DNA from: Anaerorhabdus sp.
GTDB lineage: Bacteria; Bacillota_I; Bacilli_A; Erysipelotrichales; Erysipelotrichaceae
NCBI RefSeq assembly: GCF_036641015.1
Contig: NZ_JAVWFO010000001.1
Location: forward strand, 16,596 to 80,595
Direction: 5' to 3'
Length of the DNA stretch: 64,000 nt
Positions 1 through 64,000 of the stretch are shown in pieces (position 1 is the first letter of the stretch; the number at the start of each line of letters is the position of its first letter). The notes below the pieces were generated by a model. That model did no database searches. It was not told where the DNA came from and saw only the letters and a list, made by a program, of their open reading frames with translations. Both the position numbers and the translations under genes were made by a program.

Positions 1-1178
1 AAATCTTTTCCTGCAGCTTTACATGCTTTCGCTAAAGCTTCTTCACTTTTATTCCAAACTTCAATTTCTCCAATATATTTTTCTTCAGGACGAGTACTTA
101 ATTCAATCGAATAATCTAATCCAAATACTCCATAGAAACGATCGATAAACGAAATTAACGATACTACTTCACTCTCAATTTGATCATATGTCATATAAAT
201 ATGAGCATCATCTTGAGTAAAAGTACGAACGCGGAATAAACCATTTAAAGCTCCACTTGCTTCATGTCTATGTACTTGCCCAAGTTCTCCCATACGTAAA
301 GGTAAATCTTTGTATGAGTGTAACCCATTTTTAAATACCAATAGACTTCCTGGACAATTCATTGGTTTAATCGCAAATTCGCGGTCATCTACATCCGAGA
401 TGTACATGTTTTCACGATAGTTAAACCAGTGTCCTGAAACTTCCCATAATTCCTTTGACATCATTATAGGAGTTTTAATGAATACATAGTTTTCCTTTGT
501 ATGTTCATCATACCAAAAACGTTCAAGAATATTACGTACTATCATTCCATTTGGCAAGAAGAAAGGCATACCCGGAGCATATTCACTCATCATGAATAAA
601 TCAAGTTCTCTACCCAATTTTTTGTGATCACGTTTCTTAGCTTCTTCTAATAAATATAAATGTTCATTTAAATCTTCTTCAATTTCGAAACAAATGCCAT
701 AAACGCGTTGAAGCATTTTATTACTAGCATCGCCCTTCCAATAAGCACCAGATACTTTTAATAGTTTGAAATGTTTTAGCTCTTTAACAGATTCAACGTG
801 AGGTCCTCTACATAAATCAACAAATTCACCTTGGCGATAACAAGTAATAACTGTATCATCTTCATTCATGTGTGATATTAAATCGATTTTATAAGGATCA
901 TCTTTAAACATTTCTAAAGCATCACTTTTAGACAATTCTTCTCTTACAATACGTTTACCATCTTTTGAAATTTTCTTCATTTCTTTTTCAATTTTTGCTA
1001 AATCTTCTTCTTTAAGTGATACATCACCTAAATCGATATCATAATAAAATCCATCAGTAATAACTGGTCCAACCCAAAACATTGCATTTGGATATAATCT
1101 CTTTACCGCTTGTGCAAGTAAGTGAGCACAACTGTGATTTAATACATTTAACTTTTCATTTTCTTTAATGTTTATCAT
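1..1178 (-). CDS. thrS: Threonine--tRNA ligase (3' end runs off window; short form without N-terminal TGS domain)
   Basis: Not in ORF track. Hand translation from ATG at 1178 (SD AGGAGG) gives MINIKENEKLNVLNHSCAHLLAQAVKRLYP..GPVITDGFYYD..DLCRGPHV..RDHKKLG..KPMNCPG..RVRTFTQDDAH; Thr T-box upstream. Confidence 0.97.
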   Translation of the reverse strand, partial: MINIKENEKLNVLNHSCAHLLAQAVKRLYPNAMFWVGPVITDGFYYDIDLGDVSLKEEDLAKIEKEMKKISKDGKRIVREELSKSDALEMFKDDPYKIDLISHMNEDDTVITCYRQGEFVDLCRGPHVESVKELKHFKLLKVSGAYWKGDASNKMLQRVYGICFEIEEDLNEHLYLLEEAKKRDHKKLGRELDLFMMSEYAPGMPFFLPNGMIVRNILERFWYDEHTKENYVFIKTPIMMSKELWEVSGHWFNYRENMYISDVDDREFAIKPMNCPGSLLVFKNGLHSYKDLPLRMGELGQVHRHEASGALNGLFRVRTFTQDDAHIYMTYDQIESEVVSLISFIDRFYGVFGLDYSIELSTRPEEKYIGEIEVWNKSEEALAKACKAAGKD

Positions 1179-1196
1179 AAATTTCTCCTCCTAAAC

Positions 1197-1405
1197 AAAT
1201 AAAAAACGCCCTTAACAAAAGGACGTATAACTACGCGGTACCACCTTAATTCATAATCAAAAGATTATGCGCTCGTACATGTAACGGCTGTTAACCGGCA
1301 TCTTTTCAAAGATGCTACTCCCAAGTGGTAATGTGTCAATTCATCAATAACCTTTCACCTACCGGCTATCTCTCTTATCTGAATTTGAAACATCATGTCT
1401 TGTTC
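1197..1405 (-). promoter_or_regulatory. T-box riboswitch (Thr, specifier ACC)
   Basis: Minus strand AATTAAGGTGGTACCGCG T-box (~1234-1251), terminator ACGTCCTT..AAGGGCGTTTTTT, stem I AGAGA..GGTGAAA motif, ACC at 1327-1329. Confidence 0.93.
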
Positions 1406-1420
1406 TATGTATATGTTAAT

Positions 1421-1449
1421 AGTTTAGTCTTTACTTAATCGTTTGTCAA
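1421..1449 (-). promoter_or_regulatory. SigA promoter of thrS leader
   Basis: TTGACA-17 nt-TAAACT on minus strand just upstream of the T-box. Confidence 0.75.
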
Positions 1450-1559
1450 TATTATTGACCTCATTCGTAGATTATTAAGTTAAATTGGAAAGTTACTAAT
1501 ATTACTAACTTGACCTAAATAAAACGATTTAAATGTGAATTAATAATTTAATTATAAAA

Positions 1560-1588
1560 AAGAAAAGAACTGTTAATACTAACAGTTC
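1560..1588 (-). terminator. Intrinsic terminator after ppdK
   Basis: GAACTGTTA/TAACAGTTC 9-bp hairpin followed by a U-rich run on minus strand. Confidence 0.8.
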
Positions 1589-1600
1589 CAATCATATAAT

Positions 1601-2065
1601 TTATTTTTTAGTTACTTTTTTAGCTACAGCCTTCTTAGCTACTGCTTTTTTAGCAACTGGTTTCTTAGCAACTGCTTTTTTAACTACTGCTTTTTTAGCA
1701 ACAGGTTTTTTAGCTTCTGCTTTTTTAGCTACCGGTTTCTTTGCTACAGCTTTTTTAACTACAGCCTTTTTAGCAACAGGTTTTTTTGCTACAGCTTTTT
1801 TAGCAACTGGTTTCTTTGCAACTGCTTTTTTAGCAACTGGTTTTTTTGCTACAGCTTTTTTAGCAACTGCTTTTTTAACTACTGCTTTTTTAGCAACAGG
1901 TTTTTTAGCTTCTGCTTTTTTAGCTACCGGTTTCTTTGCTACAGCTTTTTTAGCTACAGCCTTTTTAGCAACTGGTTTCTTTGCTTCTGCTTTTTTAGCA
2001 ACTGGCTTTTTAGCTACAGCCTTTTTAGCAACAGGTTTTTTAGCTGCTGTTTTCTTTTCTGCCAT
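1601..2065 (-). CDS. Putative nested in-frame histone H1/HctB-like protein (154 aa, [10 protein letters not shown]...)
   Basis: AAAAAGGAGG SD 8 nt before in-frame ATG at 2065; 29 KKxxx pentapeptides, ~40% Lys. Confidence 0.6.
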
Positions 2066-4726
2066 TCTATTAGCCTCCTTTTTAGCATTTTGTTCCAAAT
2101 CACATTTGATTGCAGCTTGAGCTGCAGCCAATCTAGCAATTGGCACACGATATGGAGAACAAGATACATAAGTCAATCCTACACGGTGACAGAACTCAAT
2201 AGAGCTTGGATCCCCTCCATGCTCACCGCATATGCCCAATTTAATATTTGGACGAGTTTGTCTGCCTAATGTTGCAGCCATCTCGACTAACTTACCAACA
2301 CCTTTTTGGTCTAATCTTGCAAAAGGATCTTGCTCATAGATTTTCTTATCATAATAATCTGATAAGAATTGACCAGCGTCATCACGACTAAATCCAAATG
2401 TCATTTGTGTTAAGTCGTTTGTTCCAAAACTGAAGAATTCAGCTTCTGTTGCAATTTCATTTGCAAGTAATGCAGCTCTTGGAATTTCAATCATAGTACC
2501 AACCATATATTTTAGTTTAGCACCAGTTTGTTTAATGATTTCATCAGCTGTTTTAATTACGATATCTTTTACATATTTAAGTTCGTTAACATCACCGATT
2601 AATGGAATCATAATTTCAGGAACAATATTGTATTTTGGATGTTTACTGTTAACATTAATCGCTGCTTCAATAACTGCGCGTGTTTGCATTTCAGCAATTT
2701 CAGGATATGTAACACTTAAACGACATCCACGATGTCCCATCATTGGATTAAATTCATGTAAAGAAGCAATAACTTGTTTTAATTCATTAACAGTCATTTT
2801 CATTTCATGAGCTAAATCTTCAATGTCTTTTTCGTTAGTTGGTAAGAATTCATGTAGAGGTGGATCTAAGTAACGAATAGTTACCGGACGATCTTCCATA
2901 ACTTCATAAATTCCTTCAAAGTCACTTCGTTGCATTGGAAGTAATTTTTCTAATGCAGCACGACGATGAGCCTCATCATCAGAAACTATCATTTCACGCA
3001 TTGCTTTAATACGATTAGCATCAAAGAACATATGTTCTGTACGTACAAGACCAATACCTTGTGCTCCAAATAAGATTGCTTGTCTAGCATCATTTGGTGT
3101 ATCAGCATTAGTTCTAACTTTCAATGTACGACGAGCATCTGCCCATTTCATAAATGTATCAAAGTCACCAGAAATTGATGCAGGAACAGTCTTTATAGCT
3201 TGTCCGTAAATATTTCCTGTAGAACCATCTAAGGAAATGAAGTCACCTTCATGATATTTACTACCAGCCACTTCAAAATAGTGACCCTTTTCATTAATTT
3301 TAATTTCACCACATCCAGATATACAGCAACGACCCATACCACGAGCCACTACTGCAGCATGAGATGTCATACCACCACGTACTGTTAAGATACCTTGAGC
3401 AACATGCATACCTTCAATATCTTCAGGACTTGTTTCTAAACGAACAAGGATAACTTTCTTTCCTTTGTTAGTTTCAGTAATTGCATCCTCTGCAGTAAAT
3501 ACTATTTGACCACATGCAGCTCCTGGAGATGCAGGTAATGCACTAGCAATTGGTTTAACTGCTTGAAGTTCGTAAGAATCAAATTGAGGATGTAATAAAG
3601 AGTCTAATGATTTAGGATCAACCATCATTAATGCTTGATCTTTAGTAATTAGTTTTTCTTTAACCATATCACATGCAATTTTTAAAGCTGCTGCTGCAGT
3701 ACGTTTACCATTACGAGTTTGAAGCATGTACAATGTACCTTCTTCAATAGTAAACTCCATATCTTGCATATCTTTATAATGTTTCTCTAAACGAGAACAA
3801 ATTTGTGTAAATTGAGTATATGCTTTAGGCATAATATTTTTAAGTTCATTAATTGTTTGAGGAGTACGAATACCTGCAACTACGTCTTCCCCTTGAGCAT
3901 TCATTAAGAATTCTCCAAAAAGCTTATTTTCTCCAGTAGCTGGGTTTCTTGTAAATGCAACACCAGTACCGCAATTGTCACCCATGTTTCCAAATACCAT
4001 CGATTGAATATTAACAGCTGTTCCCCATGAACTAGGAATATCATTCATTTTACGATAATAAATTGCACGAGGATTATTCCAAGATTTAAATACTGCTTCA
4101 ACTGATTTAACAAGTTGAATTTTTGCATCTGTTGGGAAATCTTCTTTTAAATTTTCACGATAGAAAACTTTAAACTTAGCTACAAGTTCTTTTAAATCAT
4201 CAGCTGTAAGTTCTGTATCTAACTTAACACGCTTTTCATCTTTCATTTCATCAATTAATTCTTCGAAACGACTCTTTGGTAATCCCATAACAACATCAGC
4301 AAACATTTGGATAAAACGTCGATAGCTATCATAAGCAAATCGTGGATTATTTGTTTTTGCTGCAATTGTTTCAACAACTTCATCATTAATACCTAGATTT
4401 AGAATTGTATCCATCATTCCAGGCATTGATGCACGTGAACCAGATCTTACTGAAACAAGAAGTGGATTATCTTTGCTTCCCATTTTTTTACCAGTAAGTT
4501 TTTCTAATGCTTCTACATTTTGGAAAATTTCTTTTTGAATTGCTTCGCTAATTTTTTCTCCATCATCATAGTAAGCAGTACATGCTTCTGTTGTAATAGT
4601 AAATCCTTGTGGTACAGGCATTCCTAATGTTGTCATTTCTGCAAGATTAGCTCCTTTACCTCCCAAAAGGTTACGCATTGTTCCATTACCTTCTGAGAAT
4701 TTGTAAACGTATTTTTTTGTGGCCAT
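1601..4726 (-). CDS. ppdK: Pyruvate, phosphate dikinase with C-terminal Lys/Ala-rich histone-like extension
   Basis: [38 protein letters not shown] (phospho-His), [19 protein letters not shown]; PPDK-like sequence ends at [10 protein letters not shown], then a short linker and the repeat tail. Confidence 0.98.
1604..2056 (-). repeat. Coding 15-bp tandem repeat ([20 protein letters not shown])
   Basis: ~29 degenerate 15-bp units with synonymous codon variation. Confidence 0.95.
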
Positions 4727-4828
4727 ACTTTCCTCCTATTTAATTATATGAACTTAATTTAAACGGTTACATTTAACTCTATTCTTATAATAAACTATTC
4801 AAAGTTTTTTAACAACCAAAAAATTCAT

Positions 4829-5770
4829 TTAATTTTCATTTAAATGAGCATTAACAAATTCAAAAACTTTTTCAAAATATTTTTTATCTAAAAATGACTC
4901 AGCATGTTTAGATTCTTGGAACGTACATAATTCTTTTTCTGCTGTACATGAATAGAACAAATCAAAGACCATTTCAAATGGTGCAAAGCAATCTAATTCA
5001 CCATGCAAAAATAAAGTTGGTGTATTTGATTGTTTGACTTGTTTAAGTGCATTACCTTCATATAGTGAATAATTCATTTTAGATTTACATAAAAAATTAA
5101 CACCTGGCACTAGTGCACCTAAAGGAACTTTCAAATAATTTTTAATTTGAAATTTTAATAAATCTTCAATTGATGAGTAAGCACAATCTGAAATTGCACA
5201 AACTACATTATCTGGTAAAAATTCACCTGTAGCATTTAATACAGTTGTCGCACCAAGAGAAGTCCCATGCAATACAATCTTCGCATCATTATTTTGTTTG
5301 ATAATAAAATTGATCCAATCAATTAAATCATAATGTTCTTTCCATCCAAGTGTAGTGTATTCCCCTTCACTCTTACCATATGCACGTTGATCAATAATCA
5401 AACAGTTATATCCTTCTTCATAATATTTTTTAGGAATATCTAAAACTTGTGTTCCAAAAAAATCATATGCATGTAGTGAAATTACCCAGTTATTTGATTT
5501 GTCATTGTTAACTTGCACACCACTAAGTTTTAATCCATCATATGAAAGAATCTCTACTTCATGTTTATCAACATTTTCAAACCAAATATCATTGTCTTTC
5601 TTCGTAATTAACGAATTAGAAAATTCCAAATAACTTGGATTTTTTTTGCGTTTAAATACTTTTGTAAAAATATATGCACAAGTTGCACAATATGTTGCAC
5701 CTACTGCAAGCGTTACACCTGCTGTAACAGCTAAAACTTTTCCTACTTTACTTCCATTTTTTTCTGCCAT
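4829..5770 (-). CDS. Alpha/beta hydrolase, N-terminal membrane anchor (YqkD-like)
   Basis: HGTSLG nucleophile motif, DQRAYGKSEG, PTLFLHGELD, C-terminal His. Confidence 0.88.
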   Translation of the reverse strand: MAEKNGSKVGKVLAVTAGVTLAVGATYCATCAYIFTKVFKRKKNPSYLEFSNSLITKKDNDIWFENVDKHEVEILSYDGLKLSGVQVNNDKSNNWVISLHAYDFFGTQVLDIPKKYYEEGYNCLIIDQRAYGKSEGEYTTLGWKEHYDLIDWINFIIKQNNDAKIVLHGTSLGATTVLNATGEFLPDNVVCAISDCAYSSIEDLLKFQIKNYLKVPLGALVPGVNFLCKSKMNYSLYEGNALKQVKQSNTPTLFLHGELDCFAPFEMVFDLFYSCTAEKELCTFQESKHAESFLDKKYFEKVFEFVNAHLNEN

Positions 5771-5826
5771 ACTTTCCTCCGTAAAAAGAAAAGGAGAAGA
5801 CCATAAAAGAATAACAGTTGTTAATT

Positions 5827-5850
5827 CTAATTTAAGTTCTTTCTCCTCAT
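5827..5850 (-). other. Putative leader peptide MRRKNLN
   Basis: AGGTGA SD then ATGAGGAGAAAGAACTTAAATTAG between valS and the hydrolase. Confidence 0.35.
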
Positions 5851-5881
5851 ATTTATCACCTATTAATATTTAATGATAAAT

Positions 5882-8494
5882 TTATTTGGAAGTCAATTCT
5901 TTTAAGCGATTTGATACGATTTCATAGCGATTTTTATAGTTTTCTAACTTATTTTTTTCTTCATCAACTTTATTTGCTGATGCTTTAGAAATAAAGTTTT
6001 CATTTGACAACATTTTTTCGCCACGATTAATTTCTTTTTCTAATGATTCTTTTTCTTTGTTTAATTTTGAAATTTCTTCTTCAACATTGATAACTTCATT
6101 TAAAGGAAGAGATAAAGATCCTCCTTCAATAGGTCTAACCATTAATTCATCATCAATAAATTCAACCCATGTTGCTTTACACATTTTTTCTAAAATTGAT
6201 GCAACTTCCTTATCATATTCTTTGTTTGTTCCACCTAATGATTGAATTATAACACGTAATGGAGTAGATGGTTTTAAATCGTTATCAACTTTTATCTGAC
6301 GTATAGTCGTTATAATTTCAATTAGTTGATTTACTTCAATTGCTTTTTTATCATCTATATCTTTAATTTGTTTTGGCCAAGATGCAACACAAATCGAATC
6401 ATCTGTATTGTGTAAAGATTGATAAATTTCTTCCGTCACAAATGGCATGAATGGATGTAATAATTTAATTATTGCATCTAACATACTTACTAGTGTATTA
6501 ATAGTAGCTAGCTTAGTAGTTTCATTATCACTATTTAATCCAGATTTGCTAAATTCAATATACCAACTACAGAAATCATTCCATACAAAGTTATAAAGTT
6601 CATTACCAACAATTGCAAATTCATATTTATCCATATTTATATTTGTATGTTCAAGTACTTGATTAAATCTTTGTAATATCCAATTATCTGTCATTGAAAG
6701 ATTTTCTAATTTACATTCTAAGGTATTAAATTTTTCTGGTATGTTCATCATTACAAATCGTGATGCATTCCAAATTTTATTTATAAAATTCCACGAAGCT
6801 TCAACTTTACTTGGAACATAACGCATATCTTGTCCAGGAGTAGAATTAGTAGTTAAGAAGAATCTTAATGAATCTACACCATATTCAGAAATTACATCCA
6901 TTGGATCAATTCCATTTCCTAAAGACTTACTCATCTTGCGACCTTGCTCATCACGTATCAATCCATGAATTAAACAATCTTTGAATGGATATGAATTCGT
7001 AAAATGTCTAGCTTGGAAAGCCATACGAGCTACCCAAAAGAAAATTATATCATAGCCAGTTACCATACAGTTTGTTGGATAATAACGTTGCAAATCAGCG
7101 GTATCAGTTGGCCATCCTAATGTGCTAAATGGCCATAATGCACTTGAGAACCATGTATCCAATACATCTTCATCTTGAGTCCAATTTTCAATATCTTTTG
7201 GAGCCTCTAGTCCAACATAAATTTCACCAGTTTCATTATGATACCAAGCAGGTATACGATGACCCCACCATAGTTGTCGTGAAATACACCAATCTTCAAT
7301 ATTTTCTAACCATTGATTAAATGTATTTTCAAATCGTTGTGGATAAAAATTAATTTTTTGTTCTAGATTTTGTTGGTTTTTTAATACGTCATCAGCAAGT
7401 GGTTTCATCTTTACAAACCATTGTTTTGACAAATATGGTTCAACAATAACATCAGTTCTTTCTGAATGTCCAACTTGATGAATATGTTTTTCAATAGATA
7501 CTAAGTTTCCTTCTTTTTCAATACGATCTGTTAAAGCTTTACGACAAACAAAACGATCCATGCCATTAAATTCACCAGCCAATTCATTCATAGTCCCATC
7601 AGGATTCATACAAACGATTTTCGGTAAGTTATGACGTTCAGCAATTTGAAAGTCATTAGGGTCATGTGCTGGTGTACACTTCATTGCTCCTGTACCAAAT
7701 CCAATTTCAATATAATCATCAGCAATAATTGGTAAAGCTTCTCCATTTGCAGGGTTTATTGCATGTTTACCAATTAAATGTTTATATTTCTCATCTTCTG
7801 GATGAACAACTACACAAACATCACCAAACATAGTTTCAGGACGAGTAGTTGCAACATTAAATGAATCATTAGTTTCAACTACCTTATAGTTAAATGTATA
7901 AAAAGCCCCTTCAACTTCTTTATGAATTACTTCAATATTACTTAGTGCTGTTTTAGCTTTCGGATCCCAGTTAATTATACGTTCACCTTGGTAAATTAAG
8001 CCTTCATTGTATAAATCACAGAATACCTTTGTAACAGCTTTATTAAGACCTTCATCTAGTGTAAAACGTTCACGTGAATAGTCAACAGAGTTACCAAGTT
8101 TTGCCCATTGTTCACGGATATGACCTGCATATTCTTCCTTCCATTGCCAAGCACGATCCAAGAATTTTTCTCTTCCTAAATCATAACGACTAATACCTTC
8201 ATCTTTAAGTCTTGCATCAACTTTTGCTTGAGTTGCGATTCCTGCATGATCCATACCAGGAAGATATAACATGTCAAAACCTTGTAGTCGTTTATAACGT
8301 GAAATAATATCTTGTAAAGTATTATCCCAAGCATGTCCTAAATGTAATTTGCCTGTTACATTTGGTGGTGGTATTACAATTGTAAAAGGATCTTTACTTT
8401 TATCACCAGCTTTAAAATATCCTTTTTCAACCCATTTATTGTACTTGTCAGTCTCTACTTCAAGATGATTATACTTTGCATTTAATTCTTTCAT
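5882..8494 (-). CDS. valS: Valine--tRNA ligase
   Basis: PPPNVTGKLHLGH (HIGH), WCISRQLWWGH, DVLDTWFSS, KMSKS, C-terminal coiled arm. Confidence 0.99.
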   Translation of the reverse strand: MKELNAKYNHLEVETDKYNKWVEKGYFKAGDKSKDPFTIVIPPPNVTGKLHLGHAWDNTLQDIISRYKRLQGFDMLYLPGMDHAGIATQAKVDARLKDEGISRYDLGREKFLDRAWQWKEEYAGHIREQWAKLGNSVDYSRERFTLDEGLNKAVTKVFCDLYNEGLIYQGERIINWDPKAKTALSNIEVIHKEVEGAFYTFNYKVVETNDSFNVATTRPETMFGDVCVVVHPEDEKYKHLIGKHAINPANGEALPIIADDYIEIGFGTGAMKCTPAHDPNDFQIAERHNLPKIVCMNPDGTMNELAGEFNGMDRFVCRKALTDRIEKEGNLVSIEKHIHQVGHSERTDVIVEPYLSKQWFVKMKPLADDVLKNQQNLEQKINFYPQRFENTFNQWLENIEDWCISRQLWWGHRIPAWYHNETGEIYVGLEAPKDIENWTQDEDVLDTWFSSALWPFSTLGWPTDTADLQRYYPTNCMVTGYDIIFFWVARMAFQARHFTNSYPFKDCLIHGLIRDEQGRKMSKSLGNGIDPMDVISEYGVDSLRFFLTTNSTPGQDMRYVPSKVEASWNFINKIWNASRFVMMNIPEKFNTLECKLENLSMTDNWILQRFNQVLEHTNINMDKYEFAIVGNELYNFVWNDFCSWYIEFSKSGLNSDNETTKLATINTLVSMLDAIIKLLHPFMPFVTEEIYQSLHNTDDSICVASWPKQIKDIDDKKAIEVNQLIEIITTIRQIKVDNDLKPSTPLRVIIQSLGGTNKEYDKEVASILEKMCKATWVEFIDDELMVRPIEGGSLSLPLNEVINVEEEISKLNKEKESLEKEINRGEKMLSNENFISKASANKVDEEKNKLENYKNRYEIVSNRLKELTSK

Positions 8495-8495
8495 A

Positions 8496-9047
8496 TTATT
8501 TTATCTCCTCAAATTCATTTTTAAACATTGAATATATTTTTTTATCATGGTATTTACCCTTACCATCTTTCATTTGCTGTCTAAGTATACCATCAAAATG
8601 AAATCCTACTTTTTCAATAACACGTTGACTCTTAGTATTTTCTACAAAATGACCGATATCAATTCTTCTAAGTTCTAAATCATTAAAACCAAATTCAAGT
8701 AAACCTTTAACAGCTTCTTTCATATAACCTTTACCCCAATATTTTTTCTTGAGTACATATCCGATTTCAGCTGTTTTCTCATCTGGAAAATAATGTACAA
8801 ATTCACACATACCAATCATTTCATGATTTTCTTTAAGTTCAATACAAGTTGCTTCAAACATCGTTGGACTTTCGCGATGCAAAAAGAATTTTTCTAACAC
8901 TTCTTTACTAGCTTCAATTGATGAATGCTTTGGAAATGTCAAATATTCAATGGTTTCATCATCACTTGCATATTCATACATATCTTTAGCATCATTGATT
9001 GTTATTGGTCTAATAATAAGTCTTTCTGTTTCTTTATATATTGTCAT
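8496..9047 (-). CDS. GNAT N-acetyltransferase, RimJ/RimL family
   Basis: ETERLIIRP, AEIGYVL..YWGKGY, N..SQRVIEKVGF. Confidence 0.9.
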   Translation of the reverse strand: MTIYKETERLIIRPITINDAKDMYEYASDDETIEYLTFPKHSSIEASKEVLEKFFLHRESPTMFEATCIELKENHEMIGMCEFVHYFPDEKTAEIGYVLKKKYWGKGYMKEAVKGLLEFGFNDLELRRIDIGHFVENTKSQRVIEKVGFHFDGILRQQMKDGKGKYHDKKIYSMFKNEFEEIK

Positions 9048-9061
9048 ATTTTCCTCCTACC

Positions 9062-9280
9062 AATATAAAAACGCCCTTTAATATAAAAGGACGTTAAATT
9101 ACGCGGTACCACCTTAATTCATAGTATAAAACTATGCACTCAAACTTTTAACGCAAGTATACGGATTCTCCTATTTACTTAGAGAACCAACTCATAGACT
9201 ACTATTCAATAGTTATGCGAGTCTTTTTCAGCAACCAAGACTTCTCTATTTGTCACTAACTATTTACTTCCTTCTAATCA
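9062..9280 (-). promoter_or_regulatory. T-box riboswitch (Val, specifier GTA)
   Basis: AATTAAGGTGGTACCGCG (~9102-9119), terminator ACGTCCTT..AAGGGCGTTTTT, stem I AGAGA..GCTGAAA motif, GTA at 9200-9202. Confidence 0.92.
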
Positions 9281-9311
9281 AAGTTATTAAGATAATTTTA
9301 TCAATCTATAG

Positions 9312-9914
9312 TTAAATGTCAATATTTGATTCATTATTAAGCATATTATCTATAGAATCCCAAAGAGAATCTACACCTTCTTTTGTAATACTACTGAAAT
9401 CAATAATATTACTTAAAGGAACATTTAAAGTCTCACTTATACATTTTTTTAACTTTGCTAACTCACTTCTTTTGCATTTATCTTTTTTAGTCGCACATAC
9501 AAGAATATTCATGTGCAATTCTCTTGCATAATCAATCATTGTAACATCATCATTCGTTGGTTTATGTCGATAATCTACAATAAGTATTAATGCTTTTAAG
9601 TTTTTACGATTACTAAAATATCCATCCATCATTTCACCAAACTGAACTAATTCCTTTTGGCTTCGATGTGCAAATCCATATCCTGGTACATCAACTAACA
9701 TATATTTATTATCTACTTTAAAGAAATTAAGAAATCTTGTTTTCCCTGGAGTATTACCAACATATGCTGCATTTTTACGATTTACTAATGCATTTATTAA
9801 TGAAGATTTCCCGACATTACTGCGACCAGCTAATACAAATTCAGGTAAATCACTTATTGGACAATCCTCAATTTTTGGTGAACTAGTTAGAAACTCTACC
9901 TCATGGTATTTCAT
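9312..9914 (-). CDS. engB: Ribosome biogenesis GTPase YsxC/EngB
   Basis: GRSNVGKSS, PGKT, DVPGYG, TKKD. Confidence 0.96.
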   Translation of the reverse strand: MKYHEVEFLTSSPKIEDCPISDLPEFVLAGRSNVGKSSLINALVNRKNAAYVGNTPGKTRFLNFFKVDNKYMLVDVPGYGFAHRSQKELVQFGEMMDGYFSNRKNLKALILIVDYRHKPTNDDVTMIDYARELHMNILVCATKKDKCKRSELAKLKKCISETLNVPLSNIIDFSSITKEGVDSLWDSIDNMLNNESNIDI

Positions 9915-12229
9915 TGTACAAGAGCTTCCTTTAATACTTGTTCCATAGATTCAACCGGGATAAATTGAACGTTCTCTTTAACAGTATCAGGTATTTCATC
10001 TAAATCTTTTAAATTACTCTTTGGAATAATTATATGTTTGATTCCCACACGATGAGCAGCAAGACTTTTCTCTCTTAATCCACCTATCGGTAGAACATTA
10101 CCTCTTAGTGTGACCTCACCAGTCATGGCTAAATCTGATCGCACTGCTATACCTGTAATAGCTGAAACTAATGCGGTAGTTAAGGTAATTCCTGCACTCG
10201 GACCATCCTTTGGTACTGCCCCTTCAGGTACATGGATATGAATATCATGTGAATCAAAAAACTTAGGATCAATTTTATATTTCTTAGCATTTGATTTAAT
10301 ATAATCTAATGCAATCGATGTAGATTCTTTCATAACATCGCCTAATTGACCGGTCACGATAAATCTCCCTTTTCCATCAAAGTAAGTAACTTCAACAGGT
10401 AATACGTCACCACCGAATTGTGTATATGCTAAACCAGTTACAACGCCCACTTGATTCTTCTTTTCTTTTTGACCATATTCAAACATTTCTTTTCCAAGCC
10501 ATTCAAGAATTAGTTTTTTTGTAACTTTAATTGATTTTTTCTTCTCTTTTAACACTAAAAGAACTGACTTACGACACAAAGATGCAATAACACGTTCTAA
10601 TTGACGTACCCCTGCTTCTCTTGTGTAGTGTCTAATAATGAATAGTAATTCATTCTCTTCAAGTTTAAATTGATTTTGTTTTAAACCATTCATAATTATT
10701 TGCTTAGGAACTAGATGATTCAAAGCAATTTTAACTTTTTCAACTTCTGTGTAACTAGATAATTGAATGATTTCTAAACGGTCACGTAACGCTGCAGGAA
10801 TATCTTCTAAATAATTGGCAGTCGCAATGAACATAACATTACTTAAATCATATGGTTCTTCTAAATAATGATCCGAAAAGAAAGCATTTTGTTCTGGATC
10901 TAATACTTCTAACATCGCACTACTTGGATCACCTTTGTAATCAGAACCTAACTTATCTATTTCATCAATTAGGAATACAGGATTAATAACACCTGCTTTT
11001 TTCATACCTTGAATAATTCTTCCAGGCATACTTCCTAAATAAGTACGACGATGTCCTCTAATTTCAGATTCATCCTTAACACCACCAACTGACATCTTCA
11101 CAAATCTACGATCAAGCGATTTTGCAATAGATTTACCAAGAGATGTTTTTCCTACTCCAGGAGGACCTACTAAACATAATATAGGTGAATTTAAACTCTT
11201 AGTCATTTGTTTAACTGCTAAATATTCCATAATTCTGTCTTTAACTTTACCAAGACCATAATGATATTGATTAAGTCTATCTTGAACTGAATTCAAATTT
11301 TCGTTGTCTTCTGTCATTCCATACCAAGGTGTTTTCAATAACCAATCAAGATATGTCCTTACAACGGAAGCTTCCCCAGAAGATGCAGGCAACATTTCAT
11401 ATCGTTGCAATTCTTCAAGTGCTTTTTGTTTAACATGTTCAGGATACGGATTTTTTTCAATCATTTCACGTAATTCTGCAGTATCATCAGTAAAATTAGA
11501 TACATCACCTAATTCTTCTTTAATAGCACGCATTTTTTCACGCAAATAATATTCACGTTGTCCCTCTTCGATACGCTCTCTTACTTTTTCATTAATGCTT
11601 GTTTCAACTTTAGATAACTCTTTTTCTTTTTCAAGTTCGCTAATAATTAACATCAAACGTTCATTCACATTTAATGTTTCTAATAATTGTTGTTTTTTAT
11701 CTAATGACAAAGGAAAATATTGTGCAAATTGATCTGCCAAAATTACAGCACTAACTCCTTTAGTTAATTGTGCAATAACTTCTGGTGGAAAATTAGTAGT
11801 TGTATTCGCAACATTTTCAAATTCCATTGCAACTCTTTTTACTAAAGCAAGTTCTTCTATTTCATCTCCTGCTATATTAGATAATGGTTGAATTGTAGCC
11901 ATTGTTAATTTCTCACCATCGATATAATCAACAAGTTCAGCTCTTTCTAAACCAGTAAATGTTACACGCATAAAACCATCTTTTTTACGAATTGTTTTTA
12001 TGTGACATAAAGTACCAAATTTATAAATATTATCAAGTGTTGGACTATCAATCATAATGTCATTTTGACATACAACCCAAACATGTCCTTCATAATGATT
12101 TTGTGATTCTTCTACTGCATTAACACTTTTTTCTCTTCCAACCTCAATTACTACATCTTGGTTAGGAAATATTACAATTCCTCTAGTACAAACTACTGGA
12201 ATCGTAACTTGTAAGCTCTTATTCTTCAT
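9911..12229 (-). CDS. lon: Endopeptidase La
   Basis: [29 protein letters not shown] catalytic Ser. Confidence 0.98.
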
Positions 12230-12252
12230 ATTTTAACCTCCATCATAAGACA

Positions 12253-12277
12253 AAATAAGACGCAATGCGTCTTATTT
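12253..12277 (-). terminator. Hairpin/terminator after tig
   Basis: AAATAAGACGC-AAT-GCGTCTTATTT perfect inverted repeat. Confidence 0.7.
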
Positions 12278-13543
12278 AGTAGCTGTATCTTTGATTAGAT
12301 CGTAAGCTTTACGAATACGAATATCTTCTGCCAAGCTAGATGAAGGAATCAATTCTTTAACTTTTGATACTTCCATCTTATATTGCTCAGCAATTCCGTT
12401 GAATTCAGTTTCAACTTCATCGTCATTAACTTCGATCTTTTCAGCTTTAGCAATAGCTTCAAGAACTAAACGCAATTTAACTTTGTTTTCAGCATCTTTC
12501 CCCATTTGCTCACGAATTTGTTCCATTGTTTGACCAGTCATTTGCATGAATTGATCAAGTCCGAAACCTTGTTGTTGTAAACGATTTGCAAAGTCATTTA
12601 CTAGTTGATTAGTTTCATCTTCAATCATTTCTTGTGGAATGTCAACAGTAGCACCATCTACTACTTTAGTGATCAAATCATTCATAGCATTATTTTCTGC
12701 TTGAGTTTTTTTGTTTTCCCCTAAATCTTTCTTAATTAGATTTTTTAAATCTTCAAGAGTTTCTACATTAGGTGCATTTACATCTTTAGCAAATTCATCA
12801 TTAAGTTCAGGTAATTGCTTACTCTTAACTTCATGTACTTTTACTTTGAATGTAACAGGTGCTCCTTTTAGTTCTTCTGCTTGGTAATTTTCAGGGAATG
12901 TAACATTAACATCTTTATCATCGCCAGCAACAGCACCAATTAGTTGTTCTTCAAATCCTGGAATAAAGCTTCCTGAACCAATTACTAAGTGATGTCCTTC
13001 AGCTTTACCGCCTTCAAATGCTACACCATCTTTAAATCCTTCAAAATCAATTACAGCAGTATCGCCATTTTCAACAGCGCCTTCTTTTGTAATCATATCA
13101 GCATAGTTTTCTTGTAAACGAGTTAATTCATTATTAACCTCTTCATCACTAACCTCTGATACTTCTTCACTATATGGTAATTCTTTGTATTGACCTAAAG
13201 TTACTTCAGGTTTAACCACAATAATGAAGCGGATGTCAGCTTTTTCTTCATTCATGTCATCAATTGCTAATTCAGGTCTTGCTACAGGCCATAAATCAAA
13301 CTCCTTAATTCCATCTTGTAATAATTGATTAGCAATACTTTCAATTGCTTCAACCATTACATTATTTGAAGAAATGTTTTTCTCAATCATATTTTTTGGA
13401 GCATGCCCTTTTCTAAAACCAGGGATTTCCACATTTTGCGCTAATTTATCGAAAGCTTTCTTTTGAGCATCTTTCCATTCTTGCCCTTCAATTGTTACTT
13501 TTAATTCACCTTTAGATTTTTCAATAATATTCCAAGTTGACAT
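12272..13543 (-). CDS. tig: Trigger factor
   Basis: IPGFRKGH signature, FKBP domain IDFEG..FIPGFEEQL. Confidence 0.98.
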   Translation of the reverse strand: MSTWNIIEKSKGELKVTIEGQEWKDAQKKAFDKLAQNVEIPGFRKGHAPKNMIEKNISSNNVMVEAIESIANQLLQDGIKEFDLWPVARPELAIDDMNEEKADIRFIIVVKPEVTLGQYKELPYSEEVSEVSDEEVNNELTRLQENYADMITKEGAVENGDTAVIDFEGFKDGVAFEGGKAEGHHLVIGSGSFIPGFEEQLIGAVAGDDKDVNVTFPENYQAEELKGAPVTFKVKVHEVKSKQLPELNDEFAKDVNAPNVETLEDLKNLIKKDLGENKKTQAENNAMNDLITKVVDGATVDIPQEMIEDETNQLVNDFANRLQQQGFGLDQFMQMTGQTMEQIREQMGKDAENKVKLRLVLEAIAKAEKIEVNDDEVETEFNGIAEQYKMEVSKVKELIPSSSLAEDIRIRKAYDLIKDTATK

Positions 13544-13650
13544 TGCTATTTCCTCCTAAATGTTCAGCCTAACTATTATAACAAAATTATCCTCAATTTC
13601 AAATAAGTTGAGAAGTAATATGCATTCTTTTTGCTTAATTTAACACCATT

Positions 13651-14364
13651 TTATGAAAGTAAGTGATTTTTAGGTGTTTCTTGCCTAAATTTAAGCTTTT
13701 TTTCAAGATTATCCCACTCATTACTGCGATTAGTAAGATTCAACACAAACTTCGTTATCATTAACGCTAATTCATAACCTTCTTCTAATTCATAGCTTAA
13801 AGGTAAGTAATCAAAGCATTCATGAATAAGTTGCTGTAAACAAAACTCATAAAACGAAGGATCTTCATTAGAAAACCACTCTTCTAAATAAGATTGTGCT
13901 TCATTAAATCCATCAGATTCAAAAGGTCTTAAACAACATACTGGTGTAAACTCATAATCAATTTCATCTTTTTGATAAATTAAAGTCTCATCAATTTTCT
14001 GTTCAATGCATGAGTCAATTAGTAATGCTGCCGCAGAAGGATTAGGTTTACTTGCTAAGTATTTACTAATAAGTTCCAAATAGTTTCTCAAATTCAATGT
14101 ATTTAACTTATTAACCGCAACCAGTTGTAATTCATCATCAGCAAACAGGTATTTCTCTATATCTTGTTCACTTAATTCGCGAATTACTTGATTACCACTT
14201 TCTGATTTAATGTCTTTATTTAACTCTTCTAATTTTTTTTCGAACTCCACAGGCACATAAGGCATTTTCAACTCCGACAATATAAGTGATTTTGCTTCAT
14301 CATATTCCTTATTTTTAATATGGTTTTCGATTGTTTCTAGTATTTCATCATAGTAACTTTTCAT
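13651..14364 (-). CDS. Conserved hypothetical protein, probably DUF3196 family
   Basis: Start revised to ATG 14364 (GAGGAAG SD); YYDEIL..I..EL.MPYVP..E motif and position upstream of tig recalled from Mollicutes/Erysipelotrichia; family name not verified. Confidence 0.65.
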   Translation of the reverse strand: MKSYYDEILETIENHIKNKEYDEAKSLILSELKMPYVPVEFEKKLEELNKDIKSESGNQVIRELSEQDIEKYLFADDELQLVAVNKLNTLNLRNYLELISKYLASKPNPSAAALLIDSCIEQKIDETLIYQKDEIDYEFTPVCCLRPFESDGFNEAQSYLEEWFSNEDPSFYEFCLQQLIHECFDYLPLSYELEEGYELALMITKFVLNLTNRSNEWDNLEKKLKFRQETPKNHLLS

Positions 14365-14410
14365 ACTCTTCCTCAAAAATGAACCTTCAAACAAGTTGAA
14401 GGTTCTTCTA

Positions 14411-17400
14411 TTAATTATCAAACATTTTTTGTCTTAGATAATCTAATTTCTTTGCAAATAAATTCTTATTTTTAATTTCTAATTCTTTGTCAAGACGACG
14501 CTTTTCGCTCATTTCATTTTCAAATTCAATAAGACGATGTTGTTCACTAGCTATTTCTTGCTCAATATCATTCAGTAATTTTTGATGTTTTCGTACCATT
14601 TCATCATAAATTTCTGATTGATTCGCTATTTTACCAGCTTTTTCTTTACGCAATTTAGATTCTTCTGCTTCCAGTTCACTTAATCTATTCTTTCGAGCAA
14701 TTATTTTATCTTCATATCCCTCAAGTACATCTGCATAAGATACAGAACTAGAGTTTGATTTATAAATTTCATCTAATGACTCATATTTCTTCTTAAGTGC
14801 ATTGAAACGTCTTAATACCTTGTTGTTATCATCTTGTAATGAGTAAATTTCCTCTAAGAAACTATTCTTAGTTGCAGCAATACGATCAGTAAATTCATCC
14901 TTAGCATGTTTTTCATTTTCCATAAGTTCATCTCGAATATTACTTACGTTTTCAAATTCAGCTGCATCATAGTTTTCTTCGTTATTTTGTCGTTTACGTA
15001 ATGCATCCTTATATTCTTGAATATATGCTTCATTCTTAACAATTTGTTCGTTCAACAACTTCTCGTAACGTTCTTCTTTTTCACGTATTTGTTTGTCCAA
15101 CTCATCAAGTGACAATTCAAACTCTTCGCCAGCTGCTTCTTTTTCTTTTTCTATACGTTGAAGTTCTTTTTCAAGAATCTTGTTATTTTTACGATTTTCT
15201 TCTTCAATTGATGCTTTCTTCTTTTCTGAAAGCTTTTCAAAAATCTTTTGTTGCTTATCAATTACATCATTAATTTTAGCTTTTTCTTCTTCTAATAATT
15301 CCAATTTAGACTGACGAATTGCTTGAAGTTTTTCCTCTTCTTGATTTCTTGTTTGAACAAATCTTTCAACTTCTAAATCAATACTTTGTTTGTAAGAATC
15401 AATTTTAGCTTGTCTATCTTTAATAAGGTTTTCAATGTTAACAAGATTTTGTTCACATTCTTCCTCATATTTGCGTAATCTTTGTTCATCTTGAAACTTA
15501 CGTTGTTCAAGTTTTTCTTCTAAATCATGAATACTTTGACTAACTTGTTCTTCTTGTTTCTTTAAAGACTCATTTTCATTAATTAGTCGATTAATTTCAG
15601 GATTATATTGATTTCTAATTGCTTTTTCTTCTTCTTGCATTTTTTCAGCAGATAATTTGATACGTTGACGAATAGCACTTAAAGATTCATCCCAGAATTT
15701 TTTGAAGTTTTCTTTTTCAATATCTCTTTCTTCAATACGTTTAGCTTCTTCATTGTTCAAACGATTCACAAGAGCTTCAAAGCGAGTTTTTTCAGCCTCA
15801 AGTTTTTCTTCTTCTTGACGAACATATTCATTAATATCTGCTTGTTTATCAGCAAGTTGCTTTGCAAGTTGCGCTTTATAATCCTCATAGTTTTTAATAA
15901 AGCCATTTAGAATTTCATCATTTTGAAGTGCAATAACTTCTTGTTTTTCATCTTGTTCACGAATAAATTCTTGAATAAGTTGTTCATGTTGCGTATTTAC
16001 TTGTTCGATTGCTTTTTGATAATTTTCATTACGCATTGCAATAATATGAGTAATTTCTTTATCAACATCTTCCTGAGCATTTTTGATTTCTTGAATTTTT
16101 TGCTCATTTATTTGTTTAGTTTGATCTAATTCATTTTGTAATTCTTCAATATTTGCATTAAGTCTATCAACCATTGATTGATAATTAGAAATCTCTCTTT
16201 CACGGTCTTCCATATGAATCTTATTATTGCGCTCATAGTCCGCGATAAACTTTTCAATCATTTCTTTTTTTGTTTCTTGTTGTCTAATTTTAGCATCAAC
16301 CGCATTTTTAAGTTGAATTTTTTCAATTTCAACTTGATTTAATTGTGCACTCAACTCATCTTTTAATTCATTGAAATTTTTAATATTAGACTCTCTAGCA
16401 ACTTCTGCTTCATATTCAAGTTGAGCTTTATGATGTTCAAAGTCCTCTTGAAGAAGTGCCATTTCATTTTTATGGCTTTCTTCTGTTTTTTCCATTTCTT
16501 GAGTAACAAGTTTAACTTGTTCTTGAATTTTACTAAGAGCTTGTTCATTTTCTCTTACTTTATTTGCATATGTAGCTTCTAATACAGATTGTTCTTGAAG
16601 AATTCTATTCTTCTCGTCTTCCATATTACGTTGAATGTCGATTAATTCTGAATTCATTTTATTAGATATTGTCTTACGTGCTAGTTCATATTCAGAGCGT
16701 AAATAATCAATTCGTTCATCTTTTTGCACTTCCAATTGAGCAATAGAGCGTTCAACTTCTTGTGCTTGTTCATTTAACTCAGTAGCTAATTCATTTCTTA
16801 ACTTGATAAGTTTTTGATTCTCATCTTGTTCATCTGATTTATAATGACTAATTATGTCACGTAAATTTGCATCAATATTACGAATTTCAATTCGTTTATT
16901 ATCAATTGCATGCTCAAAATCATTAATTTGTTGCAAATGCTCTTCAAGTGCAACGCTGTTCTTTTTAATTAAATCATTTTTATTAGCTTCGTATTCCTCT
17001 TGAAGTACAGCCATATTTGTAATTAATGTCTTTTCCTCATCAGTTAAGCGACTAATCTCACTATTTATTTCACTAATTCTTTCTTCAGCATTTTTTCTAT
17101 GTTCATCAATACTCTTAACGATTTTCTCTACTGTTGTTTGAGCATTTTCCTTAATTTTGTTTAATTTCTTATCATTGTTATGCTTAAATGATTCTAATTC
17201 ATTAGCATTTTTCTCTTTTAAGCTATCAAAGTTTTTGCCTGTTTCAGCTAAAATACGATTCTCTTGTTCGATTTGTTTTTCAAACTCTGGAATAATAGTA
17301 TTTATCTTGTTTTGCGTATCATGAATTTCATTTGATATTTGTTCAATGAAAACATCACTATTTCTTTGTAATTCAGCAACACGTTCCTTATGCTCTTTTT

Positions 17401-19321
17401 GAATTTCTTTAATGTTTTCTTCATACTTAGCTTGCATTTCATCTTTTTTAGCAAGAACTTTTTGTTCGAATTCTTCCATTTTCTTTTGGAATTTATCTTT
17501 TGATTCATCAATTTTAGCTGTATGAGCACTAATTAATTCTTCTCTTCTTGCTTCAAAAGCTAATACACAAGCTTCATGTTTACTTCTTTCTTCTTCACGA
17601 AGTGCTTCTAAAGGAATCATTTTTTCATTTAATAATTCTATTTCTTTTTTTAATCCTTCAATAATTTCATTCTTATTATCGATTTCAGTACTGTGTTCTT
17701 CCTTAATAAGCTTAATTTGATTTTCAAGACGATTAACTTCTTCATCATTATTTTGTTGTATTAAGTTAACTTCAACTTGTTTATTTTCTAAATTTTTAAT
17801 ATAACCTTCAACTTGTTCATCAATTTCAACACGTTTTTGTGCAAAAACAGCTTCTTGTTCTTTAAGTTGTTCTTGAATTAATAGTACATCGCTTTCGAAT
17901 TGTGCACTTAGTTTGATTAAATAATTATTATGTTCAATTTCTGCATTTTTAATATCTGTTTGGCACTTTAATATACGATCTTTGATTTCATTTAGACGTT
18001 GATAGTGTGTGCTTTCAAGTGTTAATTCCTTAGCTTCTAGTTCTTTCTTTCCTAATTGTAACTTTTCTTCATCACGACGTAGATCTTCCTTTAAGAAACT
18101 AATATTACCATTAAGTTTTTCTTCCTCACTCGCAAGCAATCCACGATAAAATTCATAGATTGAATCAGCTTCTTCCTTAAGTTTAGTATCCAATCCATTA
18201 GTTTTTAATACAATGTCTTGTTGGAATTGCTCAAATTCACGGCCTAGTTTTTCAATTAATTGTTGTGTTTGTTCTTGTTCAGTTGCTCTTAAATTAGTGA
18301 AGTTTTCTACTTCCTTCTTATAAGTATCACTTAAAATACGAAATTGATTTTGCTTTCCAGCAAGTTCATTTTGCGCATGGTTATGGGAATTTTCTAATTC
18401 TTTAATGCGAGCAAGTTGATTATCTTCCAAATTACGTCTAATCACTTCATATTTTTCAATTTTTTGTTTTAGTAAGTCTTTTAAACTTTTTTCATGTTTA
18501 TCAAGTAAATCAAGTTCTGCTTTTTTACCATCGATAAAAGCTTGGTTACTAAGTGCAAAATCATCAAAACTTGCTGCCCATTGATTTATTTTAGTAGCAA
18601 GTTCTTGCTTCTTATGTTCAAGTTGCGCTAAGTTATTCTCTTTTGTATTCTCAATTTCTTGTTTATAACCTTCATATGTAATTTCTTCATTTTTAAGTGC
18701 TTCGCTAAGACTGTTTTCTAATTCAATAACCTTCTTATCAAAGTTTTTCTTTAATTTCTCAATGTGTGTTTCAAGTTTCTTAATTTCTTTTTTCTTCTTT
18801 TCACATTCAATAGCCGATGCAGATTTTAGACTTTCTTTGATTTCTTCAGTTTCTTGTATTAAACGATTACGTTCTTTTAAGAATAATTTGTCTTGGGATT
18901 GTTTGATTGACTGAATTTCATCGTATATTTCTTTTTCTTTTTTAGCAAGTTGTTCTTTTAATATTTTATTCTTTTTGTCAGCATCACTTAAAATAACAGC
19001 TTTTTTCTTATTTACTTCTTTAGCTGCTTTTTCAGATTTAGTTGCTAAGACATTAATTTTTTCTTGGATTTCTCCTGATTCAGCATCAATGTCATCCATT
19101 GCCTTTTCAATATCACGTTTAGCTTGATTAACTTGTTTTTTACGCGCATTATATTCGATATTTTGAACCTTCTGAACACCATTTAAAAAATCTCCTGAAT
19201 GTTCTAACTCGTGTTCCAATTTTTCAATATTCTTCTCTTTTTCTTCTATTTCGATTTGAATATCGCTTGGTTTTACCTCTTCTTGCTTTTTGAATGAGTT
19301 AAAAAAACTGAATTTTGCCAT
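14411..19321 (-). CDS. Giant coiled-coil protein (1636 aa), function unknown
   Basis: Uninterrupted ORF, E/K/Q/L/I-rich, very few Pro/Gly, no TM segment, no Walker motifs. Confidence 0.85.
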   Translation of the reverse strand: MAKFSFFNSFKKQEEVKPSDIQIEIEEKEKNIEKLEHELEHSGDFLNGVQKVQNIEYNARKKQVNQAKRDIEKAMDDIDAESGEIQEKINVLATKSEKAAKEVNKKKAVILSDADKKNKILKEQLAKKEKEIYDEIQSIKQSQDKLFLKERNRLIQETEEIKESLKSASAIECEKKKKEIKKLETHIEKLKKNFDKKVIELENSLSEALKNEEITYEGYKQEIENTKENNLAQLEHKKQELATKINQWAASFDDFALSNQAFIDGKKAELDLLDKHEKSLKDLLKQKIEKYEVIRRNLEDNQLARIKELENSHNHAQNELAGKQNQFRILSDTYKKEVENFTNLRATEQEQTQQLIEKLGREFEQFQQDIVLKTNGLDTKLKEEADSIYEFYRGLLASEEEKLNGNISFLKEDLRRDEEKLQLGKKELEAKELTLESTHYQRLNEIKDRILKCQTDIKNAEIEHNNYLIKLSAQFESDVLLIQEQLKEQEAVFAQKRVEIDEQVEGYIKNLENKQVEVNLIQQNNDEEVNRLENQIKLIKEEHSTEIDNKNEIIEGLKKEIELLNEKMIPLEALREEERSKHEACVLAFEARREELISAHTAKIDESKDKFQKKMEEFEQKVLAKKDEMQAKYEENIKEIQKEHKERVAELQRNSDVFIEQISNEIHDTQNKINTIIPEFEKQIEQENRILAETGKNFDSLKEKNANELESFKHNNDKKLNKIKENAQTTVEKIVKSIDEHRKNAEERISEINSEISRLTDEEKTLITNMAVLQEEYEANKNDLIKKNSVALEEHLQQINDFEHAIDNKRIEIRNIDANLRDIISHYKSDEQDENQKLIKLRNELATELNEQAQEVERSIAQLEVQKDERIDYLRSEYELARKTISNKMNSELIDIQRNMEDEKNRILQEQSVLEATYANKVRENEQALSKIQEQVKLVTQEMEKTEESHKNEMALLQEDFEHHKAQLEYEAEVARESNIKNFNELKDELSAQLNQVEIEKIQLKNAVDAKIRQQETKKEMIEKFIADYERNNKIHMEDREREISNYQSMVDRLNANIEELQNELDQTKQINEQKIQEIKNAQEDVDKEITHIIAMRNENYQKAIEQVNTQHEQLIQEFIREQDEKQEVIALQNDEILNGFIKNYEDYKAQLAKQLADKQADINEYVRQEEEKLEAEKTRFEALVNRLNNEEAKRIEERDIEKENFKKFWDESLSAIRQRIKLSAEKMQEEEKAIRNQYNPEINRLINENESLKKQEEQVSQSIHDLEEKLEQRKFQDEQRLRKYEEECEQNLVNIENLIKDRQAKIDSYKQSIDLEVERFVQTRNQEEEKLQAIRQSKLELLEEEKAKINDVIDKQQKIFEKLSEKKKASIEEENRKNNKILEKELQRIEKEKEAAGEEFELSLDELDKQIREKEERYEKLLNEQIVKNEAYIQEYKDALRKRQNNEENYDAAEFENVSNIRDELMENEKHAKDEFTDRIAATKNSFLEEIYSLQDDNNKVLRRFNALKKKYESLDEIYKSNSSSVSYADVLEGYEDKIIARKNRLSELEAEESKLRKEKAGKIANQSEIYDEMVRKHQKLLNDIEQEIASEQHRLIEFENEMSEKRRLDKELEIKNKNLFAKKLDYLRQKMFDN

Positions 19322-19618
19322 AGTAGCACCCCTTAATCATGTTTAAAAATGCACATTTGTATATCATAAATATTAACTCAAAAATGCTATTTTAACAACA
19401 TAAACTAGGTAAAACGAAGTAAAATAAAACAACTTCGTTTATAAATCAGCCAAGATAACATTACTTTAATACAATTAATAAATATTCATGCTGTATCCAA
19501 GTCATAGCCATAATACTTAAACAATAGTAGTTATGTAGGATATATTGAGTTAGATTATTTACTCTATTTTAAACATTAACTTGTTTTGCAACAGTTTTGA
19601 AAGCAATGCAATGAATGT

Positions 19619-20896
19619 CTATCTATAGACTGACCGATATAAATTTTCACGTAATTTTTTATAGATAATTATAGTTAAAATGGTTATTGCAGGCACCAAA
19701 ATGATATAGATATTTGAAAAGTAGCTAACTAAATTATTATAAAATACAACCATTACAATACAAATCAGAAAAATGAATATACCATCAAAAAACATATCAT
19801 TATTAATAAACCCTTTTGTTACGAAATAGAATATCAAAAGTATAGTCATAGCATAAATTAATGCATCTCCAATTGATACTAAGTTGAAATTTATTAATTG
19901 AATATTAAATAACAATTTTAAACTAATGAGTGTTACTCCAACTGTAATTAATATAATAATTATGTTCTTAACAAAACTATATACAATTGCATCAAACATT
20001 CTTTCTCTAGATATTGGCACAAGTTTTAAATATGTCGCCCTATTAAAATGATACTCATATGTTGCATATAACGAAATCGAAAATAATAGAATAAATAGAA
20101 CATAAACCGTTGTTAATGACATCATTGAAAATTTACCATAATTAGAGAATGTTATGAAAATTTGATATAACCAAAACGAAAATCCAGTTATCGCAACTTT
20201 TTGATTATCAAGGTTATATTTAGAAAACCGACTTAATTGACTAATTTTATTTTCCATTTTTTTATTGCTTAATTCAAGATTTTTACTATTTGAATACGTT
20301 TGCACAAAAAGTTTAAATAACGCTACCATAAATGGAAATATAAATGAAACTAATATCATTAAGAAAAATTTATCAAAAACTAATATTTGCGTTTTAAAAT
20401 AATATACAACCAATAATAGAAAGTTTAAATACATTAACGATAATATATATCCAAATCGACAATTATTTAAAAAACAATTATTTTTAAACATCATATTTTC
20501 AAGCACGAAATATATCCAATAAAAGCTGATAACTATCGCCAAAAACAGTATTACAGCATTTACACTATATGGATATACTTTAGTCAAACTACATAAACCA
20601 ATAATACATACTCCTACAATTGTTAATGCAAATGAACTTATAAAATAAAGAGAAAATTGTTTGTTTTTATCTATTGGCAATATTTGTAAATATTTACTTC
20701 CGTTTGTATCTAAAAAATCAAAGTTAGATCCATAATCAAATCGGGTTGATTCACCCACAGTAAATAAACAAATTCCAAGCGCACCAACAGCCAAAAGTAA
20801 ACTAGGATCACACAATCCAATAAAACCAATTGTAAATATTGCAACTGCCCAACGCCACATACATTTATTTTTCCAATATGTAAAGTAAGGTTTCAT
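19619..20896 (-). CDS. Multi-pass membrane protein, ABC-2-type permease
   Basis: ~11-12 hydrophobic segments; follows ABC ATPase. Confidence 0.7.
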   Translation of the reverse strand: MKPYFTYWKNKCMWRWAVAIFTIGFIGLCDPSLLLAVGALGICLFTVGESTRFDYGSNFDFLDTNGSKYLQILPIDKNKQFSLYFISSFALTIVGVCIIGLCSLTKVYPYSVNAVILFLAIVISFYWIYFVLENMMFKNNCFLNNCRFGYILSLMYLNFLLLVVYYFKTQILVFDKFFLMILVSFIFPFMVALFKLFVQTYSNSKNLELSNKKMENKISQLSRFSKYNLDNQKVAITGFSFWLYQIFITFSNYGKFSMMSLTTVYVLFILLFSISLYATYEYHFNRATYLKLVPISRERMFDAIVYSFVKNIIIILITVGVTLISLKLLFNIQLINFNLVSIGDALIYAMTILLIFYFVTKGFINNDMFFDGIFIFLICIVMVVFYNNLVSYFSNIYIILVPAITILTIIIYKKLRENLYRSVYR

Positions 20897-20897
20897 A

Positions 20898-21743
20898 TCA
20901 TAACCCCCAATAAATCATAATATCTTCTATTGATGCTTTTTTAAATTGATATTTTGGATTATTTATAAATTTAGAGCTTTGCGTGCACAATGCTTTAAAA
21001 CCATCTTTAGTTTCTTCAATACTTCTACAAACTTTTTTTAAATCATCTGGTATGGTGCCTTCACCAAATACAATTTGGTTTTCTTCTTGGATATGATCCT
21101 TATTCATTGAAAATACAATTTCGCCATCATCAATTAATGTAACTTCATCTGCAATTTTATCTAAATCAGATGTAATGTGTGTTGAAAATAAAACGGTTTT
21201 ACTTTCATCTTGCATAATATCATAAATTAAATCTAAAACTTGATGCCTTGAAATTGGATCAAGATTTGATGTTGGTTCATCAAGAATAATGAAATCCGGA
21301 TGATGTGCTAAACTAAACGCAATTGATATTTTCATTTTCATTCCTAATGATAAACTTTTGAATTTAGTGTCTAAGGATACATCCAACTTTTTGCACAAAT
21401 TTTTAAAATATAATATATCAAAATTACTATAAAACGGACCTAGTTCTGATGCTAAACGTTCTCCAGTCATTGATAAAGGATAATAAAATTGATCGTTAAC
21501 ATACGCAATTCTGTCCTTTATTTCAAGTCCATTATCCTCGAAATTCATACCTAATATTTTTATATCTCCTCTATTGCGTCTAATTAATTCTAAAAAGCCA
21601 TTAATCATCGTTGTTTTACCAGAGCCATTTCGCCCAATCAATCCTGTAACATAACCCTTTTTAACACAGTAATTAGGAATATATAGTTTAAAATTATTAT
21701 AGCTAACAGCTAAATCATTTAATTCTAATGCATACTCAGTCAT
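20898..21743 (-). CDS. ABC transporter ATP-binding protein (YtrB-like)
   Basis: GRNGSGKTT, LSLGM, ILDEPT. Confidence 0.93.
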   Translation of the reverse strand: MTEYALELNDLAVSYNNFKLYIPNYCVKKGYVTGLIGRNGSGKTTMINGFLELIRRNRGDIKILGMNFEDNGLEIKDRIAYVNDQFYYPLSMTGERLASELGPFYSNFDILYFKNLCKKLDVSLDTKFKSLSLGMKMKISIAFSLAHHPDFIILDEPTSNLDPISRHQVLDLIYDIMQDESKTVLFSTHITSDLDKIADEVTLIDDGEIVFSMNKDHIQEENQIVFGEGTIPDDLKKVCRSIEETKDGFKALCTQSSKFINNPKYQFKKASIEDIMIYWGL

Positions 21744-21746
21744 AGT

Positions 21747-22118
21747 TTAGTCCTCCAATATACTATTAATAATATTCTTCAACTCATCATTACTTAATCC
21801 ATATTTTTTTGCTTCTTCAATAATATTTTTTAGTTTTTCACTTGTCTCTTGTTCTTTTAAATCCTTAAGTTTATTGAGGGATACTTTTTTGACAAAGCAT
21901 CCTTTACCTTGTCTTGTTTCAACGTAACCTTCTCTCTCCAAGTCATCATAAGCTCGTTTGATTGTGATGATAGCGATATTCAATTCTTTCGCCAAACTTC
22001 TAATTGATGGAAGTTGATCATTCTCCTTCAATACACCACTAAAAATCTTTTCTTTGATTTGCATAATCAATTGAAGATAGTTAGGTATATTAGATTTTTC
22101 ATCAATTTTAAGTATCAT
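21747..22118 (-). CDS. GntR family regulator, YtrA subfamily
   Basis: LPSIRSLAKEL..TIKRAYDDLEREG..GKGCFV, 123 aa. Confidence 0.93.
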   Translation of the reverse strand: MILKIDEKSNIPNYLQLIMQIKEKIFSGVLKENDQLPSIRSLAKELNIAIITIKRAYDDLEREGYVETRQGKGCFVKKVSLNKLKDLKEQETSEKLKNIIEEAKKYGLSNDELKNIINSILED

Positions 22119-22129
22119 AATCTCTCCTC

Positions 22130-22154
22130 ACTGTTATTATTGTATAGACACAGT
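22130..22154. promoter_or_regulatory. Putative YtrA-type GntR operator
   Basis: Imperfect palindrome ACTGTTATTATTGTATAGACACAGT between a TTGACA -35 and the RBS. Confidence 0.55.
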
Positions 22155-22194
22155 TAAATGTCAACAAAATTTAAAAAAAGAAGCAATCAATTGA

Positions 22195-23148
22195 TTACTT
22201 CAAATTAACATTAACTACTTCTTCTTTTATATCTTTAAGTGTTTTAGCACTTGCATCAAACTTTCCTTGATCAACTTCATTAAGTGGAATTTTTACAATG
22301 GATTCAATACCATTATGCCCAACTATCGCAGGAACACCAATATACATATCATTCCATCCATACTCGCCATCTTGATAAGCAGATACCGTAAGAATTGTAT
22401 GCTCATCGTTGAGTATAGCTTGTACTAAACGATTGAGCGCCAATCCAATTCCATAGAAAGTCGCTTTTTTTCGATTAATAATTTCATATGCTGCCTGTTG
22501 CACTTGGTGATAAATATCATTTAAATCGTTCAAATCTTTTCCTTTTTCATCTAAAAGTTCGAGTAAACATTTGCTTCCTACATAGGCATGTGTCCAAGGC
22601 ACAAAGCTTGAATCACCATGTTCTCCCATGATATATGCATGAATATTATTTGTAGAAATACTTAAATATTCACTCATGAGATAACGTAAACGTGCTGTAT
22701 CTAATATAGTCCCAGAACCTATTACTCTTTCTTTTACCAATCCAGAAACCTTCCATGCAACATAAGTCATAATATCAACTGGATTTGAGGCTATCACTAA
22801 TATGCCATCAAATCCTGAATTCATTACACTTTCAGTAATTGATTTTATAATCTTTGCATTAACAGATGTCATATCCAAACGTGATTGACCTGGTTTTTGT
22901 GCTGTACCTGCTGTAATAACAACAATTTCAGCATCATTACATTCCTCATAATCACCTGTTTTTATAATAATTTTATTTCTAGCATATGGTAACCCATGTT
23001 GTAAATCCATCGCTTCACCTAACGCTTTTTCTTTATCTACATCAATAAGGACTAGTTCATCTACTCCTCCAGTTGTTAAAAATGAATATGCCATACTCAT
23101 TCCGACAAATCCTGTTCCAACTAATACAACTTTTCTATCTTTTTTCAT
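22195..23148 (-). CDS. ldh: L-lactate dehydrogenase
   Basis: GTGFVG, SNPVD, GSGTILDTARLR, GEHGDS; start revised to ATG 23148 (AAGGAG SD). Confidence 0.95.
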   Translation of the reverse strand: MKKDRKVVLVGTGFVGMSMAYSFLTTGGVDELVLIDVDKEKALGEAMDLQHGLPYARNKIIIKTGDYEECNDAEIVVITAGTAQKPGQSRLDMTSVNAKIIKSITESVMNSGFDGILVIASNPVDIMTYVAWKVSGLVKERVIGSGTILDTARLRYLMSEYLSISTNNIHAYIMGEHGDSSFVPWTHAYVGSKCLLELLDEKGKDLNDLNDIYHQVQQAAYEIINRKKATFYGIGLALNRLVQAILNDEHTILTVSAYQDGEYGWNDMYIGVPAIVGHNGIESIVKIPLNEVDQGKFDASAKTLKDIKEEVVNVNLK

Positions 23149-23298
23149 AGCACTCCTTCCTTTCATAGCTATGTTATTAGTTTAACTAAAAGATACACAT
23201 TTGTAATCTAATATGCCCGTTTTATAGTATTGTGATAAAGTCACAGTAAACTCATCTAATTTTCTTTATACTATGAGTATAAAAGTGAGGAAATTATT

Positions 23299-23484
23299 AT
23301 GAAATTAGTTATTATCAATGAACGTTGTCCTAAAAATCATCAATGTCCAGCAATGCGAGTTTGTCCTGTAAATGCTTTAAGTCAAAATGGCTTTGATGCC
23401 CCAGTTGTTGATTTAGAAAAATGTATTCGTTGTGGTAAATGTGTGCAACTATGTCCTAAGAAAGCATTAATTTTAGAATCATGA
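23299..23484 (+). CDS. Small 4Fe-4S ferredoxin
   Basis: CPKNHQCPAMRVCP and CIRCGKCVQLCP. Confidence 0.88.
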   Translation: MKLVIINERCPKNHQCPAMRVCPVNALSQNGFDAPVVDLEKCIRCGKCVQLCPKKALILES

Positions 23485-23861
23485 AAATACTAAGTAAACT
23501 TACTATCATTACTCTTTTATTTATCACTGGCTGCTCTACTACTACTTATAAAACAATCTCTGCTGATGATGCCAAAGATAAAATGACTACATCTGAAAAT
23601 GTAGTTCTCCTTGATGTAAGAACTCCTAAAGAATATGAAGAAAAACATATTCAAGGTTCTATTTTAATCCCTGATTATGACATTGAAAATGAAATCGAAA
23701 CACAAATTTCAAACAAAGATACCACAATCATTGTTTATTGTCGCAGTGGTAATCGCAGTCGTAATGTTGCGCATAAGCTAACTAGTATGGGATATAAAGA
23801 TGTCTATGATTTAGGTGGAATAAGTAACTACCCTTACATTGAAGATATTGTTACAAATTGA
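23481..23861 (+). CDS. Rhodanese-domain lipoprotein
   Basis: Lipobox ITGC, LDVRTPKEY..HI.G, YCRSGNRS, LGGI. Confidence 0.9.
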   Translation: MKILSKLTIITLLFITGCSTTTYKTISADDAKDKMTTSENVVLLDVRTPKEYEEKHIQGSILIPDYDIENEIETQISNKDTTIIVYCRSGNRSRNVAHKLTSMGYKDVYDLGGISNYPYIEDIVTN

Positions 23862-23867
23862 AAATAA

Positions 23868-24452
23868 CTATTCAATGTATGAAATGTCAATTAATTTTTC
23901 ATTATCAAACACCAATTTGAAACAACTTGGTGTTTTAATTTTACCATCTATAATAATACGTTCATTAAAAATGATTTTTCTTTCTTTACATTTAGCATTT
24001 GTAACAGCAATCGAACAGTTTGATAAAAGGAATGAACATATTGCAGTAGCATGGCTTACAATCGCTATTGTTTGATTATCATCAACACGATTCAAATAGA
24101 AGTCTATCGCATCTACCATTCTCTTTCTAACATCATTTAGTGATTCTCCGCCAATATTTTTATAATCATAATCCGAATATTGGCGAGCCCAGAAATCATC
24201 AACAAGTTCTTCTTCCATGCCTAATCTTCTTTCACATAAGCGATCATCAACAGAATAATTAGAACTTATTATTTGCGCTGTTTGTACTGCTCGTACATAT
24301 GGTGAACAAAGAATACTATCAAAATCATCATACAAATCTGATAATAAATTTTTCATCTCTATAACACCTTGTTTTGAAATAGGAATACTTTCATTATGAT
24401 ATTTGGAATTTTCTTGCGGAGTAGTGTGTCGAAACAAATATATCGTTTTCAT
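23868..24452 (-). CDS. Histidine phosphatase (phosphoglycerate mutase) family protein
   Basis: YLFRH, SPYVRAVQTA, GGES, IVSH. Confidence 0.88.
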   Translation of the reverse strand: MKTIYLFRHTTPQENSKYHNESIPISKQGVIEMKNLLSDLYDDFDSILCSPYVRAVQTAQIISSNYSVDDRLCERRLGMEEELVDDFWARQYSDYDYKNIGGESLNDVRKRMVDAIDFYLNRVDDNQTIAIVSHATAICSFLLSNCSIAVTNAKCKERKIIFNERIIIDGKIKTPSCFKLVFDNEKLIDISYIE

Positions 24453-24556
24453 AATTTACCTAATACTTCTATTTTTATTTATCTAATTTGATATTACATT
24501 ATAAACGAAAATATTCAACTATTTAATAAAAAAGATGAGAATTTATCTCCCATCTC

Positions 24557-25927
24557 TTATAGATTTAATAATGCTTCTTCCTTATCTAGATTATTAATCG
24601 TTTCCTTTTTAACTTTACGCAAATAATATAAACTTAATACACAACAAATACCTTCTGTAATTGGAAATGAAATCCACGATACATTCAATCCAAATTGATG
24701 AGCTAATATATAAGTACATGGAACTAATAGTATCATTTGTCGTAATAATGTAATTATTAATGAATTTTTACCATGATCTAATGCTTGGAATACAGAACAA
24801 AGTATCATCGATACACCTGCAAACAAAAATGAGAAACTAATAATCCTCAATGCAGGTACACCAATTGCAAGCATATCCTCCTTAGCATCAAATAAATATA
24901 ATAATTGTTCTGGAAACAATTGGAAAACAATGGTTCCAGCAAGCATTATAATTGTTGCAAAAACCAAAGAAAAATTAATTGTTTCAATTATTCGTTTCTT
25001 ATTTTTTGCGCCAAAATTAAACGAAACAATAGGTATAATTGCATTGGTTATTCCTGCTACCGCCATAAATACAAACTGTTGTAACTTATAATAAATACTA
25101 AACACAGATACCGCAAGAGTAGAGAATTGAACTAAAATTACATTCATAAATACAGTCATAAAACTCATTATTGATTGCATTAAAATTGCAGGAATTGCTA
25201 TTTTATAAATATTTCTAACTAATCCTAAATCAAATTTAAATTCTCTAATATGTACTTGTATAAGTTTAATTTTATATTTAGTAATTACTATGCCTAAAAC
25301 CATAGCTATTAATTGTCCAATAACAGTTGCTACCGCTGCTCCTGTAACACCCATCGCCGGTAATCCAAAATATCCAAAAATAAATATAGGATCAAGTATT
25401 ATATTTACTAATGCTCCCACTCCTTGAATAATCATATTATAAACCGTGTTACCAGTTGATTGCATTATACGTTCATAAGTAATTTGAACAAATACCCCTA
25501 TCGAAAATATAGTACATATTTGCATGTAACTTATTCCCATACTCAATATCTCAGGATCAGTTGTAAACAATTGTAAAAATTGTTTAGAAAATAATACTCC
25601 AATTAGCGCAAAAACTAAACCATTAACTCCTGCCAACATCAATCCATGCAAGGCAACTTGTTCAGCATTCTTTTGTTTCCTAAGACCTAAATTCCTTGAT
25701 AATAACGCATTAATTCCAACACCTGTACCACAAGCAACAGCTACTAATATCATTTGTATCGGATAGCATAGCGAGACCGCAGTAAGTGCTGCTTCTGATA
25801 CCCTAGCAACAAACATACTATCTACAATATTGTAAAGCGCTTGTACTAACATTGATATGATAATTGGCAAAGACATAGTCATAATTAATTTGTTAATTTT
25901 CATACTTCCCATTTTATTTTCTTCCAT
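24557..25927 (-). CDS. MATE family efflux transporter
   Basis: LYNIVDSMFV, NIILDPIFIFG, GAAVATVIGQ; start revised to ATG 25927 (GGAGG SD). Confidence 0.93.
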   Translation of the reverse strand: MEENKMGSMKINKLIMTMSLPIIISMLVQALYNIVDSMFVARVSEAALTAVSLCYPIQMILVAVACGTGVGINALLSRNLGLRKQKNAEQVALHGLMLAGVNGLVFALIGVLFSKQFLQLFTTDPEILSMGISYMQICTIFSIGVFVQITYERIMQSTGNTVYNMIIQGVGALVNIILDPIFIFGYFGLPAMGVTGAAVATVIGQLIAMVLGIVITKYKIKLIQVHIREFKFDLGLVRNIYKIAIPAILMQSIMSFMTVFMNVILVQFSTLAVSVFSIYYKLQQFVFMAVAGITNAIIPIVSFNFGAKNKKRIIETINFSLVFATIIMLAGTIVFQLFPEQLLYLFDAKEDMLAIGVPALRIISFSFLFAGVSMILCSVFQALDHGKNSLIITLLRQMILLVPCTYILAHQFGLNVSWISFPITEGICCVLSLYYLRKVKKETINNLDKEEALLNL

Positions 25928-25944
25928 TATTTTGCCTCCATTCC

Positions 25945-26045
25945 AAACTAAAAGGAACCCGGGGTTCCTTGATTTATTCACTCTGATAGTTTCCAATGTT
26001 TTTATGCAAAGCGGACAGAAGACGTATGGGTCACGTTATCTGTAT
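25945..26045 (-). promoter_or_regulatory. Structured 5' leader with terminator; candidate guanidine-IV-like riboswitch
   Basis: P1 hairpin ACAGAtaACGT-GACCCAT-ACGTctTCTGT, then CCGCTTT, then terminator AAGGAACC-CCG-GGTTCCTT-TTAGTTT; upstream of a MATE gene. Confidence 0.55.
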
Positions 26046-26049
26046 GTCT

Positions 26050-26078
26050 ATTTTAACCAAAAACCAGTTAAATATCAA
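26050..26078 (-). promoter_or_regulatory. SigA promoter of MATE leader
   Basis: TTGATA-17 nt-TAAAAT, placing the start site at the base of hairpin P1. Confidence 0.6.
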
Positions 26079-26353
26079 ACTTTTATTACAATATCTTGTC
26101 TTTTCTCTATCACACTATTCATTTTTTATGTTTGCTATAATCTGAAACAACGCAGTGATAACATTTATAACTTCATTACTTACATTCCTACCGCTCTCCA
26201 CTATTTACTCAAATTTAGGTCAAGTATGATATTTCATTATCTTAATAGAATTAAGTAATAATCTATATTTTTCCTGCAATAATCACTTTTTTCACTTGTG
26301 AACATAAATAAATAGAGTATTATTAATGTGAAGATACTAAGGAGACTGCGCAT

Positions 26354-27256
26354 ATGGGAGAACTTAGTTTTATATTTAATGAAAAATATGAAAAAAATAA
26401 ATTACACGGTATTAATGGTGATGCTTCATGCCTTATTTATCAAGATAAAGATTTTGAATCACTAATTGAAATAATGCCAAAAGGAACTGTAGGATATATC
26501 TATACTATTCAAACAAGTTTAGTAGAATTTAGCTATATCTTAGAGGGAGAAATTGAATTTTTAGATGGTGAAACTACAATACTTCTTAAAAAAGGAGATA
26601 TCTATTTTCATCATTCACTACTTCATAACCACATTTTCCGTGTTACTAAAGCTGCTAAAGTTTTAAATTTAAATACTGGACCATACTACAATAGTTATGA
26701 AAAAGATGAAAATGATTTAATGACGGTATTAGAAAATCTTCAAAAAGTAGATGGTGATACTTTAGAACATTGTATAAGAGTTCGTCGTCTTTGTTTAGGA
26801 ATAGTATATTTTTTAAGAACTTGCATCGACCAATTAGATGACCTTTATTTTGCAGCTATATTTCATGATGTTGGAAAAGCAAAAATACCTACAGAAATAT
26901 TATTAAAACCTAGTAAGCTAAACAATGAAGAATATGAAATTATGAAGAAACACAGTCAACATACCTATGAAATGATAAAGGAACACTATGGCGATACAAT
27001 CGCTGAAATTGCTTATCAACATCATGAGAAACTCGATGGCACTGGGTATCCACGCGGACTTAAAGGTGATGAAATTTGCTTGTTATCACGTGTTATCACA
27101 GTGGCAGATGCTTATGATGCAATGGTTGTATCTAGACCCTATCACGTTGCTAAATCAATTCCCGATGCTATTAAGGAGCTTAGAAGATGTGAAGGAATTC
27201 AATTTGATGGTAGCGTTATAGATGCTCTAGAGATGTATCTATCAACACTAGAATAA
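26354..27256 (+). CDS. Cupin + HD-GYP c-di-GMP phosphodiesterase
   Basis: EFSYILEGEIEF cupin-like; FHDVGK, HHEKLDGTGYP, VADAYDAM. Confidence 0.88.
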   Translation: MGELSFIFNEKYEKNKLHGINGDASCLIYQDKDFESLIEIMPKGTVGYIYTIQTSLVEFSYILEGEIEFLDGETTILLKKGDIYFHHSLLHNHIFRVTKAAKVLNLNTGPYYNSYEKDENDLMTVLENLQKVDGDTLEHCIRVRRLCLGIVYFLRTCIDQLDDLYFAAIFHDVGKAKIPTEILLKPSKLNNEEYEIMKKHSQHTYEMIKEHYGDTIAEIAYQHHEKLDGTGYPRGLKGDEICLLSRVITVADAYDAMVVSRPYHVAKSIPDAIKELRRCEGIQFDGSVIDALEMYLSTLE

Positions 27257-27403
27257 ATTCAATTAAAATACCTTTTTATACTATTAAGTGTAAATAGGTT
27301 TTTTTATATTTTCATACTATAAAGTAGAACCAATAATTTGCTCATTTATAATAAAAACCTTATTATGGCATTAATTGTCCGTAACAAGGTTAATATAAAT
27401 TTA

Positions 27404-29539
27404 TTAATTAAGTTTTTTAATCTTTATATTATTTCTTCCACACTCTTTTACTTCATATAAAATACCATCAACATTGTAATACAAATCATCAAAGTCTATA
27501 ACTTTATCAAATATGAGTACTCCTATACTGATTGTCAACTTGTATTCTTTCTCAATTGTATCTAGATTTTTTATAAAGTTTTCACATAATTTCAAAATTT
27601 CTTCTTCGCTTCTAATAGAATCCAAATAAACCATGAATTCATCTCCGCCAAGTCGACCTGAGACGAAACTACTAAAACAGCTATTCAACAACTTACCAAA
27701 TTCTTCTAATAATCTATCACCTTCAAAATGTCCTTGTGTATCATTTATAATTTTAAAGTTATCTAGATCCATAGAAATAATTGCACCACTTGATTTTTTA
27801 TCTATATAAGACTGAACAATTTCTTTGAATGTTTGTTGATTATAAACTCCTGTTAGCTGATCATATTGAGCTAAACATTCATATTTTTTTCTTTCTTTAT
27901 GCAACTCTTTTTTCATTTGATTTGATTTATATAAGAATACAAGCAATGTACCTACAATCGCAAATGAAATTAATAAAACTAACGCAATAGATTCCATTGG
28001 ATTTTGTTTGAAATAATCTATTAACGTATACTTTTCTTTATCAAGTACATTATTATAAATAATATCATTAATACGATGTTGACTGATACCACTAATTCCT
28101 TGTTCAAGTATATTCATAATTCGATAATCTTGTTTGTTGTATAGTCCTATCGCTAAATCATAATTATCATAAATTGAAGGTATAATATTAACATTAGGAT
28201 AATATGATGAATAATATTGTGCACGATACCCATCAATATATGCCTCTTTATAAACGCCACTAGAGACTTTATTAAATAAATCTTTATCTTCATAATTCAC
28301 TTCAAATGTATGATTCAAATTTAAATATCCTGACATTGCAATAACGTTACTTTTAGATACAAATCCATTTGATATTCTAACTATAGGCAATTGTACAATA
28401 GATGATGTTAATAAGTATCCATTTTTTAATCCACTTGAATATTTTATAGGAACACCTAAAATCATATCAATAATACCATATTCAAAGTCTTCTTTAATAC
28501 TTCCTAAATCATCCATTTCCACATATTCAATCTTTAATCCAGTATTTTCACTAATTAAATTCATAATATCAATTAGAATACCTTTATATTCATTAGTTGA
28601 TGTATCAAAGTATTGTAGCGGATAGTTATTTGGAATTACCCCTACACGTAACACACGTAATTCATTCACTAATTGTTTCTCTTCCATTGTTAGTGATGTA
28701 GATAAATTTGGAGTTGAGTAGTATTTTTGATATAAACTATCCACAAAATTAGGGTCAATTATATTTAATTCACTCATTGCATCGTTAATAATTTCCATAA
28801 CACTTGTTTTACTCTCAGCAGATACGAAATAATATGGAGTTTTAACCAAATTATCAACGACTTTAAATGTTGTTGATTTTGTCGTGTCACGTCCAATAAT
28901 CAAATCAACTTCACCATCAACCAAAGCATTTTTTGTTTCTTTATAAGTAGCATATTCAACTATTTCTGGAGTAATCTTATTCTTAGAACAATACTCATCT
29001 AGATATTTTCTTTGATTTAAAGAAGTACTAATTATACCAATCTTAGTTTTTTCATTTTTTAATAATACACGTTGATTCATATCATCATTATTAGATAATG
29101 CTAATAACGAGGTGCTTACATGTCCATAAGAAAAGTCACTATACAGGTAACCCTCATCGAATCCACTATTTTTAAGCATCCCACCAATTAAATCAATTTC
29201 GCCTTCTTTTACTTTATTTAAAACATCTAAAATTTCTGCATCAACCGAATTATAATAAATAAATTCAAAATGAACAGGCGAAAACTGTTCCAATTTTGTT
29301 AAGTATTCATGAGTATATCCTGTAATATAATCATCGTTTAAGGCATCTGTATTATTACCTTCTTCAGTCAAAATAGCTACAGTTATTGTAGATCTTTCTA
29401 CCTTAGAGAAACTTGTATTTTCAGCACTTAGTGGGTTGCATAAAGATACAAAAATAAGGCATATAAAAAGAAGTAATAATGGTTTTCTAATTCTATTTAT
29501 TTTCATATTAGTTTCCTTTTGACGGTTATATTGTACCAC
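27404..29539 (-). CDS. Membrane diguanylate cyclase with two extracellular solute-binding (family 3-like) domains
   Basis: Signal peptide, two SBP-like repeats, one TM, DQLTG, DLDNFK..ND..GH..GD, RLGGDEF. Confidence 0.88.
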   Translation of the reverse strand: MVQYNRQKETNMKINRIRKPLLLLFICLIFVSLCNPLSAENTSFSKVERSTITVAILTEEGNNTDALNDDYITGYTHEYLTKLEQFSPVHFEFIYYNSVDAEILDVLNKVKEGEIDLIGGMLKNSGFDEGYLYSDFSYGHVSTSLLALSNNDDMNQRVLLKNEKTKIGIISTSLNQRKYLDEYCSKNKITPEIVEYATYKETKNALVDGEVDLIIGRDTTKSTTFKVVDNLVKTPYYFVSAESKTSVMEIINDAMSELNIIDPNFVDSLYQKYYSTPNLSTSLTMEEKQLVNELRVLRVGVIPNNYPLQYFDTSTNEYKGILIDIMNLISENTGLKIEYVEMDDLGSIKEDFEYGIIDMILGVPIKYSSGLKNGYLLTSSIVQLPIVRISNGFVSKSNVIAMSGYLNLNHTFEVNYEDKDLFNKVSSGVYKEAYIDGYRAQYYSSYYPNVNIIPSIYDNYDLAIGLYNKQDYRIMNILEQGISGISQHRINDIIYNNVLDKEKYTLIDYFKQNPMESIALVLLISFAIVGTLLVFLYKSNQMKKELHKERKKYECLAQYDQLTGVYNQQTFKEIVQSYIDKKSSGAIISMDLDNFKIINDTQGHFEGDRLLEEFGKLLNSCFSSFVSGRLGGDEFMVYLDSIRSEEEILKLCENFIKNLDTIEKEYKLTISIGVLIFDKVIDFDDLYYNVDGILYEVKECGRNNIKIKKLN

Positions 29540-29689
29540 AACTTACAAAAAACATTAAATAATACTGATTTTTAAATAAATATTTTATGTAACATTTAAG
29601 AACATTTAAAAATAACTTCACCTTTTCAAAAGAGTTTTATCCATATAATTGTCAAAAAAATGTGTTTTATTCATTACCATTTCAAATAG

Positions 29690-30445
29690 TCAAATAAATA
29701 TTTCATTATGTTTTCTATCTGTACAAGTCTTTTCTATCTGTTTTGAAGCAACTTGTACTAATAATGAATTTAGTTTTTTTGCTTTAGTTGGGCAAATAGT
29801 TATACATCTCATACAAGTTATGCATTCATCTTTATGTAATTTTCTAGGATTTTCAGAAGAAATAGCACCCACGGGACATAATTGAGCGCATAATCGACAA
29901 CTTGTACATTTATTCGTTGTATGTGGCTTTAATGGAATACCTTTATATTCTCTATAAGGATAATTTCCTAGAAGCGAAATAATTTTATACTTTTCTTCGC
30001 CAATCCTTGATTTTAACTGCTTAGAGAAATCTAGTAATTGTAACTTATCTTCATCATCAGGTCTATTGGTTGCGAATTTATGCATAATCGAATGTTCTGC
30101 GACTGCTGCAACTGCACCTACACAAACAAATCCCTTCTCTTTTACAAAATCTTGTAATTCTTTTAGTGTATCATCATACGCTCTATTTCCATATGAAACC
30201 ACAAGAATTACTTTTGTACTATTACCTATAAATTTTTCCATACGTTTTAAAGCAATCGATGGAACTCTACCTCCATATGATGGTACTCCAATAATGCATA
30301 AATCTTCTTCACCAAAACTATAATCATTTTTACAATCATGTTTACTTAAATCTATTTCATTTGTTACTACAAATTCTTTACTAATAATTTTAACAATTTT
30401 CTCCGTTGATTTTGTTGGACTAAAATATATCATATAATTGCTCAT
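29690..30445 (-). CDS. Flavodoxin-like/4Fe-4S protein (EFR1 family)
   Basis: YFSPTKST, PSYGGRVP, YGNRAYDD, two CxxCxxCxxxCP motifs. Confidence 0.85.
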   Translation of the reverse strand: MSNYMIYFSPTKSTEKIVKIISKEFVVTNEIDLSKHDCKNDYSFGEEDLCIIGVPSYGGRVPSIALKRMEKFIGNSTKVILVVSYGNRAYDDTLKELQDFVKEKGFVCVGAVAAVAEHSIMHKFATNRPDDEDKLQLLDFSKQLKSRIGEEKYKIISLLGNYPYREYKGIPLKPHTTNKCTSCRLCAQLCPVGAISSENPRKLHKDECITCMRCITICPTKAKKLNSLLVQVASKQIEKTCTDRKHNEIFI

Positions 30446-30613
30446 TATATTTCTCCTCTTATTGCTAAGTTATTCAACTTATCTAGCTTATTTTATTCTT
30501 TTACAACTTATAATACAATTAATAATATTGAAAACTCTTAAAGTCATTAAAAAACCTCGTTGTAATTGCTAATATCTTACATATTACATACCAGGTATAA
30601 TTTAATTAATATT

Positions 30614-31078
30614 TTATTTGTAGTTTAATGAATTGTAAAAATCATCTATTACTTTAAATATCTCTGCTCTATCAAATGAATAATAATCAGAATCGTTACA
30701 AAATATTCTTCCATTTTCAACTACTTCTAATCTTTGGATGACATTGTTGTCATTTGAAATATAAAAATCATAAAATGTGATTGGGTAATAAGGAAAGAAA
30801 TACCCTTCAGTTGTTTCATATAAATAATACAATGATTTATCTTCAAGTAAATTTGATAGCCTTTCAATATCCTCTTCTTTTAAATATATTGATTCGGATT
30901 TTTTATTCGCTGCTTCATCAACATAGTTTTTAATCACAATAACATTTGATGATCCTTCAAATCCTTCTTCTAAGTTAATTGATTTTGACAAATAGAAAAG
31001 AACAGAAATAATAATCAAAAAAATGAAAATAAAATATTTATGCTTAATTATATATTTCATAATTGACACACCTTTCAT
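30614..31078 (-). CDS. Hypothetical protein, N-terminal TM
   Basis: ORF with single hydrophobic anchor. Confidence 0.6.
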   Translation of the reverse strand: MKGVSIMKYIIKHKYFIFIFLIIISVLFYLSKSINLEEGFEGSSNVIVIKNYVDEAANKKSESIYLKEEDIERLSNLLEDKSLYYLYETTEGYFFPYYPITFYDFYISNDNNVIQRLEVVENGRIFCNDSDYYSFDRAEIFKVIDDFYNSLNYK

Positions 31079-31082
31079 AATA

Positions 31083-31646
31083 TTATCTAAACCAAACTAG
31101 TCTCAATATATTCATCTTTGCTTGGTTTTTTAAATCTGTGTATTCTTTTAAACTAGTAGCATCTAATTTTGGATTCTTAGCTTCAAATGGTATAACAAAG
31201 TAATCATTTTGTATAGAAGGACTATCTAAACTATTAATTTGAACATTAGTATCGTTAAAATCTATCGGGTAAATATCCCAACCATAAAATAATTCTGAAC
31301 ATTTATCATCTTTACAATCTTTTGGCAGATAGCTTATGGTTAGACTTATATATTCTTGATTTTTATATTCTATAATGCTTGGTTTCTTTACTTTTAAAGA
31401 CTTTGGCAAATCTAAATTCAAAGTTATTTTGAACTCATCTTCAAATAATGAGAAATGCCTCTTATTATCCAAATCATAATAATTTAAATCAATACTTTTT
31501 GTATTCTGTTTAAATTCGTCAACTAGTATAGAAAGATTATCAAATGGAATACTGGTAGTTGTTTTCTTAGATTCAATCACATTTCTATTAACGTTACATC
31601 CACTGATAAAGATTAGTGTAAGAGCTAGCATTATAATTTTTTTCAT
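31083..31646 (-). CDS. Hypothetical lipoprotein
   Basis: MKKIIMLALTLIFISGC lipoprotein signal; GGAGA SD before ATG 31646. Confidence 0.7.
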   Translation of the reverse strand: MKKIIMLALTLIFISGCNVNRNVIESKKTTTSIPFDNLSILVDEFKQNTKSIDLNYYDLDNKRHFSLFEDEFKITLNLDLPKSLKVKKPSIIEYKNQEYISLTISYLPKDCKDDKCSELFYGWDIYPIDFNDTNVQINSLDSPSIQNDYFVIPFEAKNPKLDATSLKEYTDLKNQAKMNILRLVWFR

Positions 31647-31889
31647 AGTATCTCCAGTCTCGTTTAACTTTTTACTTATTTTTATCACCATGATTTTAAA
31701 TAAACAATAGCTTTGTGATAATATGCCATTTAAGCGTGATAAATGGTAAGTTTTATTTGAAAATCACATTATAATATCATCTTTAAAATACAAAATAAAA
31801 CAACGAATTACAAGACTCATTGTCTAACCCGTTGTTTTATTGTCTAAGTGGTAACAATTTTAACTGATTTTATATAAATTGTATGTTTA

Positions 31890-32840
31890 TTAGTGAATAT
31901 CGCCAGATGCGATTTTATCTATTTGTTCAAAACTTGGTACAAAAAACAAATTACCTGTTATAGGATTAAAATAATCTAAAATACTATCATATTCATTATT
32001 ATCCTTCCCCTCAAACATGTGTTTCAACATTTGAAGAGTAATAGAAAAGTCTTTTGAATATCCTAAGAAATAACTTCCAAATATGCTTTTAGAAGCTTCT
32101 GCAAAAGCAATATTAGCTCTCATAATTTTCACTTCCTCTCCCAAAACATCATGCGCCTTAGAAATTTCAGTGTGTGCATTACTAGGCTTTTTATCTTCAG
32201 ATAATTCCAAATCTGTATCTTTATATCTACCAACAACTAATTCTTGTTTTTCAACAGATAATGAATCCCATAGATCCAAGTCAAAAATATACTTTTGAGC
32301 CATAACATATGTACCTCCAAAGTAAGGGTCTTCATGATTATCAATATAAACAACTTCTTTGGCTTCTTCTATATCGGGATTCTCTGTTCCATCAACAAAT
32401 CCAAATATAGCTCTACCATCACGAAAACGGAAGCCATGAGTTTCATCAACAGAATCTATTACATTTTTTAATAATTTATGTATAATAAGCATCATTTCAT
32501 AACATACATCCATTTTATCTGCACTTATATGAAAGAATAAATCACCATCTGTACTAACCGCTGTTTTGTTCTTTCCTTTTATATCATTAAACTGTTTTAG
32601 ATCTTTTGGTTTTTCACTATTTGGAAATAATCTACCCCATGCATTAGAACCAATACCCATTACAAATTTAAAATTATCAAAAGGAAACCTTATTTTCATA
32701 CTATTAAGTGTTGGATGAAGTCTACCACAAAAATCTTTAAACACTTCTAAAACTTCATTAGTATCTACATCATTTTTAAAATTTACAGTACATAGAATTG
32801 TATTCTGTGCTTGTTCTGGGATAACATCTTGATATTTCAT
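31890..32840 (-). CDS. Dyp-type peroxidase
   Basis: GDLFFHI, GFVDGTENP, AHT proximal His, IMR distal Arg. Confidence 0.92.
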   Translation of the reverse strand: MKYQDVIPEQAQNTILCTVNFKNDVDTNEVLEVFKDFCGRLHPTLNSMKIRFPFDNFKFVMGIGSNAWGRLFPNSEKPKDLKQFNDIKGKNKTAVSTDGDLFFHISADKMDVCYEMMLIIHKLLKNVIDSVDETHGFRFRDGRAIFGFVDGTENPDIEEAKEVVYIDNHEDPYFGGTYVMAQKYIFDLDLWDSLSVEKQELVVGRYKDTDLELSEDKKPSNAHTEISKAHDVLGEEVKIMRANIAFAEASKSIFGSYFLGYSKDFSITLQMLKHMFEGKDNNEYDSILDYFNPITGNLFFVPSFEQIDKIASGDIH

Positions 32841-33026
32841 ATTTAATCCTCCATATAAAATATATTATTAGCTTTATCAAATTACTTTTCAATGAATATG
32901 CATTATTTATTTTGTTTATAATTACACATTACAAATAAAAACATAAATGATTATCTATATAGTAATACATCCATCACTAACATTTTAGTATTTTAAATTT
33001 TTTTAATTAACATTTGATAGATACAG

Positions 33027-33536
33027 CTACTTAAAATATTTATAAAACAAATCTGATACTTGTTTAGGTTTGAAAACAACTGCTAAATAATTTTTCCTAT
33101 TCAAAATCACTGAATTTTTACCATCATTATAAATTGCTATTTTAGCATAATCTCCTTGTGTATTTATCATGATTATCTCTATTGAATCCAATGGTAATTT
33201 GTGGATTTCTTGATCAATCAAAGGATAAAAATTAATTACATAGCTACTATCCAGGTCTTGCAAAACATTTCTTACAGACTCTTTATTTAAACTCAAATCT
33301 TCACAATTAGTCGCAGATACCGTATAATCACACTTAATTAACGTAACATTGGAAACGTTTGATACCAGATTCCCTATACTGTTCAAATTCATAAATAAGT
33401 ATATTGAAATAAACACTAAAATAAGTGCTAAGACTTTTGAATAGATATTGCTATGAAATCGAAAATATCCTAGTATTGATGTTAATAGATTAAACTTCAC
33501 TACCTCTCCTCGCCTTCTCTTGTCATTATTTTTCAT
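33027..33536 (-). CDS. Hypothetical protein, N-terminal TM
   Basis: ORF with hydrophobic anchor; start may be the GTG ~33 nt downstream. Confidence 0.55.
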   Translation of the reverse strand: MKNNDKRRRGEVVKFNLLTSILGYFRFHSNIYSKVLALILVFISIYLFMNLNSIGNLVSNVSNVTLIKCDYTVSATNCEDLSLNKESVRNVLQDLDSSYVINFYPLIDQEIHKLPLDSIEIIMINTQGDYAKIAIYNDGKNSVILNRKNYLAVVFKPKQVSDLFYKYFK

Positions 33537-33629
33537 TTTCCTCCAAATCAGCAGTAGTTGTTTTCTTGCTGCTGTTTCATTTCGAACATATGTGACTTTT
33601 ATTTTAATTTTCTATATTTTATTCTTTTA

Positions 33630-34094
33630 CAGCAATATTGAAATTATTATAACTACCGAATTCTTTTCAATTGTTTCCAATACTTTGCAATTGTATGTCA
33701 ATCCAAATACTGACTATTTCTATACAATATAATCACTATTAACAATATATTGAGAGTCACTCTCAGCTTATTCGTTTGTTTATCATTAAACTTAAATTCA
33801 ATTTGTTCTATTAAATATACTGGTTCTTTAATCCATAAGTATAAAAACGAAAAATATAGAGATTTGGAAATTAATTGATAGGTATTTATAAAACAATAAT
33901 CCACTAAAATGTAATAAATAGGATATTAAGTTACACATCGATAATTTTTATGCATGATGGATGTAGAGGATCCATTGAAGATATTCATTGAAGAATACCT
34001 CAATGTAATATCAAACTGCATCAACATCTACTTCATCTCTATATCCTTTATTAAAAAAATACTTACCGATCTTTGTTCCTAAACTTTCTATCAT
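33630..34094 (-). pseudogene. AgrB-like remnant
   Basis: MIESLGTKIGKYFFNKGYRDEVDVDAV*YYIEVFF resembles an AgrB N-terminus; KEPVY..NKLRVTLNILL resembles the C-terminal part; stops/frameshifts; follows LytTR-GHKL pair. Confidence 0.6.
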
Positions 34095-34158
34095 TCCCAT
34101 TCCATTACCTACTTACAAGATAAATAAAAAAACAACGAATTTCAATATCCGTTGTCTA

Positions 34159-35414
34159 TCACGTCTTTTCGTTGTCTATCTCGTATGGTTTTCTTAGAAA
34201 AAGTGATACTTTGAATTGTAAATCTTGCTCAATCACAATTTCACCATTATATTTTTTAACGATTGTATCTACTATTGTTAATCCAATTCCATGTTCACCA
34301 GGATTCATTTTCTCAGTAACCAAATTCTTGTGTTGCTTAATATCATTCACTACACTGATTATTATATTATTATTCACATCTTTAATCTTTAGAGTGATAT
34401 TTTGTCTGTTATTATGATTACGTTTCAACTCATCAATAGAATTATCTAGCAAATTAGAAATTATAGTACAACAATCGAATTCAATATCTTGATTTATTTG
34501 AAGTGTCTCAATTGATAGTCAAAATAAATATCTTTTTGTGAATTCTTTTTGAAATTAAGTAAAGCGTTTAAATACTGATATTCAGTAAATATTGTAGTAT
34601 CTATAACAGATATTTCTCCAATAATTTTAGATATAAATGCTATTGATTCTTTGGTTTTATCCGCTTTTATTAAGCATTCAACTGTTCCTAAATTACTAAT
34701 CATATCATGCTTTATTTTTCTTATTTCCTTAGCTTTTTCTAGTTGTGAAGTATGCTGTTCATTCGTATATTCAACAATTTTAGTAATCATTTTTAGCTTA
34801 TCATTTTCTATTTCAGTGATATATTGTTTCTTTACAATTATGAAAATACTCAATCCAACAATCATCGAGGAAACAAGAATAATATTATAATAGTCATTAC
34901 TTCCAAATATATAGTACCCTTGTAGTAGTAATAACATCAAAATCAACAATGGTAGCATAATATAAAACATCTTGCTCATTGATTTAACACCATACTTTTC
35001 AATGAATTTTTTTACATATTTTGCAAATAAATAAAATGTAATAAATCTTACTACATGAATAGTAATGGCGTAAGTAACGAAGTCAAATTGAATTATTTCA
35101 ATATATTGTGCCAACAATAGTATTCCAACTGCTCCAATAATAGATATCACATTTAACAAAAATATTAAGATAATTTCATTAGAGGTCATCATTTTAAAGC
35201 ATAAATAGATCATTATAATGTCTATTATAAATAGTAAGAATTCAATATTAAAAGCATATAAGTTTGACATATTTGAAATGATATAATTTAATATTCCAAA
35301 CAAAAGTATTAATGGAATTGTTATATAAATTTTCCTACTCCTTGATTTGTTAACAAAATAAAAGAATAAGAAAATTTCAACATAATCCAGTATACTAAAT
35401 AGAATTTCCATCAT
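34159..35414 (-). pseudogene. AgrC-like GHKL sensor kinase, frameshifted near 34510
   Basis: Multi-TM N-part with IRKIKHDM H-box stops at 34494; another frame continues SIETLQINQDIEFDCCTIISNLLDNS..HGIGLTIVDTIVKKYNG. Confidence 0.85.
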
Positions 35415-36065
35415 ATCGCCACTCTTTTTAAGTATTCTTTCTTAAAGCTATGTAGATAATCTCGACTAATTGTATCTTTAATACCATTTTCAAGAAGTAT
35501 CAAATTATCTGAGAATGATACCAAGCGAAGTATATTAATCATTGTTGATTTATTAATATATATTAAATATCCATATGATTTATCATATATATTTGATAAA
35601 GTATTTTGATAAATTTGAATCTTATTTTTGTTTGTTGATATATATATTTTCCTGTTTTCCTTAGAAACCTTCAAGATATTGAGTAATTCAACATCAACCT
35701 CACCTACTTCAGTAACTAAATGAATAGTTTTTACCTCCTTTGTTCGCTCTATAAAATTTATCAAATCATCAGTTGTTTTTTGAATATCATTTCCCTTAAG
35801 TAAATAACCTAACACTTTTTCTCCAAACGCTTCAAATACTCTATCTGAAATAGATGTTAAAAATATGATTTTAGTATTCTTAACTTTCATTGATTTTGAT
35901 ATTTTGATGCCATCAATACCTGGTAATTCAATATCTAAAATAATTAAATCAAAACATTGAGTTGTCTTCAAAACACTCGATATTTATCCCAATATTTCTA
36001 TTCACTAATGCATTTATTAACAAAGTTGAATATTCTTTACTATCTTCTACAAGAGCAATCTTCAT
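35411..36065 (-). pseudogene. AgrA-like LytTR response regulator, frameshifted near 35970
   Basis: ATG 36065 with GGAG SD gives MKIALVED...ECFEDNSMF*; another frame gives FDLIILDIELPGIDG..INKSTMIN..ISR. Confidence 0.85.
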
Positions 36066-36377
36066 ATTATTCTCCCAATATATGCTCATTATATCAAAAT
36101 AACTATTTATATACCATCTGCCCATGTATTATTATTCATATACAATTATTGAATAGCTACACATGTACCAATGTTGATTAATTCAGAAGTTGACATATTC
36201 ACCACTGCAGAGCGACTAGGTCACTCTAAACAAATGGTTGAAATTTCTATGGTAACTTGTTTCCATGTAAAAAGAAAGAGATACTTAATGTACTCAATAA
36301 CGTTAAAATCACTTCTCTAGCCTAATAGCTGGCTTAAGAAGTGATTTTTCAATTCATTAATATGCTAAATTGAAATT

Positions 36378-36827
36378 TTACCTAGTATATTGGAGAATTA
36401 TTTTAATCGCTCTTTGCCTATCTTTATAAATTAATTTCTGCATACTATCGTCATATATTCGGTTAAAACTTTCTAGCGTATTAAGAATAATATCTATTAG
36501 TTCTGGTTTATATTTAGCAATCACAATCACATCTTGAATACATTGTCTTGCTGTAATTGGCTTTTCATCTTCAATATGTTCTAGCCATTTTTCAATAATG
36601 GAATTCACCTTATTGTCCTTATCCCATTTTGCATTATAGGCAATCAATCGTAATCCTCTTGTGCGAATAAAAGAATTTTCTTTATTGTTCATCATATCAA
36701 CAAACTTGTCAAAATACATATATAAATCATTACTATGTTCACATATTAATAACAATTCTTTCAATGCGTTATATGCGTGCTTGTTATCTGAGCAAATTAA
36801 CATTTCAATTTGTGTTTCATAATTCAT
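36378..36827 (-). CDS. Hypothetical helical-repeat-like protein
   Basis: AAGGAG SD, intact 149 aa, SFIRTRG..NAKWD..DEKPITARQC. Confidence 0.7.
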   Translation of the reverse strand: MNYETQIEMLICSDNKHAYNALKELLLICEHSNDLYMYFDKFVDMMNNKENSFIRTRGLRLIAYNAKWDKDNKVNSIIEKWLEHIEDEKPITARQCIQDVIVIAKYKPELIDIILNTLESFNRIYDDSMQKLIYKDRQRAIKIILQYTR

Positions 36828-37049
36828 ATATTAACTCCTTTCAAGTTTGTTAATATTATACCATTATCTAAAAGTTAAACTGACACTTTTTAACTCAAAA
36901 ATCTCTGAATTGTGCCAATAAATTAAAAACATATCAGAATCGTATCAAGAATTTCTAGGTTAGTTATATAAAAAACCTTTAAACATTGCCAACTGCACAC
37001 ATTAAAAATAAAGTCTAGAAAATAAAATCATATCAAATCCGTTTTTTCA

Positions 37050-37076
37050 TGAAAAAAAAGCCCCATTTAATGGGCT
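37050..37076 (-). terminator. Terminator after tRNA-Arg
   Basis: AGCCCATTAAATGGGGCT followed by T-run on minus strand. Confidence 0.75.
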
Positions 37077-37087
37077 GATTTAACTAC

Positions 37088-37164
37088 TGGCGTCCTCGAA
37101 AGGATTCGAACCTTCGACCGTACGCTTAGAAGGCGTATGCTCTATCCAACTGAGCTACGAGGAC
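37088..37164 (-). tRNA. tRNA-Arg(UCU)
   Basis: GTCCTCGTAGCTCAGTTGGATAGAGCA-TACGC-CTTCTAA-GCGTA..GGTTCGAATCC..GAGGACGCCA; 77 nt, encoded CCA. Confidence 0.98.
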
Positions 37165-37191
37165 ACTGCTATATTATAATAACAAAGCTGG

Positions 37192-37668
37192 CTACAATTT
37201 GCAACCTAATTTGTAGTCTTTTCGTTCAATATCTATTTTATCATCCTCTATATTTATAATTGCATATGACGGAATACTACCATCACGATTTCTTGATATA
37301 GATCCTGGATTAACCAAATATATACCATCAACTACTCTTGTTTCAAATACATGGGTATGACCAAAACATACAATATCGCAATTGCAACTCTTAGCTTTAT
37401 TTATTAGTAATTCACGGTTATCTAAAAACATTAGACGATGACCATGAGCTATAAGAATTCTATGACTTCCAAGTTCTATAATTTTTGACTCTGGTAAATC
37501 TCCATAAAAATCATTATTGCCACGAACTGCCGCAAATCCTGCTAGATAATCTATTGGTAACTCACTGTCTCCACAATGTATAAAAGCTGCTGCATCTTGA
37601 TGCACCAGTTGAACTTCTTTTAATGGTTCTATTCTTCCATGATTATCACTAACTACTATTATTTTCAT
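37192..37668 (-). CDS. Metallophosphoesterase, YfcE/YsnB family
   Basis: SDNHG, HCGD, VRGNND, HGH, GHTH, NPGS. Confidence 0.92.
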   Translation of the reverse strand: MKIIVVSDNHGRIEPLKEVQLVHQDAAAFIHCGDSELPIDYLAGFAAVRGNNDFYGDLPESKIIELGSHRILIAHGHRLMFLDNRELLINKAKSCNCDIVCFGHTHVFETRVVDGIYLVNPGSISRNRDGSIPSYAIINIEDDKIDIERKDYKLGCKL

Positions 37669-37782
37669 AAAACACAAACCTCTTTTAATAATGCATTTAT
37701 AATTTTACTAGAAATCAAGAATTTATCAACTATAACTTATCAATTACCATCTTATTTGCTATAATACATTTAGAGGTGCAAT

Positions 37783-38076
37783 ATGAATAACATTATAGAT
37801 TTATATAAAACATATATCAGTCCTATAGTAATTGGAGTTCTAATTATAACTATTGTAATAACAATTTTCTATTTAGTACGATTATTCTTAGGATGTAAAA
37901 GTTTACTAAGTACCGTTGATGAAGTTATAGAAACAACCAATCAAGTACAAGACAATTTAGTTATGACAAAGAATAAAAAAGATTTAATGCAATATTACTT
38001 TAAAAAGAAAAAAGCGGAACTTAGCTTCTTAATATCCGCCCTATTCTTCCTTCATATTCTTAATCATAAAGACTAA
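37783..38076 (+). CDS. Hypothetical membrane protein
   Basis: GAGGTG SD, TATAAT upstream, TM followed by short coiled segment. Confidence 0.65.
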   Translation: MNNIIDLYKTYISPIVIGVLIITIVITIFYLVRLFLGCKSLLSTVDEVIETTNQVQDNLVMTKNKKDLMQYYFKKKKAELSFLISALFFLHILNHKD

Positions 38077-38095
38077 AGAGAACTTACGTTCTCTT

Positions 38096-39103
38096 TTAAT
38101 TTGCTATTACTTCTCCTAAAGATAAGTTATTATCATGTAAATATCGTGCTAACTCATCTCCAACATACCGGAAATGATAGCTTTGCTCACTTTTATTAGT
38201 TAGATATGCATTCTCTACTTTGTATGATTGAACAAATCCATATAAATATGCATTTTCCAATAACCATTTATATTGCTCAGTTTTATCAAATTCTGAGTTA
38301 GCAAGTCCTCTTAAACAAAAATCGACAGCTAAACCTAATTGATGTTCACTATGTCCTGGCATAAATTCTACTTTGCCAGCATTCTCTCCATACTGTTGTA
38401 TAGCATCTTTATAGCGCTTATCTTGATCCGCATAAGAAATATATCCTTCCGACACAAATAATCCACCGCAAGAATTAAAAGAATTCAAATCAGTTTGGAT
38501 AGCATTACATAAATTTTGAATAGGTGTTTGTAATGCAGCATCTACTTGTATATATTTGTCATATAAAGTTGGAATATTATCATTAATTTGTTGTAAATTA
38601 TAGGGTTTACGAATTGAAACAGTATGAATATCATCCACATAAGCATTTGGATTACCAGCATTAGTAACCAATATTGAGTTTGAATTATATGAATCACCAT
38701 GATCTATCCAATATGACAACTCATCAAATTTATAATAAACTAAGTAGTTTGCTAATGTGATTACATCCATATAATTCCTTGTTTTCTCAACCATTCTAAC
38801 AATTGCAGCCGGAGTTTCATCCCACAACAATTTGTTTAACTCACGATATTCAGCAGCATGATATATATTAAAACCATCTTCTTGAATATACGCAATAAAT
38901 GTTGCTGGCGCTATGGAGTATTCAATAATATATTCTATCTCTTGGTCGTTTAAATGTTCTCTAATTAAGCGATTATTTTCTTCATTTTTATATGGATAAC
39001 GTGATAATTTATCATAATTCACGTTCATAAAAGCAAGACATAAGATAGATATAACGAGAATCATGCTTACAAATATAGCACGTTTAGTTTTCATCTCATT
39101 CAC
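38096..39103 (-). CDS. M15B (VanY-like) D,D-carboxypeptidase homolog, membrane anchored
   Basis: SEHQLGLAVD and HFRYVG motifs, N-terminal TM. Confidence 0.85.
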   Translation of the reverse strand: MNEMKTKRAIFVSMILVISILCLAFMNVNYDKLSRYPYKNEENNRLIREHLNDQEIEYIIEYSIAPATFIAYIQEDGFNIYHAAEYRELNKLLWDETPAAIVRMVEKTRNYMDVITLANYLVYYKFDELSYWIDHGDSYNSNSILVTNAGNPNAYVDDIHTVSIRKPYNLQQINDNIPTLYDKYIQVDAALQTPIQNLCNAIQTDLNSFNSCGGLFVSEGYISYADQDKRYKDAIQQYGENAGKVEFMPGHSEHQLGLAVDFCLRGLANSEFDKTEQYKWLLENAYLYGFVQSYKVENAYLTNKSEQSYHFRYVGDELARYLHDNNLSLGEVIAN

Positions 39104-39133
39104 CTCTTTCAGTATTATATCATAATATTCTAC

Positions 39134-40891
39134 CTATGACTCTTTTAAAATTAGGTAAACATTCTCTGCAACTTCTTGAGGTAAAACTTCAGTTAATTCC
39201 TCTATAGTAGCGCTTTTTATCTGTTTAAAACTTCCAAAATGTTTAAGTAGTTTTTTCTTTCTAACTTCACCAATTCCATCAATTTCATCAAGTATTGATT
39301 TTGTTTGGGCTTTTTGTCTTAGTTTTCGATGGTATGTAATCGCAAACCGATGCACTTCATCTTGCATTCTTGTTAATAGAAAGAAAAATGGGCTATTTTT
39401 ATCAATTATATTCAATTGACCATCTCGACTCATCATTCCAGATGTATTATGCTTATCATCCTTAACAAGACCAAACAATGGTATATCTAGCCCCAATGAA
39501 TCTAATATTGTTTTAGCTGCATCTATTTGTTGTTGACCACCATCTACCAAAATACAGTCCGGCATCCTTGCTTCTTCAATCATTAATCTATAATATCTTC
39601 TATAAAGCACTTCTTTCATTGAATCAACATCACTATTTGTAGTGTGTAATTTATAAATACGATATTCTGATTTATTTGGTTTTCCATCATCATAAACAAC
39701 ACATGCTGCAACTGTAAATGCACCAGATATATGACTATTATCAAATATTTCAACACGATGTATATCCCTTTTGGCTAATAATGTAAACTGATTCATTAAC
39801 GACTCATCATTCTCCGCTCTTGCTTCAACAACTTCAAACTTCAATATTAATTGCTTTTGTGCATTATTTTCAGCTAAATCTAATAACTTTTTACGATAAC
39901 CCTTACTCGGTACTGTAATTTTGGTTTCCAACGCCTCTTCAAGTATTGTAATATCCTCTAAATTTGGTAACACAATTTCTGGTGGCAATGGGTGCTTCTG
40001 ATAATATTGCGTTACAAAAGATATAAATTCCTCTTCTGCTTGTCCATATAAAGGCGATAATGATAATTCACGTTCCAACAATTTTCCTTGACGAATAAAG
40101 AAGCCTTGAATAGATAAATATCCCTTATCCGCAAAATAACTAAATACATCACGATTAGATTTATCTTGTGTTTGTACCTGTTGCTTATCATTAGATACAT
40201 GTTCTATTGAATGAATTAAATCACGATATTCAATTGCTTTTTCAAATTGCATTTGTTCTGTTGCATCTGCCATTTTTCTCTGTAAGTCATCTAATATTTC
40301 TTTATTATCACCATTTAAAAACCGTGTTATTTTTTCAACGATTTCTTGATATATATTTGGATCTACATCATATTCACATGGTCCTAAACATTGTCCTAAG
40401 TGATAATATAAGCATACCTTTTTAGGCATTGTTTTACATTTTCTTAAAGGATATAAAGTTTGTAGTAATCGAATAGTTTGATGAGCTGCTGTTGCATCAG
40501 GAAAAGGACCAAAGTATTTTGCTCTTCGATCTTTTTTAGTCTCCCTTACTACTGTTAGTGTGGGATAATTTTCTTTTGTTAATTTGATATACGGATAAGT
40601 TTTATCATCCATAAACATAATATTAAAACGTGGACGATGTTTCTTTATTAGATTTATCTCTAAAAGTAACGCTTCCTTTTCAGTTCTTGTTATAAAGAAA
40701 TCAAAGTCACGTACATTACTTACCATTTTTGTAGTCTTAAAATCATGTGCACCAACGAAATATTGATTCACACGATTTTTCAATTTTTTTGCTTTACCAA
40801 CATAGATGATTGTTCCAGATGCATCTTTCATTAAATAACATCCAGGCTCCATAGGTAAATTTTGTAATTTAGCTTGTAAATCTTTATTCAT
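39134..40891 (-). CDS. uvrC: Excinuclease ABC subunit C
   Basis: PGCYLM..IYVGKAK GIY-YIG, FDNSH, VDGG, DEVHRFAI, HhH. Confidence 0.98.
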   Translation of the reverse strand: MNKDLQAKLQNLPMEPGCYLMKDASGTIIYVGKAKKLKNRVNQYFVGAHDFKTTKMVSNVRDFDFFITRTEKEALLLEINLIKKHRPRFNIMFMDDKTYPYIKLTKENYPTLTVVRETKKDRRAKYFGPFPDATAAHQTIRLLQTLYPLRKCKTMPKKVCLYYHLGQCLGPCEYDVDPNIYQEIVEKITRFLNGDNKEILDDLQRKMADATEQMQFEKAIEYRDLIHSIEHVSNDKQQVQTQDKSNRDVFSYFADKGYLSIQGFFIRQGKLLERELSLSPLYGQAEEEFISFVTQYYQKHPLPPEIVLPNLEDITILEEALETKITVPSKGYRKKLLDLAENNAQKQLILKFEVVEARAENDESLMNQFTLLAKRDIHRVEIFDNSHISGAFTVAACVVYDDGKPNKSEYRIYKLHTTNSDVDSMKEVLYRRYYRLMIEEARMPDCILVDGGQQQIDAAKTILDSLGLDIPLFGLVKDDKHNTSGMMSRDGQLNIIDKNSPFFFLLTRMQDEVHRFAITYHRKLRQKAQTKSILDEIDGIGEVRKKKLLKHFGSFKQIKSATIEELTEVLPQEVAENVYLILKES

Positions 40892-40893
40892 TT

Positions 40894-43194
40894 TTATCCT
40901 CTTAGTGTTACTACTGTAGCACCCGTTGATCCTTCACTTGGAGCACCTAATCTGAAACTTATAACATCGCGATCACTTTTAAGATAATCTTGTACTGCTT
41001 TTCTTAATGCTCCAGTACCATCTCCATGGATGATTCGTACCGTAGCCATGTGATTAAATTTAGCATCATCTAAATATTTTTGTAAAACAGGCATTGCTTC
41101 TTCAATTCTCATACCAATAAGATTACACTCCAATTTGAATGATTGTATTTTTTCTGTTTTCATAGAGAAAACTTGTTTTGGTTTAATAATTTGTTTATGG
41201 GTATGTCGTATCTTATCTTTTGTTGATTTTACTGTAATTCCATTTAAATTTAAAGTTATTTGATTTTTATTAATTTGTATAATCTTAGCAATTTGTGATG
41301 ATTGTTTGATTTCAACAGTTTGACCAACTTTATATTCTTTAACGTCAACTGTTTCTTCATCTTCTGTTTCATCTAATACATTTAATTTTTTCTTTATATC
41401 TAATATTTCGTGATACTTACTATTTTCTTGTTTTTCACGCATTTCACTTAAGATATCTTGTGCTTCTTCTTTAATCATTTGTAAATAGTCATCTGCTGCT
41501 TGTTTAGCTTTTTCTAAACTTTTATCTTTCTCTTTTTCAATTCTTTCTTTTTCTATTGTTAATGCTTGAATCATTTCTGATTGAACTTGTTGTTGAACAA
41601 GTAATTTTTCTTTAAGTTGCTCATTTTCAAGCACTTGTTTTTCTAGCTTTTCAATTAATTTATCTTCTTCTGTTTTTTGTTGATTTTTTAGAAACTCTGC
41701 ATCCTTAATAACACTATCCTTAATATTAAAACGACGAGCTATTTCAAAGGCATTACTTTGACCAGTTAACCCTTCAACAAAGTGATAAGTTGGTACTAAC
41801 TTTTCAACATCAAACTGTACTGATGATACCAATATGTCATCATGTCGCTTTCCATACGCTTTTAAGCGACCATAATGAGTAGTAGCAACAACTATGCACC
41901 CTTTAGCTCTTAAGTCGTTTAAAACAGCTATAGCAAGGCTCTCTCCCTCTTTGGGATCAGTTCCCGACCCAAGCTCATCTAACAATACAAAACTATCAGC
42001 AGTTGCATGTTGACTTACATCAGCTAACTTTGATAAATGAGCACTAAATGTACTTAATGATTCAACAACTGACTGATCATCTCCAATATCAACAAAAACA
42101 TGATCAAAGAAAGGAATTGATGCTTCCTCTGCACATACTGGTATTCCACAATATGTAAGTAAAACAGCTAAGCCTAAACATTTTAAACTAACAGTCTTAC
42201 CACCTGTATTGGGGCCTGTAATAAGTAATACTTTTTTTGGTTCTATGATTCGATACGTGTTCTCAACTACTTTTTTACGATCAATTAATGGATGACGAGT
42301 ATTCTTTAAATAAATTGATTTTTCTTGAGTAAGTGATGCAACACATGCATCCTCTTTCTTTCCCCAACAAGCCTTCGCAAATAATGCATCTAAAATAGCA
42401 CAAGTCTCTAAATTATTTAAACAATCTGTTGCGATTACACTAACCTCTTGACTACACTCCATGCAGATACGTTCTATCTCTTCTTGCTCTTGGTATAAAT
42501 AAGATTGCTTACGATTGTTTAACTCAACAAAACTACTAGGTTCAACATAAGCGGTTTGCCCTGATGCGCTCTCGCCATGAATAAAACCACCAAAACTATT
42601 CTTATCTCCCGCTTTAACAAGAACCACAACACGATTATTTCTAGTAGTTACAATATTATCAATCATAGATGATGCATGTTTTTGCATAAAACGATTAGTT
42701 TCTATCGATATTTCACCATCTATTTTCAATAATAATCTTCTTATTTGTCTTAACTCGGGACTCGCACTATCCAATATTTCACCAGAATCATCAAAACAAG
42801 ATTCAAGTTTTTCTTGGACACTTTTAAAGATAACTATTGAAGATACTAAGTCTTCTAATTCTTCGCATTTTTCTTCTACACTCGTTTGATATGCAACTAT
42901 CCCTCTACAAGCTCTTATATGATTTATTACAGATATAAAATCCAAAGGTGAAAGTGTCATACCTTTTTGTGCTTGCAAAAGAATTTTTGTGATGTCTTTT
43001 AAACCTGATAGTGGCATTGAAGAATATTTAACTGTACAATTTAAAGCCTCTTTAATACGAGCATTTTCTCTTCTAATAATCAAAGGACTAAAACTCGGTT
43101 CTAGCGCTTCTATTTTTTCACGCCCAAGACTAAAAGCACAAAAATTTGCTATTTGTGTTTTAATAGTCTCAAGTTCTATTCCTGCATATTTCAT
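40894..43194 (-). CDS. mutS2: Endonuclease MutS2
   Basis: ITGPNTGGKT, SLSTFS, DELGSGTDP, C-terminal Smr IIHGDGTG. Confidence 0.96.
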   Translation of the reverse strand: MKYAGIELETIKTQIANFCAFSLGREKIEALEPSFSPLIIRRENARIKEALNCTVKYSSMPLSGLKDITKILLQAQKGMTLSPLDFISVINHIRACRGIVAYQTSVEEKCEELEDLVSSIVIFKSVQEKLESCFDDSGEILDSASPELRQIRRLLLKIDGEISIETNRFMQKHASSMIDNIVTTRNNRVVVLVKAGDKNSFGGFIHGESASGQTAYVEPSSFVELNNRKQSYLYQEQEEIERICMECSQEVSVIATDCLNNLETCAILDALFAKACWGKKEDACVASLTQEKSIYLKNTRHPLIDRKKVVENTYRIIEPKKVLLITGPNTGGKTVSLKCLGLAVLLTYCGIPVCAEEASIPFFDHVFVDIGDDQSVVESLSTFSAHLSKLADVSQHATADSFVLLDELGSGTDPKEGESLAIAVLNDLRAKGCIVVATTHYGRLKAYGKRHDDILVSSVQFDVEKLVPTYHFVEGLTGQSNAFEIARRFNIKDSVIKDAEFLKNQQKTEEDKLIEKLEKQVLENEQLKEKLLVQQQVQSEMIQALTIEKERIEKEKDKSLEKAKQAADDYLQMIKEEAQDILSEMREKQENSKYHEILDIKKKLNVLDETEDEETVDVKEYKVGQTVEIKQSSQIAKIIQINKNQITLNLNGITVKSTKDKIRHTHKQIIKPKQVFSMKTEKIQSFKLECNLIGMRIEEAMPVLQKYLDDAKFNHMATVRIIHGDGTGALRKAVQDYLKSDRDVISFRLGAPSEGSTGATVVTLRG

Positions 43195-43847
43195 TACTTA
43201 CCTACCTCATCTAAATGATTCTCCTCAAACCATTGTTTCAATTCTAAACGATCATTATCAGAAAAATCATTCATATCATCAAATAATTTATTTAATGATG
43301 AATTCTTTGAAAGTGGCTCTTCAATTTCTTCTACAAATGTACTAGCATAAGTCAATATTGGCTGTAACCAAGATTTTTCTACATATTGCCCTCCTTTTGG
43401 AAAAATTGGCAATGTTAAAACAAAAGCTATTAATATCATCCATACTGTAGAATAAACAAAACTAAATAAAGAACCTGCTATTCCATTTAGTTGCTTAAGT
43501 ATAGGAATATTTTGTAACACTTTTACTAATGGTCTTATTAAGAGTAACAATATTTTCAATACTATGAAAATTACTACAAACCACACAAATTGATTGATGT
43601 AATTGTAAATTGCATCCTGAAAAATTGTAGCTTGTAGCGGCATCAAGTCTTTTGGCCATATTGCAAAATATGTTGCAAGTACAGGTGAAAATAGCCACGA
43701 CACATAAATAATTACTAATAAACCTACTAAATCTAATAATTGTAATAAAAATCCTCTTTTATATCCTAAGATAAAATTGATACCATAAAATAAACAAATA
43801 CCAATATTAATTACTAAAAATGTTACTTCCATTGTGGTACCTCTCAA
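43194..43847 (-). CDS. CvpA family membrane protein
   Basis: GYKRGF motif, 4 TMs, directly upstream of mutS2. Confidence 0.8.
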   Translation of the reverse strand: MRGTTMEVTFLVINIGICLFYGINFILGYKRGFLLQLLDLVGLLVIIYVSWLFSPVLATYFAIWPKDLMPLQATIFQDAIYNYINQFVWFVVIFIVLKILLLLIRPLVKVLQNIPILKQLNGIAGSLFSFVYSTVWMILIAFVLTLPIFPKGGQYVEKSWLQPILTYASTFVEEIEEPLSKNSSLNKLFDDMNDFSDNDRLELKQWFEENHLDEVGK

Positions 43848-43918
43848 TCCATATAATAATAACTAATTATCATCGAATGTGCAAATACTATGGTATGATA
43901 TACGCGAGGTAAAAAGAT

Positions 43919-44770
43919 ATGTCAACAATTACTCTTGTATTAACCGATACGCAAATAAATAAACTAAAAACAACATTTAGTGAATCCATAGTTTCAAAGA
44001 CTCCTCCATATGCTCTTTATCAATTAAAAGTAGAAGGATGTGTCATTACTGCATATGAATCTAAAAAAGTTGTATTTCAAGGAAGTGATGCAGAAGTCTA
44101 CGCAAGTCCCTTTCAAATTAAAAATACATTTAAAACACAGGCTGGAAGTGATGAAGTTGGTACAGGTGATTACTTTGGACCAATATGTGTTTGTGCTTGC
44201 ATTGTAACTAACAAAAATAAAGATGCTTTAGCTAAATACGCTATCCAAGATTCAAAAGCATTAAAAGATGATTACATCCAACAAATCGCTCCCCAAATTA
44301 TGAAGACAGTTGAATATAGTTTGTTAATACTTGATAATGCAAAATACAATCAAGTTCAAGCAACTAACAACATGAATCAAATTAAAGCAAAATTACATAA
44401 TCAAGCTTACGTAAACCTAGCAAAGAAAACAACATTGCCCAACTTTATAATCATCGATCAATTTACACCAGAAAAACTTTATTACAATTACATTAAAAAT
44501 GAACCAAATATTATTAGAAATATCCATTTTGAAACTAAAGCTGAAAATAAATATCTTGCCGTAGCTTGTGCATCAGTAATCGCAAGACACGCTTTCCTTG
44601 AATGTTTAAAAAATTATGAAACACATTATGATATGACATTTCAAAAAGGTGCAAGCGACAAAGTAGATCAAAATGCTGCTGAATTCGTTAAACGATATGG
44701 AATAGAAGAACTAAAGAATGTCGCTAAACTACATTTCAAGAATACTGAAAAATTAAAGGAATACCTATAG
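43919..44770 (+). CDS. rnhC: Ribonuclease HIII
   Basis: AYESKKVVFQG, GSDEVGTGDYFGP, DSK, DQF, KLHF. Confidence 0.95.
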   Translation: MSTITLVLTDTQINKLKTTFSESIVSKTPPYALYQLKVEGCVITAYESKKVVFQGSDAEVYASPFQIKNTFKTQAGSDEVGTGDYFGPICVCACIVTNKNKDALAKYAIQDSKALKDDYIQQIAPQIMKTVEYSLLILDNAKYNQVQATNNMNQIKAKLHNQAYVNLAKKTTLPNFIIIDQFTPEKLYYNYIKNEPNIIRNIHFETKAENKYLAVACASVIARHAFLECLKNYETHYDMTFQKGASDKVDQNAAEFVKRYGIEELKNVAKLHFKNTEKLKEYL

Positions 44771-44777
44771 GTATTCC

Positions 44778-45254
44778 TCATTTAATTTTAATATTTATGC
44801 TAATTTGTTCTTGTAATTGAACAAGTTCTACACCAGCTGCACACAACATTTTTTTACTAGCTTTTACAGCATCTGTGTCCGCGTATTTATCACACTCGTA
44901 CACAATTTTTTTAATACCTGATTGAATTATAGCTTTTGCACATTCATTACATGGAAATAAGGAAACATAAATCGCACAGTTATTAACTGGACGGGGACTA
45001 TTTAAAATTGCATTTAACTCAGCATGAACAACAAAGGCATATTTACTTTCAAGCATTCCACCTTCTCTTCCCCATGGAAATTCATCATCGTTACAACCTC
45101 GAGGTAAGCCATTATAACCAATACTAACAACACGATGAGTATCATCAACAATAACAGCACCTACTTGCGTAGAAGGATCTTTAGATCGTAGTGCCGATAA
45201 ATGTGCCATACCCATAAAATACTGGTCCCAATTTAATACGTTTTCTCTTTTCAT
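44778..45254 (-). CDS. dCMP deaminase family protein
   Basis: RSKDPSTQVGA, HAELNA, PCNEC. Confidence 0.93.
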   Translation of the reverse strand: MKRENVLNWDQYFMGMAHLSALRSKDPSTQVGAVIVDDTHRVVSIGYNGLPRGCNDDEFPWGREGGMLESKYAFVVHAELNAILNSPRPVNNCAIYVSLFPCNECAKAIIQSGIKKIVYECDKYADTDAVKASKKMLCAAGVELVQLQEQISINIKIK

Positions 45255-45259
45255 TATGT

Positions 45260-46516
45260 TTATTTCCCTTCTAAATTAAGTCCATAAAATTCACTTAATT
45301 TATTTTTCATACTATTACTATATCCATTTAACCCAACTGAATCAAGATAATCTAATACCGCAATATCCGTTCCCAAATACATCGGTTTAACATTATAATT
45401 TTGAACACAACGGAATCCTAAAATACCTATTAATAATACAAAAGCTATTAAGGCATTTTGTCTAAGTAATTTCCATGATTTTTGTTTTGTTAACAATAAC
45501 GAGATAAACAATCCACCTACGAATCCACCAATATGTCCATACATTGAAACTCCCGGCATAAATGTTATTAACAAGTTAATTAATAAAGTAGAAAGGAAAC
45601 TACGTGCCACTGCCGGATTATAAATTACTTTAGATTCAAACCCATAAACTAGCAACGCTGCCATAAATCCATATAACCCACCACTTAATCCAACTGTAAC
45701 AACATTATCTTGAGCAGCGAAAATAAATAAACTACCAAAAATTATTGACCCCAATAAAATGACAACATATTCCCATTTCTTATATAGTTTTTCAATAATA
45801 CCACCTAATGAAATCAATGCAGCAGTATTCATCAATACGTGAAAGAAATCATAATGAACAAATCCAACAGTTAAGAAACGAAAGAATTCTCCTCCAGCTA
45901 CAATAAACGCCTTATAATAACCACCCATTACAATACTCGCAGTAACTGCCGACCCATCACCACCAATAGAATTACTAATGAGGTTTGTTATTACAAAAAT
46001 AATGAAACATATAATTGCAATGCCATACGTAATTAATGGTAATTGTTTAAGATTATTTTTTTTGATATTTCTTGGATCAAAATTATTAAATGCTTGTATT
46101 GTTTTTTCTTTTGTTTCATTTTCATTATCATTAATCTTTAAAATCATTGATTTAAAATCTGGAAATGTATTGGTAATATCAATTCCAGAGACATTTTCAT
46201 TTGAAATTGCAACCTGAACAAAGTTTTCATCTTCACTCTCTTCAACTAGTTCATCACTAATATGAATATCAAGTAACTTAACGTTTCTATGAAAAAAATC
46301 ACATATCGCTTTACTGGTTTCTAATAAACGAGATTTTTCAAACATTACAGATGATGCAGTTGATAAAGAAATACGAATTACAGGGTATTCTTCATTAATG
46401 CTACTACCTAGCCATATCTCATGAGTATTGTGCTTAATCTCTACAAATTTATATTCATATTTCGTTACGAAATATTGAGCTAATTTCATAATGAGTAAAT
46501 CTCTCTCAACTGCCAT
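45260..46516 (-). CDS. Rhomboid intramembrane serine protease with soluble N-domain
   Basis: H..FFHVLMN, GLSG, HIGGFVGG. Confidence 0.9.
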   Translation of the reverse strand: MAVERDLLIMKLAQYFVTKYEYKFVEIKHNTHEIWLGSSINEEYPVIRISLSTASSVMFEKSRLLETSKAICDFFHRNVKLLDIHISDELVEESEDENFVQVAISNENVSGIDITNTFPDFKSMILKINDNENETKEKTIQAFNNFDPRNIKKNNLKQLPLITYGIAIICFIIFVITNLISNSIGGDGSAVTASIVMGGYYKAFIVAGGEFFRFLTVGFVHYDFFHVLMNTAALISLGGIIEKLYKKWEYVVILLGSIIFGSLFIFAAQDNVVTVGLSGGLYGFMAALLVYGFESKVIYNPAVARSFLSTLLINLLITFMPGVSMYGHIGGFVGGLFISLLLTKQKSWKLLRQNALIAFVLLIGILGFRCVQNYNVKPMYLGTDIAVLDYLDSVGLNGYSNSMKNKLSEFYGLNLEGK

Positions 46517-46517
46517 A

Positions 46518-47432
46518 CTAATAACCTCTCATTTCTTCAATTAGAGCTTTAAAGTAATCTGGTAAAGGTGCTTCAAATGTCATTGTTTCATGTGTTCTTG
46601 GATGCACAAGTGTAAGGGATTGAGCATGTAAAGCTTGCCCTTGTGTATCTTGTCTTGTATTTCTTAGTGAATATTTTGGATCTCCTACAATTGGAAAACC
46701 AATATATTGCATATGAACACGAATTTGATGTGTTCTACCCGTTTCTAATTTAAAGCTAACTAATGTAAAACCTTTAAATCTCTCTTCTACTCTAAAATGT
46801 GTAACAGCATCTCTGGCATTTTTATCAGTAACTGTCATTTTTTGTCTATCTCTTGAATCACGTCCTATTGGTGCATCAATAGTTCCATATTCATGAGGTA
46901 ATTCACCATGAACAATTGCAATATAATCTCTAGTACATGTTTTATTAGATAACTGTTTTGAAATAGCTTCATGAGCCATATCATTCTTACATGCCACTAT
47001 ACATCCAGTTGTATCCTTATCAATACGATGGACAATTCCTGGTCTTAGAACTCCATTAATACCTGATAAATCTTTACAATGATATAATAATCCGTTTACC
47101 AATGTATGATCTGGATTTCCAGCACCTGGATGAACAACCATACCTTTCGGTTTATTTATTACAATAATGTCTTCATCCTCATAAATAATATCTAAGTTTA
47201 AATCTTGTGGAAATGCTTCTAATTCTTTCACTTCAGGAATTTCGATTTCAACTTCATCACCACATCTAACTTTATAGTTATTCTTTTTTATTTCATCATT
47301 TACGTGTATTAAACCTTGATCAAGTAGTTGTTGAATACGAGCACGAGAAAAGTCCTCACTTCTTGCACATAATACTTTATCAAGTCGATTACCTACTTCA
47401 TTTTCTTCAATAATATAATTAATTTTTTCCAT
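46518..47432 (-). CDS. RluA/RluD family pseudouridine synthase
   Basis: S4 domain, NKPKGMVVHP, HRIDKDTTG, GRTHQIRVH. Confidence 0.95.
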   Translation of the reverse strand: MEKINYIIEENEVGNRLDKVLCARSEDFSRARIQQLLDQGLIHVNDEIKKNNYKVRCGDEVEIEIPEVKELEAFPQDLNLDIIYEDEDIIVINKPKGMVVHPGAGNPDHTLVNGLLYHCKDLSGINGVLRPGIVHRIDKDTTGCIVACKNDMAHEAISKQLSNKTCTRDYIAIVHGELPHEYGTIDAPIGRDSRDRQKMTVTDKNARDAVTHFRVEERFKGFTLVSFKLETGRTHQIRVHMQYIGFPIVGDPKYSLRNTRQDTQGQALHAQSLTLVHPRTHETMTFEAPLPDYFKALIEEMRGY

Positions 47433-47889
47433 CCGGTTCCTCCTTTTTGAATAATGTTATTATGATTAGCACAAAAATACCTATACACAGTGCTGAATCC
47501 GCAACGTTAAATATTGGAAAGTCATATCCAAAAATAATAAAATCTAAGAAGTCACGGACATAACCAAATACAAAGCGGTCAAATAAATTACCTGCAGCTC
47601 CTGCGATCATTAATGTAATACAAATTCTTTCCCATTTATTTTCTTCTGGAGTTTTAGTATACATGTACACGAATAACCCAACACCAAGCAGCGAGATAAG
47701 CGTTAAAATTCCAACACGCCCACTAAACAAACTCCAAGCTGCACCTGTATTTTTTGCATAAGTAATATAGAAGAAATTCTCAATAATTGGAATTTGTTGA
47801 TGCAACGCAAGGTTTGATTGCACTAATACCTTACTTCCTAAATCAAGAATCAATACGCCTATTAAAATAAATATATCTCTACGTTTCAT
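47419..47889 (-). CDS. lspA: Signal peptidase II
   Basis: NTGAAWS, GNLFDR, VRDF, FNVADS. Confidence 0.96.
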   Translation of the reverse strand: MKRRDIFILIGVLILDLGSKVLVQSNLALHQQIPIIENFFYITYAKNTGAAWSLFSGRVGILTLISLLGVGLFVYMYTKTPEENKWERICITLMIAGAAGNLFDRFVFGYVRDFLDFIIFGYDFPIFNVADSALCIGIFVLIIITLFKKEEPDGKN

Positions 47890-47964
47890 AATTTCACCTT
47901 TTCATTGGAATATTATACCAAAAAGACTAGTTCAACACTAGTCTTTAACAAATCTATTTCTTTT

Positions 47965-48471
47965 TTAGAAATCTTGAGAAGTTTTAATGAATTCTTCTAA
48001 CTCATAAGGTTCATATCTTTTTTGCATCTTAGTAAGGGCTATATTAAATGCTTTTTCATCATAATCATTCATTCTTTGTTCACGTAATGCATGTTTAATT
48101 GCAGAGCTAACTTCAAATGACATTGACCCTTCTTTTCTCGCACAAATCTTATTTGAACCATCAATCAATAAAAATAAGGCATTGTAATTTTGATTATCCT
48201 TAAGTGTATTTAGGAATTCCTTAGTTGCATCTAAGATACAAAATGGTATATCTGAGGTTTCAATCATATCATTAACCTCTAATAAGAAGCCATCAATTAC
48301 TCCTTTTTGAAAATAACTTAAATGTATTTTATTCCTTCTAAAAAGTTGTATTTCTTCATCAACCCAAACTTTATCTTTTATAAAGAAGATCCAAGTTTGT
48401 TCAAGGAAATCTAGCCATATCCCATCTTCAATTGTTGTATCAACAACACTCTCTGTTCTATAAGAAATCAT
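47965..48471 (-). CDS. Hypothetical protein
   Basis: Intact 168-aa ORF directly after the ABC pair. Confidence 0.65.
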   Translation of the reverse strand: MISYRTESVVDTTIEDGIWLDFLEQTWIFFIKDKVWVDEEIQLFRRNKIHLSYFQKGVIDGFLLEVNDMIETSDIPFCILDATKEFLNTLKDNQNYNALFLLIDGSNKICARKEGSMSFEVSSAIKHALREQRMNDYDEKAFNIALTKMQKRYEPYELEEFIKTSQDF

Positions 48472-48475
48472 TAAT

Positions 48476-50320
48476 CTATCCTTTATGCAGTAATTGATTT
48501 TCTAGATCCTCTGTAAACTGATTGGTATATAAACGATAATAATATCCTTTTTTATCCATCAGTTCAGTATGAGTACCAGATTCAACTACAACGCCCTTCT
48601 TTATAACTAAGATTATATCGGCATTTACGATTGTTGACAATCTATGAGCGATAATAAAACTTGTATGATGAGTTAAAACATGATCAATTGTGTGCTGAAT
48701 GATTTGTTCTGTTTCAGTATCAATCGAAGATGTAGCTTCATCTAATACGAAAATACGAGGATTAACAAGTACTGCTCTAGCAAATGATATCAATTGTTTT
48801 TGACCAGTAGACAGTTTACCTCCACCTTCTCCAACCTCAGTATCATAGCCATTTTCAAGTTTTGATATAAAATCATGAGCATTAACTAATTTACATGCTT
48901 CAATAATTTCTTCATCTGTCGCATCAAGACGACCAAAACGAATATTTTCCTTAATTGTACCAGAAAATAAATGTGGTGATTGTAAAACATAACCTAAACG
49001 TGATCTTAACCACCCTAAAGATCTTTCACGATACTCTACCCCATCAATTAAGATTTCACCTTCAACTGGTTGATAGAAACGACATAATAAATTCACAATT
49101 GTACTCTTACCAGATCCTGTCTCACCAACAAGCGCAACAGTTTGACCTTCTTTAACTTTTAAGTTAAAGTTCTTCAATACTGGCTCTCCTGGTAAATAAT
49201 GAAATGAAACATTTCTAAATTCTACATTTCCTTTGATTGGTTCATAGTTTTCTGTCTTTGGATCAAACAATGTACCATATTTTTCAATAACTTCTGGTGT
49301 ATCAACAATCTCTGGTTTACTATCTAATAACCCTAATACTCGTTCAGCGCTGGCTTGTGCCATTTGTAGTTCAGCAATTAATCTTGCAATTTGACGTAAA
49401 GGTTCAAAAAATTGCGTTGCATATTGAGTAAACATCATTAGTGTTCCAAATTGTAGCGTACCTAATAGCACTTCATAACCACCATACCAAAGAATAGCAG
49501 CAGTGCTAATTGATCCAAGCCCCATTACTAAAGGCATAAATAAGGAAGACAAGGTAGCAGCTTTGATACTAGATTTACGCATTAAAGCAGTATCTTCTCT
49601 AAACTCATGAAAGTTTTTTTCTTCAAGAACAAGCGTTTTTGTAGTTTTAGCGCCTGTAATACCTTCATTAAACCCACTTGTAATACGAGAGTTTATTTTT
49701 CTTACAGATCGATAATTTTTTAGAATTCGAATTTGAAACCAAACGCTTATATAAGCTAAAATAGGAACTACTATTAATACCATTAAAGCAAGTTTCCAGT
49801 TAACAATTAACATAACTATAGTTACACCAATCATTACACTAAAACCCCATACTAAATCCATTAAACTCCACGATAGTATTTCAGCTAAACGTCCAATATC
49901 ACTTGTCATACGTGCCATTAACCAGCCAATTGGCGTTTTGTCAAAATACGAGAATGAAAGTGATTGAAGTTTATGGAATGCTTTTTCTCTCACTTCAAAA
50001 GCGAAATTCATTTCGATTTTTCCTGCTTGCAAAAAGAATAAATAAACAATACTAGCCTGTGCAATGATACCAATAATAAATATTACAGCAAATAACGTTA
50101 ATTGCGAATCAATAACACCTTTACCAACAAAGTAGTCAATTGCAATCTTATTCATGAATGGAAATGCTACATCCAATACTGCAATAAACAAATTAAGTAA
50201 GAATAAAATATACAAGTTTTTCTTTTGAGAATGCATCAGTCCTAGAATTTTGCGCCAAAGACCAATTTCTAGAGAATCGGTATTATATTCTTGTTCTTGG
50301 AAACGATTAGTCATTGTCAT
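48476..50320 (-). CDS. ABC exporter, fused permease-ATPase (heterodimer subunit B)
   Basis: GETGSGKST, LSTGQ, LDEATS; start after GAGGAGG SD at ~50320. Confidence 0.92.
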   Translation of the reverse strand: MTMTNRFQEQEYNTDSLEIGLWRKILGLMHSQKKNLYILFLLNLFIAVLDVAFPFMNKIAIDYFVGKGVIDSQLTLFAVIFIIGIIAQASIVYLFFLQAGKIEMNFAFEVREKAFHKLQSLSFSYFDKTPIGWLMARMTSDIGRLAEILSWSLMDLVWGFSVMIGVTIVMLIVNWKLALMVLIVVPILAYISVWFQIRILKNYRSVRKINSRITSGFNEGITGAKTTKTLVLEEKNFHEFREDTALMRKSSIKAATLSSLFMPLVMGLGSISTAAILWYGGYEVLLGTLQFGTLMMFTQYATQFFEPLRQIARLIAELQMAQASAERVLGLLDSKPEIVDTPEVIEKYGTLFDPKTENYEPIKGNVEFRNVSFHYLPGEPVLKNFNLKVKEGQTVALVGETGSGKSTIVNLLCRFYQPVEGEILIDGVEYRERSLGWLRSRLGYVLQSPHLFSGTIKENIRFGRLDATDEEIIEACKLVNAHDFISKLENGYDTEVGEGGGKLSTGQKQLISFARAVLVNPRIFVLDEATSSIDTETEQIIQHTIDHVLTHHTSFIIAHRLSTIVNADIILVIKKGVVVESGTHTELMDKKGYYYRLYTNQFTEDLENQLLHKG

Positions 50321-52103
50321 CACCTCCTCGAATAAATGAACTTTGTATTTCAAAAATTCGTTTGTATAATCCATCTTGATTTATCAATGATTCATGATTA
50401 CCAATTTGTGTAATTCTACCGTCTTCAATTACGATAATTTTATCTGCATCCTGTGCAGAAGAAACACGTTGTGTAATAATGATTTTTGTTGTTTCTTTAT
50501 TTAATTCATTTAATGCTCCTCTAATATGGGCATCAGTTTCAGTATCTACAGCACTTAAACTATCATCAAAAATAAGAATCGGTGTTTCATTGATAATTGT
50601 TCTTGCAATAGCAATACGTTGCTTTTGTCCCCCAGATAGAGTTACACCTTTCTCACCTACCAAAGTATCATATCCTTGTTCAAATTCTTGAATAACCTCA
50701 TGAACAGAAGCCACACGTGCAGCTCTTTCTACCTTAGCATCATCATTAAAGCGATTAGCCAAACGTATATTATCGTGAATTGATTTAGAGAATAAAAATG
50801 GTTCTTGTAATACAATTCCTATATTTTTACGAATATGTTCTCTTTGAATAGTATTTAATTCATTGCCATCTATTTTTAATGATCCACCAGTGTAATCATA
50901 TAAACGCGATAGTAAGTGAACTAAAGTAGATTTACCAGCACCTGTCGGACCTATAATTGCGACAGTTTCACCTGGATTAATTGTAAAAGTAATATCCTTT
51001 AAAATTGGTTCATTAGCATCATGGTATTGAAAGTCAACATGATTAAATTCAATCATTCCTTTAACATTTGGTGTTTCACCATTAGTAGCATCTTCTATAG
51101 GACTATTAAATATTTCATTTAAACGTTTTGCTGAAACAGTTGCTTTACCAATATCAGCTAATATTCTTCCCAAGTTTCTAATCGGCCATAAAATCATAGT
51201 TTCATACGAAATGAACACAAAGAAATTCCCAACTGTTATGTTCCCCGCGATTGCTTGATATATTCCTACAACGAGAATTAATAATATTTGTGATAAACAA
51301 ATTAAATCACTCGTACTCCAATACAGTCCCAGTAATCTAATTAATTTAAAAGTTAAATCTTTAAATACTTCATTTTTCTTTTCAAATCGATCAATTTCAT
51401 ATCTTTCTCTATTAAAAGCCTTAATAACACGAATTCCAGATAAGCTTTCTTGAATAGTTGTAGTCATTACACCTTCAGCTTCATCTGAATCTAAAAATGT
51501 TTTCTGAGTATTTTTGAAAAAGATATAAGCGTAAAATATCAATAATGGCATACTGATAATCGATAAAACAGCCATTGGTGGATAAATTGAAAATAAAACG
51601 ACAATAGCAATAAATGCTGTTGCAACAGAATATATCATTTCCGACAATTGTCCTGCAAACACTTTACGAACTTGTTCTACATCACTTGTACAACGTTGAA
51701 CTAAGTCACCTGTTTTTGCACCTACATGATACGAATATGGTAAATGTTGTAAATGATCATATAAATCATTACGTATATGATAACTCATGTTTTCCGAAAT
51801 AATTCCGTTCATTCTTCCTCGAATAAATACTGATATGCATAAGAATACACTTACTAATAAAACCAGTACCGCTCCTATCCATAGGTTATCGCGCACATAG
51901 TCACGCCCTCCTAGAAAATTTAATAAGGAACTAAACAAAGTATTTGTTATTGGTTGATTATCTATGATATTGTCTATAAAAAAACTAAATATTAGTGGTG
52001 AAACTAGGTTTAGTAATGCATAGAGTAATGTAACTATAAGCATAAGTAGCAATTTACCTTGATTATTTTTACAATACTTCTTTACAAAAGTCCATGTATT
52101 CAT
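50307..52103 (-). CDS. ABC exporter, fused permease-ATPase (subunit A, degenerate Walker B)
   Basis: GPTGAGKST, LSGGQ, FDDSLSAVD. Confidence 0.92.
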   Translation of the reverse strand: MNTWTFVKKYCKNNQGKLLLMLIVTLLYALLNLVSPLIFSFFIDNIIDNQPITNTLFSSLLNFLGGRDYVRDNLWIGAVLVLLVSVFLCISVFIRGRMNGIISENMSYHIRNDLYDHLQHLPYSYHVGAKTGDLVQRCTSDVEQVRKVFAGQLSEMIYSVATAFIAIVVLFSIYPPMAVLSIISMPLLIFYAYIFFKNTQKTFLDSDEAEGVMTTTIQESLSGIRVIKAFNRERYEIDRFEKKNEVFKDLTFKLIRLLGLYWSTSDLICLSQILLILVVGIYQAIAGNITVGNFFVFISYETMILWPIRNLGRILADIGKATVSAKRLNEIFNSPIEDATNGETPNVKGMIEFNHVDFQYHDANEPILKDITFTINPGETVAIIGPTGAGKSTLVHLLSRLYDYTGGSLKIDGNELNTIQREHIRKNIGIVLQEPFLFSKSIHDNIRLANRFNDDAKVERAARVASVHEVIQEFEQGYDTLVGEKGVTLSGGQKQRIAIARTIINETPILIFDDSLSAVDTETDAHIRGALNELNKETTKIIITQRVSSAQDADKIIVIEDGRITQIGNHESLINQDGLYKRIFEIQSSFIRGGDDND

Positions 52104-52160
52104 GTACTGCTTCCCCCTTTAAAATACAAAAATAAAAAACACTTACGTGCTTTTTATAAT

Positions 52161-52415
52161 TTAACGAAATTGCTCCGCTAAGCATTTGGCGATTTGATCT
52201 GGACAAGAAGTATTCTTGTTACCACAAGTAATCCCGTTAAAAGCACTTATCACTTCTTCTACGGTCTTGCCCTTGATAATACTACAAATTCCTTTTAGGT
52301 TGCCATCACATCCACCAGTTATTTGTACATCTTTAATTATATTATCTTCACACTCAAATTCAAAGAGTCTTGAGCAAGTCCCATTTGGTTTATAACTAAA
52401 TTTATTGACTGACAT
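52161..52415 (-). CDS. TSCPD domain protein (TIGR03905-like)
   Basis: GTCS, GGCDGN, CG..TSCPDQ. Confidence 0.9.
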   Translation of the reverse strand: MSVNKFSYKPNGTCSRLFEFECEDNIIKDVQITGGCDGNLKGICSIIKGKTVEEVISAFNGITCGNKNTSCPDQIAKCLAEQFR

Positions 52416-52461
52416 GATGTCACCTCCTTTACGCTGGAAATATCATAACATATTTTTTATA

Positions 52462-53133
52462 TTAGTTGAAGTTTTTATCGAATTTTTTAAATACTGTATT
52501 ATCCGCAATAACTAACAAACGATCATCCAATTCAATTACGTAATCTGCATTAGGTGAAATTGATAAATGTTCTTTTGGTTTTTTACGTATTCCTAAGATA
52601 TTTATTCCATATTTTGCACGTAAGTTTAAATCCTTAAGTGGCTTACCAACCCAAATTTCTGGTGCAATAATTTCTACTACACTATACTCTGAATCAATAT
52701 CTATTAAATCAACAATATTCTTTGATACTAATTGTTTGGCAACACGTTCACCCATTTCCTTTTCAGGACGGATAACACGGTCAGCACCAATTTTTTCAAA
52801 TATTTGCATATACTTCTTATTTTTTGCCTTAGCTAAAATATAAGGAACACCTAATTCTTTTAGATTCATTATTGCCATAATACTATCTTCCAAGTGTGAT
52901 CCTGTAGCAACTACTGCGACATCACAGTCCTGAATTCCAATAGCACGTAATTGTTCGATATCAGTAATATCCGCTTGTACGGCATTAGTAACATATTCAG
53001 CAACACGATCAACACAAGTAATATCACTATCCACTGCGATTACTTCATAGTTGTAGTCTGATAATGTTTTAGAAATTGTTGAACCAAATATTCCTAATCC
53101 TAAGATTGCATATGTTTTTGTTTTGTTTGACAT
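52462..53133 (-). CDS. ktrA: Ktr/Trk K+ uptake regulatory subunit
   Basis: GLGIFG RCK_N, PEKEMG, RCK_C. Confidence 0.9.
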   Translation of the reverse strand: MSNKTKTYAILGLGIFGSTISKTLSDYNYEVIAVDSDITCVDRVAEYVTNAVQADITDIEQLRAIGIQDCDVAVVATGSHLEDSIMAIMNLKELGVPYILAKAKNKKYMQIFEKIGADRVIRPEKEMGERVAKQLVSKNIVDLIDIDSEYSVVEIIAPEIWVGKPLKDLNLRAKYGINILGIRKKPKEHLSISPNADYVIELDDRLLVIADNTVFKKFDKNFN

Positions 53134-53142
53134 AGTTTTCTC

Positions 53143-54543
53143 CTAACCTATTAAAATGTCCCCGTGTGCATACGATACTTCGTTTGTTAATTTCTTACGC
53201 GAATTAACCCTAAATATTAATACTACAATTGTTATTGGTCCAACACGACCGATAAACATTAAAGCGATAATGACCAGTTTACCAACTACCGAAAGTAGTG
53301 GTGTTAAATCCATTGATAGCCCTACAGTTGCGATTGCCGAGAAACATTCAAATATAATCGCTAAGAATGGCGCAGTCTCAGAAATACATAACACAATAAT
53401 CGCAATAACTAATGCTGTCAAGTAGATAATAGTAACAACGTAAGCTTTCATAAAGTTTACACGTGGTATATCTCTTTTCATTACATTAATATGATTATCA
53501 TTTCTTAAAATAAATAATACAAATATAAATAACATTGCAAATGTAGTGGTTTTAATACCCCCAGCAGTTCCTCCAGGTGATCCACCAATAAACATATATA
53601 AGCACATAATAAATTGAGTAGCTGGTTTTAATGCTGCAATAGGCAGCGTAGCAAAACCTGCTGTTCTCAATGTAGTTGATTGGAAGAATGAAGCCATCCA
53701 CTTACTACTTTCACTTAAAGGTCCAAGTGTTGCTGGATTATTATGTTCTAATAAATAGATAATCACAGTTCCGGATAATAATAACCCAACAGTCATAAGT
53801 AATACAACTTTTGTATGTACCGATAACGTACTAATAAACTTCCTAAAGTTTTTACGCTTTGCGAATAAATCACCAATATTTTTACGTAAATCTAACCAAA
53901 CTACAAATCCAATACCACCAGTAATGATTAGTCCAGCCACCGTAAAGTTAATTAGTGGATCATTAACGAATGGTATTAAACTTGAGTGAGTTATATTATC
54001 AAGTCCAGCATTACAAAATGCTGATACAGATAAGAAAATAGAATTGAAGATACCATGAAACCAACCATATTCAGGTACAAATTTAGTAGCGAATAACAAG
54101 AATCCAATAGTTTCAAATATCAAAGTGTATAAAACAATACTCCTAATAAACTTAGGAATATCTTTCATATCATTCTTAGATAATGAATCTTGAATAATTT
54201 TTTTCTCACCTAAAAATATTTTATGTTTCATAAGTGAAAGCATTAATGTTAGTAATGTCATCAATCCAAGTCCACCAACTTGCATCAAACCGATAATTAC
54301 AATTTGCCCCCACATATTATATTGACTTAAAATAGAATATGGGACAAGACCAGTAACACATGTAGCACTCGTCGAAACGAATAAATGATCAATAAATGGC
54401 TTTGGAACGCCAACATTGGCAAATGGAAAACTTAATAGAATAGCTCCAGTTAAAATAACAAATGCAAAACTAAGAGCAATCATTGCCATTGGACCAACTT
54501 TTTTAAATAGTATTTGTCGTATAGACATATTAGATTTATCCAT
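53143..54543 (-). CDS. ktrB: Ktr/Trk K+ uptake membrane subunit
   Basis: SATCVTGL, SAFCNAG, RTAGF, GGTAGGIKTTT, TVGLS. Confidence 0.92.
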   Translation of the reverse strand: MDKSNMSIRQILFKKVGPMAMIALSFAFVILTGAILLSFPFANVGVPKPFIDHLFVSTSATCVTGLVPYSILSQYNMWGQIVIIGLMQVGGLGLMTLLTLMLSLMKHKIFLGEKKIIQDSLSKNDMKDIPKFIRSIVLYTLIFETIGFLLFATKFVPEYGWFHGIFNSIFLSVSAFCNAGLDNITHSSLIPFVNDPLINFTVAGLIITGGIGFVVWLDLRKNIGDLFAKRKNFRKFISTLSVHTKVVLLMTVGLLLSGTVIIYLLEHNNPATLGPLSESSKWMASFFQSTTLRTAGFATLPIAALKPATQFIMCLYMFIGGSPGGTAGGIKTTTFAMLFIFVLFILRNDNHINVMKRDIPRVNFMKAYVVTIIYLTALVIAIIVLCISETAPFLAIIFECFSAIATVGLSMDLTPLLSVVGKLVIIALMFIGRVGPITIVVLIFRVNSRKKLTNEVSYAHGDILIG

Positions 54544-54692
54544 AATATCCCCTTTAATCTATAGCAAATATTAGTTTACTCCTTTATAAATAAAAATCAA
54601 CATATACCGTATTAGTTAAACCTTTCACAAAGAATTAAAAGTATACATATCCTTATCTTTATGATATAGTGTTCCTTTGGAGAAAATAAACT

Positions 54693-56606
54693 ATGAAATT
54701 TAACGAATTACAATTATCAAAAGAAATGCTTCGTGCAATTCAAGATTGCGGGTATAACGAAGCTACTTATATCCAAAGTGCATGTATACCTGTTATTTTA
54801 ACAGGTGGCGACATTTTAGGACAATCACAAACAGGAACTGGTAAAACAGCTGCTTTTGGCATACCATTAATCGAAGAATTAAAAATTACTGATCACAAGA
54901 GACCTCAAGCGCTAATCCTTACCCCTACTCGTGAACTTGCTTTACAAGTAGTAGAAGAAATCCGTAAGTTTGCAAAATACAAAGAAGGTCTTAAAACAGT
55001 TTGTCTATACGGGGGAACTCCTATAGTTAAACAAATTCAAGATCTTAAGAAAGGTTGTGACATCGTTGTTGGATGTCCAGGACGTGTTCTAGACCATTTA
55101 CGCAGACATACATTAAAGATGGAAAACTGTAATAAACTAGTCTTAGATGAAGCAGATGAAATGCTTAACATGGGATTTAGAGAAGATATTGAATCAATTA
55201 TTAACGAATTACCAGAAGAAAGACAAACTATTCTTTTCTCTGCAACAATGCCTAAGGCAATTCTAGAAATCACTAGAACTTACCAAACTAACCCTGTTCA
55301 TATTAAAACACCAGTAACTGAACTTACTGCTGCAAAAATCGAACAAGTAGTTTATGAATGTAAGCAAAGTGACAAACGTGAAGTATTAATTCAATTAATT
55401 GAATTACAACGTCCTAATCTAGCAATGATCTTCTGTAACACTAAGAAAATGGTTGATGATTTAACAAGCGAATTGGTGGCTAAAGGATATCCTGCCGCTG
55501 CAATCCATGGTGACATGAAGCAAGAAGCTCGTGCCAACGTTATGGAACGCTTCAAGAAGAAGAAGATTAATATCCTAGTAGCAACTGACGTTGCAGCTCG
55601 TGGTATCGATGTAGACAGCATGGATGTTGTTTATAACTTCGATTTCCCTCAAGAAGCTGAATACTATGTTCATCGTATCGGTAGAACTGCACGTGCTGGT
55701 AAAGAAGGATTAGCTGTTACTTTATTAACTGCTAGACAAAGAAATTTAGTTAGAGAACTTGAACGTACAACAAAAGCTAAGATTGAAGTTAAACCTTTAC
55801 CTAGCCAAAAGATGATTCGTGAGGTACGTACTAATCAAGTTAAACAAGATATTAACAACATGTTAAATACTTCAGTTACAAAAGAAATCGAAGAATTAGT
55901 AAATGAATTCATCGGACAAGGATTTAGTGAAAGAGAATTAGCGCTAGCTCTAGCTAACAATATGTTCTCATCAACTTTATTAGTTGAAATTAAAACTCCT
56001 CAAAAGGAACCAAATTCACTACGTGTAAACTCTAAAGATAAAACAACTCTTGAAATCAATGTTGGTAACCGTCACAAAGTAAGTCCTGCTCATATCTTAA
56101 GTGCTATAGCAGAAGCTACTGGATTAAGTGGTAAAGACATTGGAAAGATCAACATTGGTGAACGTTCTACTACAGTAGATGTTCCAAAAGAAGTTGTATC
56201 TAGTATCCTTAATGATTTAAAGAATACTACAATTAAAGGTTATAATATCGAAGTAACTGAACTAGGTAGTTCAAATTCAAGATCAAGTAAAGATAGAAAC
56301 TTTAGTGGCGAAAGAAGCTCAAGTCGTGATAGAGGCACTAGAGATAGAAGTTCTGGAAGAGAAAGAAGTTTCTCTAGAGATAAAAAATCAAGTGATGATA
56401 AGCCAGCTAGAGAAAGAAGTTTCTCTAGAGACAAAAAATCAAGTGATGATAAACCAGCTAGAGAAAGAAGTTTCTCTAGAGACAAAAAATCAAGTGATGA
56501 TAAGCCAACTAGAGAAAGAAGTTTCTCTAGAACTAAGAAATCAAGTGATGACAAACCAGTTAGAGAAAGAAAAAGTACACCTGATAGAAAGAAGAAACAA
56601 GATTAA
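54693..56606 (+). CDS. DEAD-box RNA helicase (DeaD/CshA-like) with DbpA-type RBD and repetitive tail
   Basis: QTGTGKT, PTRELA, DEAD, SAT, ARGID, HRIGRTAR. Confidence 0.95.
   Translation: MKFNELQLSKEMLRAIQDCGYNEATYIQSACIPVILTGGDILGQSQTGTGKTAAFGIPLIEELKITDHKRPQALILTPTRELALQVVEEIRKFAKYKEGLKTVCLYGGTPIVKQIQDLKKGCDIVVGCPGRVLDHLRRHTLKMENCNKLVLDEADEMLNMGFREDIESIINELPEERQTILFSATMPKAILEITRTYQTNPVHIKTPVTELTAAKIEQVVYECKQSDKREVLIQLIELQRPNLAMIFCNTKKMVDDLTSELVAKGYPAAAIHGDMKQEARANVMERFKKKKINILVATDVAARGIDVDSMDVVYNFDFPQEAEYYVHRIGRTARAGKEGLAVTLLTARQRNLVRELERTTKAKIEVKPLPSQKMIREVRTNQVKQDINNMLNTSVTKEIEELVNEFIGQGFSERELALALANNMFSSTLLVEIKTPQKEPNSLRVNSKDKTTLEINVGNRHKVSPAHILSAIAEATGLSGKDIGKINIGERSTTVDVPKEVVSSILNDLKNTTIKGYNIEVTELGSSNSRSSKDRNFSGERSSSRDRGTRDRSSGRERSFSRDKKSSDDKPARERSFSRDKKSSDDKPARERSFSRDKKSSDDKPTRERSFSRTKKSSDDKPVRERKSTPDRKKKQD
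56358..56570 (+). repeat. Coding 51-bp tandem repeat x4 plus partial (RERSFSRDKKSSDDKPA)
   Basis: Units start at 56358, 56409, 56460, 56511; partial at 56562. Confidence 0.95.
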
Positions 56607-56645
56607 TGTTTCTTCTTTTTTTTGTTTATTAGTCAAAAAAAGAAA

Positions 56646-56672
56646 AACATCTAGCAAAGCTTACTAGATGTT
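56646..56672. terminator. Terminator between convergent helicase and rubrerythrin
   Basis: AACATCTAG..CTAGATGTT hairpin. Confidence 0.7.
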
Positions 56673-56680
56673 CAAATAAA

Positions 56681-57223
56681 TTAATAATTTGTTGGATGAA
56701 CCATGAAGTATGATTTAGGATGAGTACATACTGGACAAACTTCAGGGGCATTTTTACCAATATATAAATGTCCACAGTTACGACATTCCCAAACAGTATC
56801 TTCTTTCTTAACAAATACTTCACCATTTTCAATATTAGCTAATAATTTGTTATAACGTTCTTCATGTGTTTTTTCAATGGCAGCTACTCCGCGCATTGTT
56901 TCAGCAATTTCAGGGAAACCTTCTTCATCCGCCTCATCTGCCATTCGTGCATACATATCAGTCCATTCATAATTTTCACCAGCAGCAGCATCTTTCAAAT
57001 TTTCCATTGTATCACCAACACCATGGAATAATTTAAACCATAATTTTGCATGTTCTTTTTCATTTTCTGCAGTTTGTAAAAATAATGCAGCTATTTGTTC
57101 ATAACCTTCTTTTTTAGCTTTGCTAGCATAATAAGTATACTTGTTACGAGCTTGGCTTTCGCCAGAGAATGCATCCATTAAATTCTTTTCAGTCTTTGTT
57201 CCTTTTAAGTCTTTCATTTTCAT
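56681..57223 (-). CDS. rbr: Rubrerythrin
   Basis: [31 protein letters not shown]. Confidence 0.95.
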
Positions 57224-57271
57224 CTCTCCTTTTTCTTATTATAACTCAATTTTATATAGATAAAGCATTAT

Positions 57272-58093
57272 TTATCCAAATGCTACATCTAAAATCATCA
57301 TAATCACAAAGCCAACAATACATCCCATTGTAGAGAAATGCGTTGCTTCATGACCACCCGTTTGACTCTCAGGTATCAATTCTTCAGTCACAACGTAAAT
57401 CATTGCTCCTGCTGCAAATGCTAATGCGTAAGGTAAAATAGGTCTTACTGCAGTTACTAGGAATGCCCCAATAACCGCTGATATTGGTTCAACCAAACCA
57501 CTTGCTTGACCATAAAGAAATGATTTTGTACGTGACAACCCTTCTTTTCTCAATGGAATTGAAACTGCTGCTCCTTCAGGAAAATTTTGAATTCCAATCC
57601 CTAATGCAACTGTGAAAGCTGCCATTAATTCTGGAACACTAGCATGTTGTGCTAACGCACCAAATGCCACACCTACTGCTAAACCTTCTGGAATATTGTG
57701 TAGTGTAATTGAGAACACAAGCAAGATACTTCTCTTCAGTTTTGTATGAATACCTTCTTCATGATGCGTTTTATCTTGAAAGTGCATATGAGGAATTGTA
57801 TGATCAGATATCCACAAGAAGATTCCACCAGCCAAAAACCCAATTGCCACTACTATCCAAGCAGTCATATTTAATTCTTCCGCCATATCAACTGCAGGAG
57901 CCAATAGCGAAAAGAAACTAGCCGCAATCATTACTCCAGACGCAAAACCTAACATGCCATTTAATACCTTTTGATTAATATCTTTAAAGAAAAATACTAA
58001 AGCTGCACCTAAAGCTGTCATAAACCATGTAAATAACGATGCACATAGTGCCAAAGCTATAGGACCCATTGTTATTAGTTGTTCTAAACCCAT
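57272..58093 (-). CDS. ZIP family metal transporter
   Basis: HNIPEGLAVG, QNFPEG, His-rich loop; start at ATG 58093 after GGAGGA. Confidence 0.92.
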   Translation of the reverse strand: MGLEQLITMGPIALALCASLFTWFMTALGAALVFFFKDINQKVLNGMLGFASGVMIAASFFSLLAPAVDMAEELNMTAWIVVAIGFLAGGIFLWISDHTIPHMHFQDKTHHEEGIHTKLKRSILLVFSITLHNIPEGLAVGVAFGALAQHASVPELMAAFTVALGIGIQNFPEGAAVSIPLRKEGLSRTKSFLYGQASGLVEPISAVIGAFLVTAVRPILPYALAFAAGAMIYVVTEELIPESQTGGHEATHFSTMGCIVGFVIMMILDVAFG

Positions 58094-58162
58094 AATATAT
58101 CCTCCACTATTATTATTGATATTAAGTATCAAAAAGGCAAGCGATATGCTTTAATATTTATT

Positions 58163-58615
58163 TCATAAACACTTTTCCATCACAAAATTTGTAAGGAAAA
58201 TCCCTTTTCTTTCAACTTGTTGTTCTTTTATTAAATTATAACCACGTTTCATGAAAAATGGTTTTGCTGTAATCGATGCATGTGTTGTTATCACATTATT
58301 TATTACATTTTTTTCCAATTCATCACACAACATCGTTGCGATACCTTGTCTTTGATAATCTTTATGAACATACAAATAGTCAAGATAACCTGTTTGATCA
58401 ATATCTCCAAACCCCACAATACAATCGTCACTTACCACTACCAAAGTTATATGATTCATAAATGAACGATTCATTTTTTCCAAATCTACCTCATTCGTTG
58501 CCCATGCATTTACTTGTTGTTCATTATAATCTTTTAAATTAATAGAATGAACAGTATCAAAAAATAATCGATATAAATAGAAACAATCACTTGGTTCATA
58601 TTTTCTTATATACAT
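58163..58615 (-). CDS. GNAT acetyltransferase (YafP-like)
   Basis: LYVHKDYQRQGIA, ASITAKPFF. Confidence 0.88.
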   Translation of the reverse strand: MYIRKYEPSDCFYLYRLFFDTVHSINLKDYNEQQVNAWATNEVDLEKMNRSFMNHITLVVVSDDCIVGFGDIDQTGYLDYLYVHKDYQRQGIATMLCDELEKNVINNVITTHASITAKPFFMKRGYNLIKEQQVERKGIFLTNFVMEKCL

Positions 58616-58749
58616 ACTTACCACCTTTAACACTAAAACTTAATCCTTGTATAATACTCCAATTCATCTTCATGATGAATAATTGCATTATAACACATAA
58701 AAACCATCTATTTTGAAGTGAATAGATGGTTCTTTGCATTTTAATATAA

Positions 58750-60348
58750 TCAATACAACTCGTAGAATTTCCTAACCCCTATTTTTTTTAGGTAAATCCA
58801 TATACCCAAATTAATAAATAGAATTGCAATGATTAGTAACATGATGAAGATATATTCACCAATTGCAGGAGCAATGTTAATATAAGCAAAAACGATTAAA
58901 GCTCCAACAACCATTCCACCTAGTATCGCTACAAATGAACTAGTACTTTGTTTAATTACAAGTATTTCTCTATCAAATTCAAGTTTAGGAAAATTAATAT
59001 TTATAAAAACACCTAATAATCCAATTAAAATACCCATTAAAAATATCAACACTAATCCCATAATTATTTCAAGCAACGTAAACCCTAAACCAAGGCTGAT
59101 CAATATAAATCCAATAGATGAAGGTAGCCATATTATTATAGCATTTGCCAATGCTTTAGAAATGAAGATAGTCTCAGTTGACACAGGTAAAGTTTTAGTT
59201 ATCCAAAACTGTTTACCCTCTAGTGATATACTAACAGCTGCTGTTGGTGTCATAAATGCAAATAAACAAATTGCTGTACAAACTAATCCAAATAATGTCG
59301 GTAAAATATCGAAACCTAATAACTCAAATTGTTTTAAGCCATCCATAATTAAACTTTTATTAAGTAATAAATAAACACCACCAATAACAAGCATAACTTG
59401 CCCCATGCCCATGTTCATAAAATACATCATATTAGATGTAAACTTACTTAACTCTTTCAAACATAATGCTAATAATGGTGATTTACCACCTTCTTTTCTT
59501 AGTTTGAAATTCTTGTTTTTATAACCAGTTTGAACGGTACTATTAATTTTTACAAACGTTCTACTAAACACAAGTACAAACACCATAAACACAACTACAT
59601 TTATCAGGATTGATAATAACAATTCAAAAATATTACCAGTAATACAACTATGAACATATAAGTAAATTGGATATAAATATGTTTTGATATAACCTATTAT
59701 ATTTGTCACAACATCGATAGAAATAACAGTTTCTTCAACTGACGATAATGAAAACGAGAAAATCATAATAGCACCAAACATTATAATTGAACCTAGATTT
59801 ACAAATAAGTTTTTATATTTTCCATTACCTGCAACTTTACGAATAAAGAACGCAATCATACTAGACAAAGTAATAGGAATTAATATATTAAAGAACATCC
59901 CAACAACACCTAATAGATAAAACAAAATTCCCATTGATTGTAAATATCCATATACAAGCAATGCAGGTAACATTATTAATATACTATACATTAACATAAT
60001 TGCTACAAATGAAATTACCTTAGCTAAGAATACTGTTGTTCTTGATATTGGCCATGTCATTAGCATTTCAAAATCTCTAAATTGAAATAATTGTCCTTGT
60101 GCTGTTGTAATTGAAAAGATGAAAATAATCAACACAGAAACAGTTGCCATTGAGTATAAAACCAATTCTTTATTACCAACAGGTAAACTAGAATAAATAC
60201 CAAAGCTATAAACTGTTGAAGCAAAAATCATTGAAGCAACAATAACAAACAACAAAATTTTACTAGACAAAGTTCCAGACCCAGCTTTAGTGGTATTACT
60301 TGTCATTATTGCTAATTGTATTTTTGCAATTTCAAAAAATTTTTTCAT
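58750..60348 (-). CDS. ABC-2 type permease
   Basis: Many TMs, ISLEGKQFW..LPV motif, coupled to ABC ATPase. Confidence 0.82.
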   Translation of the reverse strand: MKKFFEIAKIQLAIMTSNTTKAGSGTLSSKILLFVIVASMIFASTVYSFGIYSSLPVGNKELVLYSMATVSVLIIFIFSITTAQGQLFQFRDFEMLMTWPISRTTVFLAKVISFVAIMLMYSILIMLPALLVYGYLQSMGILFYLLGVVGMFFNILIPITLSSMIAFFIRKVAGNGKYKNLFVNLGSIIMFGAIMIFSFSLSSVEETVISIDVVTNIIGYIKTYLYPIYLYVHSCITGNIFELLLSILINVVVFMVFVLVFSRTFVKINSTVQTGYKNKNFKLRKEGGKSPLLALCLKELSKFTSNMMYFMNMGMGQVMLVIGGVYLLLNKSLIMDGLKQFELLGFDILPTLFGLVCTAICLFAFMTPTAAVSISLEGKQFWITKTLPVSTETIFISKALANAIIIWLPSSIGFILISLGLGFTLLEIIMGLVLIFLMGILIGLLGVFININFPKLEFDREILVIKQSTSSFVAILGGMVVGALIVFAYINIAPAIGEYIFIMLLIIAILFINLGIWIYLKKIGVRKFYELY

Positions 60349-61049
60349 TACTCTAAACCTAGGAAGATTTCTTCTAATGATTCATTACGAATAATTTCAT
60401 CCGTTTCCCCTTGCAATACAATTGCTCCATCTTTTAATATAGCTACTTTATCACATAGCTTCTCTACTACTTCCAATACATGAGAGGAAAAGAATATTGA
60501 ACAACCCTCATCACAGATTTTACGCATTCTCTTTTTTAATGTAAATGCCGCCTTAGGATCCAACCCTACAAATGGCTCATCTAGAATAAGCAATTTAGGT
60601 TTATGTACAAACGCCGCAATCAAAGCTAGCTTTTGTTTCATACCGTGAGAATAAGAACTTATAGAATCTCCTAAATTAGTATCAAATTCTAATTCTTTAG
60701 ATAATTCTTGAATTCTTTCATAACGATCTTCATTTGGTATACTATATAAATCACAAATAAAATTAATATATTTAATACCTGTTAAATGCTCATATAAATC
60801 TGGGTTATCAGGTATATATGCAAGTATTTGCTTACAAGCAATTGGATCTTTCTTAATATTTTTACCATCAATTAATATTTCACCACGCTCAAAATCTAGA
60901 ATACCTACAATGCTTTTTATAGTTGTTGTTTTCCCTGCACCATTGTGACCAATAAACCCAAATATTTCTCCACTTTTAACTTCGATGTTGATACCTTTAA
61001 CAATTTCTTTTTGTCCATATGATTTATGGAAATCTTTAATTTCTAACAT
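60348..61049 (-). CDS. ABC transporter ATP-binding protein
   Basis: GHNGAGKTT, YSHGM, LDEP. Confidence 0.93.
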   Translation of the reverse strand: MLEIKDFHKSYGQKEIVKGINIEVKSGEIFGFIGHNGAGKTTTIKSIVGILDFERGEILIDGKNIKKDPIACKQILAYIPDNPDLYEHLTGIKYINFICDLYSIPNEDRYERIQELSKELEFDTNLGDSISSYSHGMKQKLALIAAFVHKPKLLILDEPFVGLDPKAAFTLKKRMRKICDEGCSIFFSSHVLEVVEKLCDKVAILKDGAIVLQGETDEIIRNESLEEIFLGLE

Positions 61050-61064
61050 TTTATCCCTCTTTCA

Positions 61065-61736
61065 CTAAGCCTTTTTGCTCATTTGAAAATAAATTAAAAC
61101 CGTATAAATTAACACTATTAAAATAGTTCCTATTAGAATATACATTGTAAATACTTCGTTTAAGAAAATTGAAAACAAATAAATAATTCCAATTATAAAC
61201 AATATATATCCAAATACAGTGTAGTGCCTTTTACGTAAATCCGGGTCCATATTATAATAATTTTTAATAAATCCTAGTCCTGTTAAATTGCCATTCAGCA
61301 TCACTTTAGTTCGATAATATCCACTTGTCTTAGGCATATAATTACCTATTAAAATAAATAATATTCCCAAAAACACTAACATAATTCTTCTTAAATCTAA
61401 TTGAATACCCATTGTTATTCCCATACTAAGCAAATATACAATAATACTTGTTAACGGTATAACCGATTTAAATATATATTCAACTTTAGGTGTCTTAAGC
61501 CCATTATTTACAACATCATTTTTATAACAAAGATACACTTGTAATAACGCCATTAAAATTGGTAATAGAAACACAAAATAATTTTTTTGCATGTAACTAT
61601 CTGGTTCGCCTTTAAAGTTAAAGTGAATTGCTACCATTTCAGGTAATTCGCTGTAATAATAGGCCCCAATAAGTATTGGCGCTAAGCAAAGTAAACTCGT
61701 AATAATAAGTGTTTTCCATTTTACATTACTCATCAT
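61065..61736 (-). CDS. SdpI-like / DUF1648 membrane protein
   Basis: LPEMVAIHFNFKGEPD, IGNYMPK, ~6 TMs. Confidence 0.82.
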   Translation of the reverse strand: MMSNVKWKTLIITSLLCLAPILIGAYYYSELPEMVAIHFNFKGEPDSYMQKNYFVFLLPILMALLQVYLCYKNDVVNNGLKTPKVEYIFKSVIPLTSIIVYLLSMGITMGIQLDLRRIMLVFLGILFILIGNYMPKTSGYYRTKVMLNGNLTGLGFIKNYYNMDPDLRKRHYTVFGYILFIIGIIYLFSIFLNEVFTMYILIGTILIVLIYTVLIYFQMSKKA

Positions 61737-61737
61737 T

Positions 61738-61998
61738 CTATCCTCCTAATTGCTGTATCCACATCAAAATATCTTCAAAAACAGATAAGTTTATCTCATA
61801 ATAAATAAAGTTTTTTTGCTTCTCTTCATTTACTAATCCAGCTTTTTTGAGTTGAGATAAGTGATATGAAACAGTTGCATTTGTTAAGTCAAATTTTTCT
61901 GCAATATCTCCTGCTGACATTTTTCCATTCTTTAGTAGTTCTAAAATATTTCTCCTTATCGGATCGGAAATTGCTTTTAAAGTATCATTTATACTCAT
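61738..61998 (-). CDS. ArsR family autorepressor, SdpR-like
   Basis: KAISDPIRRNILELL..MSAGDIA..SYHLSQLK..KNFIYY. Confidence 0.88.
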   Translation of the reverse strand: MSINDTLKAISDPIRRNILELLKNGKMSAGDIAEKFDLTNATVSYHLSQLKKAGLVNEEKQKNFIYYEINLSVFEDILMWIQQLGG

Positions 61999-62015
61999 CC
62001 TCTTTCATCACCACC

Positions 62016-62092
62016 TATTTAGATAACTTTCTAAATACATTATGAACCTTATTTTCAAAAAATCAATATCTATTTCGAAATATTTCTAAATA
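62016..62092. promoter_or_regulatory. Two palindromic operators for the SdpR-like repressor
   Basis: TATTTAGATAACTTTCTAAATA (62016-62037) and TATTTCGAAATATTTCTAAATA (62071-62092). Confidence 0.75.
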
Positions 62093-62114
62093 GAAAAAAA
62101 GTAGGTTTCCCTAC

Positions 62115-62618
62115 TTAAATTGTGTTTAAAAATTTTTTTGTATCATTATCATTTTTACATTCTATAAATTTATGATGATATTTTTTTTGAATGTTTTTAT
62201 AAAGATTTCTTATTTTTTTATTTCATCCATTAAATAATATCCACATAATGAATTCAATATCAATTTTCTCTATACAACCTTCTGTTATGGAGTCACGAGA
62301 TTTACCTCTATTCTGAAAATATCGATTAAATGCTCTAATTAAGCATATTCTTCTTGGATAATTCATATAAACTATTTTATCTGCATCTTCTAATCTTCTA
62401 TCCATTTGAAAAGAAAAGTAATTACCATCAATAATCCACGATTGTTGATTGAGCGACTCTTCTACAAGTATTTCTTTGTCTTCTTGACTTCGTTCTTTCC
62501 AATTTTCAATGAATTGTATTTTGTCATAATGACAACAAGGGATATTCAATAAATTTGAACATTGTTTAGCAAGCGTAGATTTTCCAGATCCACTGTAACC
62601 AATAATTGCAATTTTCAT
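62115..62618 (-). pseudogene. Topology modulation protein / adenylate-kinase-like P-loop protein with premature TGA
   Basis: GYSGSGKST, WIIDGNY; TGA at 62223-62225 followed by 35 more in-frame sense codons to TAA at 62115. Confidence 0.75.
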
Positions 62619-62681
62619 TCACCATCACCTCAAGTAAATAGTATTATAATTCAAAGTAATCAATCTAACAAGAAAAAGCGA

Positions 62682-64000
62682 TTACTCATCGCCTCTTCTA
62701 ATTGGCGCTTCAAAATAAAATGTCGAACCTTCATTTAATTTTGAATTTACACCATATTTAAATTTATGTAATTCTAATATTTCTTTTACAATGGCCAATC
62801 CAATTCCTGATCCTTGCTCAACACGAGTATGTTCTTTATCCACTTTGTAATAGCGATCCCATATAAGTGATAATTGATTCTCATCTATACCCATTCCAAA
62901 ATCTTGAATCTCAATTCTTACATTATTATCAACAACAGATTGTCTAACAATTACTTTTCTTGAATCATTAGAATAGTTTATCGCATTATTAATAAAATTA
63001 TGTAATACTTGCATGAGCCTTGTTGAATCCGCAGTTATTTCAATTTCCTTATCATATATATATTCAATTTCAAATTTATTTTGTCTTAAATAAGTTTCAT
63101 ATGTTTTAATAACATCTTTAATACATTGTGTTAAATTTATTTGTTCTTTTTGTAAGTTAATTTTATTTTCACTTAATCGTGATAAATCTAATAAATCATT
63201 TACTATTAATGTTAATCGTTTAGATTCTTCAATAATAACTTTTAAATTATCATCCGTTTTTTCATCAGGTAAATCTAGCATCATTTCTCCATAGCCACTA
63301 ATCATAGTAAGTGGCGTTCTTAAATCGTGTGATACATTAGCGATAAGATCTCGTTTTGCTTGATCTGCTTTTTGTATTTGAACCGATGCATCAATTAAAG
63401 TGTCATTTAGGGCATGAACTTCTTGATATGCCTTTTCATTTATTGTGTTGTCATATGAACCTTTAGCTAAACTCTTCGAAGACTTTGTTATATCCGCTAT
63501 CGGCTTAACAATTTTTTTAGATAAGAAAAATGCTAACCCAATAGTACCTATAAATATTATCCCAGCAATTACAAACAGTTGATCAGACAACGTTTGAGTC
63601 GCAGCATTAATCCTAGTCACCCTTGAATTCACCAAAATAATATTAGGTGTACCAGTAGTTGACATAACAACTTTGGTATAAACTATATTTTTATCACCTT
63701 TATTTCTAGGTGTAAAAGAATCTGGATTATTAAAATTAAATGTCATTTCAATTAAATCTGTTTTAGCTAAATAACTTCCACCATTCTCTTGTGCCAATGA
63801 ATAATATTCATATAATTTATCCAACGGAATTCTATCTATTGAACATCCTGACAAATTATTAGAAGTGACATTATTAGTATCCGTAATAACCGATACACAT
63901 AAATCATTTTGTTTCGAAATAGATTCAACATATACATCTAAGTTTTCTTTATCAATTACTTTAGCTATATTATTCGCAACATCTTTAACAACATTAATTT
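62682..64000 (-). CDS. HAMP sensor histidine kinase (5' end outside window)
   Basis: SHDLRTPL, NFINNA, DFGMG, GSGIGL; frame stays open to the window edge. Confidence 0.93.
   Translation of the reverse strand, partial: INVVKDVANNIAKVIDKENLDVYVESISKQNDLCVSVITDTNNVTSNNLSGCSIDRIPLDKLYEYYSLAQENGGSYLAKTDLIEMTFNFNNPDSFTPRNKGDKNIVYTKVVMSTTGTPNIILVNSRVTRINAATQTLSDQLFVIAGIIFIGTIGLAFFLSKKIVKPIADITKSSKSLAKGSYDNTINEKAYQEVHALNDTLIDASVQIQKADQAKRDLIANVSHDLRTPLTMISGYGEMMLDLPDEKTDDNLKVIIEESKRLTLIVNDLLDLSRLSENKINLQKEQINLTQCIKDVIKTYETYLRQNKFEIEYIYDKEIEITADSTRLMQVLHNFINNAINYSNDSRKVIVRQSVVDNNVRIEIQDFGMGIDENQLSLIWDRYYKVDKEHTRVEQGSGIGLAIVKEILELHKFKYGVNSKLNEGSTFYFEAPIRRGDE

Follow-up and report, generated by a model that had tools for sequence, protein, structure and literature searches.

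Why does the PPDK gene of Anaerorhabdus run on into a lysine-rich, histone H1-like tail that has a start codon of its own, and does such a gene give one product or two? Anaerorhabdus is a gut and wastewater bacterium. We analyzed the locus in a window of 64,000 nt from Anaerorhabdus sp. contig NZ_JAVWFO010000001.1, and all coordinates below are positions in that window. A single ORF of 1041 codons (4726–1601, minus strand) encodes an 874-aa PPDK, a 13-codon linker and a 154-aa tail, and ppdK is located between valS and thrS. A first-pass annotation of the DNA had described this ORF, its linker and its tail, and every detail given there, including the length and lysine count of the tail, agrees with the translation and the coordinates.

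The enzyme part looks complete. The PPDK core (residues 1–874; 2105–4726, minus strand) starts at the ATG at 4724–4726 and ends in ...AAIK. It contains the AMP/ATP-binding domain (PF01326, PPDK_N; E-value 2e-60), the phospho-histidine swivel domain (PF00391; 1.6e-23) and the PEP-binding domain (PF02896, PEP-utilizers_C; 1.7e-79), and residues 5–873 align with the solved Clostridium symbiosum PPDK (1KBL/1DIK) at 1,344 bits. Both GGMTSHAAV, with the catalytic His of the swivel domain, and GICGEHGG, the Cys/His motif of the PEP-binding domain, are present in the translation; alignment A1 shows no variation at C, E, H and G of the latter. In the AlphaFold model the linker extends the last PPDK helix, and pLDDT falls below 50 at about residue 906 and stays there to the C-terminus, so the tail is predicted to be disordered. 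Translation and model together show the predicted full-length product, of 115 kDa, to be an intact PPDK plus a tail. The idea that PPDK might be the sole PEP–pyruvate enzyme was rejected because pyruvate kinase is present.

The tail (1604–2065, minus strand) is made of Lys/Ala/Val/Pro pentapeptides of the form KKxxx, and Tandem Repeats Finder reports an array of 15, 30, 45 and 75 nt over 1615–2053. It has 62 Lys and 4 Glu, a net charge of +58 and a pI of 11.1, and would have a mass of 16.0 kDa if made alone. Searched by itself, it matches Pfam HC2 (PF07382) at 95.3 bits against a cut-off of 40, a match that may be compositional, as these are low-complexity sequences. It also weakly matches Extensin_1 and, as a low-complexity tandem repeat, offers no non-repeat anchor for alignment. 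No linker-histone globular winged-helix (GH1) domain was found among the Pfam matches, and what the tail has in common with eukaryotic H1 is a tail-like composition only. Translation ends at a TAA codon (1601–1603, minus strand). A terminator-like hairpin and a T run (1566–1589, minus strand) follow 11 nt past the stop, and thrS, further downstream, has its own T-box leader (1216–1416); the ppdK transcript would therefore have no coding part beyond the tail.

The fusion is real and conserved. It is in frame, with the same junction, in all five Anaerorhabdus species. One of them is A. furcosa, in which locus L002 exactly encodes the NCBI protein P0003, itself a fusion. The same junction is found in four related uncultured lineages (L035, L036, L037 and L129). 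The first-pass annotation had raised the possibility of an assembly error and had proposed comparing orthologous 3' ends for a stop in the linker; in that comparison the junction is open in all five species and all four lineages, whose assemblies come from different groups. An artefact of assembly or sequencing that masks a stop or a frameshift between two genes might be suspected in a draft genome of 103 contigs, since short-read assemblies break within the repeat. The junction is also crossed without gaps by contigs of two other studies (X3 record 21, 2009–2413; X4 record 28, 1916–2407), and with this the artefact is excluded with near certainty. Uncovered bins inside the repeat are meaningless in these public-run contigs. 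Contigs of an RNA-labelled run (X17) cover parts of the stretch at 90–95% likeness and are uninformative on starts or levels.

Elsewhere, PPDK mostly lacks a tail. We took the best 80 PPDK loci by core similarity among species representatives, 79 of which were readable, and found 77 of these untailed (contig search and core-plus-tail alignment). A survey of 35 further genera of the order found no tail. Untailed relatives stop 2–7 residues past ...AAIK, and in some relatives the tail is very short or missing. The first-pass statement that PPDK normally has no such tail holds for these loci and genera, but is too broad as a general rule, since Lys-rich PPDK tails recur in many distant lineages among database proteins. 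Judged by its distribution, the fusion is old: it predates the genus and is common to related uncultured lineages. The annotation's other suggestion, a recent stop-codon loss joining two adjacent genes, is thus supported as to the fusion of a once-separate gene and contradicted as to its being recent.

Where the tail came from is suggested by gene order. Upstream of the fusion in L035, L036 and L037 are valS (or a class-I synthetase gene) and a hydrolase gene, and thrS is downstream in L035 and L036; the L129 contig is too short to display neighbours. In the sister genus G008, a separate 99-aa gene with the same repeat type, preceded by an AT-rich intergenic region of its own, lies between valS and thrS, and PPDK is encoded elsewhere without a tail. 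The G008 protein scores 37.8 bits against HC2, just below the cut-off of 40. The Anaerorhabdus genomes, in turn, yielded no pure H1-like gene that stands alone. The linker (2066–2104, minus strand) reads as a translated former intergenic spacer, and its first codon is TGT or TAT within the genus, one base off a stop. From the translated spacer, the retained Shine-Dalgarno (SD) site and ATG described below and the syntenic free-standing counterpart in G008, we infer, with good support, that ppdK was joined to a once-separate H1-like gene. In an ancestor that Anaerorhabdus shares with some of its uncultured relatives in the Erysipelotrichales, the stop codon of ppdK would have been lost, and reading would then have run through a short spacer into the downstream gene for a histone H1/HC2-like polycationic protein. 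The free gene of G008 may be either the ancestral separate gene or the result of a later fission. Neither a downstream Lys-rich ORF nor an unfused ppdK–H1 adjacency was found among the 79 readable loci, and the same adjacency search of 25 loci from sister genera found nothing. A protein search for free-standing relatives of the tail gave six matches, all of them Lys-rich regions on other proteins, with no orthologue beside ppdK.

The absorbed gene appears to have kept its start signals. An SD site, AAAAAGGAGG (2074–2083, minus strand), lies inside the ORF 8 nt ahead of an in-frame ATG (2063–2065, minus strand; Met888), the first codon of the tail and the border between PPDK and tail; site and spacing are as the first-pass annotation had read them. 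Few other internal ATGs of the genome are so arranged: the 1,018 ORFs of 250 or more codons contain 8,824 in-frame ATGs, of which 16 have GGAGG 4–11 nt ahead and only two have AAGGAGG. Most of the 16 GGAGG sites fall on Gly-Gly codons, and the ppdK site alone is at a domain border.

The ATG is kept in all five species and the four uncultured lineages. AAGGAG and the ATG are both fixed in L001–L005, L036, L037 and L129, with a spacer of 8 or 9 nt that differs between lineages; the linker varies between lineages apart from these two elements. Core identity across the lineages compared at the junction is 67–84%, and between L001 and L037 68% of the codons for the same residue differ, so that synonymous sites are near saturation. 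Since SD and ATG stay fixed over this range while the spacer varies, the internal start signals look selected, beyond mere leftovers, which favours two products.

It is possible, and we give the reading some weight as the lesser one, that only the 115-kDa fusion is made and that the absorbed gene left its SD and ATG behind as a relic that goes unused. The junction Met is lost in two proteins from sublineages of the same clade (P0108 and P0039), and five others of the clade (P0057, P0083, P0097, P0098 and P0104) have only short tails without it; the internal start is thus dispensable in those sublineages, some of which have lost the SD as well. SD-like sites are merely moderate in L042–L045 and absent in L046, and weak SD-like strings arise easily because Lys, Glu and Gly codons are purine-rich. 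The K-K-E residues encoded at the site could be retained for protein reasons, and ribosome traffic along the ORF may depress internal initiation. The agreement of the five species also amounts to few independent events because they are close kin, and this inflates the apparent conservation. The number of independent lineages showing SD/ATG retention is small. What tells against a relic, besides the fixed SD and ATG at near-saturated synonymous sites, is that the site is built of codons rare in ppdK (AAG is 16% of Lys codons and GAG 12% of Glu codons), and that in L035 the residues have changed to K-R-G, yet a GAGG-type SD-like site remains. Furthermore, no second pure H1-like gene was found in Anaerorhabdus, and that of G008 is free-standing.

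We therefore lean, though not strongly, towards a second, free product made from the internal start. Because the SD and ATG of the tail gene have been kept in the fused ORF, ribosomes probably also initiate there, which would yield a free basic protein of 16 kDa. A separate transcript for the tail found no support, as a promoter scan gave 17 promoter-like matches compared to 16.1 in shuffled sequences. One promoter-like match (2176–2147) was rejected because it falls in the conserved ...VSCSPYRVP... codons. Across the junction, the predicted RNA structure was not significant (z −0.25).

Tailed PPDKs of other lineages carry traces of a similar junction. We used Met density along the extension as the measure, since the linkers themselves contain Lys, which blurs the Lys-rich onset. 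In a set of 107 tailed enzymes from other lineages, Met is 4–8 times denser at extension residues 5–25 than beyond. It occurs in this interval in 11 of 28 clusters (75% identity), and at that Met the composition switches from polar or mixed to Lys/Ala-rich. In one distant lineage of Gram-negative type (L038), the PPDK–tail junction has AAGGAGG, 8 nt and ATG. These cases invite a wider reading, in which ppdK would be a nested gene that makes two products at a set ratio, a PPDK tethered to the nucleoid or to RNA and an H1-like basic protein in free form, and in which PPDK and H1 would be functionally coupled across bacteria. If the nested reading is true, the coupling would follow from start-codon relics at PPDK–tail junctions in unrelated phyla. 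We regard this wider reading as doubtful.

The tail on the full-length enzyme would most likely tether PPDK by charge to the nucleoid or to RNA/ribosomes, by analogy with tested tails. In AlgP, whose net charge over the whole protein is +55, a KPAA tail of 154 aa binds DNA (PMC9239181), and the KPAA region of PhaF binds RNA (PMC12818456). The first-pass likening of the tail to HctB and AlgP is borne out in composition and repeat type, but does not extend to common descent, which likeness does not establish. An unlikely alternative is a different polyanion or surface as the target of the tail, for example polyphosphate granules or acidic membrane lipids. The AlgP tail is equal in length and close in charge, and AlgP is located on polyphosphate granules (PMC9239181); Pi and PPi are used by PPDK. 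However, a search of the five Anaerorhabdus genomes (84–96% complete) found neither PPK1 nor PPK2, no other polyanion comes close to DNA and RNA in abundance, and KPAA-type tails bind DNA and RNA in the tested cases (PMC9239181, PMC12818456).

That the tail is neutral, a functionless read-through tolerated because it is disordered, is harder still to credit, and we consider it very improbable. Low-complexity repeats do grow and shrink easily: the extension past the core ranges from 59 to 198 aa across tailed relatives and is very short or absent in some. Yet wherever the repeat is assembled it is in frame and Lys-rich despite these length changes, down to 67–84% core identity. Similar PPDK tails have arisen or persist in many distant lineages, and a net charge of +58 is unlikely to leave an enzyme unaffected.

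Tethering of PPDK to DNA or RNA by the tail, if it occurs, would give bacteria a simple route to localized energy metabolism. Use of the internal start would mean that a single gene provides both an enzyme and a chromatin-like protein. An example of the proposed coupling, if true, would be an enzyme that converts AMP, PPi and PEP to ATP placed beside transcription and tRNA charging, which are sources of PPi and AMP. Nucleoid and granule proteins are known to carry polycationic H1-like tails; we found no paper that describes such a tail on a core glycolytic/gluconeogenic enzyme, and a literature search for PPDK with lysine-rich tails returned nothing relevant. The case is tractable: A. furcosa is cultured, the origin of the fusion can be traced, and the sister genus provides a natural unfused control.

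Among known systems, the C. symbiosum PPDK has the same three domains and catalytic motifs. Solved PPDKs and most relatives end a few residues past ...AAIK, whereas the Anaerorhabdus enzyme runs 167 residues further. The closest counterparts of the tail are AlgP and PhaF of Pseudomonas, which likewise have a disordered C-terminal Lys/Ala/Pro(Val) tandem repeat of about 150 residues with a large positive charge. Their tails bind DNA, and that of PhaF also RNA, tethering cargo to the nucleoid. They differ in having a KPAA unit and a small helical or phasin N-terminal domain instead of KKxxx and a 97-kDa PPDK, and the search of the five Anaerorhabdus genomes turned up no polyphosphate kinase. Hc2/HctB of Chlamydia similarly has a Lys/Ala-rich, pentamer-type repeat, and a free 16-kDa product would resemble this kind of small nucleoid-condensing protein. 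In contrast to Chlamydia, Anaerorhabdus has no developmental cycle, and its sequence is fused to an enzyme.

Nested in-frame internal starts are found in E. coli IF2 (alpha/beta), CheA (long/short) and ClpB, and in phage lambda C/Nu3. Internal-start cases have been collected genome-wide in a Ribo-RET study (doi 10.1101/520783). As in such genes, ppdK has a strong SD and an ATG within the ORF, at a domain border and conserved in relatives, and a full-length and a C-terminal product would be expected. In ppdK the short product is a prediction, and the start would be inherited from a once-separate gene instead of having evolved within one. Tailed PPDKs of other phyla combine the same enzyme with the same kind of polycationic disordered tail; compared to these, the Anaerorhabdus protein is from Bacillota and a cultured species, and its tail is among the longer ones. 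To our knowledge, it is the first case with both a documented SD–ATG junction and a syntenic free-standing counterpart, and thus with a traceable fusion origin.

The window's gene for pyruvate phosphate dikinase (PPDK), ppdK, is a single open frame of 1041 codons (1601–4726, minus strand). It encodes a core of three PPDK domains (residues 1–874), a linker of 13 codons beyond the usual PPDK end (2066–2104, minus strand) and a tail of 154 residues in KKxxx pentapeptides (1604–2065, minus strand). Core residues 5–873 are alignable with the solved Clostridium symbiosum PPDK, and the phospho-histidine and GICGEHGG motifs are both intact. The tail has 62 Lys and 4 Glu (net charge +58, 16.0 kDa, pI 11.1); the core alone has a pI of 5.9 and the whole fusion protein (114.7 kDa) one of 9.5. 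The DNA of the tail is a tandem array with periods of 15, 30, 45 and 75 nt. A Shine-Dalgarno (SD)-type site in the linker codons, AAAAAGGAGG (2074–2083, minus strand), lies 8 nt before the in-frame ATG that opens the tail (2063–2065, minus strand). The first-pass annotation had described this PPDK with its Lys-rich tail and in-frame SD and ATG, and we confirm that description. AlphaFold, given 30 aligned C-termini of tailed PPDKs, predicts the core with confidence, carries the last helix on through the linker as far as about residue 895, and gives pLDDT <50 over about residues 906–1041. A hairpin and T run follow the fusion's stop codon and thrS has its own T-box leader directly upstream (1216–1416, minus strand), so coding in the ppdK transcript ends with the tail. 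Another T-box leader (9084–9290, minus strand) precedes the valS start by about 590 nt, a gap that leaves room for something in between.

The fusion is neither an assembly artefact nor chance. Assembly error had been raised as an alternative; comparison of orthologous ppdK 3′ ends shows the junction open in all Anaerorhabdus species, with the same in-frame junction and differing tail lengths in four of four other species. For one of these, the encoded protein is exactly the NCBI entry named PPDK of Anaerorhabdus furcosa, and the junction is crossed gap-free by contigs from two further studies (wastewater, manure). The repeat itself assembles poorly: the Anaerorhabdus locus L005 (genome G004) has an N run within the array, beyond which the frame is shifted, and short-read contigs from other studies stop within the array (compare 1694–1751 of the window). 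Tail lengths in drafts, such as the 59-residue extension of database protein P0007, may therefore be underestimates.

PPDK stops 2–7 residues past ...AAIK with no tail in 35 other genera of the order, and no Lys-rich ORF adjoining ppdK was found there. Among 79 further loci from species-representative genomes, mostly Bacillota (the readable ones among the best 80 by core similarity), 77 are tailless and two have short Lys-rich tails. When proteins were scored by their match to the tail region, more than 100 PPDKs of 900–1170 residues with Lys/Ala-rich C-terminal extensions came up; those with a named source belong to Treponema, Spirochaetia, Verrucomicrobia, Fibrobacter and Melioribacteraceae. 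Our literature search found no paper on Lys-rich PPDK tails. A tight group of Bacillota-type PPDKs present on many contigs (P0112–P0120, 945 residues) has a different extension of 74 residues, which is Glu/Lys/Ala-rich, probably helical and not polycationic.

In a tree of 145 PPDK cores, the window falls within a supported clade of three parts: Anaerorhabdus with two uncultured lineages; a short-tailed group without the Met, plus the sister genus G008, whose PPDK is tailless; and additional uncultured lineages, of which two have the junction type C-D-...-K-K-E-x-x-x-M in common. The window encodes valS, an alpha/beta-hydrolase, ppdK-tail and thrS in that order on one strand (3–8494, minus). 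In three uncultured lineages with the same fusion (L035, L036, L037), valS or a class-I synthetase gene and the hydrolase gene are kept 5′ of ppdK; thrS is kept 3′ in L035 and L036. Since valS also lies 5′ of ppdK in several sister genera (L009, L013, L016, L030), PPDK is habitually encoded beside an aminoacyl-tRNA synthetase in this family. In the second part of the clade, ppdK is near atp and rbfA-infB genes. G008 has its ppdK elsewhere in the genome, and between valS and mscL-thrS it carries a free-standing 99-residue Lys/Ala/Pro repeat gene of the same repeat type as the tail (L039:2607–2906, plus strand), after an AT-rich intergenic region of its own. Its product scores 37.8 bits against the chlamydial Hc2/HctB family HC2 (PF07382), just under the 40-bit cut-off. 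The tail module thus exists in both states, separate and fused, at one and the same chromosomal position; the free gene of G008 may be the ancestral state or the outcome of a later fission. In its fused form the junction resembles a stop, spacer, SD and start minus the stop, and across Anaerorhabdus the linker opens with TGT or TAT. The reading that the tail was probably joined to ppdK by fusion with a once-separate gene holds, but the fusion is not recent, contrary to the first-pass annotation's alternative of a recent stop-codon loss: it is shared by the genus and by uncultured lineages.

We lean slightly towards use of the tail ATG by ribosomes. AAGGAG(G) and the ATG are invariant in the five Anaerorhabdus species and in three related lineages (L036, L037, L129), while the 8–9 nt between them differ from lineage to lineage; the cores are 67–84% identical to that of the window. 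Of same-residue codons, 68% differ between the Anaerorhabdus locus L001 and L037, which puts silent sites near saturation. In this gene of the AT-rich lineages, AAG makes up 16% of Lys codons and GAG 12% of Glu codons; the AAGGAG spelling of a K-E pair is expected about once in fifty. In L035 the residues are now K-R-G, and a GAGG-type site still stands about 10 nt before the ATG. GGAGG occurs 4–11 nt before 16 of the 8,824 internal in-frame ATGs of the window's genome, and AAGGAGG before two; Gly-Gly codons account for most of the 16, and the window site alone is at a domain border. Counting against use, the lineages with the conserved SD and ATG are few and related, SD-like strings are favoured by Lys/Glu/Gly codons, and the Met is lost in some sublineages. 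Also on the side of use, RNA structure prediction across the junction found none significant (z −0.25), and no other pure H1-like gene turned up in the Anaerorhabdus genomes, in contrast to G008 with its free gene and tailless PPDK. Two products from one locus are plausible on this evidence.

Similar junctions occur in other lineages. In 107 tailed PPDKs, Met is found at 1.64 per 100 residues at extension positions 5–25 and at 0.2–0.4 beyond; 11 of 28 clusters at 75% identity have a Met in this zone, and Ala follows it in 21 of 35 cases. The Met also marks a change of composition, from 17% Lys, 41% Ser/Thr/Asn/Gln and 11% acidic before it to 35% Lys, 26% Ala and 3% acidic after it. One distant lineage, with ppdK adjoining lpxD, has AAGGAGG, 8 nt and ATG at the junction; in four others the purine-rich sites are weaker, and one more lacks such a site. 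This suggests that many PPDK tails may have begun as downstream genes, which stays a lead because an unfused ppdK with an adjacent tail gene was looked for in other phyla and not found.

Any polyanion would be an expected ligand of a disordered chain with net charge +58. Among tested relatives in kind, AlgP binds DNA and polyphosphate granules (PMC9239181), and PhaF binds RNA (PMC12818456) as well as DNA. Polyphosphate is an unlikely target in Anaerorhabdus, as PPK1 and PPK2 were not found in the five genomes. HU and pyruvate kinase are both present. Our best guess is that the tail would tether PPDK to the nucleoid or to RNA/ribosomes. The position of ppdK between valS and thrS lends appeal to the first-pass idea that PPDK may recycle PPi and AMP close to where transcription and tRNA charging take place.

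In Anaerorhabdus RpoD, the primary sigma factor (C33:7884–9845, L033, in the window's genome; also G003:C3, G002:C11 and G001:C92), the N-terminus bears a Lys-rich extension of about 230 residues (Lys/Val/Pro/Thr repeats), 54–64% like the PPDK tail, so several Anaerorhabdus proteins bear such regions. A protein of about 145–153 residues (C9:26045–26503, L034; homologue in G001 at L040:2316–2777, minus strand) starts MAEKKETK..., like the tail's internal start. Its first half, about 60 residues, is Lys-rich, and its conserved Cys-containing C-terminal domain matched no Pfam family; HC2 and DUF6465 were below their cut-offs. Lys-rich HC2-type regions also occur in metagenomic proteins P0137, P0139, P0140 and P0142, fused to XRE-type HTH, AHSA1/START, SWIB and DksA-type zinc finger partners.

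H1-like tails and nested starts are already known kinds. What this case contributes is evidence from the junction, a free-standing counterpart in synteny and a host in culture.

Follow-up and report, generated by a model that had tools for sequence, protein, structure and literature searches.

A gene for a 1636-residue protein (P0001), located within a 64,000-nucleotide stretch of Anaerorhabdus DNA (designated here as the window), was shown to encode an almost entirely helical protein whose hydrophobic residues follow a single period along nearly its whole length, and whose relatives hardly vary in size. These findings support a giant cytoplasmic, continuous helical rod without enzymatic or head domains, and we assign a probability of about 0.5 to the reading that this rod is a self-associating, nearly unsupercoiled scaffold or spacer of fixed length. 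From this we infer a structural role in which length matters and, more tentatively, a contribution to envelope or shape organisation in Erysipelotrichaceae lineages that lack the MreB/MreC elongasome. The host assignment to a walled relative of the Mollicutes agrees with its placement in Anaerorhabdus (Erysipelotrichaceae).

The ORF spans positions 14411..19321 (1636 codons followed by a TAA stop; all coordinates given here refer to the minus strand of the window) and is a genuine, conserved gene. A Shine-Dalgarno sequence (AAGGGG, 19329..19334) lies 7 nt 5' of the ATG, an in-frame stop is found only 5 codons before the start, and comparison with orthologues yielded dN/dS values of 0.12 and 0.22, indicative of purifying selection. 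The original prediction of a charged, helix-favouring protein without ATPase head, transmembrane segment or signal peptide was borne out in each of these respects. The protein contains 17.5% Glu and 12.7% Lys, with a net charge of -89, 4 Pro and 18 Gly residues. Structure prediction by AF2, using monomer models of residues 1-840 and 437-1636, returned ~98% helix, and exclusively helix from residue 20 onwards, at low confidence (pLDDT 61-65). The highest mean Kyte-Doolittle value in any 19-residue window was 0.54, so that transmembrane segments and signal peptides are absent, and the Walker A motif (G....GK[ST]) was not found. Matches to known families, such as SMC/SbcC or tape-measure proteins, were sought in Pfam, NCBIfam, PHROGs and PADLOC, and none was obtained.

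The periodicity analysis, framed as a choice between 7- and 11-residue repeats, gave a third answer. Fourier analysis of hydrophobicity revealed a single peak at a period of 3.603 residues (18/5 = 3.60, i.e. 7+11) with a power of 74, phase-coherent over about 1500 residues. Shuffled sequences reached a maximum of 11.3, and the runner-up among 767 ORFs of the proteome was the genome's own SMC protein (power 16.9 at a period of 3.484), while eight homologues, down to 17% identity, displayed powers of 49-78 at the same period as P0001. Power at the canonical heptad period (3.5) was about 5 and global power at the hendecad period (11/3, 3.67) was 1.1, hendecads being present only interleaved with heptads. 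The resulting seam spans about 120 degrees, and large hydrophobic residues (Ile/Leu/Phe/Tyr) account for 45-60% of it, with 3% Ala. Conservation follows the same face of the helix, with a value of 0.40 at the seam that declines symmetrically to 0.16 on the opposite side. Charge periodicity gave no conserved peak such as those of myosin or IF proteins.

Residues 20 to ~1520 (20-1520, 14762..19264), the phase-coherent part of the protein in which heptads and hendecads are mixed, present a narrow hydrophobic seam along one strongly acidic helix with both repeat types in balance, and chains may pair through this seam. The period of 3.603 compares with about 3.63 residues per turn in an undistorted α-helix (PMC9858780), and the paired rod is therefore predicted to be a nearly straight coiled coil with a very slight left-handed twist. 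Its pitch would be about 488 residues (about 72 nm), a figure that is sensitive to the helix value used, as 3.62 gives 776 residues and 3.64 gives 356. Provided that the chain is not folded back on itself, the rod would measure ~240 nm.

Exact repeats had been reported as lacking, which is correct; even so, a cryptic repeat was detected, about 490 aa long and divided into halves of about 245 aa. In hhalign comparisons, residues 247-483 (17873..18583) paired with residues 733-969 (16415..17125) at a lag of 486 (97.5%, E 8e-12), and residues 493-700 (17222..17845) with residues 983-1190 (15752..16375) at a lag of 490 (96%, E 4.4e-9), while autocorrelation peaks were observed at 245, 486 and 980. 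The repeat corresponds to the supercoil pitch predicted for a period of 3.603, given 3.63 residues per turn, and equivalent residues of successive units would therefore face the same way. Such an arrangement would suit in-register lateral assembly of the rods, or a position along a surface.

Both ends of the protein had been described as amphipathic. The numbers did not bear this out, as the helical hydrophobic moment of the terminal peptides is 0.23-0.25, compared with a mean of 0.33 for the protein body. The ends are aromatic and basic, each with a charge of +3, whereas lipid-binding, membrane-targeting helices of the MinE, MinD or FtsA type pair a basic flank with a high moment. The membrane tethering originally proposed would have to act through these short peptides, whose moment is unexceptional. 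The N-terminal peptide MAKFSFFNSFKK (residues 1-12, 19286..19321) has the family consensus M-x-[KR]-F-N-F-F and is non-helical, at low confidence, in the AF2 model. It is followed by a linker (residues 13-19, 19265..19285) in which Pro18 (KPSDIQ), invariant in seven homologues, stands directly before the first helix. At the other end, a Ser-rich segment with a predicted helix break and a phase jump (residues 1521-1528, 14738..14761) precedes a terminal helix with a period of about 3.58 (residues 1529-1618, 14468..14737) and the basic-aromatic tail KNLFAKKLDYLRQKMFDN (residues 1619-1636, 14414..14467), which is kept across the 1636-aa subfamily. The most conserved part of the rod is a box at residues about 1340-1440 (15002..15304), surrounding Gly1398, where a helix break is predicted, with the pattern KQQKIF.KL..KK ... 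NKILEKEL ... G-E-x-F-E-L and a mean pairwise identity of 0.49, against about 0.26 elsewhere. This box is a candidate partner-binding or assembly site, and the box and the two end peptides may serve as attachment points.

Contrary to the earlier view of P0001 as an orphan, it is part of a small family, with relatives in Anaerorhabdus, a sister genus and one MAG (17% identity), including three paralogues in A. furcosa ATCC 25662, a type strain that has been cultured. Six proteins are 1636 aa long (one of them when counted from the conserved MAKF start), three, including the third A. furcosa paralogue, are 1635 aa long, and one is 1632 aa long; the length is thus kept within four residues even at 17-25% identity. 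An alignment of eight sequences (1644 columns, 22-73% identity) contained only compensated 3-residue indels, and phase-preserving indels of 7, 11 or 18 residues were absent from the aligned homologues. P0011 itself was not recovered from 399 genomes belonging to the class, and literature searches yielded no study of the family or of the cell biology of A. furcosa. The family is unnamed, and its known carriers are a small number of gut Erysipelotrichaceae that are without the usual rod-shape genes.

A wider superfamily became apparent when P0001 was aligned by hhalign with 'MGLFD' giants of 1289-2758 aa (99.5%, E 3.9e-22). The match begins at Met1 and runs collinearly through 1018 columns, although composition and periodicity may inflate its score. 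These giants, which include a 1309-aa rod (P0044/L040), occur in the same bacterial family and share with the 1636-aa proteins a phase-coherent period over >1000 residues (3.603-3.607, within 3.60-3.61), ~245-residue units, the absence of Pfam domains, an M-x-x-F-[DN] N-terminal peptide and hosts without MreB/MreC. The subfamilies differ in length (1636 aa as opposed to about 1300 aa for the family of the 1309-aa rod), in their C-terminal tails (NLFxKKLxYLKxK and ...LSALDT...IF, respectively), and in their genera and genomic position, the 1309-aa rod being encoded between aspS and UPF0154. At E 1e-5 to 1e-10, a whole-length profile of either subfamily failed to recover the other.

As originally described, the gene lies co-directionally upstream of a block consisting of a hypothetical gene, identified here as DUF3196 (13651..14363), tig (12272-13543), lon (9911-12229) and engB (9312-9914), with tig to engB occupying 9312..13543. 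The DUF3196 gene likely starts at the ATG at 14363 (MKSYYDE, with a GAGGA site), rather than at a TTG at 14421 that would overlap the giant gene. A 10-bp hairpin followed by ATTTTT (14381..14405), 5 nt past the stop of the giant gene and before DUF3196, resembles a terminator or attenuator. Synteny analysis showed that two genera share the locus and that its neighbours are housekeeping genes, while no operon partner was conserved across the superfamily in the contexts examined. A functional link between the giant rod and DUF3196-tig was rejected, and the association with the DUF3196-tig-lon-engB block is probably positional, because the DUF3196-tig pair occurs in 71 of the 83 genera of the bacterial family with unrelated genes upstream, the hairpin intervenes, and the paralogues, P0011 and distant relatives are located away from the pair.

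Giant rods were identified in six of these 83 genera (g1, g23, g5, g16, g47 and g51), none of which carries MreC, compared with 58/83 for the bacterial family, in counts that ignore kinship. In g1, g23, g5 and g16, the MreB model recovered only DnaK-sized ORFs at 60-70 bits, so that MreB is absent from all four genera tested, while g1 and g23 possess one SEDS gene together with DivIVA- and GpsB-like genes. The association with MreC loss is confounded by phylogeny, as g1 and g23 are sister genera, the single-gene tree leaves the backbone poorly defined, and no giant rod was found in a further 19 genera that lack MreC.

A rod of conserved length may also arise from antiparallel folding, as in SMC arms, spectrin-like bundles or long hairpins, in which case the particle would fall far short of 240 nm and its conserved length would stem from the matching of arms. 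Antiparallel pairing would enforce evolution free of indels, even those of 7, 11 and 18 residues, and the N-terminal AF2 model shows dips every ~200 residues, at low confidence. However, the two overlapping models disagree on where the breaks fall, mirror symmetry around the molecular centre is missing from the local-periodicity profile (r = -0.1 at c = 1637), and no conserved central loop or hinge is present, Pro18 being the sole Pro invariant in seven close homologues and Gly being sparse after residue 700; we therefore regard a folded-back chain as rather unlikely. A tether for polarity, division or segregation, comparable to Scy and FilP, would set no dimension and would use the end peptides and the box at ~1400 to recruit division, growth or ParA-type partners. 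Carriers are without MreB/MreC and retain DivIVA- and GpsB-like genes, which fits such a role, as does the example of Scy and FilP, non-heptad rods that act with DivIVA (PMC9858780). The N-terminal MAKFSFFNSFKK further resembles MALLDFFLSRKK, the membrane-targeting peptide of E. coli MinE, a likeness that serves as a lead only. Conversely, the GY[DN]xx[QE]V[DN] motif and a Pfam DivIVA match are absent, and none of the contexts examined places a giant gene next to genes for division or partition, leaving this role doubtful.

The period of 3.60 also comes close to that of an undistorted helix, and would simply equal the natural helix repeat if a single amphipathic helix coated a membrane or lipid surface in the manner of apolipoproteins, perilipins or LEA proteins. 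The only database similarities are to apolipoproteins A-I/A-IV, albeit weak (22 bits against Pfam and E 2.8e-5 against a PDB profile). This explanation is improbable, as 22 bits is far under the 90-bit cut-off, the seam is narrow and only 45-60% hydrophobic, and the net charge of -89 speaks against the rod body binding directly to anionic bacterial lipids. Apolipoproteins typically carry helix-punctuating prolines, which P0001 lacks. Least credible, and largely refuted, is a phage tape-measure protein, mobile-element cargo or spurious ORF. The exact length conservation recalls tape-measure rulers, some weak profile matches resemble tape-measure N-termini, and one A. furcosa paralogue follows a XerD-like recombinase gene; against this, a dN/dS of 0.12, housekeeping neighbours and a locus kept across two genera are at odds with such origins, and a tape-measure identity is contradicted by the lack of any match among PHROGs families (0) or in PADLOC and of any relative in viral contigs.

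The scaffold or spacer reading thus stands ahead as a description of the rod, and may be extended to that of a ruler, in which the exact 1636-aa length and the pitch-commensurate ~490-residue repeat would set a cell dimension or lattice spacing. We consider this extension speculative. If true, it would apply to bacteria from which the MreBCD elongasome has been lost, and the dimension in question could be cell width, septum spacing or a 36/72 nm envelope-associated lattice; different dimensions would be set by paralogues and subfamilies with other fixed lengths (about 1300, 1959 and 2758 aa). More broadly, the giant rod may contribute to shape or act as a scaffold in Bacillota that lost MreB/MreC. 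With its coherent 3.603 phase, fixed length and pitch-matched repeat, it offers a clean natural system in which to ask how sequence periodicity sets rod geometry, and such questions can be addressed at the bench, as A. furcosa ATCC 25662 is cultured and carries three paralogues.

Few long bacterial coiled-coil scaffolds are known, and these are mostly heptad-based or hendecad-rich. P0001 shares very long helical arms of conserved length with SMC, SbcC and Rad50, whose termini carry the Walker A/B halves of an ATPase head and whose centre holds a hinge or zinc hook, but differs in having no ATPase heads, Walker A motif, hinge or Pfam match, and the SMC protein of the same genome has a period of 3.484 and a power of 17; an identity as an SMC/SbcC fragment is contradicted by the missing Pfam/NCBIfam match and G....GK[ST] motif. 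Apolipoproteins A-I/A-IV/E (PF01442), the only family with any score, likewise consist of periodic amphipathic helices, but the likeness (22 bits compared with 90) is one of composition and period only. The Mycoplasma pneumoniae protein HMW2 and the crescentin/IF-like proteins are giant or long cytoplasmic coiled-coil structural proteins of Mollicutes or other bacteria, and are heptad-based with proline or linker breaks. The analogy with HMW2 and Scy was upheld at the level of function, as Scy/HMW2-type scaffolds are the nearest analogues, while no homology to Scy/FilP, HMW2 or crescentin was detected in any search. Scy and FilP were reportedly treated by Walshaw et al. (2010, as cited in PMC9858780). 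In DivIVA-like proteins (DivIVA, GpsB, FilP and Scy), a short heptad dimer comes after an N-terminal GY[DN]xx[QE]V[DN] (PMC9858780); neither the strict nor the relaxed motif was found in 13 family and superfamily members, and P0001 gave no PF05103 hit. Scy and FilP themselves range from under 200 to over 1000 residues and combine an N-terminal GYDxxEVD with extended hendecads and Ala-rich cores (PMC9858780), whereas P0001 has no such motif, a period of 3.603, 3% Ala in its seam and a fixed length. Like P0001, the Streptomyces Scy and FilP proteins are nevertheless long bacterial coiled coils with non-heptad, nearly unsupercoiled repeats, and they act as scaffolds in bacteria whose vegetative growth does not use MreB.

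The giant rod gene was confirmed to be an uninterrupted 1636-residue open reading frame at 14411-19321 on the minus strand, as first described. A Shine-Dalgarno-like AAGGGG is located 7 nt 5' of the ATG of the encoded protein, P0001, with a stop only five in-frame codons before this ATG, and an AT-rich spacer of ~300 nt separates the gene from its upstream neighbour. The dN/dS values of P0001 against two orthologs (0.12 and 0.22) show that the gene is coding and under selection. The protein contains 17.5% Glu, 12.7% Lys, four Pro and 18 Gly residues, with a net charge of -89. As its highest Kyte-Doolittle mean over 19-residue windows was 0.54, P0001 contains neither a transmembrane (TM) segment nor a signal peptide, while a motif scan revealed no Walker A motif. 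Comparison with Pfam, NCBIfam, PHROGs and PADLOC yielded no match except a sub-threshold apolipoprotein score (22 bits, cut-off 90), and a profile search of PDB sequences recovered solely apolipoproteins (E 3e-5 or weaker). The predicted lack of a TM segment, signal peptide and ATPase head was therefore borne out.

Fourier analysis of the hydrophobic residues (ILMFVWY) of P0001 produced a single sharp peak at 3.603 residues with a normalised power of 74, compared with a maximum of 11.3 in 100 shuffled sequences and with ~5 and ~1 at 3.5 and 3.67, respectively. The rhythm is thus 18/5, and neither of the 7- and 11-residue periodicities considered in the original prediction. Every homolog exhibited a period of 3.603-3.604 (power 49-78). 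When all 767 ORFs of its own genome with 300 aa or more were compared, P0001 was the extreme outlier; the second-ranked ORF, SMC, reached a power of 16.9 at 3.484, the value expected for heptads. A spacing parse of P0001 showed heptads and hendecads to be interleaved rather than a strict 18-mer repeat. The resulting hydrophobic seam is ~120 degrees wide, with 45-60% large hydrophobic residues and just 3% Ala, and conservation, 0.40 along the seam, declines symmetrically to 0.16 on the far face. Seam phase drifts by less than ~60 degrees across some 1450 residues and jumps near residue 1525, at a Ser-rich predicted helix break.

Length is also conserved across the family. Measured from the conserved start (for P0002, its conserved MAKF), P0001 to P0005 and P0011 are 1636 aa long, P0006, P0008 and a third Anaerorhabdus furcosa paralog 1635 aa, and P0007 1632 aa. 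Eight family sequences sharing 22-73% identity aligned in 1644 columns, their internal indels being limited to one compensated +3/-3 pair and one single residue. In a four-sequence alignment, the gaps of a 32%-identical member (-4, +6 and -2) summed to zero. Phase-preserving indels of 7, 11 or 18 residues were absent from the family alignments, indicative of a constraint on length or long-range register beyond local phase alone.

Side peaks at 3.55 and 3.655 in the P0001 spectrum imply a modulation of ~245 residues. Profile autocorrelation of the family peaked at lags 245, 486 and 980, and hhalign matched 245-column segments at lags 486 (E 8e-12) and 490 (E 4.4e-9), adjacent segments matching weakly. 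The rod thus comprises ~3.3 repeats of a ~490-residue unit, which in turn goes back to an older ~245-residue duplication. An undistorted helix has 3.63 residues per turn (PMC9858780), on which a 3.603 seam would wind into a left-handed supercoil so slight that a full turn takes ~488 residues. Such a pitch would equal the ~490-residue repeat, a correspondence that hinges on the value of 3.63, as helix values of 3.62 and 3.64 give 776 and 356 residues, respectively.

The conserved termini of P0001 (N-terminus MAKFSFFNSFKK, C-terminus KNLFAKKLDYLRQKMFDN) are aromatic and basic, each carrying a charge of +3, and the rest of the protein is very acidic. The end peptides displayed helical hydrophobic moments of 0.23-0.25, compared with a body mean of 0.33. 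The membrane tethering originally envisaged for the rod found no support; as a lead, the N-terminal peptide resembles the membrane-targeting peptide of MinE. AF2 predicted residues 1-19 to be non-helical, and Pro18, directly before the first helix, is invariant in seven homologs. The most conserved stretch comprises residues ~1340-1440, around Gly1398. AF2 monomer models were all-helical, with low confidence (pLDDT 61-65) and inconsistent breaks. The periodicity profile exhibited no mirror symmetry about the centre of P0001, and a centre-symmetric antiparallel dimer or hairpin therefore gains no support.

A word-based search identified three relatives of 1636-1641 aa, one being an A. furcosa hypothetical protein, and when 1.84 billion representatives were searched exhaustively with HMMER, using the C-terminal 1200 residues as query, only six proteins were recovered (E <=1e-30). 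Across 201 genomes of the Erysipelotrichaceae, the gene was confined to two genera, g1 (Anaerorhabdus, by record titles) and g23, which are sisters in a trigger-factor tree (support 100/99). P0011, one of the six HMMER matches and a MAG protein with a different gene context, shares 17% identity with P0001, yet is also exactly 1636 aa long. The cultured type strain A. furcosa ATCC 25662 encodes three paralogs (NZ_FUWY01000006/7), each of 1635-1636 aa with a period of 3.603: a syntenic copy (L051) and two non-syntenic copies (L050:5944-10911 and L070:2525-7480). A non-syntenic copy lies downstream of a XerD-like recombinase gene, and the third paralog (1635 aa from MGKFNLF) is flanked by LDH and MATE genes. 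The viral contigs searched contained no relative.

The HMMER search also gave weaker matches (E 1e-15 to 1e-4), to further long proteins whose periods are coherent at 3.60-3.66. Among these, P0012 (2758 aa), P0024, P0036 and P0044 (1309 aa; encoded downstream of aspS) have periods of 3.603-3.607, begin with MGLFD, MALFD or MFDF and contain no Pfam domain. This group matched the 1636-aa family in profile-profile comparison (99.5%, E 3.9e-22, values that composition and periodicity may inflate), collinearly over 1018 columns beginning at Met1. It was found in the same bacterial family as P0001 and in none of 361 genomes from 29 other families of the class. With these relatives in g1, g23, a MAG and a wider superfamily, P0001 is not the orphan it was taken to be. 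A joint profile located giants in 6 of 83 genera (g1, g23, g5, g16, g47 and g51). The g51 representative, a 1959-codon frame (L071:2686-8565, genome G168; period 3.606, N-terminus MFKFSTKNK), constitutes a further length class of this superfamily in a genus lacking MreC. A separate class of giants of 900-2800 aa (P0141, P0034, P0013, P0142, P0035 and others) combines an N-terminal TM segment with a coherent period of 3.63-3.64, and the motif QGW..EIA....LS.GEVELILE is conserved at the C-terminus; at 109 bits, P0141 clears the Pfam Apolipoprotein threshold.

Downstream of the giant gene, DUF3196, tig, lon and engB follow co-directionally on the minus strand. A 10-bp hairpin plus ATTTTT, 5 nt past the TAA stop, is followed by GAGGA and an ATG opening MKSYYDE, which agrees with the start of DUF3196 homologs elsewhere. 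Longest-ORF calling over-extends the DUF3196 ORF (13651-14421); its true start is likely the ATG at 14363, downstream of GAGGA, and the 11-nt overlap with a TTG-started DUF3196 is thus an ORF-calling artefact. Since 71 of 83 Erysipelotrichaceae genera have the DUF3196-tig pair, with unrelated genes upstream of it, a link to tig-lon is unsupported; the giant gene is an addition beside this conserved pair, not a component of it. Upstream lie genes for a 425-aa family-less protein, an ABC ATPase, a GntR regulator and LDH. The GntR, ABC ATPase and 425-aa membrane protein trio (19619-22118), the last without a Pfam family, resembles a YtrA-type transporter operon; g1 retains the trio, g23 does not.

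MreC was detected in 58 of 83 genera and in none of the six giant-carrying genera; 19 further MreC-less genera had no detected giant. Counted across genera regardless of phylogeny, and with the trigger-factor backbone not resolved and carriers g1 and g23 being sisters, the association of giants with MreC absence is suggestive. In g1, g23, g5 and g16, the sole matches to the MreB model were DnaK-sized ORFs (~600 aa, 60-70 bits). Both g1 and g23 encode a single SEDS protein along with DivIVA- and GpsB-like proteins. Because genome G000 is only 84% complete, the absences are drawn from relatives of 94-100% completeness. At that completeness, MreB was not found in Erysipelotrichaceae genomes G135, G068, G101, G152, G004, G087, G015 and G096; MreC was absent from representatives G135, G068, G101, G152, G004 and G015 and both sampled g16 genomes. 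G135, G068, G101 and G152 each carry one SEDS (FtsW/RodA) gene and DivIVA-/GpsB-like genes.

The giant structural coiled coil of the original prediction was broadly reasonable, with three corrections: to its orphan status, to the 7- or 11-residue rhythm, and to membrane tethering and a tig-lon link, both unsupported. On our best reading, we infer that the P0001 family forms a self-associating, near-straight scaffold or spacer rod of fixed length in elongasome-less Erysipelotrichaceae. Of known proteins, Scy and FilP are its closest analogues; P0001 departs from them in its motif, its period, the composition of its core and its length behaviour (PMC9858780).
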